A DNA stretch of 64,000 nt from Candidatus Daviesbacteria bacterium (GCA_016176465.1 JACOXD010000003.1:1824-65823), one strand, 5' to 3'; numbered from the stretch's first letter, positions 1 through 64,000 are shown. A program made the numbers and translations. The notes: a model not told the origin generated them from the letters alone.

Positions 1-1293
1 CTCTTGTACTAATGAAGGAGCTTCTTTTAGCTGTTTTGGCCCTTTTACTCTTTTAATCCTATACCTTACCAACTCAACAGGAATTGCTCTTTTCCCAAAC
101 CATCCATTATGAGGATTTAAAACTTCTTCAACTTGCTCTTTAGTTACTTCTTTTCCTGCATCAGCTACTGTTACTGCTGGATGGTTTAAAATTGCCTCTT
201 CTGCTACTCTACTTGCCTGCTCAACGCTCACAAACTCACCTTTTCTACTAATTTCTTCCTTTATTAAAGGAATTGTTCCATCTTCCCCTTCTTTAACTAA
301 TCCACTTGTTTGGGCTCTATTACCAACTAAAACCGATGCAACTTTTCTGGCATCAATTTTTTCATCGCCTGCTGCCTGCCTTAAAACCTCTCCTCCTACA
401 TCTTTTATTCTTTGCTCAATTACCTGCCCATCTTCTACTAATTTTCTAACTTCTGCTTCTACTTGAACTCTATCTCCAGTTATTTCTTCTTTTTCTTTAT
501 TTCCCTCAGCAATAATAACTTCTTCCTCAACATCTTCTTCCAGCGCCAAAGCAGTTGCTTCCAAAGGTTTTACTGAAATTTTAGGAGCTGTTGATCCAGC
601 TGGTTGAGTTTCCACACCCACCTCATCTAAAGTTCCAACTTCTATACCTGCCTTGGCAAAAGCTTCTCTAACAACTTGTACTTGTCTGGCATTGGCTTGT
701 GCTTCAAGCGCTGCCACTGCCTGGGTAACTAATTCAACTTGAGCATTTCTTTGTGGAACTTCAACGCGAGTCGGTCTTTCCAAACTTACTATTTTTGGCT
801 CTACTTCTGCTTGTGGGTTTTCTACTAACTCCTCCACCTTTGCTACCAGCTCTTCTTTTTTACTTAAATGTTCTGGAAAAGTTTGAGCAACAATAAACTC
901 ATTTGGGTCAAACCCTCTAACAGATTTCTCTTCAACAATTGGTACAGGTATATAAAGAGTAGCAATTTTAGCACTCAAAGGGTTTTCTAAATTTAAAAAG
1001 TTTTCTACAGGAGCAATGTATCTTTCAAATTCTGAAATATTAAATACAGGTTTTGCATCAGATAAGAGAATGGTATTCCAAAGCTCACTTCTCCCAATTG
1101 GAGAATCAACACCTAAAGGAGATGGAAAATTCAAGGGATTTGCAAAAGTTTCCGCTTTAAAACCACCGGTTGGCGTTAATCCTGGGGTGTTTAAGGAAAT
1201 TGATGGAGATGCGACAAAACTCTCTCTTCCGCCTGCTATGGCGGCCGGAGCTGCCGCTACTTGACCTAATCCTGGGCTAATCTCTGCGCCCAT
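1..1293 (-). CDS. hypothetical protein, truncated by the window edge (Met at 1293; RBS aaggagg just upstream on the minus strand)
   Basis: Continuous minus-strand reading frame from 1293 to the window start, read by eye. Acidic, Val/Glu-rich product with no recognisable motif. Absent from the ORF track because no stop codon falls inside the window. Confidence 0.4.
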   Translation of the reverse strand, partial: MGAEISPGLGQVAAAPAAIAGGRESFVASPSISLNTPGLTPTGGFKAETFANPLNFPSPLGVDSPIGRSELWNTILLSDAKPVFNISEFERYIAPVENFLNLENPLSAKIATLYIPVPIVEEKSVRGFDPNEFIVAQTFPEHLSKKEELVAKVEELVENPQAEVEPKIVSLERPTRVEVPQRNAQVELVTQAVAALEAQANARQVQVVREAFAKAGIEVGTLDEVGVETQPAGSTAPKISVKPLEATALALEEDVEEEVIIAEGNKEKEEITGDRVQVEAEVRKLVEDGQVIEQRIKDVGGEVLRQAAGDEKIDARKVASVLVGNRAQTSGLVKEGEDGTIPLIKEEISRKGEFVSVEQASRVAEEAILNHPAVTVADAGKEVTKEQVEEVLNPHNGWFGKRAIPVELVRYRIKRVKGPKQLKEAPSLVQE

Positions 1294-1406
1294 TTTGGTT
1301 CCTCCTTTTGTAGCTAAATGCTACCATAAAATCCCGAAATAGCAAGCAAATACTTAAGTGTAATCGAAGTATTGACATTTAATTAAATAAAGCCAATAGT
1401 TAATAC

Positions 1407-2627
1407 ATGCGGGGTTTTGCCCATCTGGGTTTATTAATATTGCTTTTAATTGGGATTATAGCAGGAGTTTACTTGGTGACATCAGGCAATTTAAACTTTT
1501 TACCCATAGCCAAAAATGGAGAGATAAAGTTTGTTGATTACAATAATCCTAGCCAAGAGATAACCAGTACTTATATCCCTAGGGTAAAGGTGCGCTTAAG
1601 CGCTCCCTGGCCATTTAAAACAATTAGCTCCCCTATTAAAGATGTAACCACAGTTAAAATTACCCTTGCTGAGGATCCTAAATTTAGTAGAAATACAAAA
1701 TCTCTGGAATCACCATTTGATTTAACAAACAAAGGGCAACTAATTGTTGATTACTCCTTCAGCGAGGCGACTACAAGTACAAAAACTAATACCAAAAAAA
1801 CTAAAAAGGAAGAAAAGCCCAAAGGGGAGAAAAAAGTTTTATACGCCAAATTTGAGTCATCAAATAATAAAAGTAAAGTAAAAAATGCTACCATCAAGCT
1901 TTTGCCCGCTCCAGATAGTATTGCAAACCTCCTTTTAAGTACAACTGCGGCTGATTTATTACCTGATGAAGAATTTAGTGTTAACCTATTAGCAAGGTCG
2001 GACCAGGCTGAGGCTAATTTATTTGTAGCCAAATTAAATTTTAGCAAAGAATTTGCCGAGGTCACCTCCATAGAGACATCTGATTCATTTATCAGCCCTT
2101 CTTTTTTTACTGAGAAAAAATTTGATAACAGTGAGGGGACAATTTCTTTGGTAGGCGGAGTCCCAGCTCCAGGCTATAAAACCCAAGGGGAAGATAAAGT
2201 AATGGCAAAAATCAACTTTAAAGCTAAAAACAATGGTCTTTTTGACTTGCAATTTGCTAGTGATTCAGCAATCTATCGCAACTTAGACAATAAAAATATT
2301 TTGGATCTTAAAAACGGTATTAAAATCCCCATAGGTGGTGTAACAGTTTCTCCTTCCCCGCAATCCTCAGACACTGAATCCTCAACTAGCCCCACTCCTT
2401 CTTCCAGCCCTGGGGAAGGTGGCTCAACAGATGGCTCAACTAAGGGTGATGGCAATGGTGATGGAAAAATTGACTTGGAAGACTTATCTATTTTACTCAC
2501 CTATTTTGGATCAAGTGATTTGGATGAAAATATCATTAACTTGGATATAAATAATGATGGAAAAATAAATACCTTTGATTATTCAGGTTTGGTAGCTCTT
2601 CTCAAAAGTTCTGGGGTAATATCTTAA
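1407..2627 (+). CDS. secreted or membrane-anchored protein with a C-terminal type-I dockerin-like duplicated Ca-binding repeat
   Basis: N-terminal hydrophobic helix (LGLLILLLIGIIAGVYLV). Ser/Thr/Pro-rich linker. C-terminus DGNGDGKIDLEDLSILLTYF ... DINNDGKINTFDYSGLVALL matches the dockerin DxNxDGxIxxxD tandem loops. Confidence 0.6.
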   Translation: MRGFAHLGLLILLLIGIIAGVYLVTSGNLNFLPIAKNGEIKFVDYNNPSQEITSTYIPRVKVRLSAPWPFKTISSPIKDVTTVKITLAEDPKFSRNTKSLESPFDLTNKGQLIVDYSFSEATTSTKTNTKKTKKEEKPKGEKKVLYAKFESSNNKSKVKNATIKLLPAPDSIANLLLSTTAADLLPDEEFSVNLLARSDQAEANLFVAKLNFSKEFAEVTSIETSDSFISPSFFTEKKFDNSEGTISLVGGVPAPGYKTQGEDKVMAKINFKAKNNGLFDLQFASDSAIYRNLDNKNILDLKNGIKIPIGGVTVSPSPQSSDTESSTSPTPSSSPGEGGSTDGSTKGDGNGDGKIDLEDLSILLTYFGSSDLDENIINLDINNDGKINTFDYSGLVALLKSSGVIS

Positions 2628-3235
2628 TTATTTTTTTCTAACACCTCATATAGTACTATCCCCAAACTAACAATGACATTCAAGCTTTTATTTACTCCAA
2701 ACATAGGCAATTCTACTATTGCATCAGAGGCGTCTAGTACTTCTTTTGATACCCCTGTTGATTCATTTCCCACAACAAGACATACAGGTAATTTGTACTC
2801 AAATTTATCATAAAGAACTGATTTAGAGGTTTGTTCAACAGAAATTACTTGTAAATTTGAAATTTTAAGTTTTAAGTTTGAAATTGCCTCACTTGCCGAG
2901 GCACAATACTCCCAGTCTACCCACTCGGTTGTATTAATAGAAGCTTTTTTTATCCGATGATTAGGTGGGGTCTCTGTTGCCCCACAAAGGTAAATTTTTT
3001 TAGCTGCCACAGCATCAGCTAACCTAAAAATAGAGCCTATATTATAAGTGTCCAAAACATTGTCCAAAATAATATAGATATTTTGCTTTTTAAGTTTTTT
3101 ATTCATCCCTCGTAGCTTTAGCGAGGTGGGACCCTTTCTCAGTTGATCTGCGTTTAGCTTTAATTTCATTGCAAAATTATATATTTTTATAAATCTAAGC
3201 TCAACTTTCTTGACTAATAATCTTGATTGAGTCAC
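2624..3235 (-). CDS. SpoU/TrmH-family RNA 2'-O-methyltransferase
   Basis: Motifs LDNVLDTYNIGSIFRLADA, LVVGNESTGVS and LPMFGVNKSLNVIVSLGIVLYE are typical of SPOUT methyltransferases. Confidence 0.75.
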   Translation of the reverse strand: MTQSRLLVKKVELRFIKIYNFAMKLKLNADQLRKGPTSLKLRGMNKKLKKQNIYIILDNVLDTYNIGSIFRLADAVAAKKIYLCGATETPPNHRIKKASINTTEWVDWEYCASASEAISNLKLKISNLQVISVEQTSKSVLYDKFEYKLPVCLVVGNESTGVSKEVLDASDAIVELPMFGVNKSLNVIVSLGIVLYEVLEKNN

Positions 3236-5961
3236 AATTAAAATTAATGAGTGCTGCCCGACTATTATCCACTGTTGTGACCTTGGTTTTATTTTTCTTT
3301 TTTCTTCCTAAGCTTTCTCACGCTGAAACAATTAGCTCGTATAATGGTTCACAAGAGCATATATATTCCTTAGCTGAATATAATGGTAAGCTATATGCTG
3401 GGCAAGGTGCTGGCGGAGGTGATGGAGATATTTATGTTTGTACTTCTGGTATTAATTTAACGTGTGATCCATCAGATTGGGCTATCTCTTACAATGGAAC
3501 CCAGGAAGCAATTTATGATTTAGTAGTTTTTAATGGCAAACTTTATGCCGGACAAGGAGATAGTACTGGTGATGGAGATGTTTTAGTTTTTGATGGTACT
3601 TCCTGGACTACATCCTTTAATGGCTCTCAAGAAAGAATTTATAGCCTAGTTGTATTTAATAATAAGTTATATGCGGGTCAAGGAAGTGGTGGTGGAGATG
3701 GAGATATCTTTGTTTGTAACCCCGCAACCTCTAGTAACTCTACAAGTTGTGAAGCTGGAGATTGGACAAAAAGTTATGAGGGTGGCCAAAATGACATCCT
3801 CTCTCTGGCAGTATTTAACAATAAACTCTATGCTGGTCAAGGAAGTGGTGGCGGAGATGGAGATGTTTTAGTTTTTGATGGTACTTCCTGGACTACCTCA
3901 TATAATGGTGCACAAGAAACAATTAGATCTTTGGGTGTATTTAGTGGCAAACTTTATGCGGGAGTAGGACTTAACGGTGGAGATGGGGATATTCTAAAAT
4001 TTGATGGTACTTCCTGGAGTACTTCTTATGATGGAGGCAATGAGGAGATTCGTTCCTTTGCGGTTTATAACAATAGATTGTACGCAGGACAAGGAGTCAG
4101 TGGTAATGATGCAATTGTATTGGTTTGTAATCCAGGAGGAACTACCTGTGATCCAGGAGATTGGTCCCAGTATGAAAATTATCCAGAGGAAACGATTGAT
4201 GATCTTATAGTGTTTAATGATAAACTTTACGGTGGTCAAGGAAAAGATACTAATAACGGAGATATTTTTATTGTCGCCCAAGCTCCGGGCGCCTTTACCC
4301 TAGAACAACCCACCGCTATATGTAAAATACCTCCTCCAGTAATCTGGTCAACTTCCTTTGATAGTAGTCACAACGAGGTTAATAACCCCACAGCTTTCAA
4401 CAATAAATTATATGTTGGAGAGGGCACTGGCAATAATGAAGGAGACATATGGGCTTGTAACCCAGGGACAAATGGGCTTTGTGATCAACAGTCAGAGTGG
4501 ACTAAATCCTATGACGGACCTGACTCTAAAGACTCTATTGAAGCTATAGAAGTTTTGAAAGACAGATTATACGCAGGTGAAGGCAGCCAAGAAGGCGACG
4601 GTGATACCCAACTATTGAACTCTAGTGGAACATCTTGGAGTAAAGTCCATGATCCAGGATCACCAGATCAGATGCGAGCTTTTGTTGAGTATAAAGGCAA
4701 GTTGTACTCTGGTACAGGAGGTGGAGATGATGAAGGAGATTTATATGTTTGTACACCAGCTGCAGATGGATCCTGTACTTCTTGGAGTAAAACCAAGGAT
4801 TTTGGAAGCGGTATTAGAAAAGTGGAATCACTTCTGGCATACAACGAATATCTATATGTTGGACTTGGTAATCAAGGAGGAGATTCAGATGTTCAAAGAT
4901 TTGATGGGACAACCTGGACTAAAGTTTATGATGGAAGTGTTCAAAGAGTAAAATCACTGATTGAGTATAATGGCATACTTTATTTAGGACTCGAAGGTGG
5001 GGCTAATGAAGGAGATATTATGGCTTGTAATCCAGGACCAAATGGAGCTTGTGACTCTGGGGAGTGGAATATTACTGCGTTTGACGGGAACAATAGTTCA
5101 GTTGATGCTATGACTATATTCGAGAATAAGCTTTATATTGTTGAAGGTACAAATGTCCGCTATTGTACACTGGATGCAGATGGCATTTGTAATACTGATG
5201 ATTGGATAAATATTGACAACTTTCCAGGAGACAATGGTCGAGGTATTGAAGTATTCCAGGATAATCTTTATGTAGCAGGTGGAGACAAGTTGTATTTAGG
5301 TACCCCAAATCCTCAAACCAACCCTTATCCTAGTATAACCCTTGATTGGAGTGCCTCTTTGGGCCTTGATACCAATTCTAGACCCGCCAGTGATTATTAT
5401 GAAGTTTACCGCTCAACTAATGGTATTGACTATAGCTTTGTTGCCTCAACCGGTGCTACCTCCTATGTTGATGAAAATAGTTTACTTCCTAACACTTTAT
5501 ATTATTACTATATCAGAGCAGTCAACCAAATTGGTTCAATTAACTCAAACTCGATCTCTATTCTCAGTACTAATTGTGATACTATTCCACCTTCAGGCTC
5601 TATCAGTTTAGTTGATGAGGAGTGTTATACAAAAGTTACTTTTCCTAATCCTTTAAAAATATACGCGCAAGACGACTACAAAGTAACTGAGGTTACTTAT
5701 AATTTGAGGGGTCCGATAGACCAAAACGGATCTGCAAGTTTAGGTGAGGGTAGCGCTCAAGCAGGCTATTGGTATATTCCAAACCTTGTTAATAATTTAA
5801 TCAATGGTTATTATAGATTGCAAGCGCACATAAAAGACATTGGCGGGAATACTTCTGGAACCCAACCTAGGAATTTCACAATTGCTGATAAGTGTAAGAT
5901 TCCTTTTTTAGAAACCACAGGCGGGAATATTCATTCAAATGAGTCAATAGATTTGCCTTAG
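3223..5961 (+). CDS. large secreted repeat protein: about 15 tandem ~47-aa repeats (beta-propeller-like) followed by FN3-like and Ig-like C-terminal modules
   Basis: Signal/TM segment (LLSTVVTLVLFFFFLP). Repeat unit roughly YNG.QE.IYSL.VFN.KLYAGQG.GGGDGDI.V. The C-terminal ~130 aa are paralogous to the end of CDS 6510..7808 and finish with PFLETTGGNIHSNESIDLP at the stop. Confidence 0.7.
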   Translation: MIESQLKLMSAARLLSTVVTLVLFFFFLPKLSHAETISSYNGSQEHIYSLAEYNGKLYAGQGAGGGDGDIYVCTSGINLTCDPSDWAISYNGTQEAIYDLVVFNGKLYAGQGDSTGDGDVLVFDGTSWTTSFNGSQERIYSLVVFNNKLYAGQGSGGGDGDIFVCNPATSSNSTSCEAGDWTKSYEGGQNDILSLAVFNNKLYAGQGSGGGDGDVLVFDGTSWTTSYNGAQETIRSLGVFSGKLYAGVGLNGGDGDILKFDGTSWSTSYDGGNEEIRSFAVYNNRLYAGQGVSGNDAIVLVCNPGGTTCDPGDWSQYENYPEETIDDLIVFNDKLYGGQGKDTNNGDIFIVAQAPGAFTLEQPTAICKIPPPVIWSTSFDSSHNEVNNPTAFNNKLYVGEGTGNNEGDIWACNPGTNGLCDQQSEWTKSYDGPDSKDSIEAIEVLKDRLYAGEGSQEGDGDTQLLNSSGTSWSKVHDPGSPDQMRAFVEYKGKLYSGTGGGDDEGDLYVCTPAADGSCTSWSKTKDFGSGIRKVESLLAYNEYLYVGLGNQGGDSDVQRFDGTTWTKVYDGSVQRVKSLIEYNGILYLGLEGGANEGDIMACNPGPNGACDSGEWNITAFDGNNSSVDAMTIFENKLYIVEGTNVRYCTLDADGICNTDDWINIDNFPGDNGRGIEVFQDNLYVAGGDKLYLGTPNPQTNPYPSITLDWSASLGLDTNSRPASDYYEVYRSTNGIDYSFVASTGATSYVDENSLLPNTLYYYYIRAVNQIGSINSNSISILSTNCDTIPPSGSISLVDEECYTKVTFPNPLKIYAQDDYKVTEVTYNLRGPIDQNGSASLGEGSAQAGYWYIPNLVNNLINGYYRLQAHIKDIGGNTSGTQPRNFTIADKCKIPFLETTGGNIHSNESIDLP

Positions 5962-6010
5962 TCCTGAGCGTACCTGTACTGAGTGAAGTCGAAGTAGTCG
6001 AAGGATTGAC
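5959..6010. repeat. intergenic, degenerate copy of the short palindromic repeat family (tcctgagcg...cgaaggattgac)
   Basis: GC-rich island directly after the stop at 5961. It shares ctgagcg, gtgaagtcgaag and cgaaggat with the intragenic copies in TatD, PolA and SucC. Confidence 0.4.
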
Positions 6011-6041
6011 AAGAAGGCTGAGTTGAGCAACAATTAAAGTA

Positions 6042-6506
6042 ATGGAACAAACTGCCCCAGTAAAATCTAATTCCAACCTAGGATGGATTGTTGGTATTGT
6101 CCTTACCCTCGCAGCTTTGGCTTTAGGTTTTTTTATGGGAAGAGGATTACTAGCAACTAATCCAGGAAGCATTAATAACCAGGCTTCAGGCAGTGCCACC
6201 ATGGTGAAAACCTCACCTTTATTTAAAGCCCAAACAGCAACTATCCAGGGAAAAATAACTAAAATTGACGGATCAACCATCACTGTAACCTCCCAAGATA
6301 ACCAGGCTGAAACTTTTCCTCTTGATAGCAATTTTACTATTTATAAACATACCTCAGGTACATCTTTTGCAGCAGCCTTACCCGGCTCTGATAAGCAGAT
6401 TGAACTAAATAAAGATTCAATAATTGTTTTAAACGTCAAAGATGGTGATTATAAAGTCTCCTCTATCTCATATCTTTCTCCCCCACCAAAACCGCCGGGG
6501 AGGTAA
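6042..6506 (+). CDS. membrane-anchored hypothetical protein
   Basis: N-terminal TM helix (LGWIVGIVLTLAALALGFFMG) and a Pro-rich C-terminus (PPPKPPGR). Lies in the plus-strand secreted-protein gene string. Confidence 0.5.
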   Translation: MEQTAPVKSNSNLGWIVGIVLTLAALALGFFMGRGLLATNPGSINNQASGSATMVKTSPLFKAQTATIQGKITKIDGSTITVTSQDNQAETFPLDSNFTIYKHTSGTSFAAALPGSDKQIELNKDSIIVLNVKDGDYKVSSISYLSPPPKPPGR

Positions 6507-6509
6507 AAA

Positions 6510-7808
6510 GTGAAATTTTTTTGGGCAATTTTTTTATCCTCATTTTTATTTTCGGGATACCTTTTTTTAACACCATTAAAAGTAAATGCAGACTTTAAAG
6601 GGGAAGGATGTACTATTAAACTTACTGACCCTGGAACAAATAGAGAACCAACCTCTTTGGTAATTGGCAAAACTTATGATTTGGAATCTAGCTTAATTGG
6701 CAGCTGGCAACAGGGCTGCTCTGATTGTGGGAATAGCCATAGTATTAGCTTTAGGGAAGTCAGCGAAAGCTATAATGGAATCTACAGTGATGGTGCGCCT
6801 AGATTACCTGTGCCTGGGACTTCGAAAAAAGCGAAGGGGGATTATATCTCACATGGGCAGTGGGACCCTAGTATAATTGTAAATGGACAGTGTAGAGCAG
6901 GAGGAAAAAGAGCTAGTGGTAAGCGTAATCATGAAGCATGTATTGTCTTTAAGAGTTTTAGTCCAGGAAAAGCTCCTCTTGCTCCAGGCGGCAATGGCAA
7001 AAATGGACCCTGGAGAATTAAATTTACCCCCACAGAAGAAGGGACAACAGCTTTTAATGTCAGAATGTCCAATAACATTAATAACTACTCTGGCGGAGCG
7101 AAATGTTTACGAACAACCCGGGTCTTTAATATCATTGGCCAAAATCTTAGTATAAGATCTAATACTAGCTGTAACTTGGGAACTCCTATTGTTAATTTAA
7201 GCTGGGATGCTAACTCTGGAACTGATCCTCAAAACAGACCAGATTCGGATTACTACGAAGTTTATCGCTTGAGTGGCAATAACTATAGTTTATTGGGTAA
7301 TACCCCAAATTTAAATTACCAGGACCGCTCAAATTTAAACCAAAATTCATCTTATAATTACTACATTCGTGCTGTCAATCCAAATGTCTCTACTAATTAT
7401 CCTGCAATGTCAATCAGAACTCCAAATTGCAGCTCCCCTACTATTGTATCAGTGGAGTTAACCAATAAATGTTATAACCGCTCTACATTTCCTAACCCTT
7501 TAAGGATTTATGCCCAAAACGCCTCAGGCATCAATCGAGTAACTTATGAGCTAATTGGAGACCAAAATGCATCCGGTAGCGCCTCATTAAGAGAAGGAAC
7601 TGCAGAGTCAGGTTATTGGCACACTCCCTTTAACTTAAGCAACCTAACTTTTGGGGAATACCAAATATCTGCGCAGGCTAGTGATAATACAGGGGGCTTA
7701 ACTTCCTCAGCGCCCATTGATTTTAGCTTTGCCCAAAGCTGTGAGCAACCCTTCTTGGAAACAACAGGTGGAAATGTTCACTCAAATAGAGAGATTAATC
7801 TACCTTAA
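6510..7808 (+). CDS. secreted protein, paralog of the C-terminal FN3/Ig module of CDS 3223..5961
   Basis: Signal peptide (FFWAIFLSSFLFSGYLFL). C-terminus (SDYYEVYR ... YYIRAVN ... FPNPLRIYAQ ... PFLETTGGNVHSNREINLP) aligns along its full length with the end of the 912-aa protein. Confidence 0.7.
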   Translation: MKFFWAIFLSSFLFSGYLFLTPLKVNADFKGEGCTIKLTDPGTNREPTSLVIGKTYDLESSLIGSWQQGCSDCGNSHSISFREVSESYNGIYSDGAPRLPVPGTSKKAKGDYISHGQWDPSIIVNGQCRAGGKRASGKRNHEACIVFKSFSPGKAPLAPGGNGKNGPWRIKFTPTEEGTTAFNVRMSNNINNYSGGAKCLRTTRVFNIIGQNLSIRSNTSCNLGTPIVNLSWDANSGTDPQNRPDSDYYEVYRLSGNNYSLLGNTPNLNYQDRSNLNQNSSYNYYIRAVNPNVSTNYPAMSIRTPNCSSPTIVSVELTNKCYNRSTFPNPLRIYAQNASGINRVTYELIGDQNASGSASLREGTAESGYWHTPFNLSNLTFGEYQISAQASDNTGGLTSSAPIDFSFAQSCEQPFLETTGGNVHSNREINLP

Positions 7809-8659
7809 TGAATTTAATTACTGTTAAAAAATTTTTAATTACTTTTCTTTTGTTTCTTGAAACAGCTATTTTATTTTTCATGGTTTATTATAGTCAAGTT
7901 TTTGCCCAAAGTTCGGGCAATTGCCTAAAAGATAATATTGGAGCGAGGGTTGATGGTTTGGTCTCTACCCCCAATTTAGTAAGCGATTTAAAAACAAAAA
8001 CTGGTGAATGTATCATTGACAATGCTGCTATCTCTCCATTACAAGAAGCCAGGATAACCAAAATCAAATCTTATGCTGATTTAAAATCTATCTTTTATGA
8101 TCAGGCAAAAACCACATCATTTGTAGAAAAACACCCCCCATTAGTTGGAAACAAAACTCATTCTGATTTAGATTTAGGAGCACTTGGCGGAAAAGATCAC
8201 CTCTATTTAATTCAAGGAGATCTCTCAATAACTGGAAATATTTCTGGAAGCTCAACTGGAATCATATTTGTTGATGGAAACTTAACTATTGGGGATCCAA
8301 CTTTGCCAAGTTATAAATTGCAGTATGGAAATGATGCATCTGGTTTGGTCTTTGTTGTGGGTAAAGATATAAGAATAGATAAGCTTGTCTCACAAATTGA
8401 CGGGGTGATGATCTCCTCAGGAACTATTTGCACTGCTTGGGATAATGGGGTCTGTCCCCAAGGGGATGTGTTGGTTAATGAAGCACTAGTAATTTATGGT
8501 AGCTTAATCTCCTTAGATGAAAGTAAACCTATTAAGTTTAAAAGAACTTTAACAATAAATACAGATGCATCTGAAATAATTAAGACTCAATTTAAATATT
8601 TGGTAATTTTAAAAAACTCTTTTTCTCAGGATTTATTAATTTCTACAGAGATAAATTAA
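7808..8659 (+). CDS. secreted hypothetical protein (possible beta-helix repeats)
   Basis: N-terminal TM/signal segment. Start overlaps the upstream stop (TAATG). Gly/Ser-rich repetitive strands (GNISGSSTGIIFVDGNLTIGD). Confidence 0.5.
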   Translation: MNLITVKKFLITFLLFLETAILFFMVYYSQVFAQSSGNCLKDNIGARVDGLVSTPNLVSDLKTKTGECIIDNAAISPLQEARITKIKSYADLKSIFYDQAKTTSFVEKHPPLVGNKTHSDLDLGALGGKDHLYLIQGDLSITGNISGSSTGIIFVDGNLTIGDPTLPSYKLQYGNDASGLVFVVGKDIRIDKLVSQIDGVMISSGTICTAWDNGVCPQGDVLVNEALVIYGSLISLDESKPIKFKRTLTINTDASEIIKTQFKYLVILKNSFSQDLLISTEIN

Positions 8660-8664
8660 ATTTA

Positions 8665-9210
8665 TCACTTTCCAAAATTCCTTATTTGCTGCTGATACCA
8701 AACAATCGCTTTTTTTAATTCAATCTTATTAAAATCAGGCCATAAAACTTTAGTGAAATTTTTTACTGCTCGCAATATCTCTGATCTGCCACCATATGAT
8801 AGAGCTAAATTAACTGTAATTGTCTTATTATTAGATGTAGCCTGAATAGTTTCTTTTAAAATTTCCTGAATATCTTGTGGAAAGCGCTCAATCTCGCCAA
8901 TTACAAGTAACCTCACCCCATTTTTTTGCAAATCAGATAATACTCTTTTGCCATGTCGGCGCAGGATATTAAAAATAGCCTCTTTCTCCTCATCTGATCG
9001 GTTCCAATTCTCCGTTGAAAATGCCCAAAAAGTTAAAAATTTTACTCCTAATTTAGCAGCCTCCCTAATGACTGGTTTTAGTTGCCTCCTACCAAATTCA
9101 TGCCCCATAAATGATGGCATTAATCTTTTTTTGGCCCATCTTCTATTACCATCCATAATAATTGCAATATGGGAGGGAATATTATTAGGATCAAGCTTTA
9201 AATTAGACAT
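8665..9210 (-). CDS. uppS: undecaprenyl-diphosphate synthase (cis-isoprenyl transferase), short form
   Basis: Signature motifs HIAIIMDGNRRWAKK, FLTFWAFSTENWNR and the RR-x-G region. At 181 aa it is shorter than the canonical ~250 aa. Confidence 0.75.
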   Translation of the reverse strand: MSNLKLDPNNIPSHIAIIMDGNRRWAKKRLMPSFMGHEFGRRQLKPVIREAAKLGVKFLTFWAFSTENWNRSDEEKEAIFNILRRHGKRVLSDLQKNGVRLLVIGEIERFPQDIQEILKETIQATSNNKTITVNLALSYGGRSEILRAVKNFTKVLWPDFNKIELKKAIVWYQQQIRNFGK

Positions 9211-9227
9211 AAGAGAATTTTACACTT

Positions 9228-9773
9228 TTAGAGGTAGGTTATGCGGGGTACAGAAAAAATCCATATTTGTACAACCCTCTCTCTTAAAGGATTAACTCCT
9301 TGCCCATTTCTGCCATCAAATTCAAAAATACCCACCTGTTGATACCTTCCAAGCTCTAATGCTCCATTTTTAAATGGTATCCAAACAGTTGGGTTCGCAA
9401 AAATTAAAGCCCTTATGTGCCTACCAGTATTATGGTCATTATCCAGTTCAGTAGGTGGTCTAAGAGGGCTGTCAGCACAGTTGTGGGTAAAGTCTAGTGT
9501 CGGATAAGGATAGGGAGGTTCCTGCCCCACAACCCACGTTGATCTGGCATCCTCCGGAACTAACACCCTAGAAAACCTTAAAATATCATCTAGCAACTTC
9601 GTTTCTGCTAGTTCATTTACTAACATCCCTAGCGTAGTGTGCTTTGAATGAACCCCTAATATGCCATGCTTCGCTTTTGATTTTTTCAAAGCCGCGTCCA
9701 CATCAGCGGTTAAATCCCAAATAGCACTAGGATTAGGCGATTCAAAATGTAGTTCTTTTATATACAGACCCAT
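9228..9773 (-). CDS. YjbQ/UPF0047-family protein
   Basis: HTTLGMLVNE ... ALELGRYQQVGIFEFDGRNGQ resembles the YjbQ signature (HTSASL...LGTWQGIYLCEFDG). Confidence 0.5.
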   Translation of the reverse strand: MGLYIKELHFESPNPSAIWDLTADVDAALKKSKAKHGILGVHSKHTTLGMLVNELAETKLLDDILRFSRVLVPEDARSTWVVGQEPPYPYPTLDFTHNCADSPLRPPTELDNDHNTGRHIRALIFANPTVWIPFKNGALELGRYQQVGIFEFDGRNGQGVNPLRERVVQIWIFSVPRITYL

Positions 9774-9814
9774 TTAGTTGCAGGTTATGTTACACTATCT
9801 AATTAGACGATTCT

Positions 9815-10393
9815 ATGAGTAAAGACCCACAATTGCCGGATCCGAAATCTATAACTCATCAAAGCTTTGAAATCTTATATAAAAAATTTGCTCTGCCTTT
9901 AATGAAATTTTTAGTTAAAAGAATGGGTGGCAATATGGATGCTGCTGAGGAGGTTTTTTCTCACACTGTGATGGCTGCCTGGAGGGGGTATCACACTTTT
10001 GAACATAAGAGTAAATTTTTTACCTGGCTTTGTAGGATTGGCTTAAATAAAATGGCTGATTATTATAGAGCTGAGATTAATAGAAGATCAGGTTGGATTG
10101 CACCAGGATTAGAAGAACTAGCTAATATTGGTAGTAAAGAGATCTCTCATGAGGAAAGATTAATCTTAAACGAGCTTCGCCAGTCTGTTAAAGATTGTAT
10201 TGCACTGCTACCACCTGAAAAACAACAACTTCTTCATCTTCGCTACTATAAGGAGATGACTCTTAAAAAAATTGCCGAGGCTTTGGGGATCTCTGAGCGA
10301 GCTGCAGAGGGAAAATTATATAGAGCAAGGATTGAGCTAAGAGAGATTATAATTAATAAATATCCTGAATACTCCCCATTTTCCAAAAAATAA
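9815..10393 (+). CDS. RNA polymerase sigma-70 family (ECF-type) sigma factor
   Basis: Region 2 helix (RIGLNKMADYYRAE) and region 4 HTH (LRYYKEMTLKKIAEALGISERAAEGKLYRAR). Confidence 0.8.
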   Translation: MSKDPQLPDPKSITHQSFEILYKKFALPLMKFLVKRMGGNMDAAEEVFSHTVMAAWRGYHTFEHKSKFFTWLCRIGLNKMADYYRAEINRRSGWIAPGLEELANIGSKEISHEERLILNELRQSVKDCIALLPPEKQQLLHLRYYKEMTLKKIAEALGISERAAEGKLYRARIELREIIINKYPEYSPFSKK

Positions 10394-10433
10394 ATTAGCA
10401 ATCTTTTAAAAATAAATATATAATCGGCCGGTT

Positions 10434-11237
10434 ATGAAAAAGGATTTAATTGTTATTAAAGTGGGTGGGAGTGTTGTAACAGATAAGGATAAGGTCAACC
10501 CTACCCCTAGGTTAGACGTTATTACCAATTTAACTAAGCAAGTAAAAAAAGTTTATTCATCTAAAAAATATAGTTTAGTTTTAGTACACGGGGCTGGCTC
10601 TTTTGCTCATCCATTAGCTAAAAAATATAACTTGCATCAAGGTATGAAAACCAAAGAGCAAAAATTAGGAATGGCTTTGACTCATCAATCACTATATAAC
10701 CTAAATAAATTGGTTCTTTCCGCTTTAATAAAACAATCCCTACCGGCAATAACACTAACCCCCCACTCTTTTATTACGCAATCAGGAGGTAAACTAAATG
10801 ACTTTAATTATCAAATTATTAAAGATTTATTAGGAAAAGATTTAATACCGCTACTTTATGGAGATGTAGTGCTAGATAATAAATGGGGATGCTCTATTCT
10901 TTCAGGAGATACTATTGTTTCTTATTTAGCAAAAAAACTTAAAGCGAAAAAGGTAATTTTTTTATCAGATGTTGATGGAATATATGATTGCGATCCTAAA
11001 AAAAATCCTCACGCTAAATTAATTCCTTTAATAAATAATCAAAATTTTAAAAAAGTTTTAGCGGGAATAACTTCAACAAATAAAGATGATGTAACTGATG
11101 AAATGAGAGGAAAAATTTTATCTATTAAAAATAATCTTGCAGGAGCAAAAGTTATAATTATAAACGGTTTTAAGCAGATAAGCCTAGACCTGGTTGTAGA
11201 TGGACACCAATTGGGGACAAGACTGGAATTCTCCTAG
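10434..11237 (+). CDS. isopentenyl phosphate kinase (amino-acid-kinase fold)
   Basis: IKVGGSVVTDK and LVLVHGAGSFAHP are the IPK / amino-acid-kinase glycine-rich and His motifs. About 267 aa. Confidence 0.6.
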   Translation: MKKDLIVIKVGGSVVTDKDKVNPTPRLDVITNLTKQVKKVYSSKKYSLVLVHGAGSFAHPLAKKYNLHQGMKTKEQKLGMALTHQSLYNLNKLVLSALIKQSLPAITLTPHSFITQSGGKLNDFNYQIIKDLLGKDLIPLLYGDVVLDNKWGCSILSGDTIVSYLAKKLKAKKVIFLSDVDGIYDCDPKKNPHAKLIPLINNQNFKKVLAGITSTNKDDVTDEMRGKILSIKNNLAGAKVIIINGFKQISLDLVVDGHQLGTRLEFS

Positions 11238-11823
11238 CATCAACTTCTAGTTGATCAAACACTTCTTGAGGAATTTGATTGCGCACTTCGTAATGCCTAT
11301 AAACTCCAGGAATAAAGTGTGAATTTGATGATTTAAAAGCTAAATAACCTGTAACTACCTCAAATACTCCTGGTCTAAAACTAAGATTGCCTAGCGGCAA
11401 ATTTAAAACCTCATCTATCCTTGCCCAACGAGGACTATCTACTTCATGAGAATGGGATCCAAGGGACAATCTTGCTCCAGGTGCAGTCTCGATTAGGTAG
11501 GCATGTAAGACTATTCCAGGGCTCAACTCGCACGCTCCTAGTCTGATCGAGGCTAAATCATCAGGATCTTTTAATCCCTTAACTTGCAGTTCTTCTCTAA
11601 AAATCCTCTCTGCTGCACTTTGATGGCTCTCTCCTGGCTCAACAGTCTCACAAGGTATCGCCCACATACCCCTAAGTTTGGCTGTCGCCCTTTTATCTTC
11701 TCGTTCTCTCACTGCTGCGAATTGTCCGGGTCTAGCTGGATCAACTACAAAAGCTCCTACGCCTGCAACTCGCTCTAATACTGCGCCCATATATATTAGT
11801 CGTTTAATATTACAAATCCCCAT
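11170..11823 (-). CDS. Nudix hydrolase
   Basis: Nudix box-like GMWAIPCETVEPGESHQSAAERIFREELQV. GC content is visibly higher than the flanks. The 3' end overlaps the convergent IPK gene by 68 nt. Confidence 0.5.
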   Translation of the reverse strand: MGICNIKRLIYMGAVLERVAGVGAFVVDPARPGQFAAVREREDKRATAKLRGMWAIPCETVEPGESHQSAAERIFREELQVKGLKDPDDLASIRLGACELSPGIVLHAYLIETAPGARLSLGSHSHEVDSPRWARIDEVLNLPLGNLSFRPGVFEVVTGYLAFKSSNSHFIPGVYRHYEVRNQIPQEVFDQLEVDARRIPVLSPIGVHLQPGLGLSA

Positions 11824-11890
11824 AATATTGTGTAAAGCAACAAAATTTTTCGTCTAATTAGAGATGGAGCGTTATAGAAAAAGCTCTTAA

Positions 11891-12427
11891 TCAAAAAAAT
11901 TTTTTTTCTTTTAATAAAGTTATTGCTTTGATAGCCCAAGGTGTATAGTTTTGGGGATTTTTTTCTATATCTTTTAAAAAATTATTTTTATCTTCCCACC
12001 TATATTCATAAGCTACTTGCAGATTTAGCCTAACTTCACCATCATATCTGGCTGTAAAAATAATATCATGCTCGTTCTCACAAAAGTCTCCATACTCTGC
12101 AAAATAATTCACTCCCCCATAATTTTTTAAATTTTCAACTTTTTTTATTCCATATTCTTTACCTAAACAACGCAAAGTTGCCTCCTCATCAGTTTCATCC
12201 TTACCATCTTTTTTATGAAGTTGGTGAGTTGAACCTGTAATATCCCAAATATTGTCAAATATTTGATGTTTTCTTCTCTGTAACAATATTTCTCCCTGGG
12301 AGTTATAGACTAAAACAGTGATAGCAAAATGTCGTTTACCTAATCCAGTATGTCCTACACTTTTGGGAAAATACTCACCGCTAAACTTCCCGTTTTCATC
12401 AGCACCCAAAATTATCTGATCAATCAT
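11891..12427 (-). CDS. idi: isopentenyl-diphosphate delta-isomerase, type 1 (Nudix-fold), divergent
   Basis: Aligns with E. coli Idi: [19 protein letters not shown] against [32 protein letters not shown] against NEVCPVFAAR, and a C-terminal PWA. The catalytic Cys position is Ser here. Confidence 0.6.
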   Translation of the reverse strand: [178 protein letters not shown]

Positions 12428-12430
12428 AGG

Positions 12431-13435
12431 TTAAAAAATTTTCCGTGGATTTTTTTCAACAGGAGCAAACCTGATCCTTCTTTCTCTTTCTACTAATTCA
12501 GCTAAACCATCCTCTCTTATATCTTGGACTCCCATCTGCCAGAAAAAGTTTACTACACCTTCCACTAAAACTTCAGGAGTTGAGGCAGCAGAGGTAACAG
12601 CAACTACTTGAGTACCATACATTTCAGGACTTAGATCTTGCCAGCCAGCAATCAACTGTGCAGGAGTTCCCTCTTGCCAAGAAGTCTTGCCTAGCATTTT
12701 ACCATTATGACTTCTTGTACCTGTTACTACTAAAAATTTACCTGCTTTTTTGGCAAGAAATCTCACAGCTTCTTGCCTATCGTCAGTAGCATGACATATA
12801 CCATCGACAATCACCGCATGAGGAAATATTTTACATAAAGCAGATCTCGTTGCCTCAGTTTCAGTCGTACTTAATGTAGTTTGATTCGTAATAATAATCC
12901 CTCTTTCTGTATGATCGTTAGGAAGTTGTAAATTACGAGCTTGATCTATATCCTCTACTGGATAAACTCTATCCGGTGCTACCCCATAAACAGCTAACTG
13001 CTCGGGATGTCCTCTTTTAGAAATATCAATCACATAAGACCCATTTTGGGAAGCCCTTTGCCAAACAATTCTTTGTCTAGTCATAACATAAGGACAAGCA
13101 GTATTAGCCCAGTCTAGTCCTAACTCATCAGCTAACTTAAATTGATAAGGAGGAGTTCCGTGGGCTCTAAAAATTGTTCGGGAACCTTGGGGAATTGAGG
13201 CTAGATCTTCTGGTTCTACCACCCTTACCCCTAATGCTTTTAACCTAGCTATCTCATACTCATTATGAATTGGTTGACCTACGACAGTAGGTCCAGGTTT
13301 CCCTTCTTCTCTTGCTTTTATTGCCTCACCTTCAATAAATTCAACTGTGCGAATTACACCTGCACATTGACCACGAGGATTGGCAAGAAGTATTGTTTCC
13401 GGAATAATTCCCCATGGACGAATTATTTCTGCCAT
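12431..13435 (-). CDS. ispH: 4-hydroxy-3-methylbut-2-enyl diphosphate reductase
   Basis: LLANPRGQCAGV (first Fe-S Cys motif), IFRAHGTPP and NTACPYV match the LytB/IspH signatures. Confidence 0.85.
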   Translation of the reverse strand: MAEIIRPWGIIPETILLANPRGQCAGVIRTVEFIEGEAIKAREEGKPGPTVVGQPIHNEYEIARLKALGVRVVEPEDLASIPQGSRTIFRAHGTPPYQFKLADELGLDWANTACPYVMTRQRIVWQRASQNGSYVIDISKRGHPEQLAVYGVAPDRVYPVEDIDQARNLQLPNDHTERGIIITNQTTLSTTETEATRSALCKIFPHAVIVDGICHATDDRQEAVRFLAKKAGKFLVVTGTRSHNGKMLGKTSWQEGTPAQLIAGWQDLSPEMYGTQVVAVTSAASTPEVLVEGVVNFFWQMGVQDIREDGLAELVERERRIRFAPVEKNPRKIF

Positions 13436-13454
13436 ATATTATTAGTCTTAAAAC

Positions 13455-14210
13455 TTAATTAGATCCCTCAAGCAGGGAAACAGCAAAATAAACCACTAAA
13501 ACCCCAAGGATTAAAAGACAAACTTGGATAAAAGATACACTTCTTTTATCCTGGCTGTGAATCTCTGGGATTAAATCTGAGGCTGCTATATAAATAAAAA
13601 AACCTGCAGATATTGCCAGCACTATTGGCAATAATCCCTCTATGGAATCTTTTATAAAAAAAGTAAGTACTGCTCCAACCATGGCAGTCAGCGCAGAAAA
13701 AAAGTTCCAAAATAAAACTTTTTTAGGTTTAATTCCCCGATGCAACATTACACCAAAGTCCCCTATTTCTTGAGGAATTTCATGAGCTGCAACAGCTAGT
13801 GAGGTTATAACTCCTAAAGGAATATTCACTAAAAAAGTAGCTGCGATAACCACTCCATCTATAAAATTATGGATTGAATCCCCAAAAATAATTAAAGGAA
13901 CAGTTGAGGGTTTTTCCTTGGGAGAATGCTCGTGATGATGGTGAAACCAGGAGATAAAGTGCTCTAAGATAAAAAAGGTTAATATTCCAAAAAGCACCCA
14001 GAAAAATATATTAACTTCCTTTTCTGCTTCAAAAGCTTCAGGCATTAAATCAAAAAAAGCAGTTCCAAGCAAAGTTCCAGCTGCAAAAGAAGCTAAGAAG
14101 TGAGAAATATTGGTAGCAATTTTTTCCTTTGCTATAAGCAATACTCCCCCAACTAGGGAGACCACACTTCCTATAAAACTAAACACTAAAATATATGTAA
14201 AAGTATCCAT
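13455..14210 (-). CDS. ZIP-family metal (Zn/Fe) transporter
   Basis: Multi-TM protein with a His-rich loop (HHHHEHSPKEK) and the ZIP signature AHEIPQEIGDFGVML. Confidence 0.75.
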   Translation of the reverse strand: MDTFTYILVFSFIGSVVSLVGGVLLIAKEKIATNISHFLASFAAGTLLGTAFFDLMPEAFEAEKEVNIFFWVLFGILTFFILEHFISWFHHHHEHSPKEKPSTVPLIIFGDSIHNFIDGVVIAATFLVNIPLGVITSLAVAAHEIPQEIGDFGVMLHRGIKPKKVLFWNFFSALTAMVGAVLTFFIKDSIEGLLPIVLAISAGFFIYIAASDLIPEIHSQDKRSVSFIQVCLLILGVLVVYFAVSLLEGSN

Positions 14211-14219
14211 TAAATTAAT

Positions 14220-14855
14220 TTACTCCATTGTCTGTTCAGGACCTTTATCTCTTAATTTATCAATAAATACTCCAACTCTATTTTCATCAAATTGATCAAA
14301 TTTATCCATTCTCCCCCAGGCAGTTAGAGCAATTTGAGTATCCAGATTAGGTCTTGGGGTAATAATAATTTTTCTCTTACCCTTTTTCTCATAAATTGAG
14401 ATTAACTTATCAACTAAATCATGGCACTCTTTGGATCTAAAATTTAAAGATAATACAGCAGAACTTGTAGCCTCAGTGGCTGAACTTGTTGCCTCATTTA
14501 CTTTATCTTCAATACCATGTGCTTTAGCTTGGGGAATTAACCTAAAACTGCTTATTTTTTTATCACAGTTATAGGAAATAATTATATAACCATGTTCAAG
14601 GGAGTGAACTAAGTTTCTATCATCTTGTGGCTCTGAATAAACTCCTGGCTTTGTCCAAACTTCATAATGGGGTCCTGAGGTAGGAGGATTTGAGTTGTAA
14701 TCTATTTTGCTACCTTCAGCTACATGCCCTCTTCCTAGATCCGCAATTAATTCTCCAGGTAGTGGTTTTGCTGATTCAATAAATGCCCAACCTAAAATAG
14801 CTGCAATGATTACTCCTGTACTTATAAAAACATGAATTTTTTTAATTTTGCTCAT
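14220..14855 (-). CDS. DUF3105-family exported protein
   Basis: Signal/TM N-terminus. The PPTSGPHY ... HSLEHGY motif pair is characteristic of DUF3105. Confidence 0.5.
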   Translation of the reverse strand: MSKIKKIHVFISTGVIIAAILGWAFIESAKPLPGELIADLGRGHVAEGSKIDYNSNPPTSGPHYEVWTKPGVYSEPQDDRNLVHSLEHGYIIISYNCDKKISSFRLIPQAKAHGIEDKVNEATSSATEATSSAVLSLNFRSKECHDLVDKLISIYEKKGKRKIIITPRPNLDTQIALTAWGRMDKFDQFDENRVGVFIDKLRDKGPEQTME

Positions 14856-15454
14856 TAGTTATACTGATTTTGTACTTTTTCCAAACCTTCATCAATTAGA
14901 GTTTGTAAGGCTTTAATTGAATGTTTAATCATCTGTTTTACTTTTGATTTATCCCTTGTGTGAAAAGGAGTTAGTACAAACTGATCAGCTGAAAAATGCT
15001 CCCCTCCACGCTCTCCTAATTTTGACCTTAAATTACCAATGCCTAACCTTATCCTAATAAATTTATCATTCTGTAGCGATTTAATGATTGATTCTACACC
15101 ATGATGACCAGCTGCTGCACCACCTAGGCGGATTTTAATTTTACCCAAAGGCAAATCAAGTTCATCATGAACTATAACTAAATCCTCCAAACCTATTTTA
15201 AAATAATCCGCCAGCAATCTGACTGCCATACCTGAGTTATTCATAAAGGTAAGGGGTTTAACCAATAAAGTATTATCTAATTTAATAATCTCAGATTTAA
15301 ATTTTTCCTCTTTAGTCCAAATCCCCCTACCAGCTGGGGTGTGTTTTTGAACATATTCATCTAAAACATCAAAGCCTAAATTATGTTTAGTACCAGCATA
15401 CTTTTCTTCAGGATTTCCCAATCCTACAATGATTTTCATATTAACTATTAACAA
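14855..15454 (-). CDS. pth: peptidyl-tRNA hydrolase
   Basis: N-terminal IIVGLGNPEEKYAGTKHNLGFDVLD is the canonical Pth motif. Confidence 0.85.
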   Translation of the reverse strand: MLIVNMKIIVGLGNPEEKYAGTKHNLGFDVLDEYVQKHTPAGRGIWTKEEKFKSEIIKLDNTLLVKPLTFMNNSGMAVRLLADYFKIGLEDLVIVHDELDLPLGKIKIRLGGAAAGHHGVESIIKSLQNDKFIRIRLGIGNLRSKLGERGGEHFSADQFVLTPFHTRDKSKVKQMIKHSIKALQTLIDEGLEKVQNQYN

Positions 15455-16090
15455 TTAACTACTAGCCATTAATGCTATTACTTCCTCATCTGAGATTGGA
15501 TGAAAATCCTCATAAAAACTTCCTACAGCTCCCAGGTATTCTACGAGTTGTAAAATTATCATCTCATCAATATTCGAATCGAGAATATTTAAAACTTCTT
15601 TAGACAAAACAGGGATAGCTAAAATTATTCTACCCGCTTTAAGATATTTTAGATAATTAATTGCAGCTTGGACTGTAGCACCTGTTGCTATTCCATCATC
15701 TACTAAAATAACCACTTTTCCTGTAATATCTAAAGGAAGTCTGTCTTTTCTATATAGAGTTTCTCTTCTTTGAATTTCCTTTTTTTGCGCCTCAATCTCA
15801 TCTACTAATTGATCCTTCTTAATTCCAAGTTCCATCAATAAATTTTGATCCCAAAAAACCTCTCCCCTGGGATCAAGTGCACCTAATGCTAGTTCAGGTT
15901 GAGTTGGGGCACCAATTTTGCGGGTAATAACAATATCTAATGGTATATTTAATTTTTTGGCAATTTGGTACGCTACAACAACCCCACCTCTGGGAATGCC
16001 TAAAACTAAGGTATTTTCTTTATTAGCATAATTACTTAACCTCAAAGCAAGCAACTGTCCAGCAGCTTCTCTATTTTTATAAATTTGCAT
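15455..16090 (-). CDS. type I phosphoribosyltransferase-domain protein
   Basis: PRPP-binding motif VVILVDDGIATGAT. Confidence 0.65.
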   Translation of the reverse strand: MQIYKNREAAGQLLALRLSNYANKENTLVLGIPRGGVVVAYQIAKKLNIPLDIVITRKIGAPTQPELALGALDPRGEVFWDQNLLMELGIKKDQLVDEIEAQKKEIQRRETLYRKDRLPLDITGKVVILVDDGIATGATVQAAINYLKYLKAGRIILAIPVLSKEVLNILDSNIDEMIILQLVEYLGAVGSFYEDFHPISDEEVIALMASS

Positions 16091-17361
16091 TAAAACATAC
16101 TAATTTGTGCTTCTTCAACAGATTTTTCTTCTTTATCCCAAATTTTTACTACACCATAAGTATTATCAAAACCAGGTTTTATTTTTAATTTTCCTTCCCT
16201 TACTCTTTTTACTCCTTCTGCTACCTTTTCCCCTGCTACTTTGGCAATTTCTTCGATCTTTCTTTTAGTTAAAATCATTAATTCATTATCAAAAGTTTTT
16301 ACTAATCTTACGTATTCATTTTTGACCTTTTGGGTTGATACGCTAGTATTAAACGCTTCTGCTAAAATTTCCTCCAGTTGCACTAACATTCTAAATCCTG
16401 ATCTTTTGGGAAATTCTTTAGATTTTATTATTCCTTCCTTATCGCTCATTACTCCTATCTCATCACTAGATCTATCTGCTAAATCTTCCACCCTAGTCAT
16501 TACCCCTACAGTTAATCTTCTTTTACATTTTGGGCAAATTTCACCCTTTTCTTTTAATTCCTTGGGAGAATAAACAATTCCACAACTTCTATGACCACTG
16601 TAGTGGTATTTTCCCTCTTCCGGGAAAAATTCAATTGTGCCAACTATATTTTGATTTTTTAAATCATATCTTAAGCTATCAAAAGTCAAATTTCCTCCCA
16701 TAATAGTCACCTCTCTTCCTAACCTAGGTAGTGAATGGGCATCAGAGAAAGAAACAATGGATTTTTTATCTAAATCTTTAATTCGCCAATTCATTGCAGG
16801 CTCACTGGATAATCCTGTTTCAATTGCATAAATTTGATCACTAAACTCTCCAAAACAATCTTCCAATAAGTCGTAGCCGGACTCTGATCCAAATAGAGAA
16901 AACCAGGGCGTAAAAATATGGGCTGGAATAATTAATGCGCCAGGTTCAATTTGAAATACTATTTCACATAAAGCCTTTGTAGATAAACCCAAAATGGGCC
17001 TGCCATCGGAGGAAAGATTCATTCCTTTTTTAGTTAATACACTTGATAAATTTATGGCAGATTCAAAACTGGGTAGCATTATTAAAGTATGGATTCTTCT
17101 TACTTTTCCACCCTCTGAGTAAATACAAGCTACCTCTGTTGTTAATACAAATTTGACTCCCTCAAATTCAAAAAAGCCATCTTGTTCTTTTTTTAATACA
17201 CTTTTTAACTCTGTTTGCCATAAAGGATGCAAACAATCCCCAGTTCCCATTAAATCTATTCCTTTATATTTGGCCCATAAAGATAAATTAGGGATATTTA
17301 AAGCGCTGGAGCAAGCTCTGGAGAATCTGGAGTGGATGTGCAAATCTGCAACATAAGCCAT
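16090..17361 (-). CDS. endonuclease Q-like protein (PHP domain plus C-terminal Zn finger)
   Basis: ADLHIHSRFS, MGTGDCLHPLW, IPAHIFTPWFSLF, SDAHSLPRLGRE and the CPKCKRR finger parallel the archaeal EndoQ motif order. About 423 aa. Confidence 0.65.
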   Translation of the reverse strand: MAYVADLHIHSRFSRACSSALNIPNLSLWAKYKGIDLMGTGDCLHPLWQTELKSVLKKEQDGFFEFEGVKFVLTTEVACIYSEGGKVRRIHTLIMLPSFESAINLSSVLTKKGMNLSSDGRPILGLSTKALCEIVFQIEPGALIIPAHIFTPWFSLFGSESGYDLLEDCFGEFSDQIYAIETGLSSEPAMNWRIKDLDKKSIVSFSDAHSLPRLGREVTIMGGNLTFDSLRYDLKNQNIVGTIEFFPEEGKYHYSGHRSCGIVYSPKELKEKGEICPKCKRRLTVGVMTRVEDLADRSSDEIGVMSDKEGIIKSKEFPKRSGFRMLVQLEEILAEAFNTSVSTQKVKNEYVRLVKTFDNELMILTKRKIEEIAKVAGEKVAEGVKRVREGKLKIKPGFDNTYGVVKIWDKEEKSVEEAQISMF

Positions 17362-17546
17362 AAATTAGCGATTAGCGTATAGGGTATAGCGTTAAGTACA
17401 AAAAAGCAATATTATTTATTGACGAAGAGGGTGGCAGGGAGGAGAGACTCAAAACGTACCGCAAACTTGCATTGTTTCGTAGAAATCAATACTTTAAGTT
17501 GAGGAACGGCTTTGAGAAACCGAGCTGACAGGACCCGGAGCCTAAG

Positions 17547-18407
17547 ATGCTTTTTGACACTCATACCCATTTAAACTTTAAAGCTTTTGAAAATAATTTT
17601 GATCAGGTAATTAAAGACTCTCTTAAAGCAGGGATTAGATACATAAACATTGTTGGAACAGATATAGATTCATCAAAAAAAGCAGTCGAAATTGCAGAGA
17701 AATATGTAGATACCTTTGCTTCAGTAGGCATACATCCTCATCACATTTTTAATTATCTAACCAGTAATGTCATTCTGAGTGAAACGAAGAATCTAGGTCC
17801 TTCCTCCCCTAAGGGGCCCGCGCTTCAGGATGACTTACAGGAATTAGAAAAATTGTTAAAGAATCCAAAAGTAATTGCTGTTGGTGAAACTGGAATGGAC
17901 CGGCATATATATAAAAAAACAAGATATAAGAGATACGGGATAAGTGATAAGTTAATAAACTTGCAAAAAAAGGCTTTTATTGCTCAAATAAAGTTAGCTT
18001 TAAAATACCAAAAATCTTTAATTATACATAACAGAGATGCAGTAAATGAGTTATTAGAAGTTCTTACATCACACCTCGGAGGTGTTACAAAACTTAGGGC
18101 AGTTTTTCATTGTTGTGAGCCTGATCAAAAACTCCTAGATTTTGCTATTAAAAATAAAATTTACATAGGAATAGATGGAGATGTTACATATGATAAAAAA
18201 AAACAAGAATTTATTAAAAAAATCCCTCTAGATTTATTAGTTTTAGAAACCGACTCCCCTTTTTTAACACCAGAGGGTTTAAAAAATCCAAATATACCAT
18301 CAAATTTAAATTATATAGCTGAATATATTGCAGAAAAGTTAAAAATTGATATAAAAAAGTTAAAAGAAGTTACTTTGAAGAATAGTAAAAAGTTATTTAA
18401 GCTTTAA
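17547..18407 (+). CDS. tatD: TatD-family metal-dependent DNase/hydrolase carrying an in-frame 22-codon palindromic insert
   Basis: MLFDTHTHLNF, GIHPHH and GETGMD motifs. The insert encodes VILSETKNLGPSSPKGPALQDD. Confidence 0.8.
   Translation: MLFDTHTHLNFKAFENNFDQVIKDSLKAGIRYINIVGTDIDSSKKAVEIAEKYVDTFASVGIHPHHIFNYLTSNVILSETKNLGPSSPKGPALQDDLQELEKLLKNPKVIAVGETGMDRHIYKKTRYKRYGISDKLINLQKKAFIAQIKLALKYQKSLIIHNRDAVNELLEVLTSHLGGVTKLRAVFHCCEPDQKLLDFAIKNKIYIGIDGDVTYDKKKQEFIKKIPLDLLVLETDSPFLTPEGLKNPNIPSNLNYIAEYIAEKLKIDIKKLKEVTLKNSKKLFKL
17769..17834. repeat. short palindromic repeat element, in frame in tatD
   Basis: gtcattctgagtgaaacgaagaatc...cttcaggatgac. The terminal inverted repeats gtcattctga / tcaggatgac flank a GC-rich core (cccctaaggggcccgcgc). 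66 nt, 22 codons. Confidence 0.6.
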
Positions 18408-18446
18408 GTTGTATAATCATTATAATTTTTATAATCGTTATAACTA

Positions 18447-20186
18447 TTATTTTTTAAATTGCATTTTATACATCTCTTTTAACTCTTTAACGGTAGTTGC
18501 ATCTTCTGCTACCTTGTCTTTTTCTCTAAATTTAACTAGCCTTGGAAATCTAAGGGCATAGCCTATCCCATCTTTATCTTTACCTGCACTATGGTTTGGG
18601 GATCTGGTTATTTCATCTGCTAAAACTTCAATTACAATTTCTGGTGCTATCCAAACAGAAGGTTCTAAAATAGAGTTGACTCTGGCAGGTTTTTTATCTA
18701 CCTTAATTTTATCTGCCCTCTTGTGAATCTCTCTCCATTCTTCATCCGTTAAACCTGTACCAATTTTGGAAACAGTTACAAATTCATCTTTTTGAGAATC
18801 ATAAACTCCAACAAGCAGTGCTCCTGCACCAAAGGATGCTCTTTTACCCCTACCATAGATATATCCCAAAATTACACAATCTATTGTATCTTTAAGCTCT
18901 CCATCTGAGTGTCTTTTTAGTTTTACCCAATTAAAATTTCTTGCCCCTGCCTCATATGTTGAATCCACTCTTTTTGCAATTATACCCTCTAAACCTTTTG
19001 TTAAAGCATCTTGAAAAAGCTCATTTAACCTTCTAATATCTGTCACAACTTCTCCAGGTTGTGGAATTAATACTTCATCCCCTTTAATGTTTTTTTCAAG
19101 AATTTTGATTCTTTCTTCTAGTGTCTCATCTATCAAAGATTTCCCATTTAGATACATTGCGTCAAAAACAAAAGCCCTAAGTGGAAGCTTTTTAGCCATT
19201 TCTTCTATGCCGTGTTTTCTTCTACGTTTTGTAGTTTCCTGAAATGGTAAAAATTCTTCAGACTCTGGATTAAAGGCTAGGGCTTCTGAATCAAAAATAG
19301 CTGAGTTGGCTTTAACTTGAGAGAGCACACCTTTAATAATATCAGGGAACATATGTGTTGTTTCCTCCAAATTCCTTGAAAAAAGTCTTACATCATTACC
19401 CTTTTTGTGAATTTGTACTCTAAAGCCATCGAATTTTTGCTGGATATGGGCGCGACCGCCAAATTTTTCCATTATTTTCTCAGCACTAGGCAATCTTTCA
19501 GCAAGCTGAGATCTTAATGGCTTTCCTACTTCTACTTTTAAATCCTTTACCCCTTTTAAGCCCTTTTTCCAAAGCGTTTCTCCAATTAACCCTAAATCAG
19601 AGACTTTATTATATGCTCCCTCCAAAAGTTTACGTTTTGATTTGTCCCCTAATTTTAGTTTTGCAAAAGAATCTAAAATTGTTGGATCACCAATGCCCAA
19701 TCTTGAGGTGCCCAGAGGAACTCTTATTAAATGCTTTGCCTCAATTGTGCTTGATTTTTTAAGTAAATCAGAAAGTGCTGAAACTTTATTTTCAACCGTG
19801 CCATCACCGGAAAATTTAGCGATTTTTAAAAGAGATTCAAAAACTTCTGTGACTGTCATCCCCGATTTAATCGGGGATCCATGTTTTTTTGAAGCGAGTT
19901 CCTCCGCCACAGATCCTAAATCCCCAACTCTTCCATATTTTTCCAAAACCTCTTCTCTATCAACGTTATATGCTCTGGCTATAGCAGCAGCAACCGACCT
20001 CTCCGCCATCCCTATCTCAACTGCCTCATAAAAAGGCCCTACTCTTCCTTGAAGTAAATAACTTACCATCGCAATCTCTTCTTTTTTAACCCTTCTGAAA
20101 AGCTCTCCTAAAATCTCAATCAATTTAAGTCTAGAGGAAGTTTCCTCTAACTTTTCAAAATACTCTGCTAATTTAGAAAAAGTCAT
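18447..20186 (-). CDS. ATP-dependent DNA ligase (archaeal/eukaryal Lig1-like)
   Basis: Motif I KFDGFRVQIH (KxDGxR), an adenylation domain, and an OB domain. About 579 aa. Confidence 0.85.
   Translation of the reverse strand: MTFSKLAEYFEKLEETSSRLKLIEILGELFRRVKKEEIAMVSYLLQGRVGPFYEAVEIGMAERSVAAAIARAYNVDREEVLEKYGRVGDLGSVAEELASKKHGSPIKSGMTVTEVFESLLKIAKFSGDGTVENKVSALSDLLKKSSTIEAKHLIRVPLGTSRLGIGDPTILDSFAKLKLGDKSKRKLLEGAYNKVSDLGLIGETLWKKGLKGVKDLKVEVGKPLRSQLAERLPSAEKIMEKFGGRAHIQQKFDGFRVQIHKKGNDVRLFSRNLEETTHMFPDIIKGVLSQVKANSAIFDSEALAFNPESEEFLPFQETTKRRRKHGIEEMAKKLPLRAFVFDAMYLNGKSLIDETLEERIKILEKNIKGDEVLIPQPGEVVTDIRRLNELFQDALTKGLEGIIAKRVDSTYEAGARNFNWVKLKRHSDGELKDTIDCVILGYIYGRGKRASFGAGALLVGVYDSQKDEFVTVSKIGTGLTDEEWREIHKRADKIKVDKKPARVNSILEPSVWIAPEIVIEVLADEITRSPNHSAGKDKDGIGYALRFPRLVKFREKDKVAEDATTVKELKEMYKMQFKK
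19855..19880. repeat. short palindromic repeat element (gtcatccccgatttaatcggggatcc), in frame in the ligase gene
   Basis: Near-perfect palindrome ccccgatt/aatcgggg after a gtcatc terminus. It encodes SPIKSGMT. The same KSGM(T/D) peptide and gtcatccccga motif recur in the GT4 gene. Confidence 0.5.
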
Positions 20187-20189
20187 AAT

Positions 20190-20759
20190 TTATTCAAGAT
20201 ATACTGTTAATCTTTTAGCCCCCTCTCTACTGTCAGGTAATGCTTCCGCAGTATAATGGATTCCAAGTCTATCATAAAGATTTATTGCCGCGGGCCGGGC
20301 ATTTGTCTGATAAATTTTAATTCCCAACCTCTTTAAGGTTTCAATTCTAATTCTTAAGATTTCTGTCCCAATACCCTGTTTTTGAACATCGGATCTTACA
20401 CTAATAAAAGTTTCATTTAGGGAATCTAGAGCACTATGAGGTGTTTTATTTATAACGACCATGCTATATCCCATTAGTTCACCCTGTTGATCCCTTGCTA
20501 AGACTATAGATGCAGGATTATTGTTGAGTTTTGCAGTTTTTACAGCAGTCAATGCTTTGCTATTTACATAGGCTGTTTCCCAGCTATCTTCCCATTTTTC
20601 AGTTTTACCTTCCACTTCCTCTAAAGCTAAGTTTATTGATTTGTCACTAAATTGACGTAAATCTTCTAGATCTTGATCAGTGATCTCCTGCGCTCCCTTT
20701 ACTTGAAATTGTATGCGGGTCAGTAACTCACTATTTTGCGGACTAGACTCATCAACCAT
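20190..20759 (-). CDS. GNAT-family N-acetyltransferase
   Basis: Acetyl-CoA-binding motif VRSDVQKQGIGTEIL (R/Q-x-x-G-x-G/A). Confidence 0.7.
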   Translation of the reverse strand: MVDESSPQNSELLTRIQFQVKGAQEITDQDLEDLRQFSDKSINLALEEVEGKTEKWEDSWETAYVNSKALTAVKTAKLNNNPASIVLARDQQGELMGYSMVVINKTPHSALDSLNETFISVRSDVQKQGIGTEILRIRIETLKRLGIKIYQTNARPAAINLYDRLGIHYTAEALPDSREGAKRLTVYLE

Positions 20760-20806
20760 ATTACTAAAGAGAAGTTGATTATATAACGAAAATCTTCAAA
20801 TATTAC

Positions 20807-21883
20807 CTACTTTAAAATATATATAGCTCTTTTAGTCCCCCCTACTTTTTTAAGTAATCCTTTTTTCCTTAAAAATCTAAGTTCCCTTAAAACTGTATCA
20901 TCTGAGAAATCTGGAAAGATTTTTCTAAAATCTTTATTCATCATTTTAGAATGGCGGTGTAAATACTCCATTATTGCCATTTGCCTTTCATTTAGTTCAA
21001 CCTGCTCTCCTAATTTATCTTTAACATGAGAATCAAGGGAAATTTTTCTGACCCTCTCTTTAATTCTATTTAACTCAATTGCCACCCCTTCTACAAAATA
21101 TTCTATCCAAGGAGTTAAATCCCGTTCATGAATATCTAAAACTAACTGATTAGAAACAGCTTGCAGTGTTAAGTAATAATCCATTGGATTAGAATCGAAA
21201 TATTCCTCAAATGAAAAAAACTTTCTGATATCGTATCCATCTAAAAATAAAATTAAGGTCGCAACAGCCCTAGCTGCCCTGCCATTACCATCCACAAAAG
21301 GGTGAATCCTGGCTAGTTCATAGTGAATAATTCCAGCTTTTACCACAGGATGTACATCCTTGCATTCGTCTGAGTTGATCCAATTAATTAAATCCTCAAC
21401 CAAATATGGTACTTCTGCTGCTGGAGGAGGAGTGTAGGAAATAGTTCCTGTTTTAGTATTTTTGATTACTACTTGTTTAGACCTAAATTGACCTGATTGT
21501 TCAGGAGCCAAAATTCTCTCTGTTGTAATCCGATGAATTTCAAGGAGTGTTTCAATTGTTAAAAAATATGGAGTTCCTGCACCAATTTTAGATGAGATCT
21601 CATCAATAAATTTTAAAACATTTCGATAGTTTATAACCTCTTGGATATCCCGCTCTCTGGCAATTACTTCTCTACCCTCTAAGACATCAATGACTTCTTC
21701 CTCGGATAACTTGTTACCTTCTAAATGAGTCCCATGGTGAATTGTTCTTTCAATTGCTTCTTTCCTAAATTTTGCTTCCCAAGCAGGGATTAAAGGAGAA
21801 TTTAAAATTACCTCCCTTGAGGCCTCGATTATTCCTATATTTTTTAAAATTTTATTAGTAATAGTAAATTTTGTTATAAACAT
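20807..21883 (-). CDS. Fic/DOC-family protein (putative AMPylase) with a C-terminal wHTH
   Basis: Canonical Fic motif HPFVDGNGRAARAV. Confidence 0.8.
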   Translation of the reverse strand: MFITKFTITNKILKNIGIIEASREVILNSPLIPAWEAKFRKEAIERTIHHGTHLEGNKLSEEEVIDVLEGREVIARERDIQEVINYRNVLKFIDEISSKIGAGTPYFLTIETLLEIHRITTERILAPEQSGQFRSKQVVIKNTKTGTISYTPPPAAEVPYLVEDLINWINSDECKDVHPVVKAGIIHYELARIHPFVDGNGRAARAVATLILFLDGYDIRKFFSFEEYFDSNPMDYYLTLQAVSNQLVLDIHERDLTPWIEYFVEGVAIELNRIKERVRKISLDSHVKDKLGEQVELNERQMAIMEYLHRHSKMMNKDFRKIFPDFSDDTVLRELRFLRKKGLLKKVGGTKRAIYILK

Positions 21884-21886
21884 AGC

Positions 21887-22603
21887 TTAATTTTGCCTCT
21901 TTAAACTTTTAGTTTTCCAAAATCTCATCAAGAAAATTCCCGCTATAACTATTATAAAGAATAAAATAGTATAGCGGATCAAAAGTAGGAGTAATATTTC
22001 TCCAAATATATAAAAAATCACTCCCCAGATACTCATCCAAAAAAGGGTTGAAATTAAAGACAGAGTAAAAAAATTATAAAATTTCATACCAGCTGTACCA
22101 GCAGCTAAAGATAAAAATGAGGCAATTGTTGGATTAATAAAGCCTAAAATTAACCCCCTATAGCCTAATTTATTCAGTTGATCCTCTGATGTTTGCAAAA
22201 AATTTTTATAGCCTAGTTTTTTGACAACTTCACCAAAACCATAATAACCTAATATATAATCTAAACTATAGCCTAAAACTACACCTGATGAGGCAGATAA
22301 AATAGATAAAGTTAAATCAACTTGACCGGTTCGCGCAAAGATTGCACCCATTGCCATGCCCAAAGTTCCAGGTACAAAAAAATTAACCAAGACTGAAGCT
22401 TCAAGTAAAGCTGAGGTAAAGATTATTTGATAGCCAAAGCTTTCATATAAATGCCCAAAACTTTTTACTACCTCAGATGCAGTTGGAAAATAACCTCTGG
22501 CAATTATTAAAAATACAATATATATAGTGAGTAAAAGAAGCGGTAGTATTAAATCTCCTTGAAAGATTTTGGCCAAAAAGGAACTTTTAGTATTCTTTTC
22601 CAT
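21887..22603 (-). CDS. DedA/TVP38-like integral membrane protein
   Basis: Polytopic protein. FFVPGTLGMAMGAIF resembles the DedA re-entrant loop motif. Confidence 0.4.
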   Translation of the reverse strand: MEKNTKSSFLAKIFQGDLILPLLLLTIYIVFLIIARGYFPTASEVVKSFGHLYESFGYQIIFTSALLEASVLVNFFVPGTLGMAMGAIFARTGQVDLTLSILSASSGVVLGYSLDYILGYYGFGEVVKKLGYKNFLQTSEDQLNKLGYRGLILGFINPTIASFLSLAAGTAGMKFYNFFTLSLISTLFWMSIWGVIFYIFGEILLLLLIRYTILFFIIVIAGIFLMRFWKTKSLKRQN

Positions 22604-22648
22604 TGTATAATCAGTTGATTATACAATTCCTGCAGAATTACCGCAAAA

Positions 22649-23071
22649 TTACCTCAGAGATCTCTCCTTTGTCTGTACGTGTCCATTTGTTGGATAGCCC
22701 TCCACCACAACTAGCCTATCCTCAGGTATGAACTGGGTAGCATCTGCCTGATGCGAAAGAAGTACTCTCCTCCTCTTGATTAGTTCCACCACTTCTAAAA
22801 TCGGTCTACCATCGCTATAATACCTAAATTCTTCGGGGGTTGCTAACTTACGATCATCCGGCGATATTAACTCATAAATAGAAGGTCGAGGTAATCCACT
22901 AGTTCGTCTAATACTGTCAATTACCTCCTTGAGTGATCTACCATCATATCTACCGAATCCACCGGTTAATACCTTAAGAGGTATCGGATTAGGGTTTCTT
23001 ATAGCTTCCAATGCATTTCTTTGTTGCTCTGTTAATCCTGTTGTTCCATCCTTAACTTCAACTGCAGGCAT
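22649..23071 (-). CDS. hypothetical protein (GC-rich ORF downstream of pyrB)
   Basis: 140-aa ORF with a clean coding frame. No Cys residues and no match to PyrI. GC content is higher than the surroundings. Confidence 0.4.
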   Translation of the reverse strand: MPAVEVKDGTTGLTEQQRNALEAIRNPNPIPLKVLTGGFGRYDGRSLKEVIDSIRRTSGLPRPSIYELISPDDRKLATPEEFRYYSDGRPILEVVELIKRRRVLLSHQADATQFIPEDRLVVVEGYPTNGHVQTKERSLR

Positions 23072-23086
23072 CTTTTTTACCTTTAA

Positions 23087-24028
23087 TTAAATCCTTCCTA
23101 AAACTAATGCTAGTAGTGCTTCTCTAATATACATCCCATTTCTGGCCTGTTTAAAATAAATTGCTTTGGGATTTGAATCTACCTCTGGATCCATTTCATC
23201 AACCCTAGGTAGTGGATGCATTAAAATACTATGCTTGGGCAATATATCCATAGTAGCCTTATTAATTAAATAAGAGAACTCTTTAACCTTTTTCTTCATA
23301 TATTCTTTGGGGATTCGACCGGCGTAAACCACATCTGGTTTAATCTGCTCTAAAGTTTTATCTAAATCTTTCATATTGATTGCAAGATCGTTATAACTTT
23401 CACTTTTAAACTGATTGTCCATCTCTAAACCAGCGGGAGAAATGCCAAATATTTTATTTTTGGCAAATTTAAATAAAGCAACTGCTAAACTTCTCATGGT
23501 GCGATAATGTTTTGGATCGCCTACAAAAGCAACTTTTAATCCCTCAAGTCTTTGAAAAACTTTTTGAATGGTATAAAGATCAAGCAGGGTTTGGGTTGGA
23601 TGCTGATTAGGACCATCACCGGCATTGATGACTGGAATTTCAGCGATATCGGCAGCTCTTTTTGCAGATCCGACCTCAGGATGTCTGATAATTAAGACAT
23701 TAGCGTAGGATTCCATAATTCTAATTGTGTCATTAAAGGTTTCCCCTTTATGCATTGAAGTTACATTTAAGTCGTTAAACCCAATGACTCCCATTCCTAT
23801 TTTTTGGGCGGCCGATCTAAAGGATTGTTCAGTTCTGGTTGATGGTTCAAAAAAAAGATGAGCTGCAATTTCACCTTGAGCTATAGTGTAGTTAGATCTT
23901 TTAGACCTTTTTAAAAAATCCGGATCAAATTTTCTGGCTATTTTTAAAAGAAAAAGCAACTCCTCTTTTGAAAAATCATTAATATCTATTATGTCCCTAC
24001 CTTCAAATGCCTTCGATAGTTTCACCAT
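23087..24028 (-). CDS. pyrB: aspartate carbamoyltransferase catalytic subunit
   Basis: STRTEQSF (STRTR-type carbamoyl-phosphate site) and HPTQTLLDLYTI (HPxQ) motifs. Confidence 0.85.
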   Translation of the reverse strand: MVKLSKAFEGRDIIDINDFSKEELLFLLKIARKFDPDFLKRSKRSNYTIAQGEIAAHLFFEPSTRTEQSFRSAAQKIGMGVIGFNDLNVTSMHKGETFNDTIRIMESYANVLIIRHPEVGSAKRAADIAEIPVINAGDGPNQHPTQTLLDLYTIQKVFQRLEGLKVAFVGDPKHYRTMRSLAVALFKFAKNKIFGISPAGLEMDNQFKSESYNDLAINMKDLDKTLEQIKPDVVYAGRIPKEYMKKKVKEFSYLINKATMDILPKHSILMHPLPRVDEMDPEVDSNPKAIYFKQARNGMYIREALLALVLGRI

Positions 24029-24083
24029 ATCTTTTTATCGTTAAAGTATCTGCAAAGCCTGTTGCGAAAATGCCAAAAATCCT

Positions 24084-24106
24084 AAAAAAAACCGCCTCCT
24101 CGGCGG
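24084..24106 (-). terminator. rho-independent terminator downstream of recF
   Basis: Minus-strand hairpin ccgcc-gagga-ggcgg followed immediately by UUUUUUUU. Confidence 0.55.
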
Positions 24107-24392
24107 TCAATATTTATTAAATCAATCAAGTATTAAATTTTTGATACATTTTACTTAAAGGTAAGTTTACAAAAAAAATAAACTCTCTGTCAAGTAGTTT
24201 TTTGCAATCAAAACAATAATTTATTAAAATCTTGGCATGGCACAAAAAGAAACCCAAAAAGAGAAAGCTTTTCACCAACAATTAATAACTCAACTTATAA
24301 CTTTATCTACCTCAGGGAACCTAGTATTCCAGGTTCAGGATTAATCTATAAACTGCTCTATGCTCTTTTGGTAACACTTTTAGCAGTTTTCA

Positions 24393-25505
24393 TTACTTAT
24401 CAGTTATCTCGTTTAGCTGCCCGTTTTCAACACTAAAAATATTTGCCTCTTTCAGCTTATCTTTCAAATAATAATCCAATTCTATAGCAGTAATTATAGT
24501 TTGTTGTAACTCAGTTAAAGCAATTACATGCTCTCTATGATTTAAATCTAACTCAGAGAATACATCATCCAAAAGTAAAATAGGACGCTTACCTAAAATT
24601 TTTTCTACAAATGAAGCTTCAGCTATTTTTAGATCTAAAACTGCTGTCCTTTGTTCTCCTCTAGATCCAAAATGCGCTAGGTCTTTATTTTCTCCATTAT
24701 CTAGTGCAATAAATTTGAAATCATCCCTGTGCGGTCCTATCAAAGAAGAAGCAGATGCTATTTCTCTTGGAAGATACTCCTCTAACCTTTCTTTTGAAGT
24801 TTCACTTTTTAAATATTCAAACTGATAATCTCCAAATTTTTTCTCAACACTGTTAATGAATTTAAAAAAATCTGCCCTCTTGAGAGTAACAATTTGCCCT
24901 AAATTAATTTGTTGGTTTAGCCAAAAAGTTAGCTCATCCATTTTGCCAAGCCCTTCTTTAATTTTTTTTAAGATTCTATTTTTTTTAATTACAACTTCTT
25001 CATACTGCGTTAAAACTTTTTTATACTCCTTATCAATTTGGGCTAAAGTTAAATCAATATGCCAGCGCCGCAAAGACGGGGCTCCTGTAACTAAATTAAT
25101 ATCTTCAGGTGAAAAACTAACCACAGCTAAATTTCCAATATAGTCTAAAATTCTTTTTGGAATCTTATTTACCTTTACTCTTTTTGTTAATCCTCTTTGT
25201 TTATCCTGAGGGCTTCGACTGAGCTCAGCCGAATGTCCGGAGCCGAAGGACATCATTACAATTTCTAAAGATGTTTTATCTTCCAACTCCCCCTCCACCC
25301 TTAAAACAACTTGTCTTTTTTTAATTAACTCCTCATCTTTATCCGCTTTAGGGGATTTCGTAGTTGCTAAAAAATAAATGCTTTCCAAAAAATTAGATTT
25401 TCCCTTTGCATTATCCCCAACTAAAATAGTTAAGGGAGATTTAAATTTAAAATCCAATTTAGAATAAGTTCTAAAATTAGTAAGTTTTAGAGAATTTAAA
25501 AACAT
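24393..25505 (-). CDS. recF: DNA replication and repair protein RecF (carries an in-frame palindromic insert)
   Basis: N-terminus LTNFRTYSKLDFKFKSPLTILVGDNAKGKSNFLESI (Walker A) and an ABC-ATPase signature region. Confidence 0.85.
   Translation of the reverse strand: MFLNSLKLTNFRTYSKLDFKFKSPLTILVGDNAKGKSNFLESIYFLATTKSPKADKDEELIKKRQVVLRVEGELEDKTSLEIVMMSFGSGHSAELSRSPQDKQRGLTKRVKVNKIPKRILDYIGNLAVVSFSPEDINLVTGAPSLRRWHIDLTLAQIDKEYKKVLTQYEEVVIKKNRILKKIKEGLGKMDELTFWLNQQINLGQIVTLKRADFFKFINSVEKKFGDYQFEYLKSETSKERLEEYLPREIASASSLIGPHRDDFKFIALDNGENKDLAHFGSRGEQRTAVLDLKIAEASFVEKILGKRPILLLDDVFSELDLNHREHVIALTELQQTIITAIELDYYLKDKLKEANIFSVENGQLNEITDK
25204..25254. repeat. GC-rich palindromic repeat element, in frame in recF
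   Basis: tcctgagggcttcgactgagctcagccgaatgtccggagccgaaggacatc, with a perfect ctgagctcag palindrome. It shares ctgagctca / cgaagggctt with the PolA copy at 34250. It encodes SFGSGHSAELSRSPQDK. Confidence 0.5.
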
Positions 25506-25506
25506 C

Positions 25507-26874
25507 CTACTTTTCCCAGTGTCCCAATCCTAAAAATTCCCTTACTTTAAAGGGTAAGTGTTTTTTCTCAAAATAAAAATCTGGTTTTAAAATTAAAAGT
25601 CCAAATAAAATTATAAATCCTCCAATTCCAATAAATATAGGAATTGTCCCTACTTTATCCGCCACTACTCCTGTTAACAAAACAGGGATTAAAGATAAAC
25701 CAGACATTAGGGCAATTAAAGCACCATATACCTTTCCTCTATTTTCCTCAGGAGTATTTTGCTGCAGTACGGTTTGGGATGGAATAATAATAGCAACTAC
25801 CGCAGCGCCTATTAGAAAAGATCCCAAAGACATCACTCCTGATAAAAAAGGCTGGGAGAAAAAAGGTGCTGGTTGAGTAGGAATATATTTAATAGCAGGA
25901 GAAAGTAGTGGAACTAACCCAATTAGAAAAAGGAATAACCCTCCTGCCAAAATTGCTCTTCCAACCAAAATTCTTTTTGGAAAAAAATGACCAAACTTTC
26001 CAATAAGGAATGCTCCTAAAACAGTACCCAAACCTAACGGTAATATAACAATATATGATGCATCTGTGGCACTTACCTTTAACCTAGTTTCTAAGAAAGC
26101 GGGCAGTAATGTAGCAGATACACCAATCACAGTTTGGACACCAGCTAAGATAATAATAGAGTATAAAACAGCTAATTTCCCTTTAATCATTTGGAGGGTT
26201 TTTTTAATTTGAACAGTTGAGTGATCAAACAATTTAGCTAAATTTCTTTTTTGAATATCTTTGATTAGTCTTTTATTATATGAATCTGCCTTGGCAGTAA
26301 TGGATGGAAACTTCAGCGCTAAAATAAAGGCTATTACTAAAGAGACTCCCCCGATTATAAAAACAAAATCAATTCCCAAGTATACAATTATTGGACCGGA
26401 AAGTCCAAAACCGATTAAAAACATGGCAAAAAGTGTAATAGAAAATAAAGAATTGGCCCTGAAAAATTGATTTGGTCTAACTATTAAAGGGAGTGCTGAT
26501 GATTCAGCAGGAATATAAAATTGAACTAAAGAATTTACTAAAAAAACCAAAATTAAAATAGCCGGGAAATAAAACTTAAGGAACAAAAATAAAAAAAATA
26601 GTATAGCTAGTAAAATATCAATAGATAAAATAATTTTTTTACGATCAATTAAATCAGCTAAAACACCAGAGATCACTCCAAATAAAGTGGCCGGTAAATA
26701 GATACAAAAAAGTAGTGCAGCAACTGCTAGATTAGAACTTGTTAAATAATATACCCAAAAAAGGAGGGCAAAGTTTAAGCTATTTTGAGAAAATTGGACT
26801 AGGATTTGATTTAACCAAAGATTTAAAAATCCCCTATTTTTAAGTACCGGGCTGAAAGATTGAACATTTTCCAT
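25507..26874 (-). CDS. MFS-type transporter
   Basis: About 12 predicted TM helices in a 6+6 arrangement with a basic central loop. Confidence 0.55.
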   Translation of the reverse strand: MENVQSFSPVLKNRGFLNLWLNQILVQFSQNSLNFALLFWVYYLTSSNLAVAALLFCIYLPATLFGVISGVLADLIDRKKIILSIDILLAILFFLFLFLKFYFPAILILVFLVNSLVQFYIPAESSALPLIVRPNQFFRANSLFSITLFAMFLIGFGLSGPIIVYLGIDFVFIIGGVSLVIAFILALKFPSITAKADSYNKRLIKDIQKRNLAKLFDHSTVQIKKTLQMIKGKLAVLYSIIILAGVQTVIGVSATLLPAFLETRLKVSATDASYIVILPLGLGTVLGAFLIGKFGHFFPKRILVGRAILAGGLFLFLIGLVPLLSPAIKYIPTQPAPFFSQPFLSGVMSLGSFLIGAAVVAIIIPSQTVLQQNTPEENRGKVYGALIALMSGLSLIPVLLTGVVADKVGTIPIFIGIGGFIILFGLLILKPDFYFEKKHLPFKVREFLGLGHWEK

Positions 26875-26934
26875 ACTGGATTTTTTATTGTCTTAAAATT
26901 TTGGAAGCTTTGGTATTGGGGTATTTTAGCACTT

Positions 26935-27279
26935 CTAGAATAAGCCAGCTCTACTTGCAAAAAGTGATGCCCGGCATACAGCAGACACTGCTCTTTCTGG
27001 CAAATTCTGAAGACTTGCAAGTAATGGCCTCAAAGTTGATGTAGGTTGCCCAAAAAGCTCATTTATAATCTCATCTACAGGAGGTAAATCTTCCTCTTTA
27101 ATAAAAGGAAGATCTATTTTTTTGATTCCATTTGTAGGATCCCATAAACTGGAATCAACCATATCTTTTGGATCTTGTGTAGATGAAGCAAACCCTTCTA
27201 TTTTCAATTCCCTAACAACCGGTCCCATACCCGAGAAAACTCTAGCTATTGTTTCTCCATCTTCCATAATAAATGCCAT
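26935..27279 (-). CDS. hypothetical protein
   Basis: 114-aa ORF with no recognisable motifs. Confidence 0.35.
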   Translation of the reverse strand: MAFIMEDGETIARVFSGMGPVVRELKIEGFASSTQDPKDMVDSSLWDPTNGIKKIDLPFIKEEDLPPVDEIINELFGQPTSTLRPLLASLQNLPERAVSAVCRASLFASRAGLF

Positions 27280-27314
27280 ATATATTTAGTCTAAACCCTA
27301 ATATCCTTTTTCTG

Positions 27315-28490
27315 TCAAGACTTAATATTTTCATTTACTAACTCTAAAACTTCCTTTTTAAACTTATTCTTAGAAAATTTTTCTGCATGTTTTCTAAGAA
27401 AAGATGAACTATACTTATCTTGATCAAATTTTTCTAATACCTTAACTAGTTCCTCTACTTTTGCCTCCTTGAAAAACTCACCTGTTTTCCCATTAATCAT
27501 AGTTTCTAAATACCCTCCTGCTTTAACAGCTATTACAGGGGTACCTGAGGCAAATGCTTCGACTACTGTTATTCCAAAATCCTCATCCTCAGATGAGACA
27601 ATTAACGCCTTAGCATTGGAAAGTAAACTTACTCTTTCTTCATCCGTTACTTCTCCTAAAAACTCAACATTTTTCCCTGCAAAAGCTTTTAACTCATCCA
27701 TTTGTGGCCCCACTCCTGCCACTTTTAATGGTAAATTCAATTTAGTTGCTGCTGCAACAGCTATCTCGGTCCCTTTCCCTCTCACTAATCTTCCCAGTGA
27801 TAAGAAATACTCACCTTTATCTGTCATCCCCGACTTGACAACCGAAGGTTGCAAGGTTTTAAGCGTAGCGAGAGTTCTTATCGGGGATCTATTAGATTCC
27901 CGCTTTCGCGGGAATGACGAAATATCAACCGGCGGATAAATTACCAAAGAGTCTCTTCTATAGAATTTTTTAATTCTTTCTTGAACATTTTTAGAATTAG
28001 CCACTAAGATACTTGGCCGCTGTGATACTTCAAAATCCCAAATTCTTAAAAAGTGGTTTAAAATTTCCCCTCCAATTCTGGTTAGCATATGCTTTTTATA
28101 GTTAAAAGAAGTGGTATATCCATATAAATATCTGGGAGGAGTATGGATGTAGCTAATGTGTAGTTGACTGGGTTTAGTTAAAACAGCTTTAGCAAAGTAA
28201 GTATTACAAGATGAAATCACTACATCAAAGGAAGATAAATCAAAACTTTCAAAAATTTTCTTTGCAAAAATCCTAGAGGGTGAAATAAATTTTGAGGCAA
28301 ATGGAAAGTTTTGCAGCCAGGAGGATCTTAAATCCCAATTTTTTATCCTATTTTTATGAGGGCCTAACTTATCTAAATTATAGTAAGCAGTAAAAATTGG
28401 AGCTTGCGGGAAAATTTCATGTAAAGCCTCTAGAACTCGCTCAGCCCCACCAAATTCCCATAAATAATCATGTACCAAGGCAACTTTCAC
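27315..28490 (-). CDS. GT4-family glycosyltransferase with a 32-codon palindromic insert
   Basis: MKVALVHDYL ... GGAERV at the N-terminus. The E-x7-E region (VSSEDEDFGITVVEAFASGTPVIA). Confidence 0.75.
   Translation of the reverse strand: MKVALVHDYLWEFGGAERVLEALHEIFPQAPIFTAYYNLDKLGPHKNRIKNWDLRSSWLQNFPFASKFISPSRIFAKKIFESFDLSSFDVVISSCNTYFAKAVLTKPSQLHISYIHTPPRYLYGYTTSFNYKKHMLTRIGGEILNHFLRIWDFEVSQRPSILVANSKNVQERIKKFYRRDSLVIYPPVDISSFPRKRESNRSPIRTLATLKTLQPSVVKSGMTDKGEYFLSLGRLVRGKGTEIAVAAATKLNLPLKVAGVGPQMDELKAFAGKNVEFLGEVTDEERVSLLSNAKALIVSSEDEDFGITVVEAFASGTPVIAVKAGGYLETMINGKTGEFFKEAKVEELVKVLEKFDQDKYSSSFLRKHAEKFSKNKFKKEVLELVNENIKS
27823..27918. repeat. palindromic repeat element, in frame in the GT4 gene
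   Basis: gtcatccccgacttgac...tcggggatc...ttcccgctttcgcgggaatgac. Terminal inverted repeats gtcatcccc / gggaatgac, with an internal perfect palindrome ttcccgc-tttc-gcgggaa. 96 nt, 32 codons. Confidence 0.55.
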
Positions 28491-28507
28491 TTCTAAATTG
28501 TAGCAAA

Positions 28508-29260
28508 TTAAAGGCCCCTAAATTCATCTAAAGTAAGCGAAGCAACCTGATCCTCCAAATAAGCAGTAAAACCTCTAAAAGTTAACCGGCCGGCAACTTG
28601 TTTTTTTACCTGATTAAAAGTAGTTGGTGGGCCCAGTAAAATTCGAATTGGTATTAATAAATCCAGCGGAGATCTAACTTTATTATGGAAAATCCTAAAA
28701 GCTTGAAAAGGAACATCAGGATTTTGATGAGCTATAAATGCTACCCCTCTCATAAATCCTCTCACTTCCCCTACCGGATAGCGAGTCCCTTGGGGAAAGA
28801 TTCCTAACATTTGATCTGAAGCGAATACGGCATTTACAGCTTCAAAAAATTCCTCGGTATACTCTAATCTATCTACTGCCAGTGGAGCTCCGATGTTTAA
28901 AGTAGCAGCTATAACTTTACGCACTAAAGGAGGAGCATTATTTAAAGAATCATTTTTATTACCTGCCCACTCCTTTACTTTAGGATCTTCTTGATAGTTA
29001 GGATCAACTAAATCTCTTCTAGCAACTCCTCTTATAGATCTTCTTGCTTTAGAGGCAGCTAGCCAATATAAAATAAGTGGATCACTCTCATCATGATGTG
29101 GACCATACAAAACTGCAGGCCCCTCCCTAGGGATTCTATGACCTCTTACACTCGCTCCTCTAAGTACCGCTAAAACTTCTGAAACGCAAATAAAAGCAGT
29201 TGCTCCAACTGCAGGAATGCTTTCCTCTTCTATCCTAACTCCTAAAATCCTACGTTCCAT
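28508..29260 (-). CDS. PlsC-like lysophospholipid acyltransferase
   Basis: HHDESD matches the acyltransferase H(x4)D motif. Relatively GC-rich. Confidence 0.45.
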   Translation of the reverse strand: MERRILGVRIEEESIPAVGATAFICVSEVLAVLRGASVRGHRIPREGPAVLYGPHHDESDPLILYWLAASKARRSIRGVARRDLVDPNYQEDPKVKEWAGNKNDSLNNAPPLVRKVIAATLNIGAPLAVDRLEYTEEFFEAVNAVFASDQMLGIFPQGTRYPVGEVRGFMRGVAFIAHQNPDVPFQAFRIFHNKVRSPLDLLIPIRILLGPPTTFNQVKKQVAGRLTFRGFTAYLEDQVASLTLDEFRGL

Positions 29261-29269
29261 AGTAAATTA

Positions 29270-29911
29270 TTAAATCTCTGTTTCCTCACCAAAGTTTAAA
29301 ACCCTTACTTCTATTCCATTAATTCTAGCCATTTCTTTAAGTTTCTCCGTATTGGCTTCATATACATCGTAGTGTATAGGAATAACTACTTTAGCCTTTA
29401 AGCTTCTAGCAAAATTTATAGAATCCTCTAAAGTAATCGCGGGATGAGCAATTGGTATAGCTGCATTTGGAGAGGTTAATCCTTCCAGTTTTATCCCATC
29501 CCCAGCATGAAAGAATACTCCATTAATTAAAAAACCAGTATTGTGAGGTCCCGGTTTATTTGGCCCGATAGGAAAATGAGGTAGGTCGAAAGCTTTTATT
29601 TTAAATCCTGCTACTTCAAACTCATCTCCATTATTAACTGGATTGACATTTATTCCCTGATTAAAAAAATGCCCTAATGCTGCACAAACATCATTATTTC
29701 CATACACTGGTTTATCTCCTACTACTTCTTTAATGTTAGCTGAATCAACATGGTCCCTATGAATATGGGTTATTAAGTAAGCATCCGCATTTTGAAATTC
29801 TTGGGGTTTGAATCCTTTCTCAAATGTGGGGTATCCTGGATCAATAATTAATTTTTTACCTAAAGAATTTGTAATTATAAGATGTGATTGAGGAAACTTC
29901 TTAATTTTCAT
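29270..29911 (-). CDS. MBL-fold metallo-hydrolase
   Basis: THIHRDHVD is the HxHxDH motif. Confidence 0.7.
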   Translation of the reverse strand: MKIKKFPQSHLIITNSLGKKLIIDPGYPTFEKGFKPQEFQNADAYLITHIHRDHVDSANIKEVVGDKPVYGNNDVCAALGHFFNQGINVNPVNNGDEFEVAGFKIKAFDLPHFPIGPNKPGPHNTGFLINGVFFHAGDGIKLEGLTSPNAAIPIAHPAITLEDSINFARSLKAKVVIPIHYDVYEANTEKLKEMARINGIEVRVLNFGEETEI

Positions 29912-30386
29912 TTAATTTTTTTCTTTTTAGCAAATAAAGAACAAATAACCCTAGACCTAATCCACCTAAAGCTGCTACTAAGATTAAATTAGTTCTACTA
30001 CCTTCCCCTAAACTTTTTACCTCCTCTTCATTATTAAGCTCTCTATTTCCCATACATGAGTTAGTTTTTAAAATTCCCTCAGTCGATTGTTTTAGAAAAA
30101 GTAGATATTTTTTATCTTCTTCAAATGTAAAATCTACGGAAGTAATGGCTTCTTTGCTTTCCTGTCCTGTTATCTTAATTTCTTTTTCTCCTTGACTTTT
30201 TAAATATTTTTCTACCTCAAAGTTTGCAAAGCTATTATTTATGGAAGTTACCTTTCCTACAACGACTACATCTGCCATGTTTTTATACTCGTTTAAAGAA
30301 AATGGCCCAGCGCAAGATGCAAAAGCTGTGGGTGCAAAAAAAGTTAAGAAGAAAGATATTAGTAATATAGTTACTAGTTTCTTCAT
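29901..30386 (-). CDS. exported protein with a C-terminal TM anchor and basic tail
   Basis: N-terminal signal peptide. C-terminus LILVAALGGLGLGLFVLYLLKRKK. Confidence 0.45.
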   Translation of the reverse strand: MKKLVTILLISFFLTFFAPTAFASCAGPFSLNEYKNMADVVVVGKVTSINNSFANFEVEKYLKSQGEKEIKITGQESKEAITSVDFTFEEDKKYLLFLKQSTEGILKTNSCMGNRELNNEEEVKSLGEGSRTNLILVAALGGLGLGLFVLYLLKRKKLNEN

Positions 30387-31195
30387 AATGTTTTGACTGT
30401 TTCTATTAACTGCTCAAAAGAAAGCTTTGTTTTTTTAGAATCAGGTGCAGAGCCTGAACCACAAATAACCATATGATGTGATTGGTGTAAGAACCAATCT
30501 GCATCAGGATCTAGATCTTTTAGCTTTTTATAAATTGGTTCTAAATCTATATCTTTAGGGCTAAAGTATTGGACTGATTTAAATTTTGGATCATACATTA
30601 AAAAAAGATCCCCTTCTATACTTTTGCAAAAAGCCCTATCTATAGTTTCAGATATTACTGCAAAACTTTGTCCAAATTTTGATTCAAAATTAACTCTTTC
30701 TTCCCAATCTAACTTAGATTGCTGTTTTTTTATTAAGCTTTTTAAAACTCTATTTAAAATTTCCTCACCTAATTTAATTGATTCTTGTGAGCTTTCATTG
30801 GTTGATTCATCAGCCCTTATAAAACTTTGTACGCTATATTCTGAGAATTCATAACTGGGAGCTTTGCCTGTATCAATCAAAGTATTCCACTCTACTAATT
30901 CATCAAGGGCTCTAGTTTCCAGCTCATTTTTAGGTGCCAAATTTTTACTCTTTATATCTTTCCAAACTAAAGATCCAGCACTCTCATCCTTGTCTCCTTT
31001 ATGTTCATCATATTTGCCCATCCCTACCCCAACATACAATCTATTTTCGCTATCTTCAAAACCACTTTTTCCTTTATCAGCACTAATAAATTCTATACTT
31101 GCATTAGCAAAATTTGGGATAAACTTTTTTATTAACCAAATACCAACAATATCATCCAAATGTGGGTTAATATGTGTTATTAATGTCTTTACCAT
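30383..31195 (-). CDS. hypothetical protein (possibly MYG1/UPF0160-like metal-dependent hydrolase)
   Basis: N-terminus THINPHLDDIVGIWLI is His/Asp-rich. The assignment is weak. Confidence 0.4.
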   Translation of the reverse strand: MVKTLITHINPHLDDIVGIWLIKKFIPNFANASIEFISADKGKSGFEDSENRLYVGVGMGKYDEHKGDKDESAGSLVWKDIKSKNLAPKNELETRALDELVEWNTLIDTGKAPSYEFSEYSVQSFIRADESTNESSQESIKLGEEILNRVLKSLIKKQQSKLDWEERVNFESKFGQSFAVISETIDRAFCKSIEGDLFLMYDPKFKSVQYFSPKDIDLEPIYKKLKDLDPDADWFLHQSHHMVICGSGSAPDSKKTKLSFEQLIETVKTL

Positions 31196-31236
31196 TATTA
31201 ATTCTCAAATAGTATAGCAAATGCTAGTATTAAATA

Positions 31237-32130
31237 ATGGATCTAGCTAAAAAATTAGCCTTTGCTCCAATATTTTTAATCTTTTTAGCATTATTTTTCT
31301 ACCTATTAAACCCTTTGCTTAAATCAACAGATTTACTTTTTTTAACTGATTTGAGTAATTTAACTCAGATTTTATTTTTAGTATTAACCTTGGTTTTGAC
31401 TTCCCTCTTTTTTGCAGTATTTGCATCTCTTGCCTCTGATCTAAAAATAGTTTTAGCAATTGGAGCGATAGCTTCCAGCCTATCTATTATCCTACTTCCT
31501 TTACCCATTAACTTTTTAATAGCAGTTTTAATTTTTGCTTCTATTTTTTTAAGTTATTATTTACTTTCACAAAAATTAAAAAGTTATCTAACTTTTCAAC
31601 CCACACTTTTAATTTCTCCCACCGCAAAACACTTTGCAGCAACATTAATAATTTTATCCTCTCTAGCTTATTTTTTATCTGTTAACCAGGAAATCAAACA
31701 AAATGGATTTAAAATTCCAGATAGTTTACTAGAAACTGCCTTAAAGTTTATACCTCAACCTCAAGAAAGCGATCTTAACCTACCCACAATAAACTCAAAT
31801 CAACTAGATTTATTAAGAGAAAATTCAAATCTTCTGGAGCAGCTTGGTTTGGGCTCTGGTGTTTTAGATTCCCTTCCCTCTAAAACTGATAGTACTCAGG
31901 ATTTAATAAAACAAACTATTAATTCTCAAATTCAAAGTTTAATTAAACCCTACTTAGATTGGATTCCCCTAATACTAGCTTTACTCTTTTTTATCACTTT
32001 ACAATCAATATTTTTTATCTTTTCTTTTTTAATATCTCCTTTGATTTGGTTAACTTTTTATCTTTTAGAAAAAACAGGCTATATTAGGTTTGAGATAGAG
32101 ATGAGAGAAGCTAAAAAAATGATGGTTTAA
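31237..32130 (+). CDS. polytopic membrane protein, hypothetical
   Basis: Multiple hydrophobic helices. Leu/Ile/Phe-rich. Confidence 0.5.
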   Translation: MDLAKKLAFAPIFLIFLALFFYLLNPLLKSTDLLFLTDLSNLTQILFLVLTLVLTSLFFAVFASLASDLKIVLAIGAIASSLSIILLPLPINFLIAVLIFASIFLSYYLLSQKLKSYLTFQPTLLISPTAKHFAATLIILSSLAYFLSVNQEIKQNGFKIPDSLLETALKFIPQPQESDLNLPTINSNQLDLLRENSNLLEQLGLGSGVLDSLPSKTDSTQDLIKQTINSQIQSLIKPYLDWIPLILALLFFITLQSIFFIFSFLISPLIWLTFYLLEKTGYIRFEIEMREAKKMMV

Positions 32131-32169
32131 ATTTCTAGCTTTTCCATCTCTCCCCAGTTTGGGCAATTA

Positions 32170-32550
32170 CTATATTAGCTTTAACCTACTAATTCCTTTA
32201 AAATCTTTTTTGTTTAAAGTAAAAAGTTTGGCTTTATTCAAAATAGCAGTAGCAGCAATTGCTGCATCTGCAAATTGGACTCTCGGTCTAATATCTCTCA
32301 TGATTTCTCCAGCTAGTTTGGCTACTTCGTATTCATATGGTAATATCGTCAACATATTGATTAATTTCAGGAAGAATTCTTCTTTACGAGCCACTTTACT
32401 GCTTTCACCTACATAGAGTTCTTGGATGGTAATTATTGAAACAGCAAAGTCCTGTGCTGGCATAAACTCGAGTAATTTTGCTAAATGACTATTTTTGTTT
32501 CCTAGCTGTCTGATGTAGTCAATTATTAAATCTGTATCTAATATTACCAT
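32170..32550 (-). CDS. vapC: PIN-domain toxin VapC
   Basis: MVILDTDLIIDY (conserved Asp), FADAAIAATA, and a size of ~126 aa. Confidence 0.75.
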   Translation of the reverse strand: MVILDTDLIIDYIRQLGNKNSHLAKLLEFMPAQDFAVSIITIQELYVGESSKVARKEEFFLKLINMLTILPYEYEVAKLAGEIMRDIRPRVQFADAAIAATAILNKAKLFTLNKKDFKGISRLKLI

Positions 32551-32729
32551 GCCCTTCTCATCTTCTTAGCAGCTTCAATTTCTAACTTTCTCCTTATTTT
32601 TTGCTCCTTATCATACGCTTCCCAGTCTTCGTCTTTAAAGATCCCCTTTGCTTCTTCTAAAATCTCCAGTAAACTTTGCTTTTTTTCTAACTTTAAAGTG
32701 GCTCCATTTTTAGATTTTTTAATTTCCAT
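32544..32729 (-). CDS. VapB-like antitoxin (putative)
   Basis: 61-aa charged protein whose stop overlaps the vapC start by 7 nt (translationally coupled pair). Confidence 0.5.
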   Translation of the reverse strand: MEIKKSKNGATLKLEKKQSLLEILEEAKGIFKDEDWEAYDKEQKIRRKLEIEAAKKMRRAW

Positions 32730-32777
32730 CTTTGTCCCAGGTTTAATCCCTCCATTTCTCCCCAGCTATTATATCCC

Positions 32778-33455
32778 TTAAAGCTCATAATAGGGAATAT
32801 TAGCAACCCCTGATATATTATAATCCTCCAAAAGAATATGAATTTTTCTTTGATAAGTTTCCCATTGAGTTGCTAATCTTTTTCTCAAATCATCATTTAC
32901 TACAGAAGGTGCACTGTCAAAAAAGGCATGACAAACTAAACCTAATAATTGATAGACACTTGCTCTGAATTTGAGACTTTCTCTATTCACCTCTACTAAA
33001 TTATATTTATTCTCTTGTTCACGAATAACGGCTGAACCTTCATGCTCCTTTATAACTAATCCTTCAGGCTCAACAACTCTGGGTAAACGTTCAATAAAAT
33101 CTGTTCTTCCGTCAACATTTTTCCAATGAGGGTTTAGCGAGCGCCATGTCCTCCCCCCATCGTGGACTAAAGGAGCAAACCTTGCCCATGGCTTATCAAA
33201 AAATGGCTCCTCCCAATTATTTAAATATGTTCCAGTTAAGAGTAACCCTATGGCGCTGTATTTGAAAGCATCCGGCAACCTACCCTGAACTGTCAACTGA
33301 TGCATAACATCATCAACAGTTCCATATTCTCCTAATAAAGAAAGAGCATCTTCTGCATGCTCAAGAGCAGTTGTCCTAGCAGAAAGAATCCTTAGCTCCT
33401 CTTTTTTGCCTATTTTTACTGAAAGTTTCCCACCTAAAGGTGGAAGATAATTCAA
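32778..33455 (-). CDS. hypothetical protein
   Basis: 225-aa ORF with no clear motif. Confidence 0.4.
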   Translation of the reverse strand: MNYLPPLGGKLSVKIGKKEELRILSARTTALEHAEDALSLLGEYGTVDDVMHQLTVQGRLPDAFKYSAIGLLLTGTYLNNWEEPFFDKPWARFAPLVHDGGRTWRSLNPHWKNVDGRTDFIERLPRVVEPEGLVIKEHEGSAVIREQENKYNLVEVNRESLKFRASVYQLLGLVCHAFFDSAPSVVNDDLRKRLATQWETYQRKIHILLEDYNISGVANIPYYEL

Positions 33456-33547
33456 AGCATCAAAAAAAGCATAAACTTCACTACGAGAAGGACGGAATAC
33501 ATCCCATTCTGGGTGATAAAGCGAAACTAATTTATCATGATATGCAT

Positions 33548-34102
33548 CTAATTTTTCTTGATGAGATTGTTTTTTTCAAGAGTTTCACTAGTAGCTATCG
33601 ATACTCCTCCTATTGCAATTAATGTTCCACTAATAACACCTACGAAATCTAAGACAGACCTCCAAAATGTCCATTCACTATTTTCTATCCTTGATCTAAA
33701 ACTTTGATATAATTGCCAACGTGCCTTTTCTTGGATTTTTAAATCATAGGCCTTTTTAAATTCTTCAGATGAAATTATTTCTCTTGCTTTTCCAGGGTTT
33801 TGATTAACATATTCACTTGCAGCCTGATTATCTAATTCACCCAGAGTTTGTTCAGATTTCTCAACTTCTACTGGTTTTGAAGGAGGAATAGCCTCATCAA
33901 TTTGAGACCCAATATGAAGTTCTTGCTTACGAGATTCACCCAGCATTCTTGCAAAATCTATTATTGATGCGCAGTCAAGCGCAACTCCTCCTAATACCAC
34001 CCAACCTGCTGTTAAAAATTTTCTTCTGGATCTATTATAATTTTCGTTTTGAGCAGCACTTGAGTGTTCTCGAGAATTACCCATGAGGAGATTATAGGAC
34101 AT
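33548..34102 (-). CDS. hypothetical membrane protein
   Basis: Two TM segments near the N-terminus and one at the C-terminus. Confidence 0.4.
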   Translation of the reverse strand: MSYNLLMGNSREHSSAAQNENYNRSRRKFLTAGWVVLGGVALDCASIIDFARMLGESRKQELHIGSQIDEAIPPSKPVEVEKSEQTLGELDNQAASEYVNQNPGKAREIISSEEFKKAYDLKIQEKARWQLYQSFRSRIENSEWTFWRSVLDFVGVISGTLIAIGGVSIATSETLEKNNLIKKN

Positions 34103-34114
34103 TCAAACTGGGAG

Positions 34115-36385
34115 TCAAATATCGAGCTTTTCCATCTCTCCCCAGTTTGGCCCTACTTTTAAATCTACAACCACTGGAACAGAAAGAGCTAGTGCATTTT
34201 CCATTTTTTCTCTAATCATTTTAGCAGCTTTTTGGACTTGTGGTGAGCAGTTCGGCCCTGAGCTCACTGCCGAAGGGCTTGTCGAACCATCACACTCAAA
34301 TAAAAGCTCATCATGAACCTGGAGGATCATTTGGCAGGAGGAAGATTGCTTCGCTTCGCTCGCAATGACGTCATTGCGAGGAGTCTTTGACGACGAAGCA
34401 ATCTTATTGAGCGCTTTCTCTATTTCCACCATAGCTTTTTTGATCATATCAGCAGCAGTCCCTTGTACTGGCATATTAATAGCCATCCTCTCTCCTGCTG
34501 CTTTGAGCATCTTATTAGCGGCTTGCAACTCTGGGATATATCTTTTTCTCCCCCAAATTGTTTCAACATATCCTTCCTTATATCCTTGATCCAAAATTTT
34601 CTCCATCCACTCTCTTACCTTTGGAAACTGGGCAAAATATTCTTCTATATAAAGTTTAGCAACTGCATACTCTACTCCTAGTTGTTGAGATAATGCTCTT
34701 GGACCTTGACCATATAAAGTGGCAAAGTTCATAGTTTTTCCAACCATTCTTTGTTCTTTAGTGACTTTCTCAATTGGTACTTTAAATATCTTTGAGGCTG
34801 TGCCTGCATGGATATCCAATCCTTCTTGGAACACTTTTTTTAATCCCGGATCATCTGCTAAATGAGCCATGACTCTAAGCTCAATTTGAGAATAATCAGC
34901 AGATAATAAGACTTTCCCTTTTGGAGCAATAAAAGCTTTTCTCATCTCCCCTCCTAAATCACCTTTAACAGGAATGTTTTGAAGATTCGGATTTTGGGAG
35001 GAAAGCCTTCCTGTGGCAGCACCTTCTACATTAAACGTAGAGTGGATTCTCCCCTTTTTATCAGTATATTTTGGGAGAGCATCAATATAGGTTGAGATTA
35101 GTTTAAATAAAAATCTATACTCTAAAATTAAGGGGATTGCTGGATGCGCAGCTTTTAGCTCATTTAGCGTTGCTTCATCTGTTGATCTTCCTGTTTTAGT
35201 TTTTCTAATAACTGGTAAATTTAATTCATCAAATAAAACTTCTGATAGTTGCTTTGGGCTATTTAGATTAAACTGATGTCCAATATATGAGTAAATTTTT
35301 TTCTCTAAGCCTTTTAATTGTCTCTTTAGTTTAACCTCAAGCCTTTTTAGAAATCTTAAATCTATTAAAACTCCAAACTTGCTCATTTTTTGTAAAACTT
35401 TATCTGTTTCTAAATCAAGGTCAGTGGTATAAGAGTTTTGTACTCTGTCATTCTGATGGTCCACTGGACCAGAAGAATCTAATTTAGATCCTTCGCTTTC
35501 GCTCAGGATGACACTTATTCCTGGTAATCTGGAAATTAAACTTTTAAATTCCAACTCCTCAAAGAGTTTCTTAGCTTGTTCTATATCATAATCAGAAACT
35601 CGACATTTGGCTAAATCCAACCTTATAGGTGCATTTAAATCCAGGGTAGCTAATTTTTTGGATAAGGTTGCTGATTCAGCACCTTCTGCAAGTAGAGTTT
35701 GCATTCGCTCTGGTAAAGTTTTTAAGTTTTCTTTCTTGTAGATTTTTTCAACTGTCTCAAATTGTTTAATTAACTTAGTTGCAGACACCTCACCAATTCC
35801 TGATACTCCTGGGATATTATCTGATTGGTCCCCTGCCAGGCCTTTATAATCCACCATTTGCTTTGGCATAAAGCCATACCTGGCTAAAAATTCATCAACC
35901 CCATAAATCCCAACATCTGCTAGAGTTTTCCTAGGCATCAAAACTTTTATTCTTTTATCAATAAGTTGCATAATATCTCGATCCCCTGTCACTACAATTA
36001 CTTCTAGATTTTTCTCTTTTTTAGTAGCCTGCAAAGCTAGGGTGCCTATTAGATCATCAGCTTCAAACCCAGAAAGAGAAAACTCCGGAATGTTTAAAGT
36101 AGAAATAACTTCATGAACTCTTTTATATTGAGAAGATAAACCATCATCTGCTGGGCCCCGGGTAGCTTTATACTGGGTATATTGCTGGTGTCTAAAGGTT
36201 GGTCCTTTCTCATCCCAAGCAATCCCAATAAAATCAGGTTTTAAATCATTAATGGACCTTAAAAGCATTGAGGTAAACCCATAAACAGCATTAACTAATT
36301 CCCCACTAGAGGTAGTTAATGGAGGTGTTGCATGATAAGCCCTATGCAGCAGCGCGTTGCCGTCTATCAAAACTAAACGTTTCAT
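34115..36385 (-). CDS. polA: DNA polymerase I (5'-3' exonuclease plus polymerase domains), carrying three in-frame palindromic inserts
   Basis: N-terminus MKRLVLIDGNALLHRAYHA (FEN domain). Motif A around SADYSQIELR, motif B KTMNFATLYG, motif C QVHDELLFE. Confidence 0.9.
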   Translation of the reverse strand: MKRLVLIDGNALLHRAYHATPPLTTSSGELVNAVYGFTSMLLRSINDLKPDFIGIAWDEKGPTFRHQQYTQYKATRGPADDGLSSQYKRVHEVISTLNIPEFSLSGFEADDLIGTLALQATKKEKNLEVIVVTGDRDIMQLIDKRIKVLMPRKTLADVGIYGVDEFLARYGFMPKQMVDYKGLAGDQSDNIPGVSGIGEVSATKLIKQFETVEKIYKKENLKTLPERMQTLLAEGAESATLSKKLATLDLNAPIRLDLAKCRVSDYDIEQAKKLFEELEFKSLISRLPGISVILSESEGSKLDSSGPVDHQNDRVQNSYTTDLDLETDKVLQKMSKFGVLIDLRFLKRLEVKLKRQLKGLEKKIYSYIGHQFNLNSPKQLSEVLFDELNLPVIRKTKTGRSTDEATLNELKAAHPAIPLILEYRFLFKLISTYIDALPKYTDKKGRIHSTFNVEGAATGRLSSQNPNLQNIPVKGDLGGEMRKAFIAPKGKVLLSADYSQIELRVMAHLADDPGLKKVFQEGLDIHAGTASKIFKVPIEKVTKEQRMVGKTMNFATLYGQGPRALSQQLGVEYAVAKLYIEEYFAQFPKVREWMEKILDQGYKEGYVETIWGRKRYIPELQAANKMLKAAGERMAINMPVQGTAADMIKKAMVEIEKALNKIASSSKTPRNDVIASEAKQSSSCQMILQVHDELLFECDGSTSPSAVSSGPNCSPQVQKAAKMIREKMENALALSVPVVVDLKVGPNWGEMEKLDI
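34250..34288. repeat. palindromic repeat element in polA
   Basis: gttcggccctgagctcactgccgaagggcttgtcgaacc, an imperfect inverted repeat (gttcggccc / gggcttgtcgaac). It shares ctgagctca with the recF copy. Confidence 0.45.
34344..34403. repeat. palindromic repeat element in polA (20 codons, in frame)
   Basis: gattgcttcgcttcgctcgcaatgacgtcattgcgaggagtctttgacgacgaagcaatc. Terminal inverted repeats gattgcttcg / cgaagcaatc, and a central perfect palindrome cgcaatgacgtcattgcg. It shares ttcgcttcgctcg with the SucC copy. Confidence 0.6.
35472..35512. repeat. palindromic repeat element in polA
   Basis: gaagaatctaatttagatccttcgctttcgctcaggatgac, about 90% identical to 46840..46880 in the SucC-like gene. 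It encodes SVILSESEGS. Confidence 0.65.
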
Positions 36386-36471
36386 TGAATGAATTTTAGT
36401 TTAAATAGCCTTTAAACTCAATCTAAAGTTATTGACAAATTTATTAAGACAGCTAAAATGCTAAAAGATAA

Positions 36472-37281
36472 ATGGAAAGTTATTTGCTTTTAATAATAGA
36501 AAAGATTATTTTAACCTTCCCCAGACAACTAAATTCCACTTTTTTTAATTTAATCTCTTTTTTTGATAAAGATAATCAAGTCAGAACCTTAAATTATGGA
36601 TTTGCCGGAAAATTAAAAATTACTCTTTCCAAAGATGAAGAATCTCTTCGCTTTGGATTGCAAATGTATCATCACGTTGCCTCTAAAGTTTCTTTAAACA
36701 ATAAAAAGATTTTGGAAGTTGGCTGTGGCAGAGGTGGCGGAGCAAGCTATATTGCCAAAACTTTTAAAGTTAAATCTTATCTGGGAGTGGATTTTAGCTC
36801 TAGTGCTATTAAATTTTGCCAAAAATATTACAAAAATCAAAAAAATCTTAAATTCTCTTTTGCAGAAGCACATAACCTGCCTAGAGTTAGAGGTGGTTTT
36901 GATATCTTAATCAATGTGGAATCATCACAAACCTATCATGATGAGGTTGGTTTTTTTAAGGAAGTCTTTAAAATATTAAAAAAAGGAGGTTATTTTTTAT
37001 TGGTTACACCTAGAGCATCAGAAAAGGTTGATCCTTTAATTAATGATCTAAAAGATGTGGGTTTTCAGGTTAAAAATGTAGAGGATATTACCCCAAATGT
37101 AATAAAGGCACTAGATATTGATAGCAAACGCAAAGCTTCTTTAATTAGACAATACGCCCCAAGTAGATTTTTAAAAAAATCAATGGAAATATTCTCTGCC
37201 ATGCCTGGAACTTACCATTATAATAATTTTAAAAAAAGAGACTTTGTTTATTTACTAAAAATTTTGCAAAAACCTACTTAA
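36472..37281 (+). CDS. class I SAM-dependent methyltransferase
   Basis: SAM-binding motif I LEVGCGRGGGASYIA. Confidence 0.75.
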   Translation: MESYLLLIIEKIILTFPRQLNSTFFNLISFFDKDNQVRTLNYGFAGKLKITLSKDEESLRFGLQMYHHVASKVSLNNKKILEVGCGRGGGASYIAKTFKVKSYLGVDFSSSAIKFCQKYYKNQKNLKFSFAEAHNLPRVRGGFDILINVESSQTYHDEVGFFKEVFKILKKGGYFLLVTPRASEKVDPLINDLKDVGFQVKNVEDITPNVIKALDIDSKRKASLIRQYAPSRFLKKSMEIFSAMPGTYHYNNFKKRDFVYLLKILQKPT

Positions 37282-38008
37282 AATTTCCAAATTCATACTC
37301 CATTGGATTTCCTCTATAACCTTTCCTGGTAACATAAAAAAATGATTTTATTATTTTAATAGTAAAATTAACCCTGCCCTCTCTATGAAATCTTCTAGAG
37401 GATGAATAAATTTTGGGATTTTTAACAAAGATAAACTTCCCTCCACTGTTTACTACATCTTGTACTAATTTATGATCTTCTCCTACCAGTAACTGATCAT
37501 CAAATCCTCCTACTTTATTAAATACCTTCCTTTTTATAAATATATTCCTCCCATCTGCTGCAGGCCAAAAGGGCTTAATAATTTGATAGACAATATAAAT
37601 TAATCCATAGAAAAATTTATCCTGCCAATTGGATTCCAGAGGATAATTTCTGGCAGCTGCAATATCCGGATTTTTTTCTTTTACCTCATTTATATATTTT
37701 TCCAAAGTTTGCGGATCTCTAAGTTCTATATCAGCATCCAAAAATAAAATATTTTCTGCGGAAGTTTTTGCAGCCCCTAAGTTCCTTTGTCTGGAAATAG
37801 TGTAGCGAGGGATTCTAAAATATTTAAGTTGAGGTAGAATTTTTTGCCTTTTTTTTACTTCTTCAATGGTTTTATCTTTAGAGTTAGCATCAATGATTAC
37901 TATTTCTCTAGGTTGGCCGCTCTGAGCATAAATTGAATCAAGCAAATTTCCAATAAATAATTGCTCATTTAGAGTTGGAATGATGATTGCTAAATTTAAG
38001 TTTCCCAT
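37274..38008 (-). CDS. GT2-family glycosyltransferase
   Basis: IIIPTLNE ... IVIIDANSKD ... LFLDADIEL (DxD). Confidence 0.75.
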   Translation of the reverse strand: MGNLNLAIIIPTLNEQLFIGNLLDSIYAQSGQPREIVIIDANSKDKTIEEVKKRQKILPQLKYFRIPRYTISRQRNLGAAKTSAENILFLDADIELRDPQTLEKYINEVKEKNPDIAAARNYPLESNWQDKFFYGLIYIVYQIIKPFWPAADGRNIFIKRKVFNKVGGFDDQLLVGEDHKLVQDVVNSGGKFIFVKNPKIYSSSRRFHREGRVNFTIKIIKSFFYVTRKGYRGNPMEYEFGNFK

Positions 38009-38028
38009 AGCTAAATTTTACTATACAT

Positions 38029-39774
38029 TTATTTTTTTAACTCACTTTGCTTGACAATTTGGCTATAAATACCATCTTTTTTTACTAACTCATCATGTGT
38101 GCCCATCTCAACTAATTTTCCTTTTTCCATCACTAAAATCTGATCTGCCCGCTGCACTGTAGATAATCTATGTGCAATGATAATTTTAGTCATTAAGCGT
38201 TCCTTAGATAAATTCTCCAATGCTTTTTGAATTAAACTCTCAGAGATAGTATCTAAATGAGAAGTTGGTTCATCCATTATTAAAATCTTAGGTTTTTCAA
38301 ATAAGCTTCGGGCAATTGCTAGCCGCTGCCTTTGTCCTCCTGATAGTTTAACTCCCCGCTCGCCAATTTCTGTAAGATAGCCATCTTCAAATTCCATAAT
38401 AAACTCATGAGCATAAGCTAATTTTGAAGCTTCGATAACTTGCTCATTAACAACCTCATATGGCTTATCTCCTGCAGCGTAAGAAATAACCTGATAGATT
38501 TTTCTATTAGGTACAGGTGCATCTTGGAAAACTACGGCGGTTTGTTTTCTATAAGTTTCTAAATCAAGCATTTTTAAATCATAACCATCAATCAAGACTT
38601 TCCCTTGCTGGGGATCATAGTAGCGGGATAATAATTTGGCGATAGTTGATTTACCGGATCCGGATTTTCCTACCAAAGCGGTAAATGAACCGGCAGGTAC
38701 TCTAAAAGAAACATTTTTTAAAACATTTCTTTTAGAGTACGCAAATGAAACATTTTGAAATTTAATCTCTCCTTTAATGTCAACAAAAATAGGGTTAGGA
38801 GAATTCTCAACGCTTGGCTTTGCATCTATTAGTTCACTTAAGCGATCAACTGGCTCTCTGGCTTCTGATATTCGAACATAAATCCTACCTAACCTAAAAA
38901 TATTAGAATAAGCCCGCTCGGTTAAGCTGATTAGAAAAACTAAACTTCCAATAGTCAATGCATTGGCTCTAACTTCAAATAAGCCAATAATTAATATAAA
39001 GATATAAAAAACCTCAATTAAGATATTCCTACTAAAAGAGGTAAAGACTCTTTTTCTAAATTCCTCTAAAGAAACATCACTAATATATTTACGAAGCATC
39101 CCAAAAGATTCATTCTCCCTATTTTCCTGAGCAAAACCTTTGACAACCGAGATATTGCTCATAGTATCTCCTATTTCAGAGGAGGAAAGTTCATAAGCTT
39201 CGTGGCGATCTTCTCTTAATTTCTGAGTAGATTTAAAAATATGGAAAGTAATTAAAACAAACGGTATTAGAGATAAAGAATAAATTAAACCAATTTTTAT
39301 ATTAGTTAAAAAAATTAAAACAGCAGTTACAAGAAGCTGCAGTACTGTTGGTTGAAATTCAAAGGTAAAATGATTAACTAATTCTATTAATTTATCTGTT
39401 CCTTTATTAAGCAAAGTAATCTTTTTACCAGTAGGTATTTTTTCATGATAATCTAGCGATAGATCAATCATTTTTTTATAAGCACTAGTTGAAATAAAGC
39501 GTTCTGTTTTAATTAAAAAATTTAAAATAATCCAATCTGCCAGGTGATCAATAACTAGAGAAATCACTCTTACTCCCCCCAAACCTGCTAAAACCACAAT
39601 TGCAGTTTCTATTGTTATTAAACCTTTAGTTGCAACCAATAAATCTAAGATTTTCCCAAAAAGATAAGGGCCTGTTAACCTAACAGCCTCAAAAATTACA
39701 GTTATAAAAAAGATAAAATATAGCCTTTTATGGAAGGGATTTAAAAGCTTCCATACTTTTTTAACAAATTCCAT
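38029..39774 (-). CDS. ABC transporter, fused permease/ATPase (MsbA-like exporter)
   Basis: Six TM helices. Walker A GKSGSGKST, signature LSGGQRQRLAIARS, Walker B ILIMDEPTS. Confidence 0.85.
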   Translation of the reverse strand: MEFVKKVWKLLNPFHKRLYFIFFITVIFEAVRLTGPYLFGKILDLLVATKGLITIETAIVVLAGLGGVRVISLVIDHLADWIILNFLIKTERFISTSAYKKMIDLSLDYHEKIPTGKKITLLNKGTDKLIELVNHFTFEFQPTVLQLLVTAVLIFLTNIKIGLIYSLSLIPFVLITFHIFKSTQKLREDRHEAYELSSSEIGDTMSNISVVKGFAQENRENESFGMLRKYISDVSLEEFRKRVFTSFSRNILIEVFYIFILIIGLFEVRANALTIGSLVFLISLTERAYSNIFRLGRIYVRISEAREPVDRLSELIDAKPSVENSPNPIFVDIKGEIKFQNVSFAYSKRNVLKNVSFRVPAGSFTALVGKSGSGKSTIAKLLSRYYDPQQGKVLIDGYDLKMLDLETYRKQTAVVFQDAPVPNRKIYQVISYAAGDKPYEVVNEQVIEASKLAYAHEFIMEFEDGYLTEIGERGVKLSGGQRQRLAIARSLFEKPKILIMDEPTSHLDTISESLIQKALENLSKERLMTKIIIAHRLSTVQRADQILVMEKGKLVEMGTHDELVKKDGIYSQIVKQSELKK

Positions 39775-39812
39775 ACATATATTTTCTCATAAATTGGAAG
39801 ATCAGGAGTGGA

Positions 39813-41768
39813 TTATGCCATCACCGGAGTGGCTGTAGCTCTACTATTACCGTTTCTTTTTTTACCGACAATTTTTTCAAACTCCGGAGTATCAAGAGTT
39901 TCTACCTCAAGTAGCTTTTTAGCAACTTTATCTAACTTTTCTCTATTTTTGCGTAAAATAGCTAATGCTTGCTGATAGGCTGTATCTATTATTTTTTTTA
40001 TTTCTACATCTATTTTAGATTGCAAAGCCTCAGATATACCTGATCCTTCATCAGGAGACCTTTGCCACATCCCAAACAAGGCTCTTGGTCTAATATTTAT
40101 AGGTCCAAGGGAGCTCATTCCATATTCCGTTACCATTTCCCTAGCAATATTAGTTGCTACCTCTAAATCATTAGCAGCCCCGGTTGAAATATCTTTAAAG
40201 ACTAACTCCTCGGCTGCTCTTCCTCCTAAAGCTGTGGCGATTTGCTCTAAGAGGCGTGATTTGGTCTCATTGGAGCGATCCTCGGTTGGTGGAAACATGG
40301 TGTGTCCCCCTGTCATACCACGAGATACTATAGTAATCCTATGGACAGGATCCACATGAGGCAGTGAGTGACCCACCATTGCATGCCCTCCTTCATGATA
40401 AGCAGCTAATTTTCTATCTTCTTCTGATTGCATTCTTTTTCTCTGTGGGCCTAACTTAACTTTAGTAGCTGCCTCTTCTAAATCTTTAGAATCAATTGCT
40501 TTTTTAGCTTCTCTGGCTGCTAAGATTGCTGCCTCATTTAACATATTAGCTAAATCAGCCCCAGAAAACCCAACAGTCCGCCTAGCAATCCTCTCAATAT
40601 CTACATCAGCAGTAAATGGTTTTCCCTTCATGTGCAGCTTAATAATTGCTTTTCTCTCTTCCAAATCAGGCATGTTTAAAACAACTCTTCGATCAAATCT
40701 ACCAGGTCTAACTAATGCCGGATCCAAGAGATCTGGTCTATTTGAGGCCCCGATTACGATTACAGATTCATTTGGAGCAAAACCATCCATCTCAACTAAT
40801 ATTTGATTTAGAGTTTGTTCCCGCTCATCATGCCCCCCAGAAAAACCCATGCCCCTCATCCTGCCAATACTCTCAATTTCATCTATAAAAATAATTGCCG
40901 GAGCGTTTTTCTTAGCCTGAGCAAACATATCCCTAACTCTTGCTGCTCCAACCCCAACCAACATCTCCATAAATTCAGATCCAGCTATAGAGTAAAAAGG
41001 TACCCCAGCCTCACCTGCTACACTGCGCGACAAGAGGGTTTTCCCCGTTCCGGGTGGACCCACCAGTAATACTCCTTTAGGAGTTCTGGCTCCTATCTCT
41101 TTATACTTTTGCGGGCTTTTTAAAAAGTCAACTATTTCTTCAAGCTCTTTTTTAGCCTCATTTACTCCGGCCACATCAGAAAATTTAATTTGTGGTTGAT
41201 CCTTGGTAAAAATTCTTGCTTTTGATTGACCAAATGAGAAAATTCCCTGAGCTCCTTCTCTGGCTTGGCGAATGATTAAAATAAAAAATATAACCATGAC
41301 AATAATAGGTAAAACAGTACCTAAAACTCCAAGCCATGCTTGCTGCATGGAGATATCCTTAACCTCAATTTCTACTTTTTTAGGATCAACTTTGGCACTT
41401 TCTAAAATTTTATAAATAGATTCCCCTGATTCTTTTCTGGAACTGGCAAATCTTTCCTCATCATTACCTTTTTTACCTTCGCTAGAAGGCAAGCTTTGCT
41501 TATATTCAACAAAAACTTTATCCCCCTCAAGGGTAATTTTTTTCACCTTTTCAGTTTTTATATCCGCTAAAACTTGAGATAATGGAACATCTTTGCCAGG
41601 GTTAATTCCACCTGTTAAATTAACAAAAAGAAAAAAAGCGACCAAGGCAATCAAGGCATAAATTCCAAAGCCTTTTAAAAAAGAAATTAAGCGGTTTTGG
41701 GGAAGTTTAGGAAGCTTTTTTTTACCATTATCAAAGGATAAAAAACCTTTTTTTCCGGGATTTACCAT
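39813..41768 (-). CDS. ftsH: ATP-dependent zinc metalloprotease FtsH
   Basis: AAA Walker [12 protein letters not shown] region, and zinc-binding HEGGHAMVG. Confidence 0.9.
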
Positions 41769-41823
41769 GGGCGAAATATACCATATTAGCCTTGGAAAAA
41801 CCAGGGGTCTAACTTAAAAAAAA

Positions 41824-42141
41824 TTAGCGAAGTTTGCTTCCTGCTGGAACCTTTTTAGAAGGTTTAATAATAATTGGTGGGTCTGTATCTGTTGCCAATA
41901 CCATAGCTTGTGACTCAATCCCCATTATTACTCTTGGCTCTAGATTAGTTACATATACAAATTGCTTGCCTACTAAATCTTTAGGTTTATACCATTTTTT
42001 AATTCCAGATAACACTTGTCTTTTTTCATCTCCAAAATCTACTATTTGTTTAATTAACTTATCAGATCCATCAACTGCCTCAGCTTCTACTACAGTTCCC
42101 ACTTTTAGTTCTAATTTTGCAAAATCATTGATGCTTATCAT
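41824..42141 (-). CDS. tRNA-binding domain protein (CsaA/Trbp111-like)
   Basis: FAKLELKVGTVVEAE ... LVGKQFVYVTNLEPRVIMGIESQAMVLA is an OB-fold tRNA-binding signature. Confidence 0.7.
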   Translation of the reverse strand: MISINDFAKLELKVGTVVEAEAVDGSDKLIKQIVDFGDEKRQVLSGIKKWYKPKDLVGKQFVYVTNLEPRVIMGIESQAMVLATDTDPPIIIKPSKKVPAGSKLR

Positions 42142-43159
42142 GGTAAAAATAATCTATCTTCATTGCAATTTTTACTTCCTTCATAGTTTTTTCTGCCTCT
42201 GCTATTGCTTTTTTTGTACCTTCCTTTAAGATTTTTTCTATTAAATGAGGTTGATTCTCATACTCTTTTCTTTTTTCCCTAATGGGATCTAAAAAATTAT
42301 TTAATACTTTTACTAAGTATTGTTTTACCTCCACATCCCCTACTTTACCCTCTTTGTACCTAGATTTAAAATCATCTAGCTTATGTTTATCAGTCTCAGT
42401 GGTAAAAGCATCTAAATAAATAAAGACAGGGTTTCCCTCAACAGTTCCTAGATCTGTTGGTTTAATCCTTTTGGGGTCTGTATACATATCCATTACTTTT
42501 TTTTCAACCTCTTCAGAAGAATCAGCTAAAAAAATTGCATTATTTAACGATTTACTCATTTTAGCTTGGCCATCAGTACCAACTAAGCGGGGAAAATCTC
42601 CAACTAAAGGCTCTGGTTCCACTAAAATCTGCCCATAAATACTATTAAATTTACGGACAATTTCTCTTGTTTGCTCAATCATTGGTACTTGATCTGCTCC
42701 AACGGGTACTAAATCTGCTTTGCAAAAAGTAATATCAGCAGCTTGGGATACAGGGTAAGCTAAAAACCCTAAAGTTACATTTTCTTCGATCCCTTTTTGT
42801 TTCATCTCCTCTTTAACTGTGGGGTTTCTATATAACCTAGCAACTGTTACTAAGTTCATATAAAAAACAGTTAATTCTGCAATTTGGGGAATTTGGGATT
42901 GGATAAAAATTGTGGTTTTTTGAGGATCAATACCTACAGATAAATAGTCTAAGGTAACTTCTTTAATAGAATCCCTTACTTTTTGGGGATTATCAAAGTT
43001 ATCAGTTAGAGCTTGAACATCTGCAAGCATTACAAACTGATCATATTCATCTTGCAGCTTGACTCTATTTTTTAATGAACCAACAAAGTGGCCCAAATGC
43101 AGCCTTCCTGTTGGCCTATCACCAGTTAGGATTCTCTTCATACTTATGTAGAATATCAC
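42125..43159 (-). CDS. trpS: tryptophanyl-tRNA synthetase
   Basis: HIGH-type motif TGDRPTGRLHLGHFVG and KMSKS. Confidence 0.9.
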   Translation of the reverse strand: MIFYISMKRILTGDRPTGRLHLGHFVGSLKNRVKLQDEYDQFVMLADVQALTDNFDNPQKVRDSIKEVTLDYLSVGIDPQKTTIFIQSQIPQIAELTVFYMNLVTVARLYRNPTVKEEMKQKGIEENVTLGFLAYPVSQAADITFCKADLVPVGADQVPMIEQTREIVRKFNSIYGQILVEPEPLVGDFPRLVGTDGQAKMSKSLNNAIFLADSSEEVEKKVMDMYTDPKRIKPTDLGTVEGNPVFIYLDAFTTETDKHKLDDFKSRYKEGKVGDVEVKQYLVKVLNNFLDPIREKRKEYENQPHLIEKILKEGTKKAIAEAEKTMKEVKIAMKIDYFYHDKHQ

Positions 43160-43179
43160 TTGAGGCTAAAAAAAGCGAA

Positions 43180-43797
43180 TTAGGATCTTGCAGTTTGTTT
43201 AGTTTGGCTAAGGACTCTCTGTTTGACTGCATTAACTACTGCTGAAACTTTGCCTGTCCATGATCTTTTAGGAGCAACTCCATCTACCCTTTTACCGCGC
43301 ATTTCTACCCCATTAATTTTAGGTTCAGGAAACCCTTCAATAACTCCATTTGCAACATGGATTCTGACAAGACCTGTACGCTGAAAAGTAAGCACTGCTG
43401 CATCTACTGGAGGTGGTTCATTGGGAGCTGTTTTGATCCCATTTATACGAACAAAAGACTCTCCATCTGGCAACCTAGCAATTAAAGAATCAAATCTAAG
43501 TATACCGTTTCTCCCATCAAAAAATAATTCTTTCGCGGTTACATATAATAATCTCTCTGATCCAGTTAAGCCTTCTGTACCACTAGGGTATAAGTTTAGG
43601 CCATAAACAAACTCACCTGATTCATTAACTCCTACTAATTCCACAGGAAGTCTTACTCCTGCCTGCTCCTCTGTAATCTGGCTACCAAGAGGGTAATCAA
43701 ATCTCCCTCTAATAACATCACCGACATTAATATCCGCAGGCGAGACCTGGTTTAAAGGAAGTTCAATAGTTTGTAATGACTCAACTTTTAAAGACAT
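43180..43797 (-). CDS. hypothetical protein
   Basis: 205-aa ORF with no motif. Confidence 0.4.
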   Translation of the reverse strand: MSLKVESLQTIELPLNQVSPADINVGDVIRGRFDYPLGSQITEEQAGVRLPVELVGVNESGEFVYGLNLYPSGTEGLTGSERLLYVTAKELFFDGRNGILRFDSLIARLPDGESFVRINGIKTAPNEPPPVDAAVLTFQRTGLVRIHVANGVIEGFPEPKINGVEMRGKRVDGVAPKRSWTGKVSAVVNAVKQRVLSQTKQTARS

Positions 43798-43867
43798 AAT
43801 TTTAATTTAACCTATAGTGCTATTATAGCACAAGGAGTAAACTTTGGTCAAGCTAAAGTTAACTTCA

Positions 43868-44566
43868 TTAGGGTGAACTTATGGGGCTAGCAGTATTGTT
43901 AAGGTAATGAGCACAAAGCCCAGGTGTTCTGGCAATAATAAACACTGCATTAGCTAACTTTGCTTCCCAGCCAAAGCTACAAAGTACAACAGCAATAGCT
44001 GCATCTATATTAGCAGGCAAAGTTATCCCTTTTTGAGCTTTAAGCTCTGCTTCTAAATCTTTAGCTACTTTAATAAATTCCCCACCAAGTCCTGCTTCCT
44101 CAAGCTTTTTAAAAATTAGCTGGGTCCTAGGATCAGCCTCTTTGTAAACTCTATGCCCAAACCCAGGCATCCTTTTCCCCTCTTTTAAATATTCTTCTAC
44201 CAAATTTCCTATTTCGTATTTCGTATTTCGTATTTTATATAGAATCTCCATACAAGGTTCTATTGCACCCCCATGAGACTCATTTATCTGTAAAATCCCA
44301 GCTGCAATAGCCTCAGATAAAGTTTTTCCATCTTTTGCAGCATTAACTGTTGCTACTCCAGATGGAGAGTTTGGACCATGATCTATAGAAAGATTTAAAA
44401 TAAGCTCAAATATTTTTTCTTCCTGCTTAGAAGGAGTTTTTTCTGATAAAAGTTCAAAAATTAGTGAGGCAAAGCTTCTCTGCTGAGAGATCTCCAAATG
44501 ATTTTCTTCCCCAAACAATGCGGGTTTGCTTTCATCATTATCTTGATGTGTTATTGTCCTAGCCAT
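43868..44566 (-). CDS. truncated citrate-synthase-fold protein (citryl-CoA lyase-like module)
   Basis: Citrate synthase signature MPGFGHRVYK and GPNSPSGVA. At 232 aa it is about half a citrate synthase, like the ATP-citrate-lyase CCL module. Confidence 0.6.
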   Translation of the reverse strand: MARTITHQDNDESKPALFGEENHLEISQQRSFASLIFELLSEKTPSKQEEKIFELILNLSIDHGPNSPSGVATVNAAKDGKTLSEAIAAGILQINESHGGAIEPCMEILYKIRNTKYEIGNLVEEYLKEGKRMPGFGHRVYKEADPRTQLIFKKLEEAGLGGEFIKVAKDLEAELKAQKGITLPANIDAAIAVVLCSFGWEAKLANAVFIIARTPGLCAHYLNNTASPISSP

Positions 44567-45460
44567 TTATAATGCTCCTTTCACTAAACTTGCTATTTGA
44601 TCAAAATCATCAGCTACTAAAACTCCTGCATCTTTTAAAATTTGCCTTTTTATATCTGGTTTCCCTCTATCCCCTTCAATTATTGCTCCTGCGTGTCCAA
44701 ATTGTACATCAGATGGCAAGCGTTCTGTAAATTCCCCACCAATATATGCAACCACAGGCTTTTTAATTTTACCCTGTTTTTTTAAGATACTTACTCTCTC
44801 CTCATAAGTTCCACCTAATTCACCAAAAATAACAGAGGCTTTTGTTTTAGGATCATCTTCAAGGGCCAACAAAAAGTCCCCAAAGTCAGTGCCAATTATC
44901 CTATCTCCACCAATCCCAACAGCCCAAGATATACCTAAACCATGGTTTTTTAAATGAATCCCAATTTCAGATGTCATCCCTCCTGATTTAGAAATAATAG
45001 CTACTTCTCCATCTATAAATGCTCTCTCAGGAGTTGCACCTCCAATTGAGCCTATCTTTATTTTTCTACTTGGACAAATCATCCCAACTGAGCTTGGGCC
45101 AACTAAGCTAATTCCATTTTTTTTAGCTAAAGCATAGATATAAGATTCATCCTTAGTAGGGACTTTTTCTGTAACAATGAGTATAAATTTTACTCCAGCC
45201 TCTATTGCCTCTACTGCTGCACCTTTTACAAAAAGAGGTGGTACATAAAGGACTGTTCCATCAATTTCCCCCACAACTTCTTTGGCTTCTCCAACTGAAT
45301 TAAAAACTGGTAAACCTAAGATTTCTTGTCCACCTTTTCTAGGAGTTACCCCAGCCATAACTTTTGTTCCATAATCAAGCATGGTTGGTAAGGCAGTAGA
45401 CCCTTCAGAACCTGTAATACCTTGACCAATAATTTTTGCTCCCTCTGGTAAAAGTAACAT
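44567..45460 (-). CDS. succinyl-CoA synthetase alpha-like subunit (CoA-binding, phospho-His)
   Basis: GITGSEGS (CoA-binding Gly loop) and the phosphohistidine loop QFGHAGAII. Confidence 0.8.
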   Translation of the reverse strand: MLLLPEGAKIIGQGITGSEGSTALPTMLDYGTKVMAGVTPRKGGQEILGLPVFNSVGEAKEVVGEIDGTVLYVPPLFVKGAAVEAIEAGVKFILIVTEKVPTKDESYIYALAKKNGISLVGPSSVGMICPSRKIKIGSIGGATPERAFIDGEVAIISKSGGMTSEIGIHLKNHGLGISWAVGIGGDRIIGTDFGDFLLALEDDPKTKASVIFGELGGTYEERVSILKKQGKIKKPVVAYIGGEFTERLPSDVQFGHAGAIIEGDRGKPDIKRQILKDAGVLVADDFDQIASLVKGAL

Positions 45461-46095
45461 TATTTAACAACCTCCTGTGCTTGTATACTGTAAAGTTGAG
45501 AAGGCTTTTTTTCTGGATATTTTTCTAAGTACTTCTTAACTATATTGAAACCTAAAGTATAACCAGTCCATTTAGGAATGTTTCTATCCCCCATTCCAAA
45601 AAACCATTCGTTATGATCGTATTCTTTTGTAAATTCCTTTTTAGCTAACTCACTAAACTTTTGTAGTTGTTTTTCAGTTAATGCTAAGTCCCATTTTTCT
45701 GGTTCGCCATCTAAATATTCCATTTCAAAATGGTCTGCCAAACCTTCGCTTACAAGAGCTTCAAGTAAAGTCTTACCATACCCAGGATTTTGCCAGCGAA
45801 TTGCATGATGAAGTTCATGTGCAAGAATTCTAGGCAAATTTTTAGCAATAGAGTTATTAATATTAGGGAATTTGGGATCTAAATAAAGATTAATAAGATA
45901 AGTGTTTTGAGCATATCCTCCAATTCCTAGATGTTCTATCGCTCCCAATGGATTGTCTTCAACAATAACGTCTAAATCAGGCAAAGGAAGTAATTGTACA
46001 ACTTCACTTTTAACTTTTTTTATAATTTCTTCAATTTTTTTTGAGAATGGAATTAATCTACCGCTAGCTTTTAATATATAGATTCCTCCGTTCAT
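45460..46095 (-). CDS. HExxH-motif protein (DUF2268-like putative Zn hydrolase)
   Basis: The only motif is LAHELHHAIRW. It sits between the SucC-like and SucD-like genes with a start/stop overlap. Confidence 0.4.
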   Translation of the reverse strand: MNGGIYILKASGRLIPFSKKIEEIIKKVKSEVVQLLPLPDLDVIVEDNPLGAIEHLGIGGYAQNTYLINLYLDPKFPNINNSIAKNLPRILAHELHHAIRWQNPGYGKTLLEALVSEGLADHFEMEYLDGEPEKWDLALTEKQLQKFSELAKKEFTKEYDHNEWFFGMGDRNIPKWTGYTLGFNIVKKYLEKYPEKKPSQLYSIQAQEVVK

Positions 46096-47306
46096 AAATT
46101 TTTCCTTTGGGCATATTCTTTAGCTAAATCAACTATTACTTTTGCACTCTCAGCTATAGATGTTTCTTGACCATAAAGGTGCAAATCAAAATCTTTTACT
46201 TTTTTTAACATCTCAAATGCTTCCTCGTCCCTTGGTCCTCCTCTTCTTATCACAATAGGATAATCAGGTTTTGAAGTAATTTTTCTTAATGCGTCTAAAA
46301 ATCCAGATAAAGTTTCATAGATATCTGTAAAGTTAGCTACTCCTCCAACTACCCATAATCCATTTAAATTAGGCTTAGAAAGTACAATTTGAGTTAATTT
46401 TTCCACCTTCTCTTTGGGAGGATTGCCAGAGTACTCTGTATAGTTTGCAGGCTTTCCACCTATTTTAAATAAAGCATCCATTGCAGTTAAGGATGCCCCA
46501 CCACCTGAAGCTAAAACTGCTATATCACCATCAAAATCAAAATAAGTTGAACCTGCTACTCCTCTATAATCTTCTTCATCTATTTTTTTAGCTTCAATTT
46601 CTCTATCTGATGGAGTATAACCTGGGACTGCTCGAGGTGGATACTGTTGCCACTCCTCATGTCTTTTGATAGCACTATCATCTAATTTTATCTTTGCATC
46701 TAGTGCTACCCAACCATTTTTTGTTTTAACCAAAGGATTAATCTCTAAAAGTAAACAATCTTGTTCAAAAAAAAGGTTAATCAGCTTTTCTAAGATGTCA
46801 TTCTGAACCCTTCGCTTCGCTCGAGGGTAAACTCCGTGAAGAATCTCTAAGTTGGATCCTTCGCTTTCGCTCAGGATGACAGATTGAGTAATTGGATCTA
46901 CCGGAAAACTTTTTACTCCTCTTTCTTCTATTCCTATCCCTCCTTTATTGGAAATATTTAACACAGGTCCCCTTGTATCAGTATCATAAGAAAGAGAAAC
47001 ATAGTATTCCTTTGCTATATCTACTTTTTCTTCTACCAACACCTTCTCAACTTTTTCTTTATTGATTACTTTACTAAAAAGATCCTTTAAACTAGACGCT
47101 ACACCCTCTATGCTATCCTCTACTATTATTCCTCCTGCATCTGCTCTTTTTCCTGATAGCACTTGGGCTTTTAAAACTACTTCTCCTGTCATTCTGAGGG
47201 CGAAGCCTGAAGAATCTAAATCAGAGGATTCAATAAGTTGGAAGTTGGGAATATTTATCCCAGCATCTTTAAGTAGTTTTTTCCCCTCATATTCATAAAG
47301 AATCAT
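46092..47306 (-). CDS. succinyl-CoA synthetase beta / ACL-beta-like ATP-grasp subunit with two in-frame palindromic inserts
   Basis: MILYEYEGKKLL (ATP-grasp N-terminus), LLEINPL, GGGASL...PANYTEYSGNP. Confidence 0.75.
   Translation of the reverse strand: MILYEYEGKKLLKDAGINIPNFQLIESSDLDSSGFALRMTGEVVLKAQVLSGKRADAGGIIVEDSIEGVASSLKDLFSKVINKEKVEKVLVEEKVDIAKEYYVSLSYDTDTRGPVLNISNKGGIGIEERGVKSFPVDPITQSVILSESEGSNLEILHGVYPRAKRRVQNDILEKLINLFFEQDCLLLEINPLVKTKNGWVALDAKIKLDDSAIKRHEEWQQYPPRAVPGYTPSDREIEAKKIDEEDYRGVAGSTYFDFDGDIAVLASGGGASLTAMDALFKIGGKPANYTEYSGNPPKEKVEKLTQIVLSKPNLNGLWVVGGVANFTDIYETLSGFLDALRKITSKPDYPIVIRRGGPRDEEAFEMLKKVKDFDLHLYGQETSIAESAKVIVDLAKEYAQRKNL
46797..46880. repeat. composite palindromic repeat element (28 codons) in the sucC-like gene
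   Basis: gtcattctgaacccttcgcttcgctcgagggtaaactccgtgaagaatctctaagttggatccttcgctttcgctcaggatgac. Terminal inverted repeats gtcattctga / tcaggatgac. It encodes SVILSESEGSNLEILHGVYPRAKRRVQN. Confidence 0.65.
47188..47216. repeat. short palindromic repeat unit in the sucC-like gene
   Basis: gtcattctgagggcgaagcctgaagaatc is the same unit as the tatD copy gtcattctgagtgaaacgaagaatc. It encodes (L)DSSGFALRMT. Confidence 0.55.
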
Positions 47307-47351
47307 GGGTATATATTAGGGTAATAGGTTATAGGTAGCAAGTAATAGATG

Positions 47352-47423
47352 TGGCAGCGACAGGGATCGGACCTGTGACCTAAGCTTTATGAGGGCTCCG
47401 CTCTACCACTGAGCTACGCTGCC
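47352..47423 (-). tRNA. tRNA-Met (anticodon CAU), elongator-type (could instead be Ile2/lysidine)
   Basis: Hand-folded cloverleaf. Acceptor GGCAGCG/CGCUGCC is perfect. D-arm GCUC-AGUGGUA-GAGC. Anticodon loop CUCAUAA. T-loop UCCGAUC is atypical. Confidence 0.65.
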
Positions 47424-47463
47424 ATTCATTTGAATTTTAGCACAATTTGAGGCTAAAAGATAT

Positions 47464-47790
47464 TTAAGAAGGCTTAACTGCTTGTTCTTTTTGATATTCT
47501 TGTAAAAACCCTTCTGCAAAATTATCAAAAAATTTTAATGCTTCCTGATCTGGATCTTTATTTGTTCTTAATTTATATCTTTTTCTTATCTCCTCATTAG
47601 CCTGCCTTTGATCAATGCATTTTTCAATTGCTTTAAAATCCTCATCAGTAAATGAAAGCATAGCTTCAGAGTAAAGTTTAGAAAAAGAAGTGCTGGTTAA
47701 ATCTTGGGTAAACTCTACAATTTGTGAATCACTGTAACCTTTTTCTTTTAAAACAGCTATTACTTGCTGATACTTAGTTGATTGATCCAT
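47464..47790 (-). CDS. hypothetical protein
   Basis: 108-aa acidic, helical ORF immediately downstream of the 648-aa gene. Confidence 0.4.
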   Translation of the reverse strand: MDQSTKYQQVIAVLKEKGYSDSQIVEFTQDLTSTSFSKLYSEAMLSFTDEDFKAIEKCIDQRQANEEIRKRYKLRTNKDPDQEALKFFDNFAEGFLQEYQKEQAVKPS

Positions 47791-47792
47791 AA

Positions 47793-49739
47793 TTACTTTA
47801 CTCTCAAAGCTGCTTCTTTTGCTTTTAGATAGGCTTCCCAGACTGCATTGACTTTACCTGGATGTACTAACTTGATTTGGTCATTTACCATAATATAATG
47901 ATTCGCTTCTATTAATTTTTTCATTGCTGCGTGAGCCACTACTGGATCAGAGCTTTGTGATTGCTCCACCAACTGATCCAAGTTGTTAATATCTACTGGA
48001 AAATGCGCTCCCTCTGGTAAATGCCCTGCCTCTGCCATCGCTCCCCAATTGTCAATGAAAGTATCTTTATTGGCAAGGATATGTACAGCAAAAGTTTTAG
48101 CATCCTGCGGCCCCCAAGTTATATTATGCCCATGATCTATCAAGATTTGTCCCATGGTATTCCCTTGATGAACTTCTACTATATTGCCCATTTCTGGATG
48201 AGCATCGAAATCTGTAATTTCATTTATCTTGTTCAATATCAAATGCTGTTGGTATAAGTAATCCCTTAAAGCCTCCTTCGCAGTGTCCTGAAGGTGTTGG
48301 GAATAGAATGAGTCTGGAGATTTTAACTTATTTTCTAGGTACTCCTTACCTAAACTTTTTATTTCTTCAAAATTATCAAGATCGGGATTAGATGTATCCT
48401 CAGCTGCCTGTATAAGGTTTGCTCCAGCACTAGCTCTTAACTGCCCATAAGTATCCTGCCAGATTTGAGAGTAAGCTTCATTAGAGATTTGATCTGGAAC
48501 CATTCCTTTGGCTCTAATAGTTTCATCAACTATTTTATTAACTGTCTGAAAATTAGCCCTAGCTAACTCATCTTTTGCCTGAGCAAATTCAGGACTTTTA
48601 ATCATTTCTTTAACTGCTTCTGTTTCCGATGGAGTAAGAGCATCTTTATCTGGGTCAATAAGAGCTCCTGAGGTACCCACATTCTCATCTACTGGAGCAC
48701 CTTGGCCTACTACTTCATGAGGTTCGCTTATACCACTTCCTAACCTGCCTAAACTTTCCCTAACGCTAATTTGAGTTTCAGGAGCAGCGGGCACGGGTTC
48801 TGGAACATTAGGAAATTTAGGTGTTTCAGCCAATTCCCTTATAGGAGTAGTCACTGGAGTTGGTGTACCTTCAATAGTTGGTGTGGTTGGAGGAGTAGCA
48901 CTTTCAGTAGGAACTGGAGTTTCTACAGTAGTCGGAGTACTTTCAGGAGTTGGTGTATTCTCCAAAGCTTCTGCAGTAACAGTATCTGTAGGTTCTGGTG
49001 TGAGAGTAGCTGGCACTGTAGCAGTTGATGTAGCTTCAGGGGAAGGAGTGGCCTCTGGGGTAGGGGTTGCATCAGCAACAGTCTCAGAACTAGACCCTAT
49101 TGAACGAATGCTTCTTAATAAATTTCCTCCACTGTCCATTACATTTTGAAGTACATTACCAGGAGAAGGGAGGGAAACTTTTGGTAGTCTTTCTGCTGCG
49201 ACAGCCAAATTAATTCTAGAGATATACTCACTAATAGGAACACTTAAACCCATCTCAGCACTAATCTCTGGAGCAACAGCTGCAAAAACTCCCTCAATTG
49301 AAACTAAAGCAGCTCCTGCTGAAACTCCCAAAGCAAATTCTTTTAGATGGTGTGCAACTTTAGGATGGCTACTCTCAAGTACGCTTATCTTACTTAACAC
49401 TCCTCTTTCGCTTGCAAATACTGCTCCACTTAAAGCAAGCCTAAGACCAGTTCTTGCCAAAGGACTACCATTAAGCAAAACGCCACTCCCTACTCCAATG
49501 CCATATCCCACTCCCCAGGAATACCTACCTTCAGTAAATACTTTACGGGGAGCATCTAGAGGATTTGCATTTTGGGCCCATTTACCTAAACCTCTAGCAA
49601 AAGCTTTGCCAATACCGGCTGCAGAAATTCCTCTTCTTTCTGCTATAGGATTTTGGGCGGCATTTTCTGCTTCTATTTGGGCTGCAAAATTACCCCAGTC
49701 ATCTGCTCCTGGATTTGGCGCTTCTGCTGTTCTTGCCAT
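47793..49739 (-). CDS. large hypothetical protein with a Thr/Pro-rich low-complexity linker
   Basis: 648 aa. Gly-rich hydrophobic N-terminal region (GVGYGIGVGSGVLL...), a central (TPxPE)n linker, and a C-terminal domain with an HQGNTMGQILIDHGHNITWG motif of unknown function. Confidence 0.5.
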   Translation of the reverse strand: MARTAEAPNPGADDWGNFAAQIEAENAAQNPIAERRGISAAGIGKAFARGLGKWAQNANPLDAPRKVFTEGRYSWGVGYGIGVGSGVLLNGSPLARTGLRLALSGAVFASERGVLSKISVLESSHPKVAHHLKEFALGVSAGAALVSIEGVFAAVAPEISAEMGLSVPISEYISRINLAVAAERLPKVSLPSPGNVLQNVMDSGGNLLRSIRSIGSSSETVADATPTPEATPSPEATSTATVPATLTPEPTDTVTAEALENTPTPESTPTTVETPVPTESATPPTTPTIEGTPTPVTTPIRELAETPKFPNVPEPVPAAPETQISVRESLGRLGSGISEPHEVVGQGAPVDENVGTSGALIDPDKDALTPSETEAVKEMIKSPEFAQAKDELARANFQTVNKIVDETIRAKGMVPDQISNEAYSQIWQDTYGQLRASAGANLIQAAEDTSNPDLDNFEEIKSLGKEYLENKLKSPDSFYSQHLQDTAKEALRDYLYQQHLILNKINEITDFDAHPEMGNIVEVHQGNTMGQILIDHGHNITWGPQDAKTFAVHILANKDTFIDNWGAMAEAGHLPEGAHFPVDINNLDQLVEQSQSSDPVVAHAAMKKLIEANHYIMVNDQIKLVHPGKVNAVWEAYLKAKEAALRVK

Positions 49740-49789
49740 AATTTGCTTCCTATCTATAAATTACTATATACTAATGATACAGTATTCAT

Positions 49790-52700
49790 ATGGCTATGGC
49801 AAATGAAACCCAACATGAAGGAGAAAGTATTCAACCTCCTGTGTTTACAGAGGTGATGAGTAGTATCGGTGAAAAAATTAGTGCAGGGATTACTGATCAA
49901 AATGCTGCTTCTTTATTAAAAGATGTGTTAAATTTAGATCAAACTTTTCTACCTAATGGCAATAAAGCTACAACCAATGAAAAAGTACTAGCAAGAATAA
50001 GAGAGCCTCTATCTGGAAACCCAAGTGTTTTAAAAGAATTGGGAAAAAGGGGCTCAACAGCTATCTCTCTTGATCAATTGAGGCAAGTTGTTCGTCTTGC
50101 TGAAATTTTAGATATTAAAAATTTAGATGAATATCCCGGATTACTTGCAGCAATTAAAAGAGATATTGCTAGGGAGGAGTCTGCTCAAACTTCTCCTTCC
50201 CAAGCACATAAAGCAGCTATTCCCATTACCCCAGCTGAACCAGTTGTTACTTCTGCTTCTGAATTAAAACTAGAAGAATATTTATTACAAGAACTATTTA
50301 GGGAAGCTGCTCAACAAATAACAGAAAATGGTAGAGCAGAAATTCCTGCAAGTACTAAAATGCTTGGATGGTTAGTAGATGGAGCCTTAACAAGAGCTCT
50401 TGAAGAAAGAAGTATCCAACTTAGAGAACACTATGTTGATGCTTTTATTTTAGATCCTAAAACCCCTGGATTAATAAGATTTCAAACTAATATAGAGATG
50501 CAGAAACCTAATAAAATCATCAATTTAGATTTCGATGCCGTGATATCAGGAGCAAACTTAAGCGCAATATATTTCGTAAGTGATAAGGTAAGACAAGGAG
50601 TGCTTAGTAGAATAGCTAAACCATTTTTTAAAGACAGGTTTACAGAAGAACAGGAAATAAAGGAGATGCTTAGAACTAGGAAAGAAGCAAGAGCAAGTGG
50701 CGAAACTCCTCCCCTTCATAAAATTGTAGAATACTATCTTGCTTATCAATTCCAAAATTTGGGAGTAAAATTTGCTGGTTTGCAACTTAGGTGGGAAGGC
50801 CGACAATTAAAACTAATTTTTCAAGGCTCTGATTTATCTTCTACTATAGATGTCCCTGCTGATAGAGGTTCAACTAGGTTGGGGATCCCAGAAGATGGTT
50901 CTAGGGTTGTATTAGCTGATGCTACATCCCCTGAAGCAATATCTTCTCCTGCAGAAGAGGTTGAAGTGATTCCAGAAAATGTTAGAAAAATTATTGAGGA
51001 TTTAAGGAGTGCATACAAGGCTTATAATGATGCCTACTCCACTCAACCTGGAACGCAAACAGAGGAAGCCCTAGCAGATGTTCGTACCAAAGAAAGAGAG
51101 CTTAGTGAGGCATTAGGTTTAACAGGTGCTGAAAGTTATAAAGAGGTTGAGCTACTAAAAAAACTAGAATTGGAAGCTAAATATAATGATCTAGCATTAA
51201 CAGACACGAATAGAACATCTACATACCCTAATCCTCACTTAATCCTTGAGCTTTTTTCAGGTGCCCCCAATTACCTACGGCAAGCTGCTGCAGATTACTT
51301 CCAACATGCTAAATTGGCCACTCCTGCGGAGCACAGTGCCCAACTTGAGGAAGATTTAATGAAAATAGAAAAACTAACTAAACAGGCTGCAGTTGATATG
51401 GCCAAAAGAGCTGGTAGAGTGATAGGCGATATACTTTCATGGCGTATGTCAGTAGGACCATCATTTGATTATGACCAGGCCTTACGTAGATCAGACACTA
51501 TTCCCGAGCAGATAATAGCACTTTTTAAAGCTAAAAATAAAGCGGAATATAATAAGCTTAAACCAGCAGTAGATTTACAACAAGCAGTGAATGAGTTTAT
51601 TGATAGCTTAGCCAATCGAGCGCTACTTCGATTAGAATCCACCAATTTTCACTACCGGGATTTAATTGATCCATTTGAGAGTCATCAAGGACACGTTATT
51701 AAACTATTTGGTTGGATTAGAGATTCATATGGAGACCTAAAAACATATCCTCCCGAGTCCGATAATTATAATAATATTAAAAAAGGTATTAGAGCAGATG
51801 AGGAACAAATTTTAAATATCCTAGGTGTTACAATGCACCCTGAATATAGACAGCTTCTGTATGCTCATATAGGAGTTTTGCAGAAAATCTCTGAAGATAC
51901 TCCTCAAGAAAAATCTAATAAAGAACTTAATGATAAGTATACAAAAGCCTTAGAAAATTATAAAAAACTTCTTTTATCTGATAGTCCAAATTTTAAGAAT
52001 GTAGCTAGAGCTTTAAAGGTTGCCAGTATGGCCAGGATGAGAATGGAAAACGAGATGATGGAACGGGCTTTAGCTGCTCCAACACTCCGAGATGAATATA
52101 ATAGTGCTGATGGCGCTCGAAGGGCAGTTTTAGAAGATGAGTTAAGTACTCTTCTAGGATTATCCCCTGAAGATAATGGAAGAAGAATACACGAATTATA
52201 TATGCAATATAAATCTACAATTTTTAAAACTTTTGATCTCTCAGCTGAAATACCAATCCCTCCTGATGATTTTACAGGAAGGTTATTTAAGAAAGACACC
52301 GGAACTACAGATGCCTTTTTCAGATATCAATACATCTCAAAGAATATACTAGCTTTGCAAGCACAAGGAATAGAAGTATCGGATGAAGAATTGGCAGAAT
52401 ATCAAAGGGTTTTAGAAGAGCTAATAAATCTTTTTTATTTTGAAGCTGATGTTTCAGGAAGGCCTATATACTACAAACAAGGTGGGGAGTGGGCTGGTCA
52501 AGATTTAGTTGCAGCTATTGAGGGAGGAGAAAGTGAAGAAATGATCAAAACACTCTACATTAGGAGAAACCAGAGTATGATTAGGTTTTATCAGGAATTA
52601 TTAGATCAATCTACCTCCACAAAAATTAATGAGTACTTAAAAAATTTAGCACATGATGCAGGATTAGAATTTAGAACCTCAAGTATCCCTGGCCAACCAG

Positions 52701-53308
52701 CAAAATTAGTGGAGCTCCCTCCTTTGCCACAGCCCATTGTTGTGCCCCCACAAGCTCCAGCAATCGAACCTGCTCCAGCTGAGAGGAGATTGGATATTGA
52801 TATTGTTAATGTCATCAGCCAACTTGGAAAGCTTTATAAGGGTAAATCTGCAAAAACCTTGGAAGAAAGAGAGCAGCTGGAAGATCAAATTGCCAAATCC
52901 TTTGGGTTTGATGCAGACCGCGGATATCGCTCTTTGGTTGAGACCCTCAAATATCTCACGGACTTAATATCTTCTCGGGGATTAAAATTACCTAAGGCAA
53001 ACGAAGATTTAGGAATAATGTTTGTTACAAATAGAGATGAATATCTATCTTTGTTAGAGCAGGTTATACAGAAATTAGAAAAAAATGAGGATATTAAGCA
53101 AGATATACCACTTTTAGTAGGGGCTTTGCGAGATAGAAATTATGCTTTCCTTGCCAGAGAAATCGACAGATATGAACGTGCACTTCCCCCTGAGGAAAGA
53201 GAAAGGCTAATCACTGCTGGCATACTTCCTACACCAGCCGCAGTTTTATCTGAAAGTGGCTTTGTTCTAGGTAATGCCCACTTAGGTGAGCCTCAATCAG
53301 GAGAATAA
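49790..53308 (+). CDS. very large hypothetical protein (1172 aa), predominantly helical
   Basis: Uninterrupted ORF with no TM segments, signal peptide or catalytic motifs. Divergent from the 648-aa gene. Confidence 0.5.
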   Translation: MAMANETQHEGESIQPPVFTEVMSSIGEKISAGITDQNAASLLKDVLNLDQTFLPNGNKATTNEKVLARIREPLSGNPSVLKELGKRGSTAISLDQLRQVVRLAEILDIKNLDEYPGLLAAIKRDIAREESAQTSPSQAHKAAIPITPAEPVVTSASELKLEEYLLQELFREAAQQITENGRAEIPASTKMLGWLVDGALTRALEERSIQLREHYVDAFILDPKTPGLIRFQTNIEMQKPNKIINLDFDAVISGANLSAIYFVSDKVRQGVLSRIAKPFFKDRFTEEQEIKEMLRTRKEARASGETPPLHKIVEYYLAYQFQNLGVKFAGLQLRWEGRQLKLIFQGSDLSSTIDVPADRGSTRLGIPEDGSRVVLADATSPEAISSPAEEVEVIPENVRKIIEDLRSAYKAYNDAYSTQPGTQTEEALADVRTKERELSEALGLTGAESYKEVELLKKLELEAKYNDLALTDTNRTSTYPNPHLILELFSGAPNYLRQAAADYFQHAKLATPAEHSAQLEEDLMKIEKLTKQAAVDMAKRAGRVIGDILSWRMSVGPSFDYDQALRRSDTIPEQIIALFKAKNKAEYNKLKPAVDLQQAVNEFIDSLANRALLRLESTNFHYRDLIDPFESHQGHVIKLFGWIRDSYGDLKTYPPESDNYNNIKKGIRADEEQILNILGVTMHPEYRQLLYAHIGVLQKISEDTPQEKSNKELNDKYTKALENYKKLLLSDSPNFKNVARALKVASMARMRMENEMMERALAAPTLRDEYNSADGARRAVLEDELSTLLGLSPEDNGRRIHELYMQYKSTIFKTFDLSAEIPIPPDDFTGRLFKKDTGTTDAFFRYQYISKNILALQAQGIEVSDEELAEYQRVLEELINLFYFEADVSGRPIYYKQGGEWAGQDLVAAIEGGESEEMIKTLYIRRNQSMIRFYQELLDQSTSTKINEYLKNLAHDAGLEFRTSSIPGQPAKLVELPPLPQPIVVPPQAPAIEPAPAERRLDIDIVNVISQLGKLYKGKSAKTLEEREQLEDQIAKSFGFDADRGYRSLVETLKYLTDLISSRGLKLPKANEDLGIMFVTNRDEYLSLLEQVIQKLEKNEDIKQDIPLLVGALRDRNYAFLAREIDRYERALPPEERERLITAGILPTPAAVLSESGFVLGNAHLGEPQSGE

Positions 53309-53319
53309 TTAATTTTTTG

Positions 53320-53636
53320 TTGCGGGGGTTGGATTCGAACCAACGACCTCGAGATTATGCCTAGATATCTAGTTAGACTATACCTTCACCCCGATGTTAT
53401 ATATCGGGGGCTCGGCGTTTAATGGGAGTTTATATTCCAAAATATTTGGTACCTTCCATATAAGCAAAGCTTGATGCTTCGCATTAAGTCGTTACGGGGT
53501 CCGATGTTACATCGGACTTCCCACGGTATTATCCTTTAACTTAAGATTTCACCGTTATGAGCCGAGTTATCATTAAAGATTACTCTCTAATGAGCCCAAT
53601 TTTGAGCCTCGCGAGCTACCACTGCTCTACCCCGCG
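53320..53636 (-). tRNA. initiator tRNA-fMet (CAU) interrupted by a group I intron (exon 1 = 53605..53636; exon 2 = 53320..53359)
   Basis: Exon 1 CGCGGGG-UA-GAGC-AGUGGUA-GCUC-G-CGAGG-CU and exon 2 CAUAA-UCUCG-AGGUC-GUUGG-UUCGAAU-CCAAC-CCCCGCA-A fold into a cloverleaf. C1·A72 mismatch (initiator hallmark), U8, canonical T-loop. Confidence 0.65.
53360..53604 (-). other. group I self-splicing intron (~245 nt) in the anticodon loop of tRNA-fMet, between positions 33 and 34
   Basis: 5' exon ends in U. The intron starts CAAAAUUGGGCUC, an IGS-like sequence complementary to exon GAGGCU. P7-like pair GACUUAAUG ... GGUAUAGUC. Hairpins UCCGAUGUAACAUCGGA and CCCCGAUAUAUAACAUCGGGG. Terminal hairpin CUAGAUAUCUAG then omega-G. 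No ORF inside. Confidence 0.6.
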
Positions 53637-53675
53637 GTATAAGCTTTGACAGTATACAGGAATAAGGTATTGTTT

Positions 53676-54032
53676 TCAATAGAAGCCAAATAATTTTAGC
53701 CAGCCCTGCCAATTAGATAGTTTAATTTCTTCTTTCCCTTTATTTAAACTCAAAACCTTTTTCACCTCAGATTCGGGAATTATTACTATAACCTCATTTT
53801 CCTTGGCTAAACCAAGCTTATCGCGAGCCTGCTCCTCAATAAAATCTAACCTTTGGGTATCTTTTAATTTTTCCTTTAATAACCTATTTTCCTGCTGCAG
53901 CCTAACTAAGCGCTCAGTAGTAGTATCAAGCCTATCTCCAGCCTGCAATGCTCCTATAATCTGCCTTCCCAGACTGATTATTACTAAGATTATGAGCAAA
54001 GTTATGACAATAATTACTGCTTTTCTAATCAT
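53676..54032 (-). CDS. septum-formation initiator family protein (FtsB/DivIC-like)
   Basis: Single N-terminal TM, a coiled coil (LQQENRLLKEKL), then the FIEEQARDKLGLAKENEVIV motif. Confidence 0.55.
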   Translation of the reverse strand: MIRKAVIIVITLLIILVIISLGRQIIGALQAGDRLDTTTERLVRLQQENRLLKEKLKDTQRLDFIEEQARDKLGLAKENEVIVIIPESEVKKVLSLNKGKEEIKLSNWQGWLKLFGFY

Positions 54033-54063
54033 CTTTTTACCCTTAAGTTGCTAAACTTGCTGC

Positions 54064-55005
54064 TTGACAATAATATCCTTTTTTAATATTATATGGGATA
54101 ATAGATACATAAGTATGGTTACTCTGCGTGATGCCCATCAACAATTTATTGGCCATTTAAAGGGGCGCTCACGTGCCTCAGCTACTATCTTAGCTTATGG
54201 TAAGGATATTGAGCAACTCGTCTCCTATTTAGTCGAACAAGGCAAACAAAATGCCCAGGATATTATCTTAGAGGATTTGAATGCCTTCATGGCTAAACTC
54301 TCTAAAGAAGGCTATACCGCTAAATCAATCTCCAGGAAGACTAATTCCACAAAAACTTTCTTTAAATTCTTAAAAACTTCTAATTTAATTGAAAATGATC
54401 CAGCCGGCGCACTTGAGCATCCAAAATTTGAGAATAAACCTCCCAGAATTTTATCTAAATTAGAATATCGAGCGCTAAGAGATGCAGCCAGAGGGGATCT
54501 TCGAATTTTTGCCATTATTGAGCTACTTTTGCAAACCGGGATTAGAATTGGAGAACTAGCCCAACTTAGTGTAGATGATTTGGATTTATCCTCTGATTCC
54601 CCCACTCTTCATGTCCCAGAAGGTGAAGGCAGCAATGCCAGAGATATTCCACTTAATAAACCAGCAGTTGAAGCAGTACAAAAGTATTTAGAGGTTAGGC
54701 CTAAAACTCCAAATGATAGAAGCTCATCTTTGACTAAAGCATTATTTGTAACCAAAACAGGAAGGCCCTTACTTGTTAGAAATATAAGAACTGCAATTGA
54801 TAGATACTTTAAGTTAGCAGGGATAAAAGATGCTAAGGTAAATGATTTAAGACATACTTGGGTAGCTCATCATTTAGAGGCTGGCACTTCTTTGACTTTA
54901 ATCTCCAAACTAGCTGGGCATAAAAGAGTTTCTACTACTGAAAGATACCTACAATTTATCCAAAACCGCTCAACTGATAGCAAAGTAAAGCTAGAAGAAC
55001 TCTGA
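54064..55005 (+). CDS. tyrosine-type site-specific recombinase/integrase
   Basis: C-terminal catalytic region LRHTWVAHHLEAGTSLTLISKLAGHKRVSTTERYLQ (R...HxxR...Y), plus an N-terminal SAM-like domain. Confidence 0.8.
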   Translation: MTIISFFNIIWDNRYISMVTLRDAHQQFIGHLKGRSRASATILAYGKDIEQLVSYLVEQGKQNAQDIILEDLNAFMAKLSKEGYTAKSISRKTNSTKTFFKFLKTSNLIENDPAGALEHPKFENKPPRILSKLEYRALRDAARGDLRIFAIIELLLQTGIRIGELAQLSVDDLDLSSDSPTLHVPEGEGSNARDIPLNKPAVEAVQKYLEVRPKTPNDRSSSLTKALFVTKTGRPLLVRNIRTAIDRYFKLAGIKDAKVNDLRHTWVAHHLEAGTSLTLISKLAGHKRVSTTERYLQFIQNRSTDSKVKLEEL

Positions 55006-55107
55006 AATGGAACGCATTATTTGCCCACTTAATCGTAGTGCAGATTGTATACAAGTTCACACCCTCAGGGTGGGTTACGTTCACACCTTACTATACTAAT
55101 ACCCTAC

Positions 55108-55139
55108 TGGCGGACCCGGACTCGATCGAACCAGGAACC
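55108..55139 (-). repeat. degenerate duplicate of the tRNA-Ile 3' half (att-like direct repeat)
   Basis: ggcggacccggactcgatcgaaccaggaacc is near-identical to ggcggacctggactcgaaccaggaacc at 55444..55471, apart from a small internal insertion. It lies 100 bp downstream of the integrase gene. Confidence 0.5.
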
Positions 55140-55157
55140 AACCCTGCACTATAATAA

Positions 55158-55424
55158 CTAAACTGAATAGACTAATGTTCCTGGTTTGGTGGGCTGTGAA
55201 ACTTTTAGACCAAAGGAGTCACCTTTTTTAACAGAGTCTACCTGTTGATGATCAACTTGTAGTGATTCCACATTTTGATTAAACTCTTCCTCTTCCCCTC
55301 TTTTAAACTTTAGCTTATCTCCCACTTTTAATCCTCCAGAATCTAAATCTATAATTGCTACTCCTAATTTGTCATAGTAGTGGGTAACTTTACCTATTTG
55401 TTTATCCAAATTTCTCACCCCCAA
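55158..55424 (-). CDS. small hypothetical protein (beta-barrel-like)
   Basis: 88-aa ORF lying between the tRNA-fragment repeat and the intact tRNA. Confidence 0.3.
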   Translation of the reverse strand: MGVRNLDKQIGKVTHYYDKLGVAIIDLDSGGLKVGDKLKFKRGEEEEFNQNVESLQVDHQQVDSVKKGDSFGLKVSQPTKPGTLVYSV

Positions 55425-55442
55425 TCAAAATAGAGCCTGTTG

Positions 55443-55516
55443 TGGGCGGACCTGGACTCGAACCAGGAACCGGAAATGTATAAGATTTCTGCGCTAACCA
55501 ATTGCGCCATCCGCCC
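55443..55516 (-). tRNA. tRNA-Ile (anticodon UAU)
   Basis: Clean cloverleaf. Acceptor GGGCGGA/UCCGCCC. D-arm GCGC-AAUUGGUUA-GCGC. Anticodon stem GAAAU/AUUUC with loop CUUAUAC (U33, anticodon UAU, A37). T-loop UUCGAGU. A73. Confidence 0.75.
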
Positions 55517-55525
55517 TACCAGGGG

Positions 55526-56230
55526 CTAATTATACCAAAAGATTTCATCTTTAACTCCATAATAATTTGATACAGCTTTTATAGACATAGCTATTTTCTC
55601 ACTTAAATTAACCCTATGCGTATAAATCTGACATGTACCATACCCAAAGCTTTTATATATTAAACCTTCTCTAGTTGAGTCTTTAATATAAGGTCCTCCA
55701 AATTGATTTTTTGGCAAGTTTAAATGGTTTGACCAGAAATTAGTGACTTCTTCAAAATTCATATCTTTATAAATGTGTAGGCGTACTTTTATGGAGTTTT
55801 TTGGAACACCCAAAACCTTAGTCATCCAATATAGCGCAAACTTAATAACTCTTGGGTCCGTATTACTAATCGAGAATCTTCCATGTTTTTTCTCTCCCTC
55901 ACCCCAATACAAAAATACCCCTGCCAAAAAAAGCTCTTTTTTAGACAAAGGTAATAATTCTTTAACTTGTTTTTCAAAAACCTGCTTCAATCTAAATAAT
56001 CGCTTACTCTTGAACGTTTCAATAAACTTTTCTCTTGATAAATCTCTAGATAACATTTTGTTTTTTAGAAGTTTTACCTGTTGAGTTTTGTTTAAAGGAA
56101 GTCTTTTTAACCAATCACTTAATGTACTTTTGGAAACACCTAATTCTTTTTTAATTTGACCATAGGTTTTTCCTCTTAATCGAAGTTTAATCGCCTGCTC
56201 ACGAAGAAATATTTTAGACATCGTACCCAT
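55526..56230 (-). CDS. HTH-domain protein (possible LAGLIDADG-like C-terminal region)
   Basis: N-terminal HTH (YGQIKKELGVSKSTLSDWLKRL). C-terminal FLAGVFLYWGEGEKKHGRF only loosely resembles the LAGLIDADG core. Confidence 0.45.
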   Translation of the reverse strand: MGTMSKIFLREQAIKLRLRGKTYGQIKKELGVSKSTLSDWLKRLPLNKTQQVKLLKNKMLSRDLSREKFIETFKSKRLFRLKQVFEKQVKELLPLSKKELFLAGVFLYWGEGEKKHGRFSISNTDPRVIKFALYWMTKVLGVPKNSIKVRLHIYKDMNFEEVTNFWSNHLNLPKNQFGGPYIKDSTREGLIYKSFGYGTCQIYTHRVNLSEKIAMSIKAVSNYYGVKDEIFWYN

Positions 56231-56267
56231 AGATTGTATCCCCCAAGACAGTCAATGTAAAGTACAA

Positions 56268-58631
56268 TTATAGTTTTGCCCTAGATGCTATCTCTGCCTC
56301 TACTGCTCTTTTATCCCTTCCATAAGTTAACCTGGATAACTCTTTAATTGCCCTTCCCACCTCTGGCCTCATCATGGCATACCAAGCTTTCATATCTTTT
56401 TGAACGTTTAGAGAAAAAGGTGGAATTGGCTCTCCATGAACTTGGGTTTTAACATATAAAGTGTGAGCAGCAATATTAACTAAATCTTGTTCATTAAAAA
56501 TGGGTGCAAATTCATGTTGTAAAAAGTTAGCATCTGTTACACCTACCCTATATGCCATGACAGTTCCAACATTTCCAAAGATAGCATTTTTAATATTTTC
56601 ATCAATTTGTCCAATAAACTGGTTAGCTACTATTAAATTTAATTTATACTTTCTGGCTTCAGATAAAATGGAAGCAAAAGTGTCAGTGGCAAAGTTTTGG
56701 AATTCATCTACATAAAGGTAAAAATCCCGCCTTTTGTTCTCAGGTGTATCAGCCCGAGACATTGCTGTTGCTAAAATCCGAGGAACTAAAACTAATCCCA
56801 AAAAGTTAGAGTTATCCTCACCCATTTTTCCCTTGGATAAATTAACTATCAAGATTTTGCCATCATCCATAATTTTTCGTAAATCAAATGAAGGTTTTGA
56901 TTGACCAATTATATTTCTAATCATCATATTGGTAACAAATTTTCCAAACTTGGAAACAAAATAATCAAGCGTTTCAGATTTGTGAAACTCAGTTGTTTGA
57001 GCTATTTGATCTGTCCAGTATCTTCTAACAATAGGATCTGCTACTAAGGGCAAAATCTCTCTAACAAATTGTGGATCAGTTAGTGCCCTAACAACCTCAA
57101 TTAAAGTCCCACCAGGCATGGACATAACTGTTAAAAGCGAGTTTCGAACAGCATGCTCTAAGCGGGGACCAATAATCCCGGTATGGTTTGGATCATAAAG
57201 TTTATAAAGCAAACCAATGATTGATTCCACCACAAAATGTTTTTGCTGTTCGCTTATATGCTCCAGCATATTCATTCCAAAAGGACGCTCAACATCAGAG
57301 GGGTCCCAATAAACTACATCTTTTGCCCGATTTGGTGGAATTAAATTCAAAAGTTCATCTGCAGCATCACCGTGTGGATCAATAAAAGCCAAACCTTTAT
57401 TAGCTAAAACATCTTGCAAAGCAAGTGATAATAAAAACTGTGATTTACCAACGCCGGTTCTTCCAATAATGTACATATGACGCTGGCGATCGGAATCGGA
57501 AATATAAACCGGACGCTGTGTCCCTCTAAAAATAGACTTACCAAGGTATAGTCCAAACATTGGGATTTTCTCTGAAGCTGGAGCATGCCTGGCCGGAAGC
57601 CAGTAGATAAAGGGGGTTTCAATAGATTTATTTGGAAAATGAAAAATGGAGGCAATTTCATCTGATGTTAAAACAGGCAATTTTGAAAACATTGGCTGAT
57701 ACCGATAGATAAAATCAACCATGAATCCTTTTTCCGATCTAATTTTTGCCCCACTAAACCCATTGTAAGCTCCTGAGAATTGCTCAAAGGCTGAGCGTAT
57801 GTTAGATAAATGAGCTTTAGCAGTATCTTTGCTACTTGAGGAAACTACAATCCTTACTGCTACATTAAACCCAGGCTTAGAGAGTTTATTTTCTACAGCT
57901 TCCAGCTGTTTTTGATCAGGAGGAGCTTTAGGTTTATCTCCTGTTCCAGGATCCTTTTCTTTTTTCAAAAATGATTTACCCGAATCTTTCCAGTTACCCT
58001 CTGCTGGAGAGATCATAATTTGAATAGCGGCTCCCTCACCTGGTTGCATTTTGGCTAAGGCGGAGGTAATCGCGGATAAAGGATCAGTTGGTAATTCCCT
58101 ATATGTTTTAATTGGGAAGTAGTTGGTATTTTTTAGTTTTAACATGGCATAAGCTACTTGACCTTCTTCTGAGAAAATATTGTATTCTTGAACTTCCTTT
58201 ACTTCAGCATCAGGATAAGCTCCATTAATTTGTTTTTCGACTAAATCCTGGTGTTTTTTATGGCAAGCGATGTAAAATTTAATTGATTCATTTAAAGCAA
58301 TAATTTCAAAAGATAAATGCGGTTGGGGTTTTAAAAATCCAAATATTCCCCCGCCTGTTTTTATAGAATAAAAAGTAGCGAGAAGTTGCTCTGCGGCATC
58401 AATTTTTATCTCATTTCCCCTGGGAACCGATATTTGAAGTAAAACAAACTCCAAGGAATCTCTTTCTCTATTTTTATACTTAATCCAACCAATAATTAAA
58501 GGAGATAAAAAATATAAAGCTAAAGCTACACCTGCAAAAATAAATAAGAAAATAAAAATAGATCCCAGTAAGGATAAGAAATCTATGTTAGTAGTGGTGG
58601 TTTGACTTGTAACTGCTCCGGTATATTCCAT
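56268..58631 (-). CDS. TraG/VirD4/TraD-like (AAA_10) membrane-associated ATPase, conjugation-coupling-protein-like
   Basis: Two N-terminal TM helices. Walker A IIGRTGVGKSQFL followed by IDPHGD. Walker B-like LYVDEFQNF. About 787 aa. Confidence 0.55.
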   Translation of the reverse strand: MEYTGAVTSQTTTTNIDFLSLLGSIFIFLFIFAGVALALYFLSPLIIGWIKYKNRERDSLEFVLLQISVPRGNEIKIDAAEQLLATFYSIKTGGGIFGFLKPQPHLSFEIIALNESIKFYIACHKKHQDLVEKQINGAYPDAEVKEVQEYNIFSEEGQVAYAMLKLKNTNYFPIKTYRELPTDPLSAITSALAKMQPGEGAAIQIMISPAEGNWKDSGKSFLKKEKDPGTGDKPKAPPDQKQLEAVENKLSKPGFNVAVRIVVSSSSKDTAKAHLSNIRSAFEQFSGAYNGFSGAKIRSEKGFMVDFIYRYQPMFSKLPVLTSDEIASIFHFPNKSIETPFIYWLPARHAPASEKIPMFGLYLGKSIFRGTQRPVYISDSDRQRHMYIIGRTGVGKSQFLLSLALQDVLANKGLAFIDPHGDAADELLNLIPPNRAKDVVYWDPSDVERPFGMNMLEHISEQQKHFVVESIIGLLYKLYDPNHTGIIGPRLEHAVRNSLLTVMSMPGGTLIEVVRALTDPQFVREILPLVADPIVRRYWTDQIAQTTEFHKSETLDYFVSKFGKFVTNMMIRNIIGQSKPSFDLRKIMDDGKILIVNLSKGKMGEDNSNFLGLVLVPRILATAMSRADTPENKRRDFYLYVDEFQNFATDTFASILSEARKYKLNLIVANQFIGQIDENIKNAIFGNVGTVMAYRVGVTDANFLQHEFAPIFNEQDLVNIAAHTLYVKTQVHGEPIPPFSLNVQKDMKAWYAMMRPEVGRAIKELSRLTYGRDKRAVEAEIASRAKL

Positions 58632-59108
58632 TTATGCTGCTCCCCTTTGACCTTGGGATTTTAATTTATTTGGATCTACTAAAACAACTTTTGAACCTGG
58701 GTGGCGTTTATACATTTTCCCTTTTAATAATGTAAGGAAGGGTTTGTTCGCTCCGGTTTTGTCAGTGTGAGTAGGATCACCACTTTTTGTTAACTTATCA
58801 ATTGGATCACTGGCTACACTTCCTAAAACCTCTAAATGACCCTTTACTATATCAATTGGACCTTCTGACTCCTGAGCGCCTACACTTGTTTCTCCATCAT
58901 ATTGTGAACTTGTCTCAACTACTTCTTGAGTTGCTGGAGGTCTGGAATTATGTATTTCACTGGTAGCTTCCCTGGCTTGCTGATCTATTTTTTTATGAGA
59001 CTCTTCCAATTCCTCATCAACAACTGTTAAATAAGGAACTCTTTTTTCTTTTACAGATAGAGTATCACTTTCTTTTAGGGCAGATGACATAAAATAATTA
59101 TAGCGCAA
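58632..59108 (-). CDS. hypothetical protein
   Basis: 158-aa acidic ORF adjacent to the ATPase gene. Confidence 0.35.
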   Translation of the reverse strand: MRYNYFMSSALKESDTLSVKEKRVPYLTVVDEELEESHKKIDQQAREATSEIHNSRPPATQEVVETSSQYDGETSVGAQESEGPIDIVKGHLEVLGSVASDPIDKLTKSGDPTHTDKTGANKPFLTLLKGKMYKRHPGSKVVLVDPNKLKSQGQRGAA

Positions 59109-59150
59109 CAGAGTAAAAGTAAGGAGAACTAGCTTATTAATTATACTATT

Positions 59151-59957
59151 TTAAAGCTGCTCTAGACCTTCTAGAACCCTTATCCATCTTTGCACCTCAG
59201 GTTTTTGTGCCATTTCCGGAGACCACATTCTTCCTTCTTGTATATATCTATCCATCCCCACTCTCTCTGAAACAAACCCATATATAGTTTCATTAACCCT
59301 ACTTTTATATCCTTGGCTATCCCAGCGAAGTTGCCAAGGAGTACAGCCAGCAATAGTATCTAGCACAAAAAGCATGAATTCAGTAAGCTGAATAGCCCGT
59401 CGGTTATAGGCCGGGCTAGCCGATGAATGATGATAAAATTTAACAGCAAGTGTTTGTTTTACAAAATCCTTACTACTATTAAACCCATCTACAAATCTAG
59501 TCCAACTAAAGCGATCTTCGGGAAACTTCGATAGATTTACTATTGTTTCTGGATCTAAAATCGGAGGTTTAATCTCGGGTAACCGATTAAGCTGTTGCCA
59601 TGCCTGATCCAAGCTATCTTTTACCTTTGCAGGTAATTGCTGAAAGTTTTGAGCTCGCTCCAGCACCTCAGCAATCATATGTCGTCGTAACACCTGTAGG
59701 TTAGTATGTAGTAGGACAAACGGACTATTTATAAATGCCCCCACCGGATCCTCTACAGCTACCAGTCCACCACTATTCTCCATAACATAGGTAGCAACCT
59801 CTATAGTGGGGAATACTCCTACTATCAATTGCTCATAATATCCGCTCATCAACCTATCATCTCTAGGACTAACTGTTTTGACATTTAATCCATGTTCCCG
59901 CTGAGCCTGTCTCCATTCCAAAACTCGATCTAGCGCTTCTAAATAACCCCCATTCAT
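59151..59957 (-). CDS. hypothetical protein
   Basis: 268-aa ORF with GC content above the local mean. Contains a small palindrome agcccgtcgg...ccgggct. Confidence 0.4.
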   Translation of the reverse strand: MNGGYLEALDRVLEWRQAQREHGLNVKTVSPRDDRLMSGYYEQLIVGVFPTIEVATYVMENSGGLVAVEDPVGAFINSPFVLLHTNLQVLRRHMIAEVLERAQNFQQLPAKVKDSLDQAWQQLNRLPEIKPPILDPETIVNLSKFPEDRFSWTRFVDGFNSSKDFVKQTLAVKFYHHSSASPAYNRRAIQLTEFMLFVLDTIAGCTPWQLRWDSQGYKSRVNETIYGFVSERVGMDRYIQEGRMWSPEMAQKPEVQRWIRVLEGLEQL

Positions 59958-59990
59958 TGAGGCTGATAATATACTTAACTATAAGATATG

Positions 59991-60896
59991 TCAATCTAAA
60001 TATTCTTCTACATCTAAGGCTGCCATACACCCTGCTCCAGCTGCTGTTACTGCTTGCCTGTAGTGATGATCTGAAACATCCCCAGCTGCAAAAATCCCAT
60101 TTATGGATGTTTTAGTATGATTCTTAACAACTATATAGCCTTTTTCATCAAGCTCTATTTCTCCTGTTAAAAAGAAAGTGTTGGGTTTATGACCAATTGC
60201 GATAAATACTCCATCCATCTCTAGCTTACTAATCTTTCCTGTTTGAGTATTTTTTAATCTCACTCCCTTAACTTTTTCTTCTCCCAAAACTTCCTCTAAA
60301 GTAGTGTTCATCATAAATTCCACATTAGGTTTACTCCTAACCAAACTAACTAAAACAGGCTGAGCCCTAAACTCTTCACGACGATGGATTAAAATTATTT
60401 TTTTACCAAACTTGGCTAAATGTTGAGCCTCTCTCATTGCAGTATCTCCTCCTCCAACAACCAAAATATTTTTTTCCTTGAAAAAAAACCCATCACAAAC
60501 AGCACAGGCGGAAACCCCTTTACCAATAAGGCGTTGCTCCGATTCTAAATTCAACCACATTGCTGATGCTCCTGTGGCAATGATAACGCTTTTGGTTTTT
60601 AGCGTTTGGCTTTCGGTTTGGATTTCAAAAGGCCTATTCTTAAAATTAACTGACAAAACATCTTCATCTAAAAATTTTGTTTTGAATCTCTCTGCCTGGG
60701 CGCGCATTTTTAGCATTAAATCAGGACCCTGGATCCCCTCCGGAAATCCCGGGAAATCATCAACATCAGTTGTTAACATTAACTGCCCCCCAGCTCCTCT
60801 TCCAGAAATAACCAAAGGATCCAAATTTCCCCGGGATGCATAGATAGCAGCTGTTAAGCCAGCCGGACCAGAACCAATAATAACTACTTTTTCCAT
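59991..60896 (-). CDS. trxB: thioredoxin-disulfide reductase
   Basis: FAD-binding motif GSGPAGLTAAIY, redox-active CAVCDG, NADPH-binding motif GGGDTA. Confidence 0.9.
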   Translation of the reverse strand: MEKVVIIGSGPAGLTAAIYASRGNLDPLVISGRGAGGQLMLTTDVDDFPGFPEGIQGPDLMLKMRAQAERFKTKFLDEDVLSVNFKNRPFEIQTESQTLKTKSVIIATGASAMWLNLESEQRLIGKGVSACAVCDGFFFKEKNILVVGGGDTAMREAQHLAKFGKKIILIHRREEFRAQPVLVSLVRSKPNVEFMMNTTLEEVLGEEKVKGVRLKNTQTGKISKLEMDGVFIAIGHKPNTFFLTGEIELDEKGYIVVKNHTKTSINGIFAAGDVSDHHYRQAVTAAGAGCMAALDVEEYLD

Positions 60897-60960
60897 GAGA
60901 ATCTATCTTACTCTCATCTTTTTAAGAGAGCAACCTGGTAATCTATTTTGATTACCTAAT

Positions 60961-61224
60961 TTAACGAGGCGAAGCAGAAGTAGTGGCAACTATACCCGAG
61001 CTACTAGCTGGACTTCCCTTAGGAGTGATCTTAGGTGTAGCGCTGGGAGATGGTGATGGGCTAACCTGTATTGAGGGTGATGGACTTATCGTTACTTCTG
61101 GTTGTGGTGTCGGCGTCAGACTAACCTCGCCGGGGCTTAATACATAATTTCTTAGCCACCATAAATATAAGGCTAGCAAAACAACAATAACTATAATAAA
61201 TACTATTGTTAGGTTGCGGCTCAA
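60961..61224 (-). CDS. small membrane-anchored Ser/Pro-rich protein
   Basis: N-terminal TM (IVFIIVIVVLLALYLWW) followed by a (SPSP)n tail. Confidence 0.35.
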   Translation of the reverse strand: MSRNLTIVFIIVIVVLLALYLWWLRNYVLSPGEVSLTPTPQPEVTISPSPSIQVSPSPSPSATPKITPKGSPASSSGIVATTSASPR

Positions 61225-61354
61225 GTCAGATCACCCCCCTTAGGCAGAAATTTTCTCAAGTATATGATACCCTTGCAAATTTAGCAAAGCTTATTCGTAG
61301 AAAAGCTCTGCTTATTCCTGCTTGATTTTTTGACTTTGATATAATCTTAAAATC

Positions 61355-62062
61355 GTGAAGCTAAAACTAGTTAATAAAAAAGAGGAAACCCCCGGGGTTA
61401 TCTCTTTTTATTTTGCAAGCGAAATTCCAATTAATTGGACTGCCGGACAATTTTTATATTATGAAATATCTGATCCCAAACCAGATGATCGCTTAACCAG
61501 AAGATATTTCAGTATTTCCTCAGCTCCTTTTGAAAAATTAATCAGGCTAACTACCAAGTTTGTACCAGGAGATGGATCTACTTTTAAGAAAGACTTACTC
61601 AATTTAAAAATTGGTGATTTGGTTGAGGCTAGAGGGCCTAGCGGGGACTTTATACTGGAAGACACTAATGAGCAAAGTTCTCCTACGGATAAGGATTATG
61701 TATTTATAGCAGGAGGAATTGGTATTACCCCATTCCATTCTATTATTTTAGATCTAAATTATAAAAACTTACCCATTAATATTACCCTTTTATATGCCAA
61801 TAGAGATCAAAATATTTTATTTAAAAATGATTTAGAAGGAATTGCTAAATCCCACCCTGAATTTAAGATCTATTATGTTTTAGATCCACAAAGAATTGAT
61901 GCAAATATTATTAAACAATACATACCTGATATTTTAAAACCTATATACTATGTCTCTGGTCCTGAACCCATGGTTGAGGCAATGGAAAAAATAGTTTATG
62001 AGATGGGAGTGCCTAAAGAGCAGGTAAAAAGAGATTACTTCCCAGGATATACCTGGCCCTAG
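61355..62062 (+). CDS. FNR-like FAD/NAD(P)-binding oxidoreductase
   Basis: RRYFSISS (RxYS FAD motif) and FIAGGIGITPFHSI (NAD(P)-binding GxGxxP). Confidence 0.7.
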   Translation: MKLKLVNKKEETPGVISFYFASEIPINWTAGQFLYYEISDPKPDDRLTRRYFSISSAPFEKLIRLTTKFVPGDGSTFKKDLLNLKIGDLVEARGPSGDFILEDTNEQSSPTDKDYVFIAGGIGITPFHSIILDLNYKNLPINITLLYANRDQNILFKNDLEGIAKSHPEFKIYYVLDPQRIDANIIKQYIPDILKPIYYVSGPEPMVEAMEKIVYEMGVPKEQVKRDYFPGYTWP

Positions 62063-62820
62063 GCTACTTTCTTTAGCTCTGCTTGCTTTGGTATTTCTTT
62101 TGAATCTAATACCTTTTCCAACTCTTTTTCTTTCATAACTCCTACTTTAGTACTCAATGGTGGTAGCAGAGGAGTCTCTTTGGGTGGACTAATATCAGCT
62201 GGCTGGATGAGTCTTTGAATTTCTGCTCCTAGTTCTATCCTTTTTAAAGGGTTATCGTTATTTAAATCATCAACATATTTAGTTATTTGCTCCTCAGCAG
62301 CCAACATAAATGGTCTTACTCTTTTTAGGGTTGTTGTCTCATCAAACTCGCCTTGGTCATTAATTGCAACCAAGATTTCTATTCTGGGGCTAGCGGGATC
62401 TTCAAAACTATAGTCTGCTATTTTATGATTATCTTTGCCGTGATAGAGGGAACCAATCCTAGGGTCACCATTCAAAAGAGTCTTTGCTTGCCAACCATGA
62501 ACTGCCTGTACCATAAAACGGTTTAGCTCAGAAGAGATCTTTAAAGGCAAATAAAATGGTTTAAAGCTTTGGGTTTGTTCTTGTCCTTTTTGCTGCCTCT
62601 CATAATCTTCAGTTAAAAACCAATCAGCACTATAATCATCTGGGGTAGGTTTAACTATAAAACTTTTAATCCGTTTTATAAATTCTTCTTCAACTTTTCT
62701 AACTATTTCATACCTACACATTTGTCCAACTAATTCATCCGCTTCAGTTTCATCTTTTCTGGGATTTGGGTTTTCAACAGCTGGATCCATATGACGAGGT
62801 GTTAATTCCAAAACAGCCAT
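62059..62820 (-). CDS. hypothetical protein
   Basis: 253-aa ORF with no motif. Confidence 0.4.
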   Translation of the reverse strand: MAVLELTPRHMDPAVENPNPRKDETEADELVGQMCRYEIVRKVEEEFIKRIKSFIVKPTPDDYSADWFLTEDYERQQKGQEQTQSFKPFYLPLKISSELNRFMVQAVHGWQAKTLLNGDPRIGSLYHGKDNHKIADYSFEDPASPRIEILVAINDQGEFDETTTLKRVRPFMLAAEEQITKYVDDLNNDNPLKRIELGAEIQRLIQPADISPPKETPLLPPLSTKVGVMKEKELEKVLDSKEIPKQAELKKVA

Positions 62821-62903
62821 AAACTAAAGCCATTCCATCAGGGGGCAAATCTCTGCTCGTATATATAATAGCAAACCACTTTTTAGGATTCTTGTCAAGA
62901 AAG

Positions 62904-63110
62904 TTAAACAAGTTCTTCAATATAGGATTTTCTCTGATTATTAGCTCTTTTCTTGCCTCCAATTCTACCAATGTCAGAATAAAAAGTTTCACCTTGAGAC
63001 TTGGCTGTAGCTTGTCCTCCTAGCCTACCTGCGCTAGCATGACCTTTGGAATTTCCATGCCAACCCCGACCCTTTGAGGAGCTTGATCTTAATCTTTGCA
63101 TGTCCCTCAC
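62904..63110 (-). CDS. KGG-repeat small stress-protein-like
   Basis: 68-aa basic protein with SKGRGWHGNSKGH ... GRLGG ... IGGKK, which are KGG/GG repeats. Confidence 0.4.
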   Translation of the reverse strand: MRDMQRLRSSSSKGRGWHGNSKGHASAGRLGGQATAKSQGETFYSDIGRIGGKKRANNQRKSYIEELV

Positions 63111-63212
63111 CTCCTTAAAAAATTCTCTCTTAAGTTAGGATAATTAAAAAAGTTATGATAGTCACAAAAAATGGGTAAGGGTTTAGCAAGAAAATCTCTT
63201 AAAGGATTTTCA

Positions 63213-63563
63213 CTATACATGGACATGGCGATGCTTATCAGGATGTTCGTCTATAACGCGTGTTCTTCCGGCAGTTAGCGAATCAATAATTGCCATCAAT
63301 AGATAGCCAACTAATAAGTAAGCCAGAAGTGCCACAACTGCTACAGTATCTAGTATTGAATTGCCCTGTAATGATAGATTTGGGAAAATTCCAGAGAAAG
63401 GATAGACAAGCGTATCGCTAATAATATTAATCCAAGAAACTAAAGGAGTCGCTGGATTAGCACCAAATAGCCTTAAAACTATCCTCGCTCCCAAAAAAGC
63501 TACTACAACCAAAAGTACTAAATTAACTAATCTTGTTGCAGTTGATCTTATATCCCAGGCCAT
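63213..63563 (-). CDS. YggT-family membrane protein
   Basis: Two TM helices, with FGANPATPLVSWINIISDTLVYPF typical of YggT/Ycf19. Confidence 0.6.
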   Translation of the reverse strand: MAWDIRSTATRLVNLVLLVVVAFLGARIVLRLFGANPATPLVSWINIISDTLVYPFSGIFPNLSLQGNSILDTVAVVALLAYLLVGYLLMAIIDSLTAGRTRVIDEHPDKHRHVHV

Positions 63564-63655
63564 TTATCTATCACCTCCCATTTAGCTATTAGTTTAACTC
63601 TCATAAGATAAGTTTTTGCTAAGAGTTGGTAAGAATTAAGAAAGAATTTGCTTGC

Positions 63656-64000
63656 TTAAATTTTAGATAAAATACTACTAGATGAGTGGTTGGAAACTGA
63701 GGGAACTAACACTAGTTTACCTCCCACTTTTTGAGCGCTTCTTTTTAAATATTTTATATCACTATTTCCTTTAGTTGAAACTATTATCTGAGGCTTTATT
63801 TTAACAACCAGTTCATCATATTCTCTTTCACTATCTAAAAAAGGTAGCAATATAATAAAATCAATGCTTTGCAATCCTGATAAGACTATTGCCCTGCTTA
63901 ATTGATCATTAACAGGTCGATTTAGCCCTTTTAGTCTTTTAATTTTTTCATCTGACTCTAGTAAAACTAAAAGCTTATCCCCTTTTTCTTTAGCTTTCTC
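63656..64000 (-). CDS. cytidylyltransferase-like nucleotidyltransferase, N-terminal part lies beyond the window
   Basis: The reading frame continues upstream of the track's Met to the window edge (…LVLLESDEKIKRLKGLNRPVNDQLSRAIVLSGLQSIDFIILLPF…), resembling RfaE-domain-II / cytidylyltransferase C-termini. Confidence 0.4.
   Translation of the reverse strand, partial: EKAKEKGDKLLVLLESDEKIKRLKGLNRPVNDQLSRAIVLSGLQSIDFIILLPFLDSEREYDELVVKIKPQIIVSTKGNSDIKYLKRSAQKVGGKLVLVPSVSNHSSSSILSKI

Follow-up and report, generated by a model that had tools for sequence, protein, structure and literature searches.

The region between 53.3 and 60.9 kb of a 64,000-nt stretch of DNA from Candidatus Daviesbacteria (CPR/Microgenomates), here called the window, is in our judgement probably a vertically inherited core neighbourhood whose unstable part is the tRNA-Ile(UAU) gene, coupled to the gene of an endonuclease-like protein of 231 aa (HTH231), the instability arising by endonuclease-provoked breakage and patch repair. 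The tyrosine recombinase and the VirD4-like ATPase found on either side of this pair are resident genes and do not form parts of an island, as had been proposed in a preliminary description of the same DNA.

A conserved chromosomal neighbourhood

The region consists, in this order, of a thioredoxin-reductase-like gene (TrxR), a variable slot, a small ORF, a DUF8128/VirD4-like ATPase, HTH231, tRNA-Ile(UAU), a second variable slot, a convergent Xer-like recombinase, DivIC and an intron-bearing tRNA-fMet (Table 1), and its flanks are housekeeping genes. The comparison covered 88 fetched loci, namely eight Daviesbacteria relatives (L001–L008) and 80 more distant metagenome loci. All eight relatives, in which the ATPase is 68–84% identical, keep TrxR, the VirD4-like ATPase, tRNA-Ile(UAU), the Xer-like recombinase and DivIC in this order, and the same order is found in about 45 of the 80 metagenome loci, with ATPase identity down to 51–60%. 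TrxR is syntenic in L001–L007 (66–73% identity), the recombinase in L001–L008 (68–80%, and 41–74% in about 45 metagenome loci), and DivIC, which is divergent from the recombinase, is likewise syntenic in the relatives.

Table 1. Coordinates of the features of the region, counted from the first nucleotide of the window.
Feature	Coordinates	Strand	Basis and remarks
tRNA-fMet-type gene with a probable group I intron of 245 nt in its anticodon loop	53318..53636	-	Rfam Intron_gpI; ARAGORN
Parts of the tRNA-fMet gene	exon 1 53636-53605, intron 53604-53360, exon 2 53359-53318	-	Sequence
DivIC/FtsB septum-formation initiator	53676..54032	-	Pfam DivIC 2.2e-14; right anchor, conserved
Xer-like tyrosine recombinase, 296 aa	54115..55005	+	Pfam Phage_integrase (PF00589) 1.2e-29, Phage_int_SAM_1 (PF02899) 2.6e-13; convergent with the tRNA, beside divIC
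Remnant of a tRNA-Ile 3' part, bases about 45-72	55109..55139	-	Local alignment score 38
83-aa EF-Tu-domain-2-like protein	55158..55409	-	Pfam GTP_EFTU_D2 2.1e-4, below cut-off
tRNA-Ile(UAU) (tat), intact	55442..55516	-	ARAGORN; Rfam tRNA 66.1 bits
HTH231, 231 aa: N-terminal homeodomain-like HTH, long helix, single LAGLIDADG-like domain	55526..56221	-	Pfam HTH_23 1.4e-6
TGGTATAAT, perfect extended -10 box	55529..55537	-	Formed by the invariant last codons of HTH231 (F-W-Y-N)
787-aa membrane-anchored P-loop ATPase; N-terminal DUF8128 (PF26449), C-terminal divergent VirD4/TraG/HerA-type	56268..58631	-	Profile and motif matches
orf152, small, acidic, probably disordered	58632..59090	-	Stop abuts ATPase start; exact look-up confirms the gene model
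orf268, hypothetical protein	59151..59957	-	Exact match to NCBI MBI2011260.1; GC 0.415
Thioredoxin-reductase-like flavoprotein (TrxR)	59991..60896	-	Pfam Pyr_redox_2 1.8e-52; left anchor, conserved

The preliminary description had read 54064–59957 as an island with an integrase, an HTH protein, a TraG/VirD4-like ATPase and two unknown ORFs across the tRNA, possibly bounded elsewhere. All of these genes are present, and the integrase ORF exists with a corrected start, probably 54115, its product exactly matching NCBI MBI2011255.1. However, the recombinase and the ATPase stand in the same order in L001–L008 and in about 45 metagenome loci, and the island reading, for which synteny had been set beforehand as the test, is refuted because the relatives share the gene order. 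A larger conjugative or integrative island, carrying all these genes within boundaries lying elsewhere, thus has only a very slight probability: a tyrosine recombinase does adjoin a tRNA with a duplicated 3' part and the ATPase does show weak TraG/VirD4/TraD-type matches, but every relative examined has these genes in the same order, the ATPase belongs to a uniform family with thousands of members in this lineage, and neither a further copy of the tRNA 3' part (both strands of the 64-kb window) nor a compositional break was found. Relaxase, T4SS, VirB4, other transfer, excisionase and phage genes were not detected by Pfam in the ORFs scanned around the region. The GC content is ordinary, most genes having 0.35–0.39 against a window mean of 0.36; the elevated GC reported earlier holds for orf268 compared with the mean of 0.360, but it is a weak signal in a window whose 800-nt segments range from 0.287 to 0.439 (sd 0.032), and the HTH gene, at 0.305, is the lowest in the region. 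In this respect, only the 83-aa gene and HTH231 vary between relatives.

The resemblance to tRNA-integrated islands and prophages is nevertheless real in some respects: a T-arm and acceptor segment is directly repeated, the recombinase stop lies 103 nt from this repeat, and the content downstream of the tRNA is variable. The differences are that the recombinase is a conserved resident gene placed outside the repeat, as had already been remarked, that the bounded segment spans 303 nt with one gene, and that there are neither mobility genes nor an empty site devoid of the recombinase.

The resident genes and the variable slot beside TrxR

The ATPase is a core gene of the lineage, not island cargo. 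Its 5883 homologues carry PF26449 and are uniformly about 780 aa long; the protein itself has a hydrophobic N-terminal segment, a Walker A motif GRTGVGKS at residue 390 and a Walker B motif YLYVDE at 638. The N-terminal membrane anchor, the P-loop and the Walker motifs are shared with VirD4/TraG/TraD coupling proteins, with HerA/FtsK and with the archaeal DNA importer CedB, and the profile search gave TraG/VirD4/TraD-type matches, which are weak, about threshold or below (Pfam bits against cut-off: DUF87 23.7/23.2, TraG-D_C 23.2/22, T4SS-DNA_transf 20.0/20.1, TrwB 19.1/20.5), or far under the NCBIfam cut-offs (SXT_TraD 41.8 against 366, CedB 27.1 against 700). Unlike these proteins, it has a large family-specific N-terminal DUF8128, on which we found no literature, and it belongs to the syntenic core, where neither the flanks within the window nor the loci of the relatives contain a relaxase or T4SS channel partner. 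In the position of orf152, L005, L006 and L007 carry an ORF of 125–159 aa with no detectable similarity, so that the position is conserved and the sequence is not. The gene orf268, in the variable slot between TrxR and the ATPase operon, has no match in Pfam or NCBIfam, nor by tblastn in the 88 loci.

The recombinase has a SAM-like N-terminal domain and a tyrosine-recombinase catalytic domain, a two-domain architecture typical of Xer recombinases (XerC/XerD, XerS/XerH/XerA), with which it also shares a fixed chromosomal position beside a cell-division gene. Its best models are XerC, XerD and XerA, with scores about half the equivalog cut-offs (172.2 against 335, 165.6 against 329.6 and 147.3 against 220 bits, respectively); a further difference is that it has stayed beside a tRNA with a variable slot, which has not been described as a feature of Xer enzymes.

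HTH231, an endonuclease-like protein tied to a tRNA gene

We interpret HTH231 as the product of a homing-endonuclease-like gene that is free-standing and linked to tRNA-Ile(UAU). A profile of 82 family sequences (mean identity 33%) matches I-DmoI at E 6.4e-5, over the second LAGLIDADG motif of this enzyme, and seven more I-DmoI variants at 2–3e-4; positions 74–140 of the profile (A2) align with I-DmoI residues 84–148. The near-invariant GEGxK of the family (LYWGEGsK) falls on AEGDK of I-DmoI (LYVAEGDK), the LAGLIDADG helix ends in a conserved acidic residue, E108 and K111 are conserved in at least 90%, and the residues aligned with E117 of I-DmoI, a catalytic residue of that enzyme, and with its K120 are near-invariant across the 82 sequences. 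Pfam LAGLIDADG models did not match any of 24 family members at E up to 10, one distant tandem fusion matched LAGLIDADG_3 at E 0.027, and hhalign of the family with I-CreI found nothing. The AF2 model of HTH231 has a pLDDT of 95.5; fold searches gave nothing significant, I-DmoI being only at rank 47 in Foldseek (E 0.30), and the order of its elements is alpha-beta-alpha-beta-alpha-beta-beta-alpha compared with the textbook alpha-beta-beta-alpha-beta-beta-alpha.

The coupling with the tRNA is very tight. In 76 of the 77 assessable loci the HTH231 gene lies just 5' of a tRNA-Ile(tat) on the same strand or overlaps its start, with the gene end between –100 and +65 nt from that start (the tRNA lies 9 nt past the stop codon in the window), and the pairing holds even where every other neighbour is different. 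The gene is absent from L001–L003 and L005–L007, which retain the tRNA-Ile, and its last 15 nt survive in L001 and L002. The last codons of HTH231 form TGGTATAAT, which stops 12 nt ahead of the tRNA and is likely, judging from its sequence and position, to be the tRNA-Ile promoter; L001 and L002 have no HTH gene and yet retain ttttggta[tc]aatta[ga] ahead of the tRNA. A promoter scan omitted TGGTATAAT because no –35 box accompanies it. Distances between HTH231 sequences correlate with those of the ATPase as the recombinase distances do (Spearman 0.49 in both cases, 17 loci), and therefore inheritance looks largely vertical, as would be expected if the gene were useful and resident; in 24 family sequences 55 columns are invariant, which indicates strong purifying selection.

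HTH231 belongs to an HTH-LAGLIDADG-like family with more than 5000 clusters at 50% identity, mostly from CPR bacteria and annotated only as ‘helix-turn-helix’ or ‘hypothetical’, some members of which are found at other tRNA genes. A paralogue (34% identical) lies 70–120 nt from an intron-split tRNA-fMet in all four loci with DNA, and a phage homologue (32% identical) lies 9 nt before a tRNA-Val(tac). Association with quite different tRNA genes is the pattern of free-standing homing endonucleases (PMC3984707, PMC2330249). We tentatively suggest, with somewhat less than even confidence, that the family comprises tRNA-gene-specific homing endonucleases, one tRNA gene per subfamily (tRNA-Ile(UAU), intron-bearing tRNA-fMet and phage tRNA-Val), which would cut the palindromic anticodon-arm DNA of rival alleles, drive tRNA replacement (‘tRNA gene homing’) and leave tRNA-within-tRNA scars and insertion slots.

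The intron in the tRNA-fMet of the window resembles the known group I introns of bacterial tRNA anticodon loops (cyanobacterial tRNA-fMet and tRNA-Leu, Azoarcus tRNA-Ile). It is ORF-less and interrupts the anticodon loop, U can be taken as the last base of the 5' exon and G as that of the intron, ARAGORN recognises a tRNA-Met(cat) once the exons are joined, and an uninterrupted orthologue of the tRNA is present in L001 (13900–13972). It differs in its CPR host and in the score of the window copy, which matches the whole of Rfam Intron_gpI (RF00028) with 41.8 bits (E 1e-8) against a gathering score of 50, compared with 73.7 bits at the homologous position of L089.

Rapid turnover and scars of the tRNA-Ile gene

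The alleles of tRNA-Ile are replaced far faster than the neighbouring tRNA-Met genes. When two genomes have ATPases that are at least 78% identical, their tRNA-Ile genes mostly show an identity of 0.62–0.76, and the orthologous tRNA-Met genes of the same loci one of 0.89–0.99; L001 and L005, for example, share 89% in the ATPase and 92% in tRNA-Met, compared with 68% in tRNA-Ile. Two loci have a complete tRNA-Ile inserted into an older one. In L037 the old tRNA-Ile is interrupted by 110 nt, placed exactly between A35 and T36 of the anticodon, which include a complete new tRNA-Ile, and in L040 a complete tRNA-Ile lies within the anticodon loop of an older one, the break being inside TTATAA. When rejoined, the old halves of both loci are valid tRNA-Ile(tat) genes in ARAGORN. 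In both, the old 5' half is still joined to the HTH gene, so that the endonuclease gene and the new tRNA arrived separately. Other tRNA remnants occur in L003, L006, L030, L059, L063/L065 and L087, and breakpoints cluster in the anticodon.

The window has its own remnant, the degenerate repeat from which an integration had been deduced. It is on the same strand as the tRNA-Ile and 303 nt 3' of it, and agrees with the tRNA (55445–55471) in 26 of 27 bases, apart from a single 4-nt insertion that duplicates TCGA in the T loop. The similarity is well above chance, as the highest competing local alignment score on both strands of the 64-kb window is 24. This remnant was found in none of the seven close relatives tested (L001–L007). 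The description of an att-like duplication is right inasmuch as it is a genuine scar of DNA insertion on the 3' side of the tRNA, a hot spot at which insertions and deletions differ between relatives; the integrase and the ATPase are not genes of an island inserted there. The remnant would be the scar of an earlier version of the tRNA-Ile gene, and we infer the route of its turnover below.

The repeat-bounded segment holds the 83-aa gene as its sole gene, with a start at 55409 suggested by the L001 orthologue and an upstream ribosome-binding site, and with no match to the exact sequence in an NCBI protein look-up. It is present in L001, L002 and L004, which have no repeat, and absent from L003, L005, L007 and L008. 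In these last four the tRNA ends 4–65 nt from the recombinase stop, or 466 nt away, across other sequence, in L003. Across 46 loci, between 4 and 2777 nt separate the 3' end of the tRNA from the recombinase stop, and this slot contains unrelated small genes; integrase, excisionase and phage genes were found in none of the 46. A repeat at the far end of the cargo occurs only in the window among the loci compared.

Proposed mechanism and competing explanations

We propose that HTH231 is, or until recently was, a free-standing homing endonuclease that cuts the tRNA-Ile(UAU) DNA of other alleles, the likely cut site being the pseudo-palindromic anticodon-arm DNA around TTATAA. The break would be repaired from incoming or alternative DNA, with replacement of the tRNA allele, and imprecise repair would leave fragments of the former tRNA next to its replacement. 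In the window, the left side may have been cleanly repaired with a patch that brought the tRNA 3' part and the small EF-Tu-D2-like gene, and the right end would have been joined at a point within the old tRNA, so that the 3' part of the latter (55109–55139) was left 303 nt downstream, beside the native 3' flank of the recombinase gene. Cleavage by HTH231, its cut site and this origin of the remnant are all inferred from sequence comparison, the indirect signs of homing being the variable presence of the gene, the turnover of tRNA-Ile alleles and the scars centred on the anticodon. Against the endonuclease account stand the lack of Pfam LAGLIDADG matches in the family, the fold searches with nothing significant, the unusual strand order of the model, the largely vertical inheritance, and the old 5' half still joined to the HTH gene in L037 and L040. 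The remnant begins at base about 45, outside the anticodon loop, and together with the tRNA it bounds a single gene like attL/attR, as an integrase would yield; both observations also count against this account.

These two features of the remnant are what would be seen if a tyrosine recombinase, whether the Xer-like enzyme resident next door or a foreign integrase since lost, had inserted a small circular element or cassette with the EF-Tu-D2-like gene into the 3' part of tRNA-Ile(UAU), with duplication of the T-arm and acceptor as attL/attR and decay of the distal copy. The direct repeat of tRNA bases about 45–72 around a one-gene segment, the absence of this gene from four relatives, the wide range and the unrelated small genes of the slot, the 3'-only remnants from base 46 that are also present in L063/L065, and the adjacency of the recombinase to this tRNA over great evolutionary depth are all in keeping with such an event. 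We nonetheless consider it unlikely, in view of the position of the recombinase outside the segment, of the 46 slots with no integrase, excisionase or phage gene, of the far-end repeat confined to the window when L001, L002 and L004 have the same gene and no repeat, and of the nested scars, in which a complete tRNA sits within an old one and which reciprocal recombination cannot yield.

A different explanation takes HTH231 to be a nuclease no longer, and rather a DNA- or RNA-binding protein that serves tRNA-Ile(UAU) by control through the overlapping promoter or by maturase-like help, the remnants having arisen independently, by illegitimate recombination or by slippage during replication of a compact genome. 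Precedents for such a role are the LAGLIDADG proteins that serve as maturases and the WhiA-type regulators, and the near-universal coupling with tight spacing, the invariant C-terminus doubling as an extended –10 box, the largely vertical inheritance pattern and the purifying selection on HTH231 speak for it. Against it, HTH231 is deleted in six of the nine Daviesbacteria loci with the tRNA kept, and so is dispensable for the tRNA; moreover, the acidic residue and lysine aligned with I-DmoI E117/K120 are near-invariant, relatives of HTH231 accompany tRNA genes of quite other kinds, an intron-bearing and a phage one among them, which is the pattern of free-standing homing endonucleases, and the breakpoints cluster in the anticodon. 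Such a role is, in our opinion, rather improbable, and endonuclease-provoked breakage with patch repair is the explanation that we prefer.

Relationship with known homing systems

The closest parallels of the proposed mechanism are intronless homing, as in the tRNA gene cluster of phage T4 (SegB), and collaborative homing (F-CphI/psbA, mobE/nrdB), in which a gene of a nuclease family likewise lies outside any intron or intein beside a conserved gene, is present or absent between close relatives, and is accompanied by replacement of the neighbouring DNA. However, SegB is a GIY-YIG enzyme of a phage and HTH231 a cellular HTH protein with a single LAGLIDADG-like domain, kept over a deep phylogeny at one tRNA species, with last codons that overlap the likely tRNA promoter. 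With LAGLIDADG enzymes such as I-DmoI, or those encoded by introns in the 16S/23S rRNA insertions of CPR bacteria, HTH231 shares a profile-level similarity that runs from the LAGLIDADG helix through the first strand into the helix after it, and the conserved acidic residue and lysine; in contrast, it is not intron-encoded, it has one motif preceded by an N-terminal HTH and a 45-residue helix, its family has no Pfam LAGLIDADG match, and the fold similarity is not significant. CPR bacteria are rich in LAGLIDADG genes (PMC11270868, PMC11809585), and the former study makes no mention of tRNA or free-standing genes.

Implications

For annotation, a false island call is removed: in CPR genomes of this kind, a tyrosine recombinase beside a tRNA and a VirD4-like ATPase are core chromosome and not mobile DNA. 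More generally, the data point to a family of endonuclease-like genes that is very abundant, has gone unrecognised and is bound to particular tRNA genes, and to one tRNA gene that is replaced far faster than its neighbours. The intron-bearing tRNA-fMet with its adjacent free-standing paralogue offers a natural system for collaborative homing in cells. If HTH231 is an active nuclease, it would be a cellular counterpart of the SegB-type homing of phage tRNA regions, it would explain tRNA remnants that mimic att sites, and it would provide compact homodimeric LAGLIDADG enzymes whose targets, the anticodon arms of tRNA genes, can be predicted.

A Duplicated tRNA-Ile End Within a Conserved Gene Order

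The tRNA-Ile(UAU) gene is accompanied, on the same strand and 303 nt downstream, by a degenerate second copy of its 3′ part, hereafter the remnant, which matches tRNA bases 45-72 at 26 of 27 positions and carries a 4-nt insertion, a duplicated TCGA in the T loop. A convergent recombinase gene has its stop codon 103 nt from the remnant. When tRNA-Ile was aligned locally to the whole window on both strands, the remnant scored 38 and everything else at most 24, and the duplicated tRNA end reported near an integrase in the preliminary description is thus borne out by one outstanding match; since the HTH protein, the 787-aa ATPase and the two unassigned ORFs described across the tRNA are all present as well, that observation is confirmed. 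The repeat is genuine and marks a hot spot. The second att copy that might have lain elsewhere was sought over the same span and no further tRNA-Ile copy scored above 24, while a repeat search of the window returned chance-level families only; a larger island with other boundaries was rejected on these results from the 64-kb window. The last ~30 nt of the 152-nt spacer resemble the 3′ flank of the recombinase in L012, a more distant locus; the spacer was not found again in the window or in the fetched loci, and Rfam matched no structured RNA in it.

The reading of this region as an integrase island is not supported. Eight loci of Daviesbacteria relatives (L001-L008) were fetched, with ATPase identities of 68-84%, and all of them show the order TrxR, short variable stretch, ATPase, tRNA-Ile(UAU), recombinase on the opposite strand, DivIC and tRNA-Met. 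Furthermore, ATPase, tRNA-Ile, recombinase and DivIC follow one another in about 45 of 80 further metagenome loci, fetched with the HTH protein as query, in which identity falls to 51-60% for the ATPase and 41-74% for the recombinase. On the preliminary description's own terms a gene order shared in this way means that the island reading fails. The flanks consist of housekeeping genes (aminoacyl-tRNA synthetase, citrate synthase and succinyl-CoA-ligase-like genes), the window holds no paralogue of the recombinase or the ATPase, and no relaxase, VirB4 or phage gene was found among the ORFs scanned with Pfam. The GC content, described as elevated for some of the genes, is unremarkable, the genes of the region (0.305-0.415) falling within the range of 800-nt windows (0.287-0.439; window mean 0.360).

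The recombinase, whose best models are XerC, XerD and XerA at about half their cut-off scores, is a resident Xer-like enzyme. The P-loop ATPase, which matches a Candidatus Daviesbacteria protein at 100% identity, has more than 5800 homologues of a uniform ~780 aa carrying PF26449 (DUF8128), on which no literature was found. Its likeness to TraG/VirD4 holds as borderline TraG/VirD4/HerA profile matches, but its membership of an island does not, given its synteny in L001-L008: it is a core, divergent VirD4/HerA-type protein. The two ORFs beside it have no family assignment.

Features of the window and of the fetched loci (L-numbers)
Feature	Locus	Position	Strand	Remarks
tRNA-Ile(UAU)	window	55442-55516	-	ARAGORN and Rfam
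tRNA-Ile 3′ remnant	window	55109-55139	-	local alignment with tRNA bases 45-72
HTH231	window	55526-56221	-	5′ of tRNA-Ile
EF-Tu-D2-like gene	window	55158-55409	-	83 aa
Recombinase	window	54115-55005	+	296 aa; exact match to NCBI MBI2011255.1
P-loop ATPase	window			787 aa; across tRNA from recombinase; Walker A at residue 390, Walker B at 638
Acidic ORF	window	58632-59090		abuts ATPase start
orf268	window	59151-59957	-	
Intron-split tRNA-fMet-type gene	window	53318-53636	-	245-nt ORF-less group I intron in anticodon loop
Two large ORFs	window	47793-53308	-, +	648 aa (-), 1172 aa (+)
Second tRNA-Met	window	47351-47423		
226-aa paralogue	L004; L089; L090; L091	5981-6658; 3001-3678; 101-781; 3001-3678	opposite to tRNA-fMet	
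Viral homologue	L092	4001-4683		IMG/VR contig
GIY-YIG genes	L001; L004; L006; L008; L091	14036-14285; 5132-5377; 11627-11866; 6970-7215; 2245-2508 and 3681-3923		
Nested tRNA-Ile(UAU)	L037; L040	5664-5847; 5706-5897		in older gene's anticodon loop
Shared 17-mer site	L030; L087	1751-1783; 3240-3262		
tRNA-Met 5′ half copy	L037	3328-3360		
Complete tRNA-Met	L037	3378-3451		
Contig end after HTH-LAGLIDADG-like gene	L052	5664-5797		

Variable Slots Between Relatives

Three places vary between relatives: the slot between TrxR and the ATPase, the HTH gene, and the slot downstream of the tRNA, as far as the recombinase. In the window, the unique orf268 fills the slot between TrxR and the ATPase operon, and the small ORF abutting the ATPase start is conserved in position and not in sequence. 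In the window, L005, L006 and L007 alike, an acidic low-complexity ORF of 125-159 aa directly adjoins the start of the DUF8128 ATPase, with no sequence conservation detectable among these four; it may encode a quickly evolving ATPase partner.

The slot from the tRNA 3′ end to the recombinase stop varies in length between 4 and 2777 nt among 46 loci and contains unrelated small genes (EF-Tu-domain-2-like, NUDIX, cupin, GNAT, deaminase and membrane proteins), with no integrase, phage or other mobility gene in any of the 46. In the window it holds the EF-Tu-D2-like gene, then the remnant, then ~100 nt. An integron- or IMEX-like capture site was rejected, because recombination-site repeats occur solely in the window and in L063/L065 and mobility genes in none of these slots; it is kept as a rival only. 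Two large ORFs without a Pfam or NCBIfam match span the gap from the intron-bearing tRNA-fMet to the second tRNA-Met, and since relatives have quite different genes in the corresponding place, this is another variable slot.

An HTH-LAGLIDADG-Like Protein Coupled to tRNA-Ile(UAU)

HTH231, situated between the ATPase and the tRNA, encodes a 231-aa HTH and LAGLIDADG-like protein. The window and L008 have the gene; L001-L003 and L005-L007 lack it. Its absence in L001-L003 had suggested a recent insertion, which was rejected since the 80 metagenome loci show the gene to be ancestral here and deleted in some Daviesbacteria; in fact, L001 and L002 keep its last 15 nt (ttttggta[tc]aatta[ga]) before the tRNA, which identifies them as deletions. 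HTH231 has more than 500 close homologues, nearly all of 231 aa and many on contigs of ~1 kb. A same-strand tRNA-Ile(tat) lies at its end in 76 of the 77 assessable loci of the subfamily (window, L008 and metagenome), one further locus being cut inside the tRNA, and the two genes stay together even in surroundings that are otherwise entirely different, where tRNA-Val, -Ala or -Ser lies downstream and neither the ATPase nor the recombinase is close by. Relative to the HTH231 stop codon, tRNA starts range from -100 to +65 nt (median ~+12 nt), and the overlap is exactly 10 nt in nine loci. The codons of the invariant C-terminus, F-W-Y-N, read TTTTGGTATAAT and form a perfect extended -10 box, whose end is 12 nt from the tRNA; this double use accounts for the fixed spacing. 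The exception is L052, where no tRNA-Ile follows the HTH-LAGLIDADG-like gene within the remaining 134 nt of the contig; the TGGTATAAT box is retained and followed by a GC-rich hairpin (ccaccgcctctggcggtg). With regard to horizontal transfer of HTH231, distance-matrix correlations were no more incongruent than those of the recombinase.

Pfam recognizes only the N-terminal HTH of HTH231 and no LAGLIDADG domain in 24 members. A narrow profile of 24 sequences had no significant match in PDB, hhalign against I-CreI found nothing, and Foldseek against PDB and BFVD gave no significant fold match. An exhaustive HMMER search collected 5206 clusters at 50% identity (E 1e-3 or better), most members being ~225 aa and some tandem fusions. 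It is only the broad profile of 82 members (33% mean identity) that matches a LAGLIDADG protein significantly, the homing endonuclease I-DmoI in PDB (E 6.4e-5), followed by seven further I-DmoI variants at E 2-3e-4. The alignment spans the second LAGLIDADG helix of I-DmoI together with the first strand and the helix that follows, and the near-invariant 'LYWGEGxK' of the family falls on I-DmoI 'LYVAEGDK', the Glu of which (E117) is catalytic in I-DmoI.

Relatives at Other tRNA Genes

A 34%-identical paralogue in L004 defines a 226-aa subfamily whose genes start 70-120 nt from the 5′ end of a divergent, intron-split tRNA-fMet in each of the four loci for which DNA is available; at a fifth place, lacking DNA, a matching gap follows DivIC. 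The tRNA-fMet intron of L089 scores 73.7 bits against Rfam Intron_gpI. In the window the intron is present and the paralogue is not: the intron reaches 41.8 bits over the whole Rfam model, against a gathering score of 50, and the split gene was missed both by ARAGORN and by Rfam in gathering mode. Its joined exons form a valid tRNA-Met(cat), and 10 or more of the fetched loci have the same split tRNA-Met. The layout of paralogue and split tRNA-fMet resembles collaborative homing, known beside ORF-less introns (PMC3984707). Relatives repeatedly have small GIY-YIG nuclease-family genes (~80 aa) next to their tRNA-Met genes; the matching stretch of the window showed none.

A search of 2.9 million viral contigs for a possible viral origin of the family found a single, distant homologue (32% identity). 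Its gene, on a contig of 340 kb, ends 9 nt ahead of a tRNA-Val(tac) that belongs to a phage cluster of seven tRNAs. Such ties to different tRNA genes are the pattern of free-standing homing endonucleases; HTH231 relatives beside tRNA genes are comparable to T4 SegB, whose intronless homing in the tRNA cluster is reported in PMC2330249.

Turnover and Nested Scars at tRNA-Ile(UAU)

In pairs of loci with ATPases at least 78% identical, tRNA-Ile identities are mostly 0.62-0.76, against 0.89-0.99 for the orthologous tRNA-Met of the same loci; L001 and L005, for example, share 89% of the ATPase, 68% of tRNA-Ile and 92% of tRNA-Met. ATPase and tRNA-Ile distances correlate weakly (Spearman 0.23). The effect is strong in close genome pairs only, and modest over all loci (tRNA-Ile 0.69, tRNA-Met 0.75-0.78).

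Next to the intact gene, the window and nine or more other loci carry remnants of tRNA-Ile. The older tRNA-Ile of L037 is interrupted precisely between anticodon A35 and T36, the centre of the palindrome TTATAA, by 110 nt carrying a complete, different tRNA-Ile, and in L040 the older gene is broken inside TTATAA; in both, the old halves, once rejoined, are a valid tRNA-Ile(tat) by ARAGORN. L087 and L006 have the same nested layout, more decayed. The inserts start 5-7 nt before the new tRNA in L037 and L040, and 15 nt before it in the decayed L087, roughly at the expected transcript start. The 17-mer cggcgggcaggtaagat is common to the unrelated L030 and L087, directly after the intact tRNA-Ile and before the old 3′ remnant. 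In L037, a copy of the tRNA-Met 5′ half, 17 nt upstream of the complete gene, is a scar like those at tRNA-Ile.

Proposed Origin of the Window Arrangement

For the window, we infer an ancestral order of HTH231, tRNA-Ile, ~100 nt and recombinase, like that of relatives without the small gene. A break in the tRNA gene would have been repaired by homology at its left end, copying the 3′ part of a donor's tRNA together with the downstream EF-Tu-D2-like gene (the same succession of tRNA-Ile and EF-Tu-D2-like gene is found in L001, L002 and L004), and the right end would have been sealed within the old tRNA near base 45, which left that tRNA's 3′ part behind as the remnant. The favoured agent would be the LAGLIDADG-like protein encoded next door, or an allelic form; cleavage by HTH231, its cut site and the event in the window are all proposed steps.

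In the main rival, an integrase, possibly the resident Xer-like enzyme, placed a cassette of one gene in the T-arm region, which would look the same as the window scar in attL, cargo and attR; for this scar we consider it unlikely. Reciprocal site-specific recombination cannot yield a complete tRNA nested in another; a double-strand break in anticodon-arm DNA followed by a patch can. The second rival, slightly less probable still, is that HTH231 is a domesticated DNA-binding factor of the tRNA locus: although its distances track the ATPase as well as those of the recombinase do, six of nine Daviesbacteria loci do without it, and it keeps the putative catalytic residues.

The HTH-LAGLIDADG-like family is very abundant, unannotated and locked to specific tRNA genes, and no description of such a family was found in the literature searched. 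What is new here is a family of this kind tied to tRNA genes, together with the turnover and the nested scars at tRNA-Ile(UAU).
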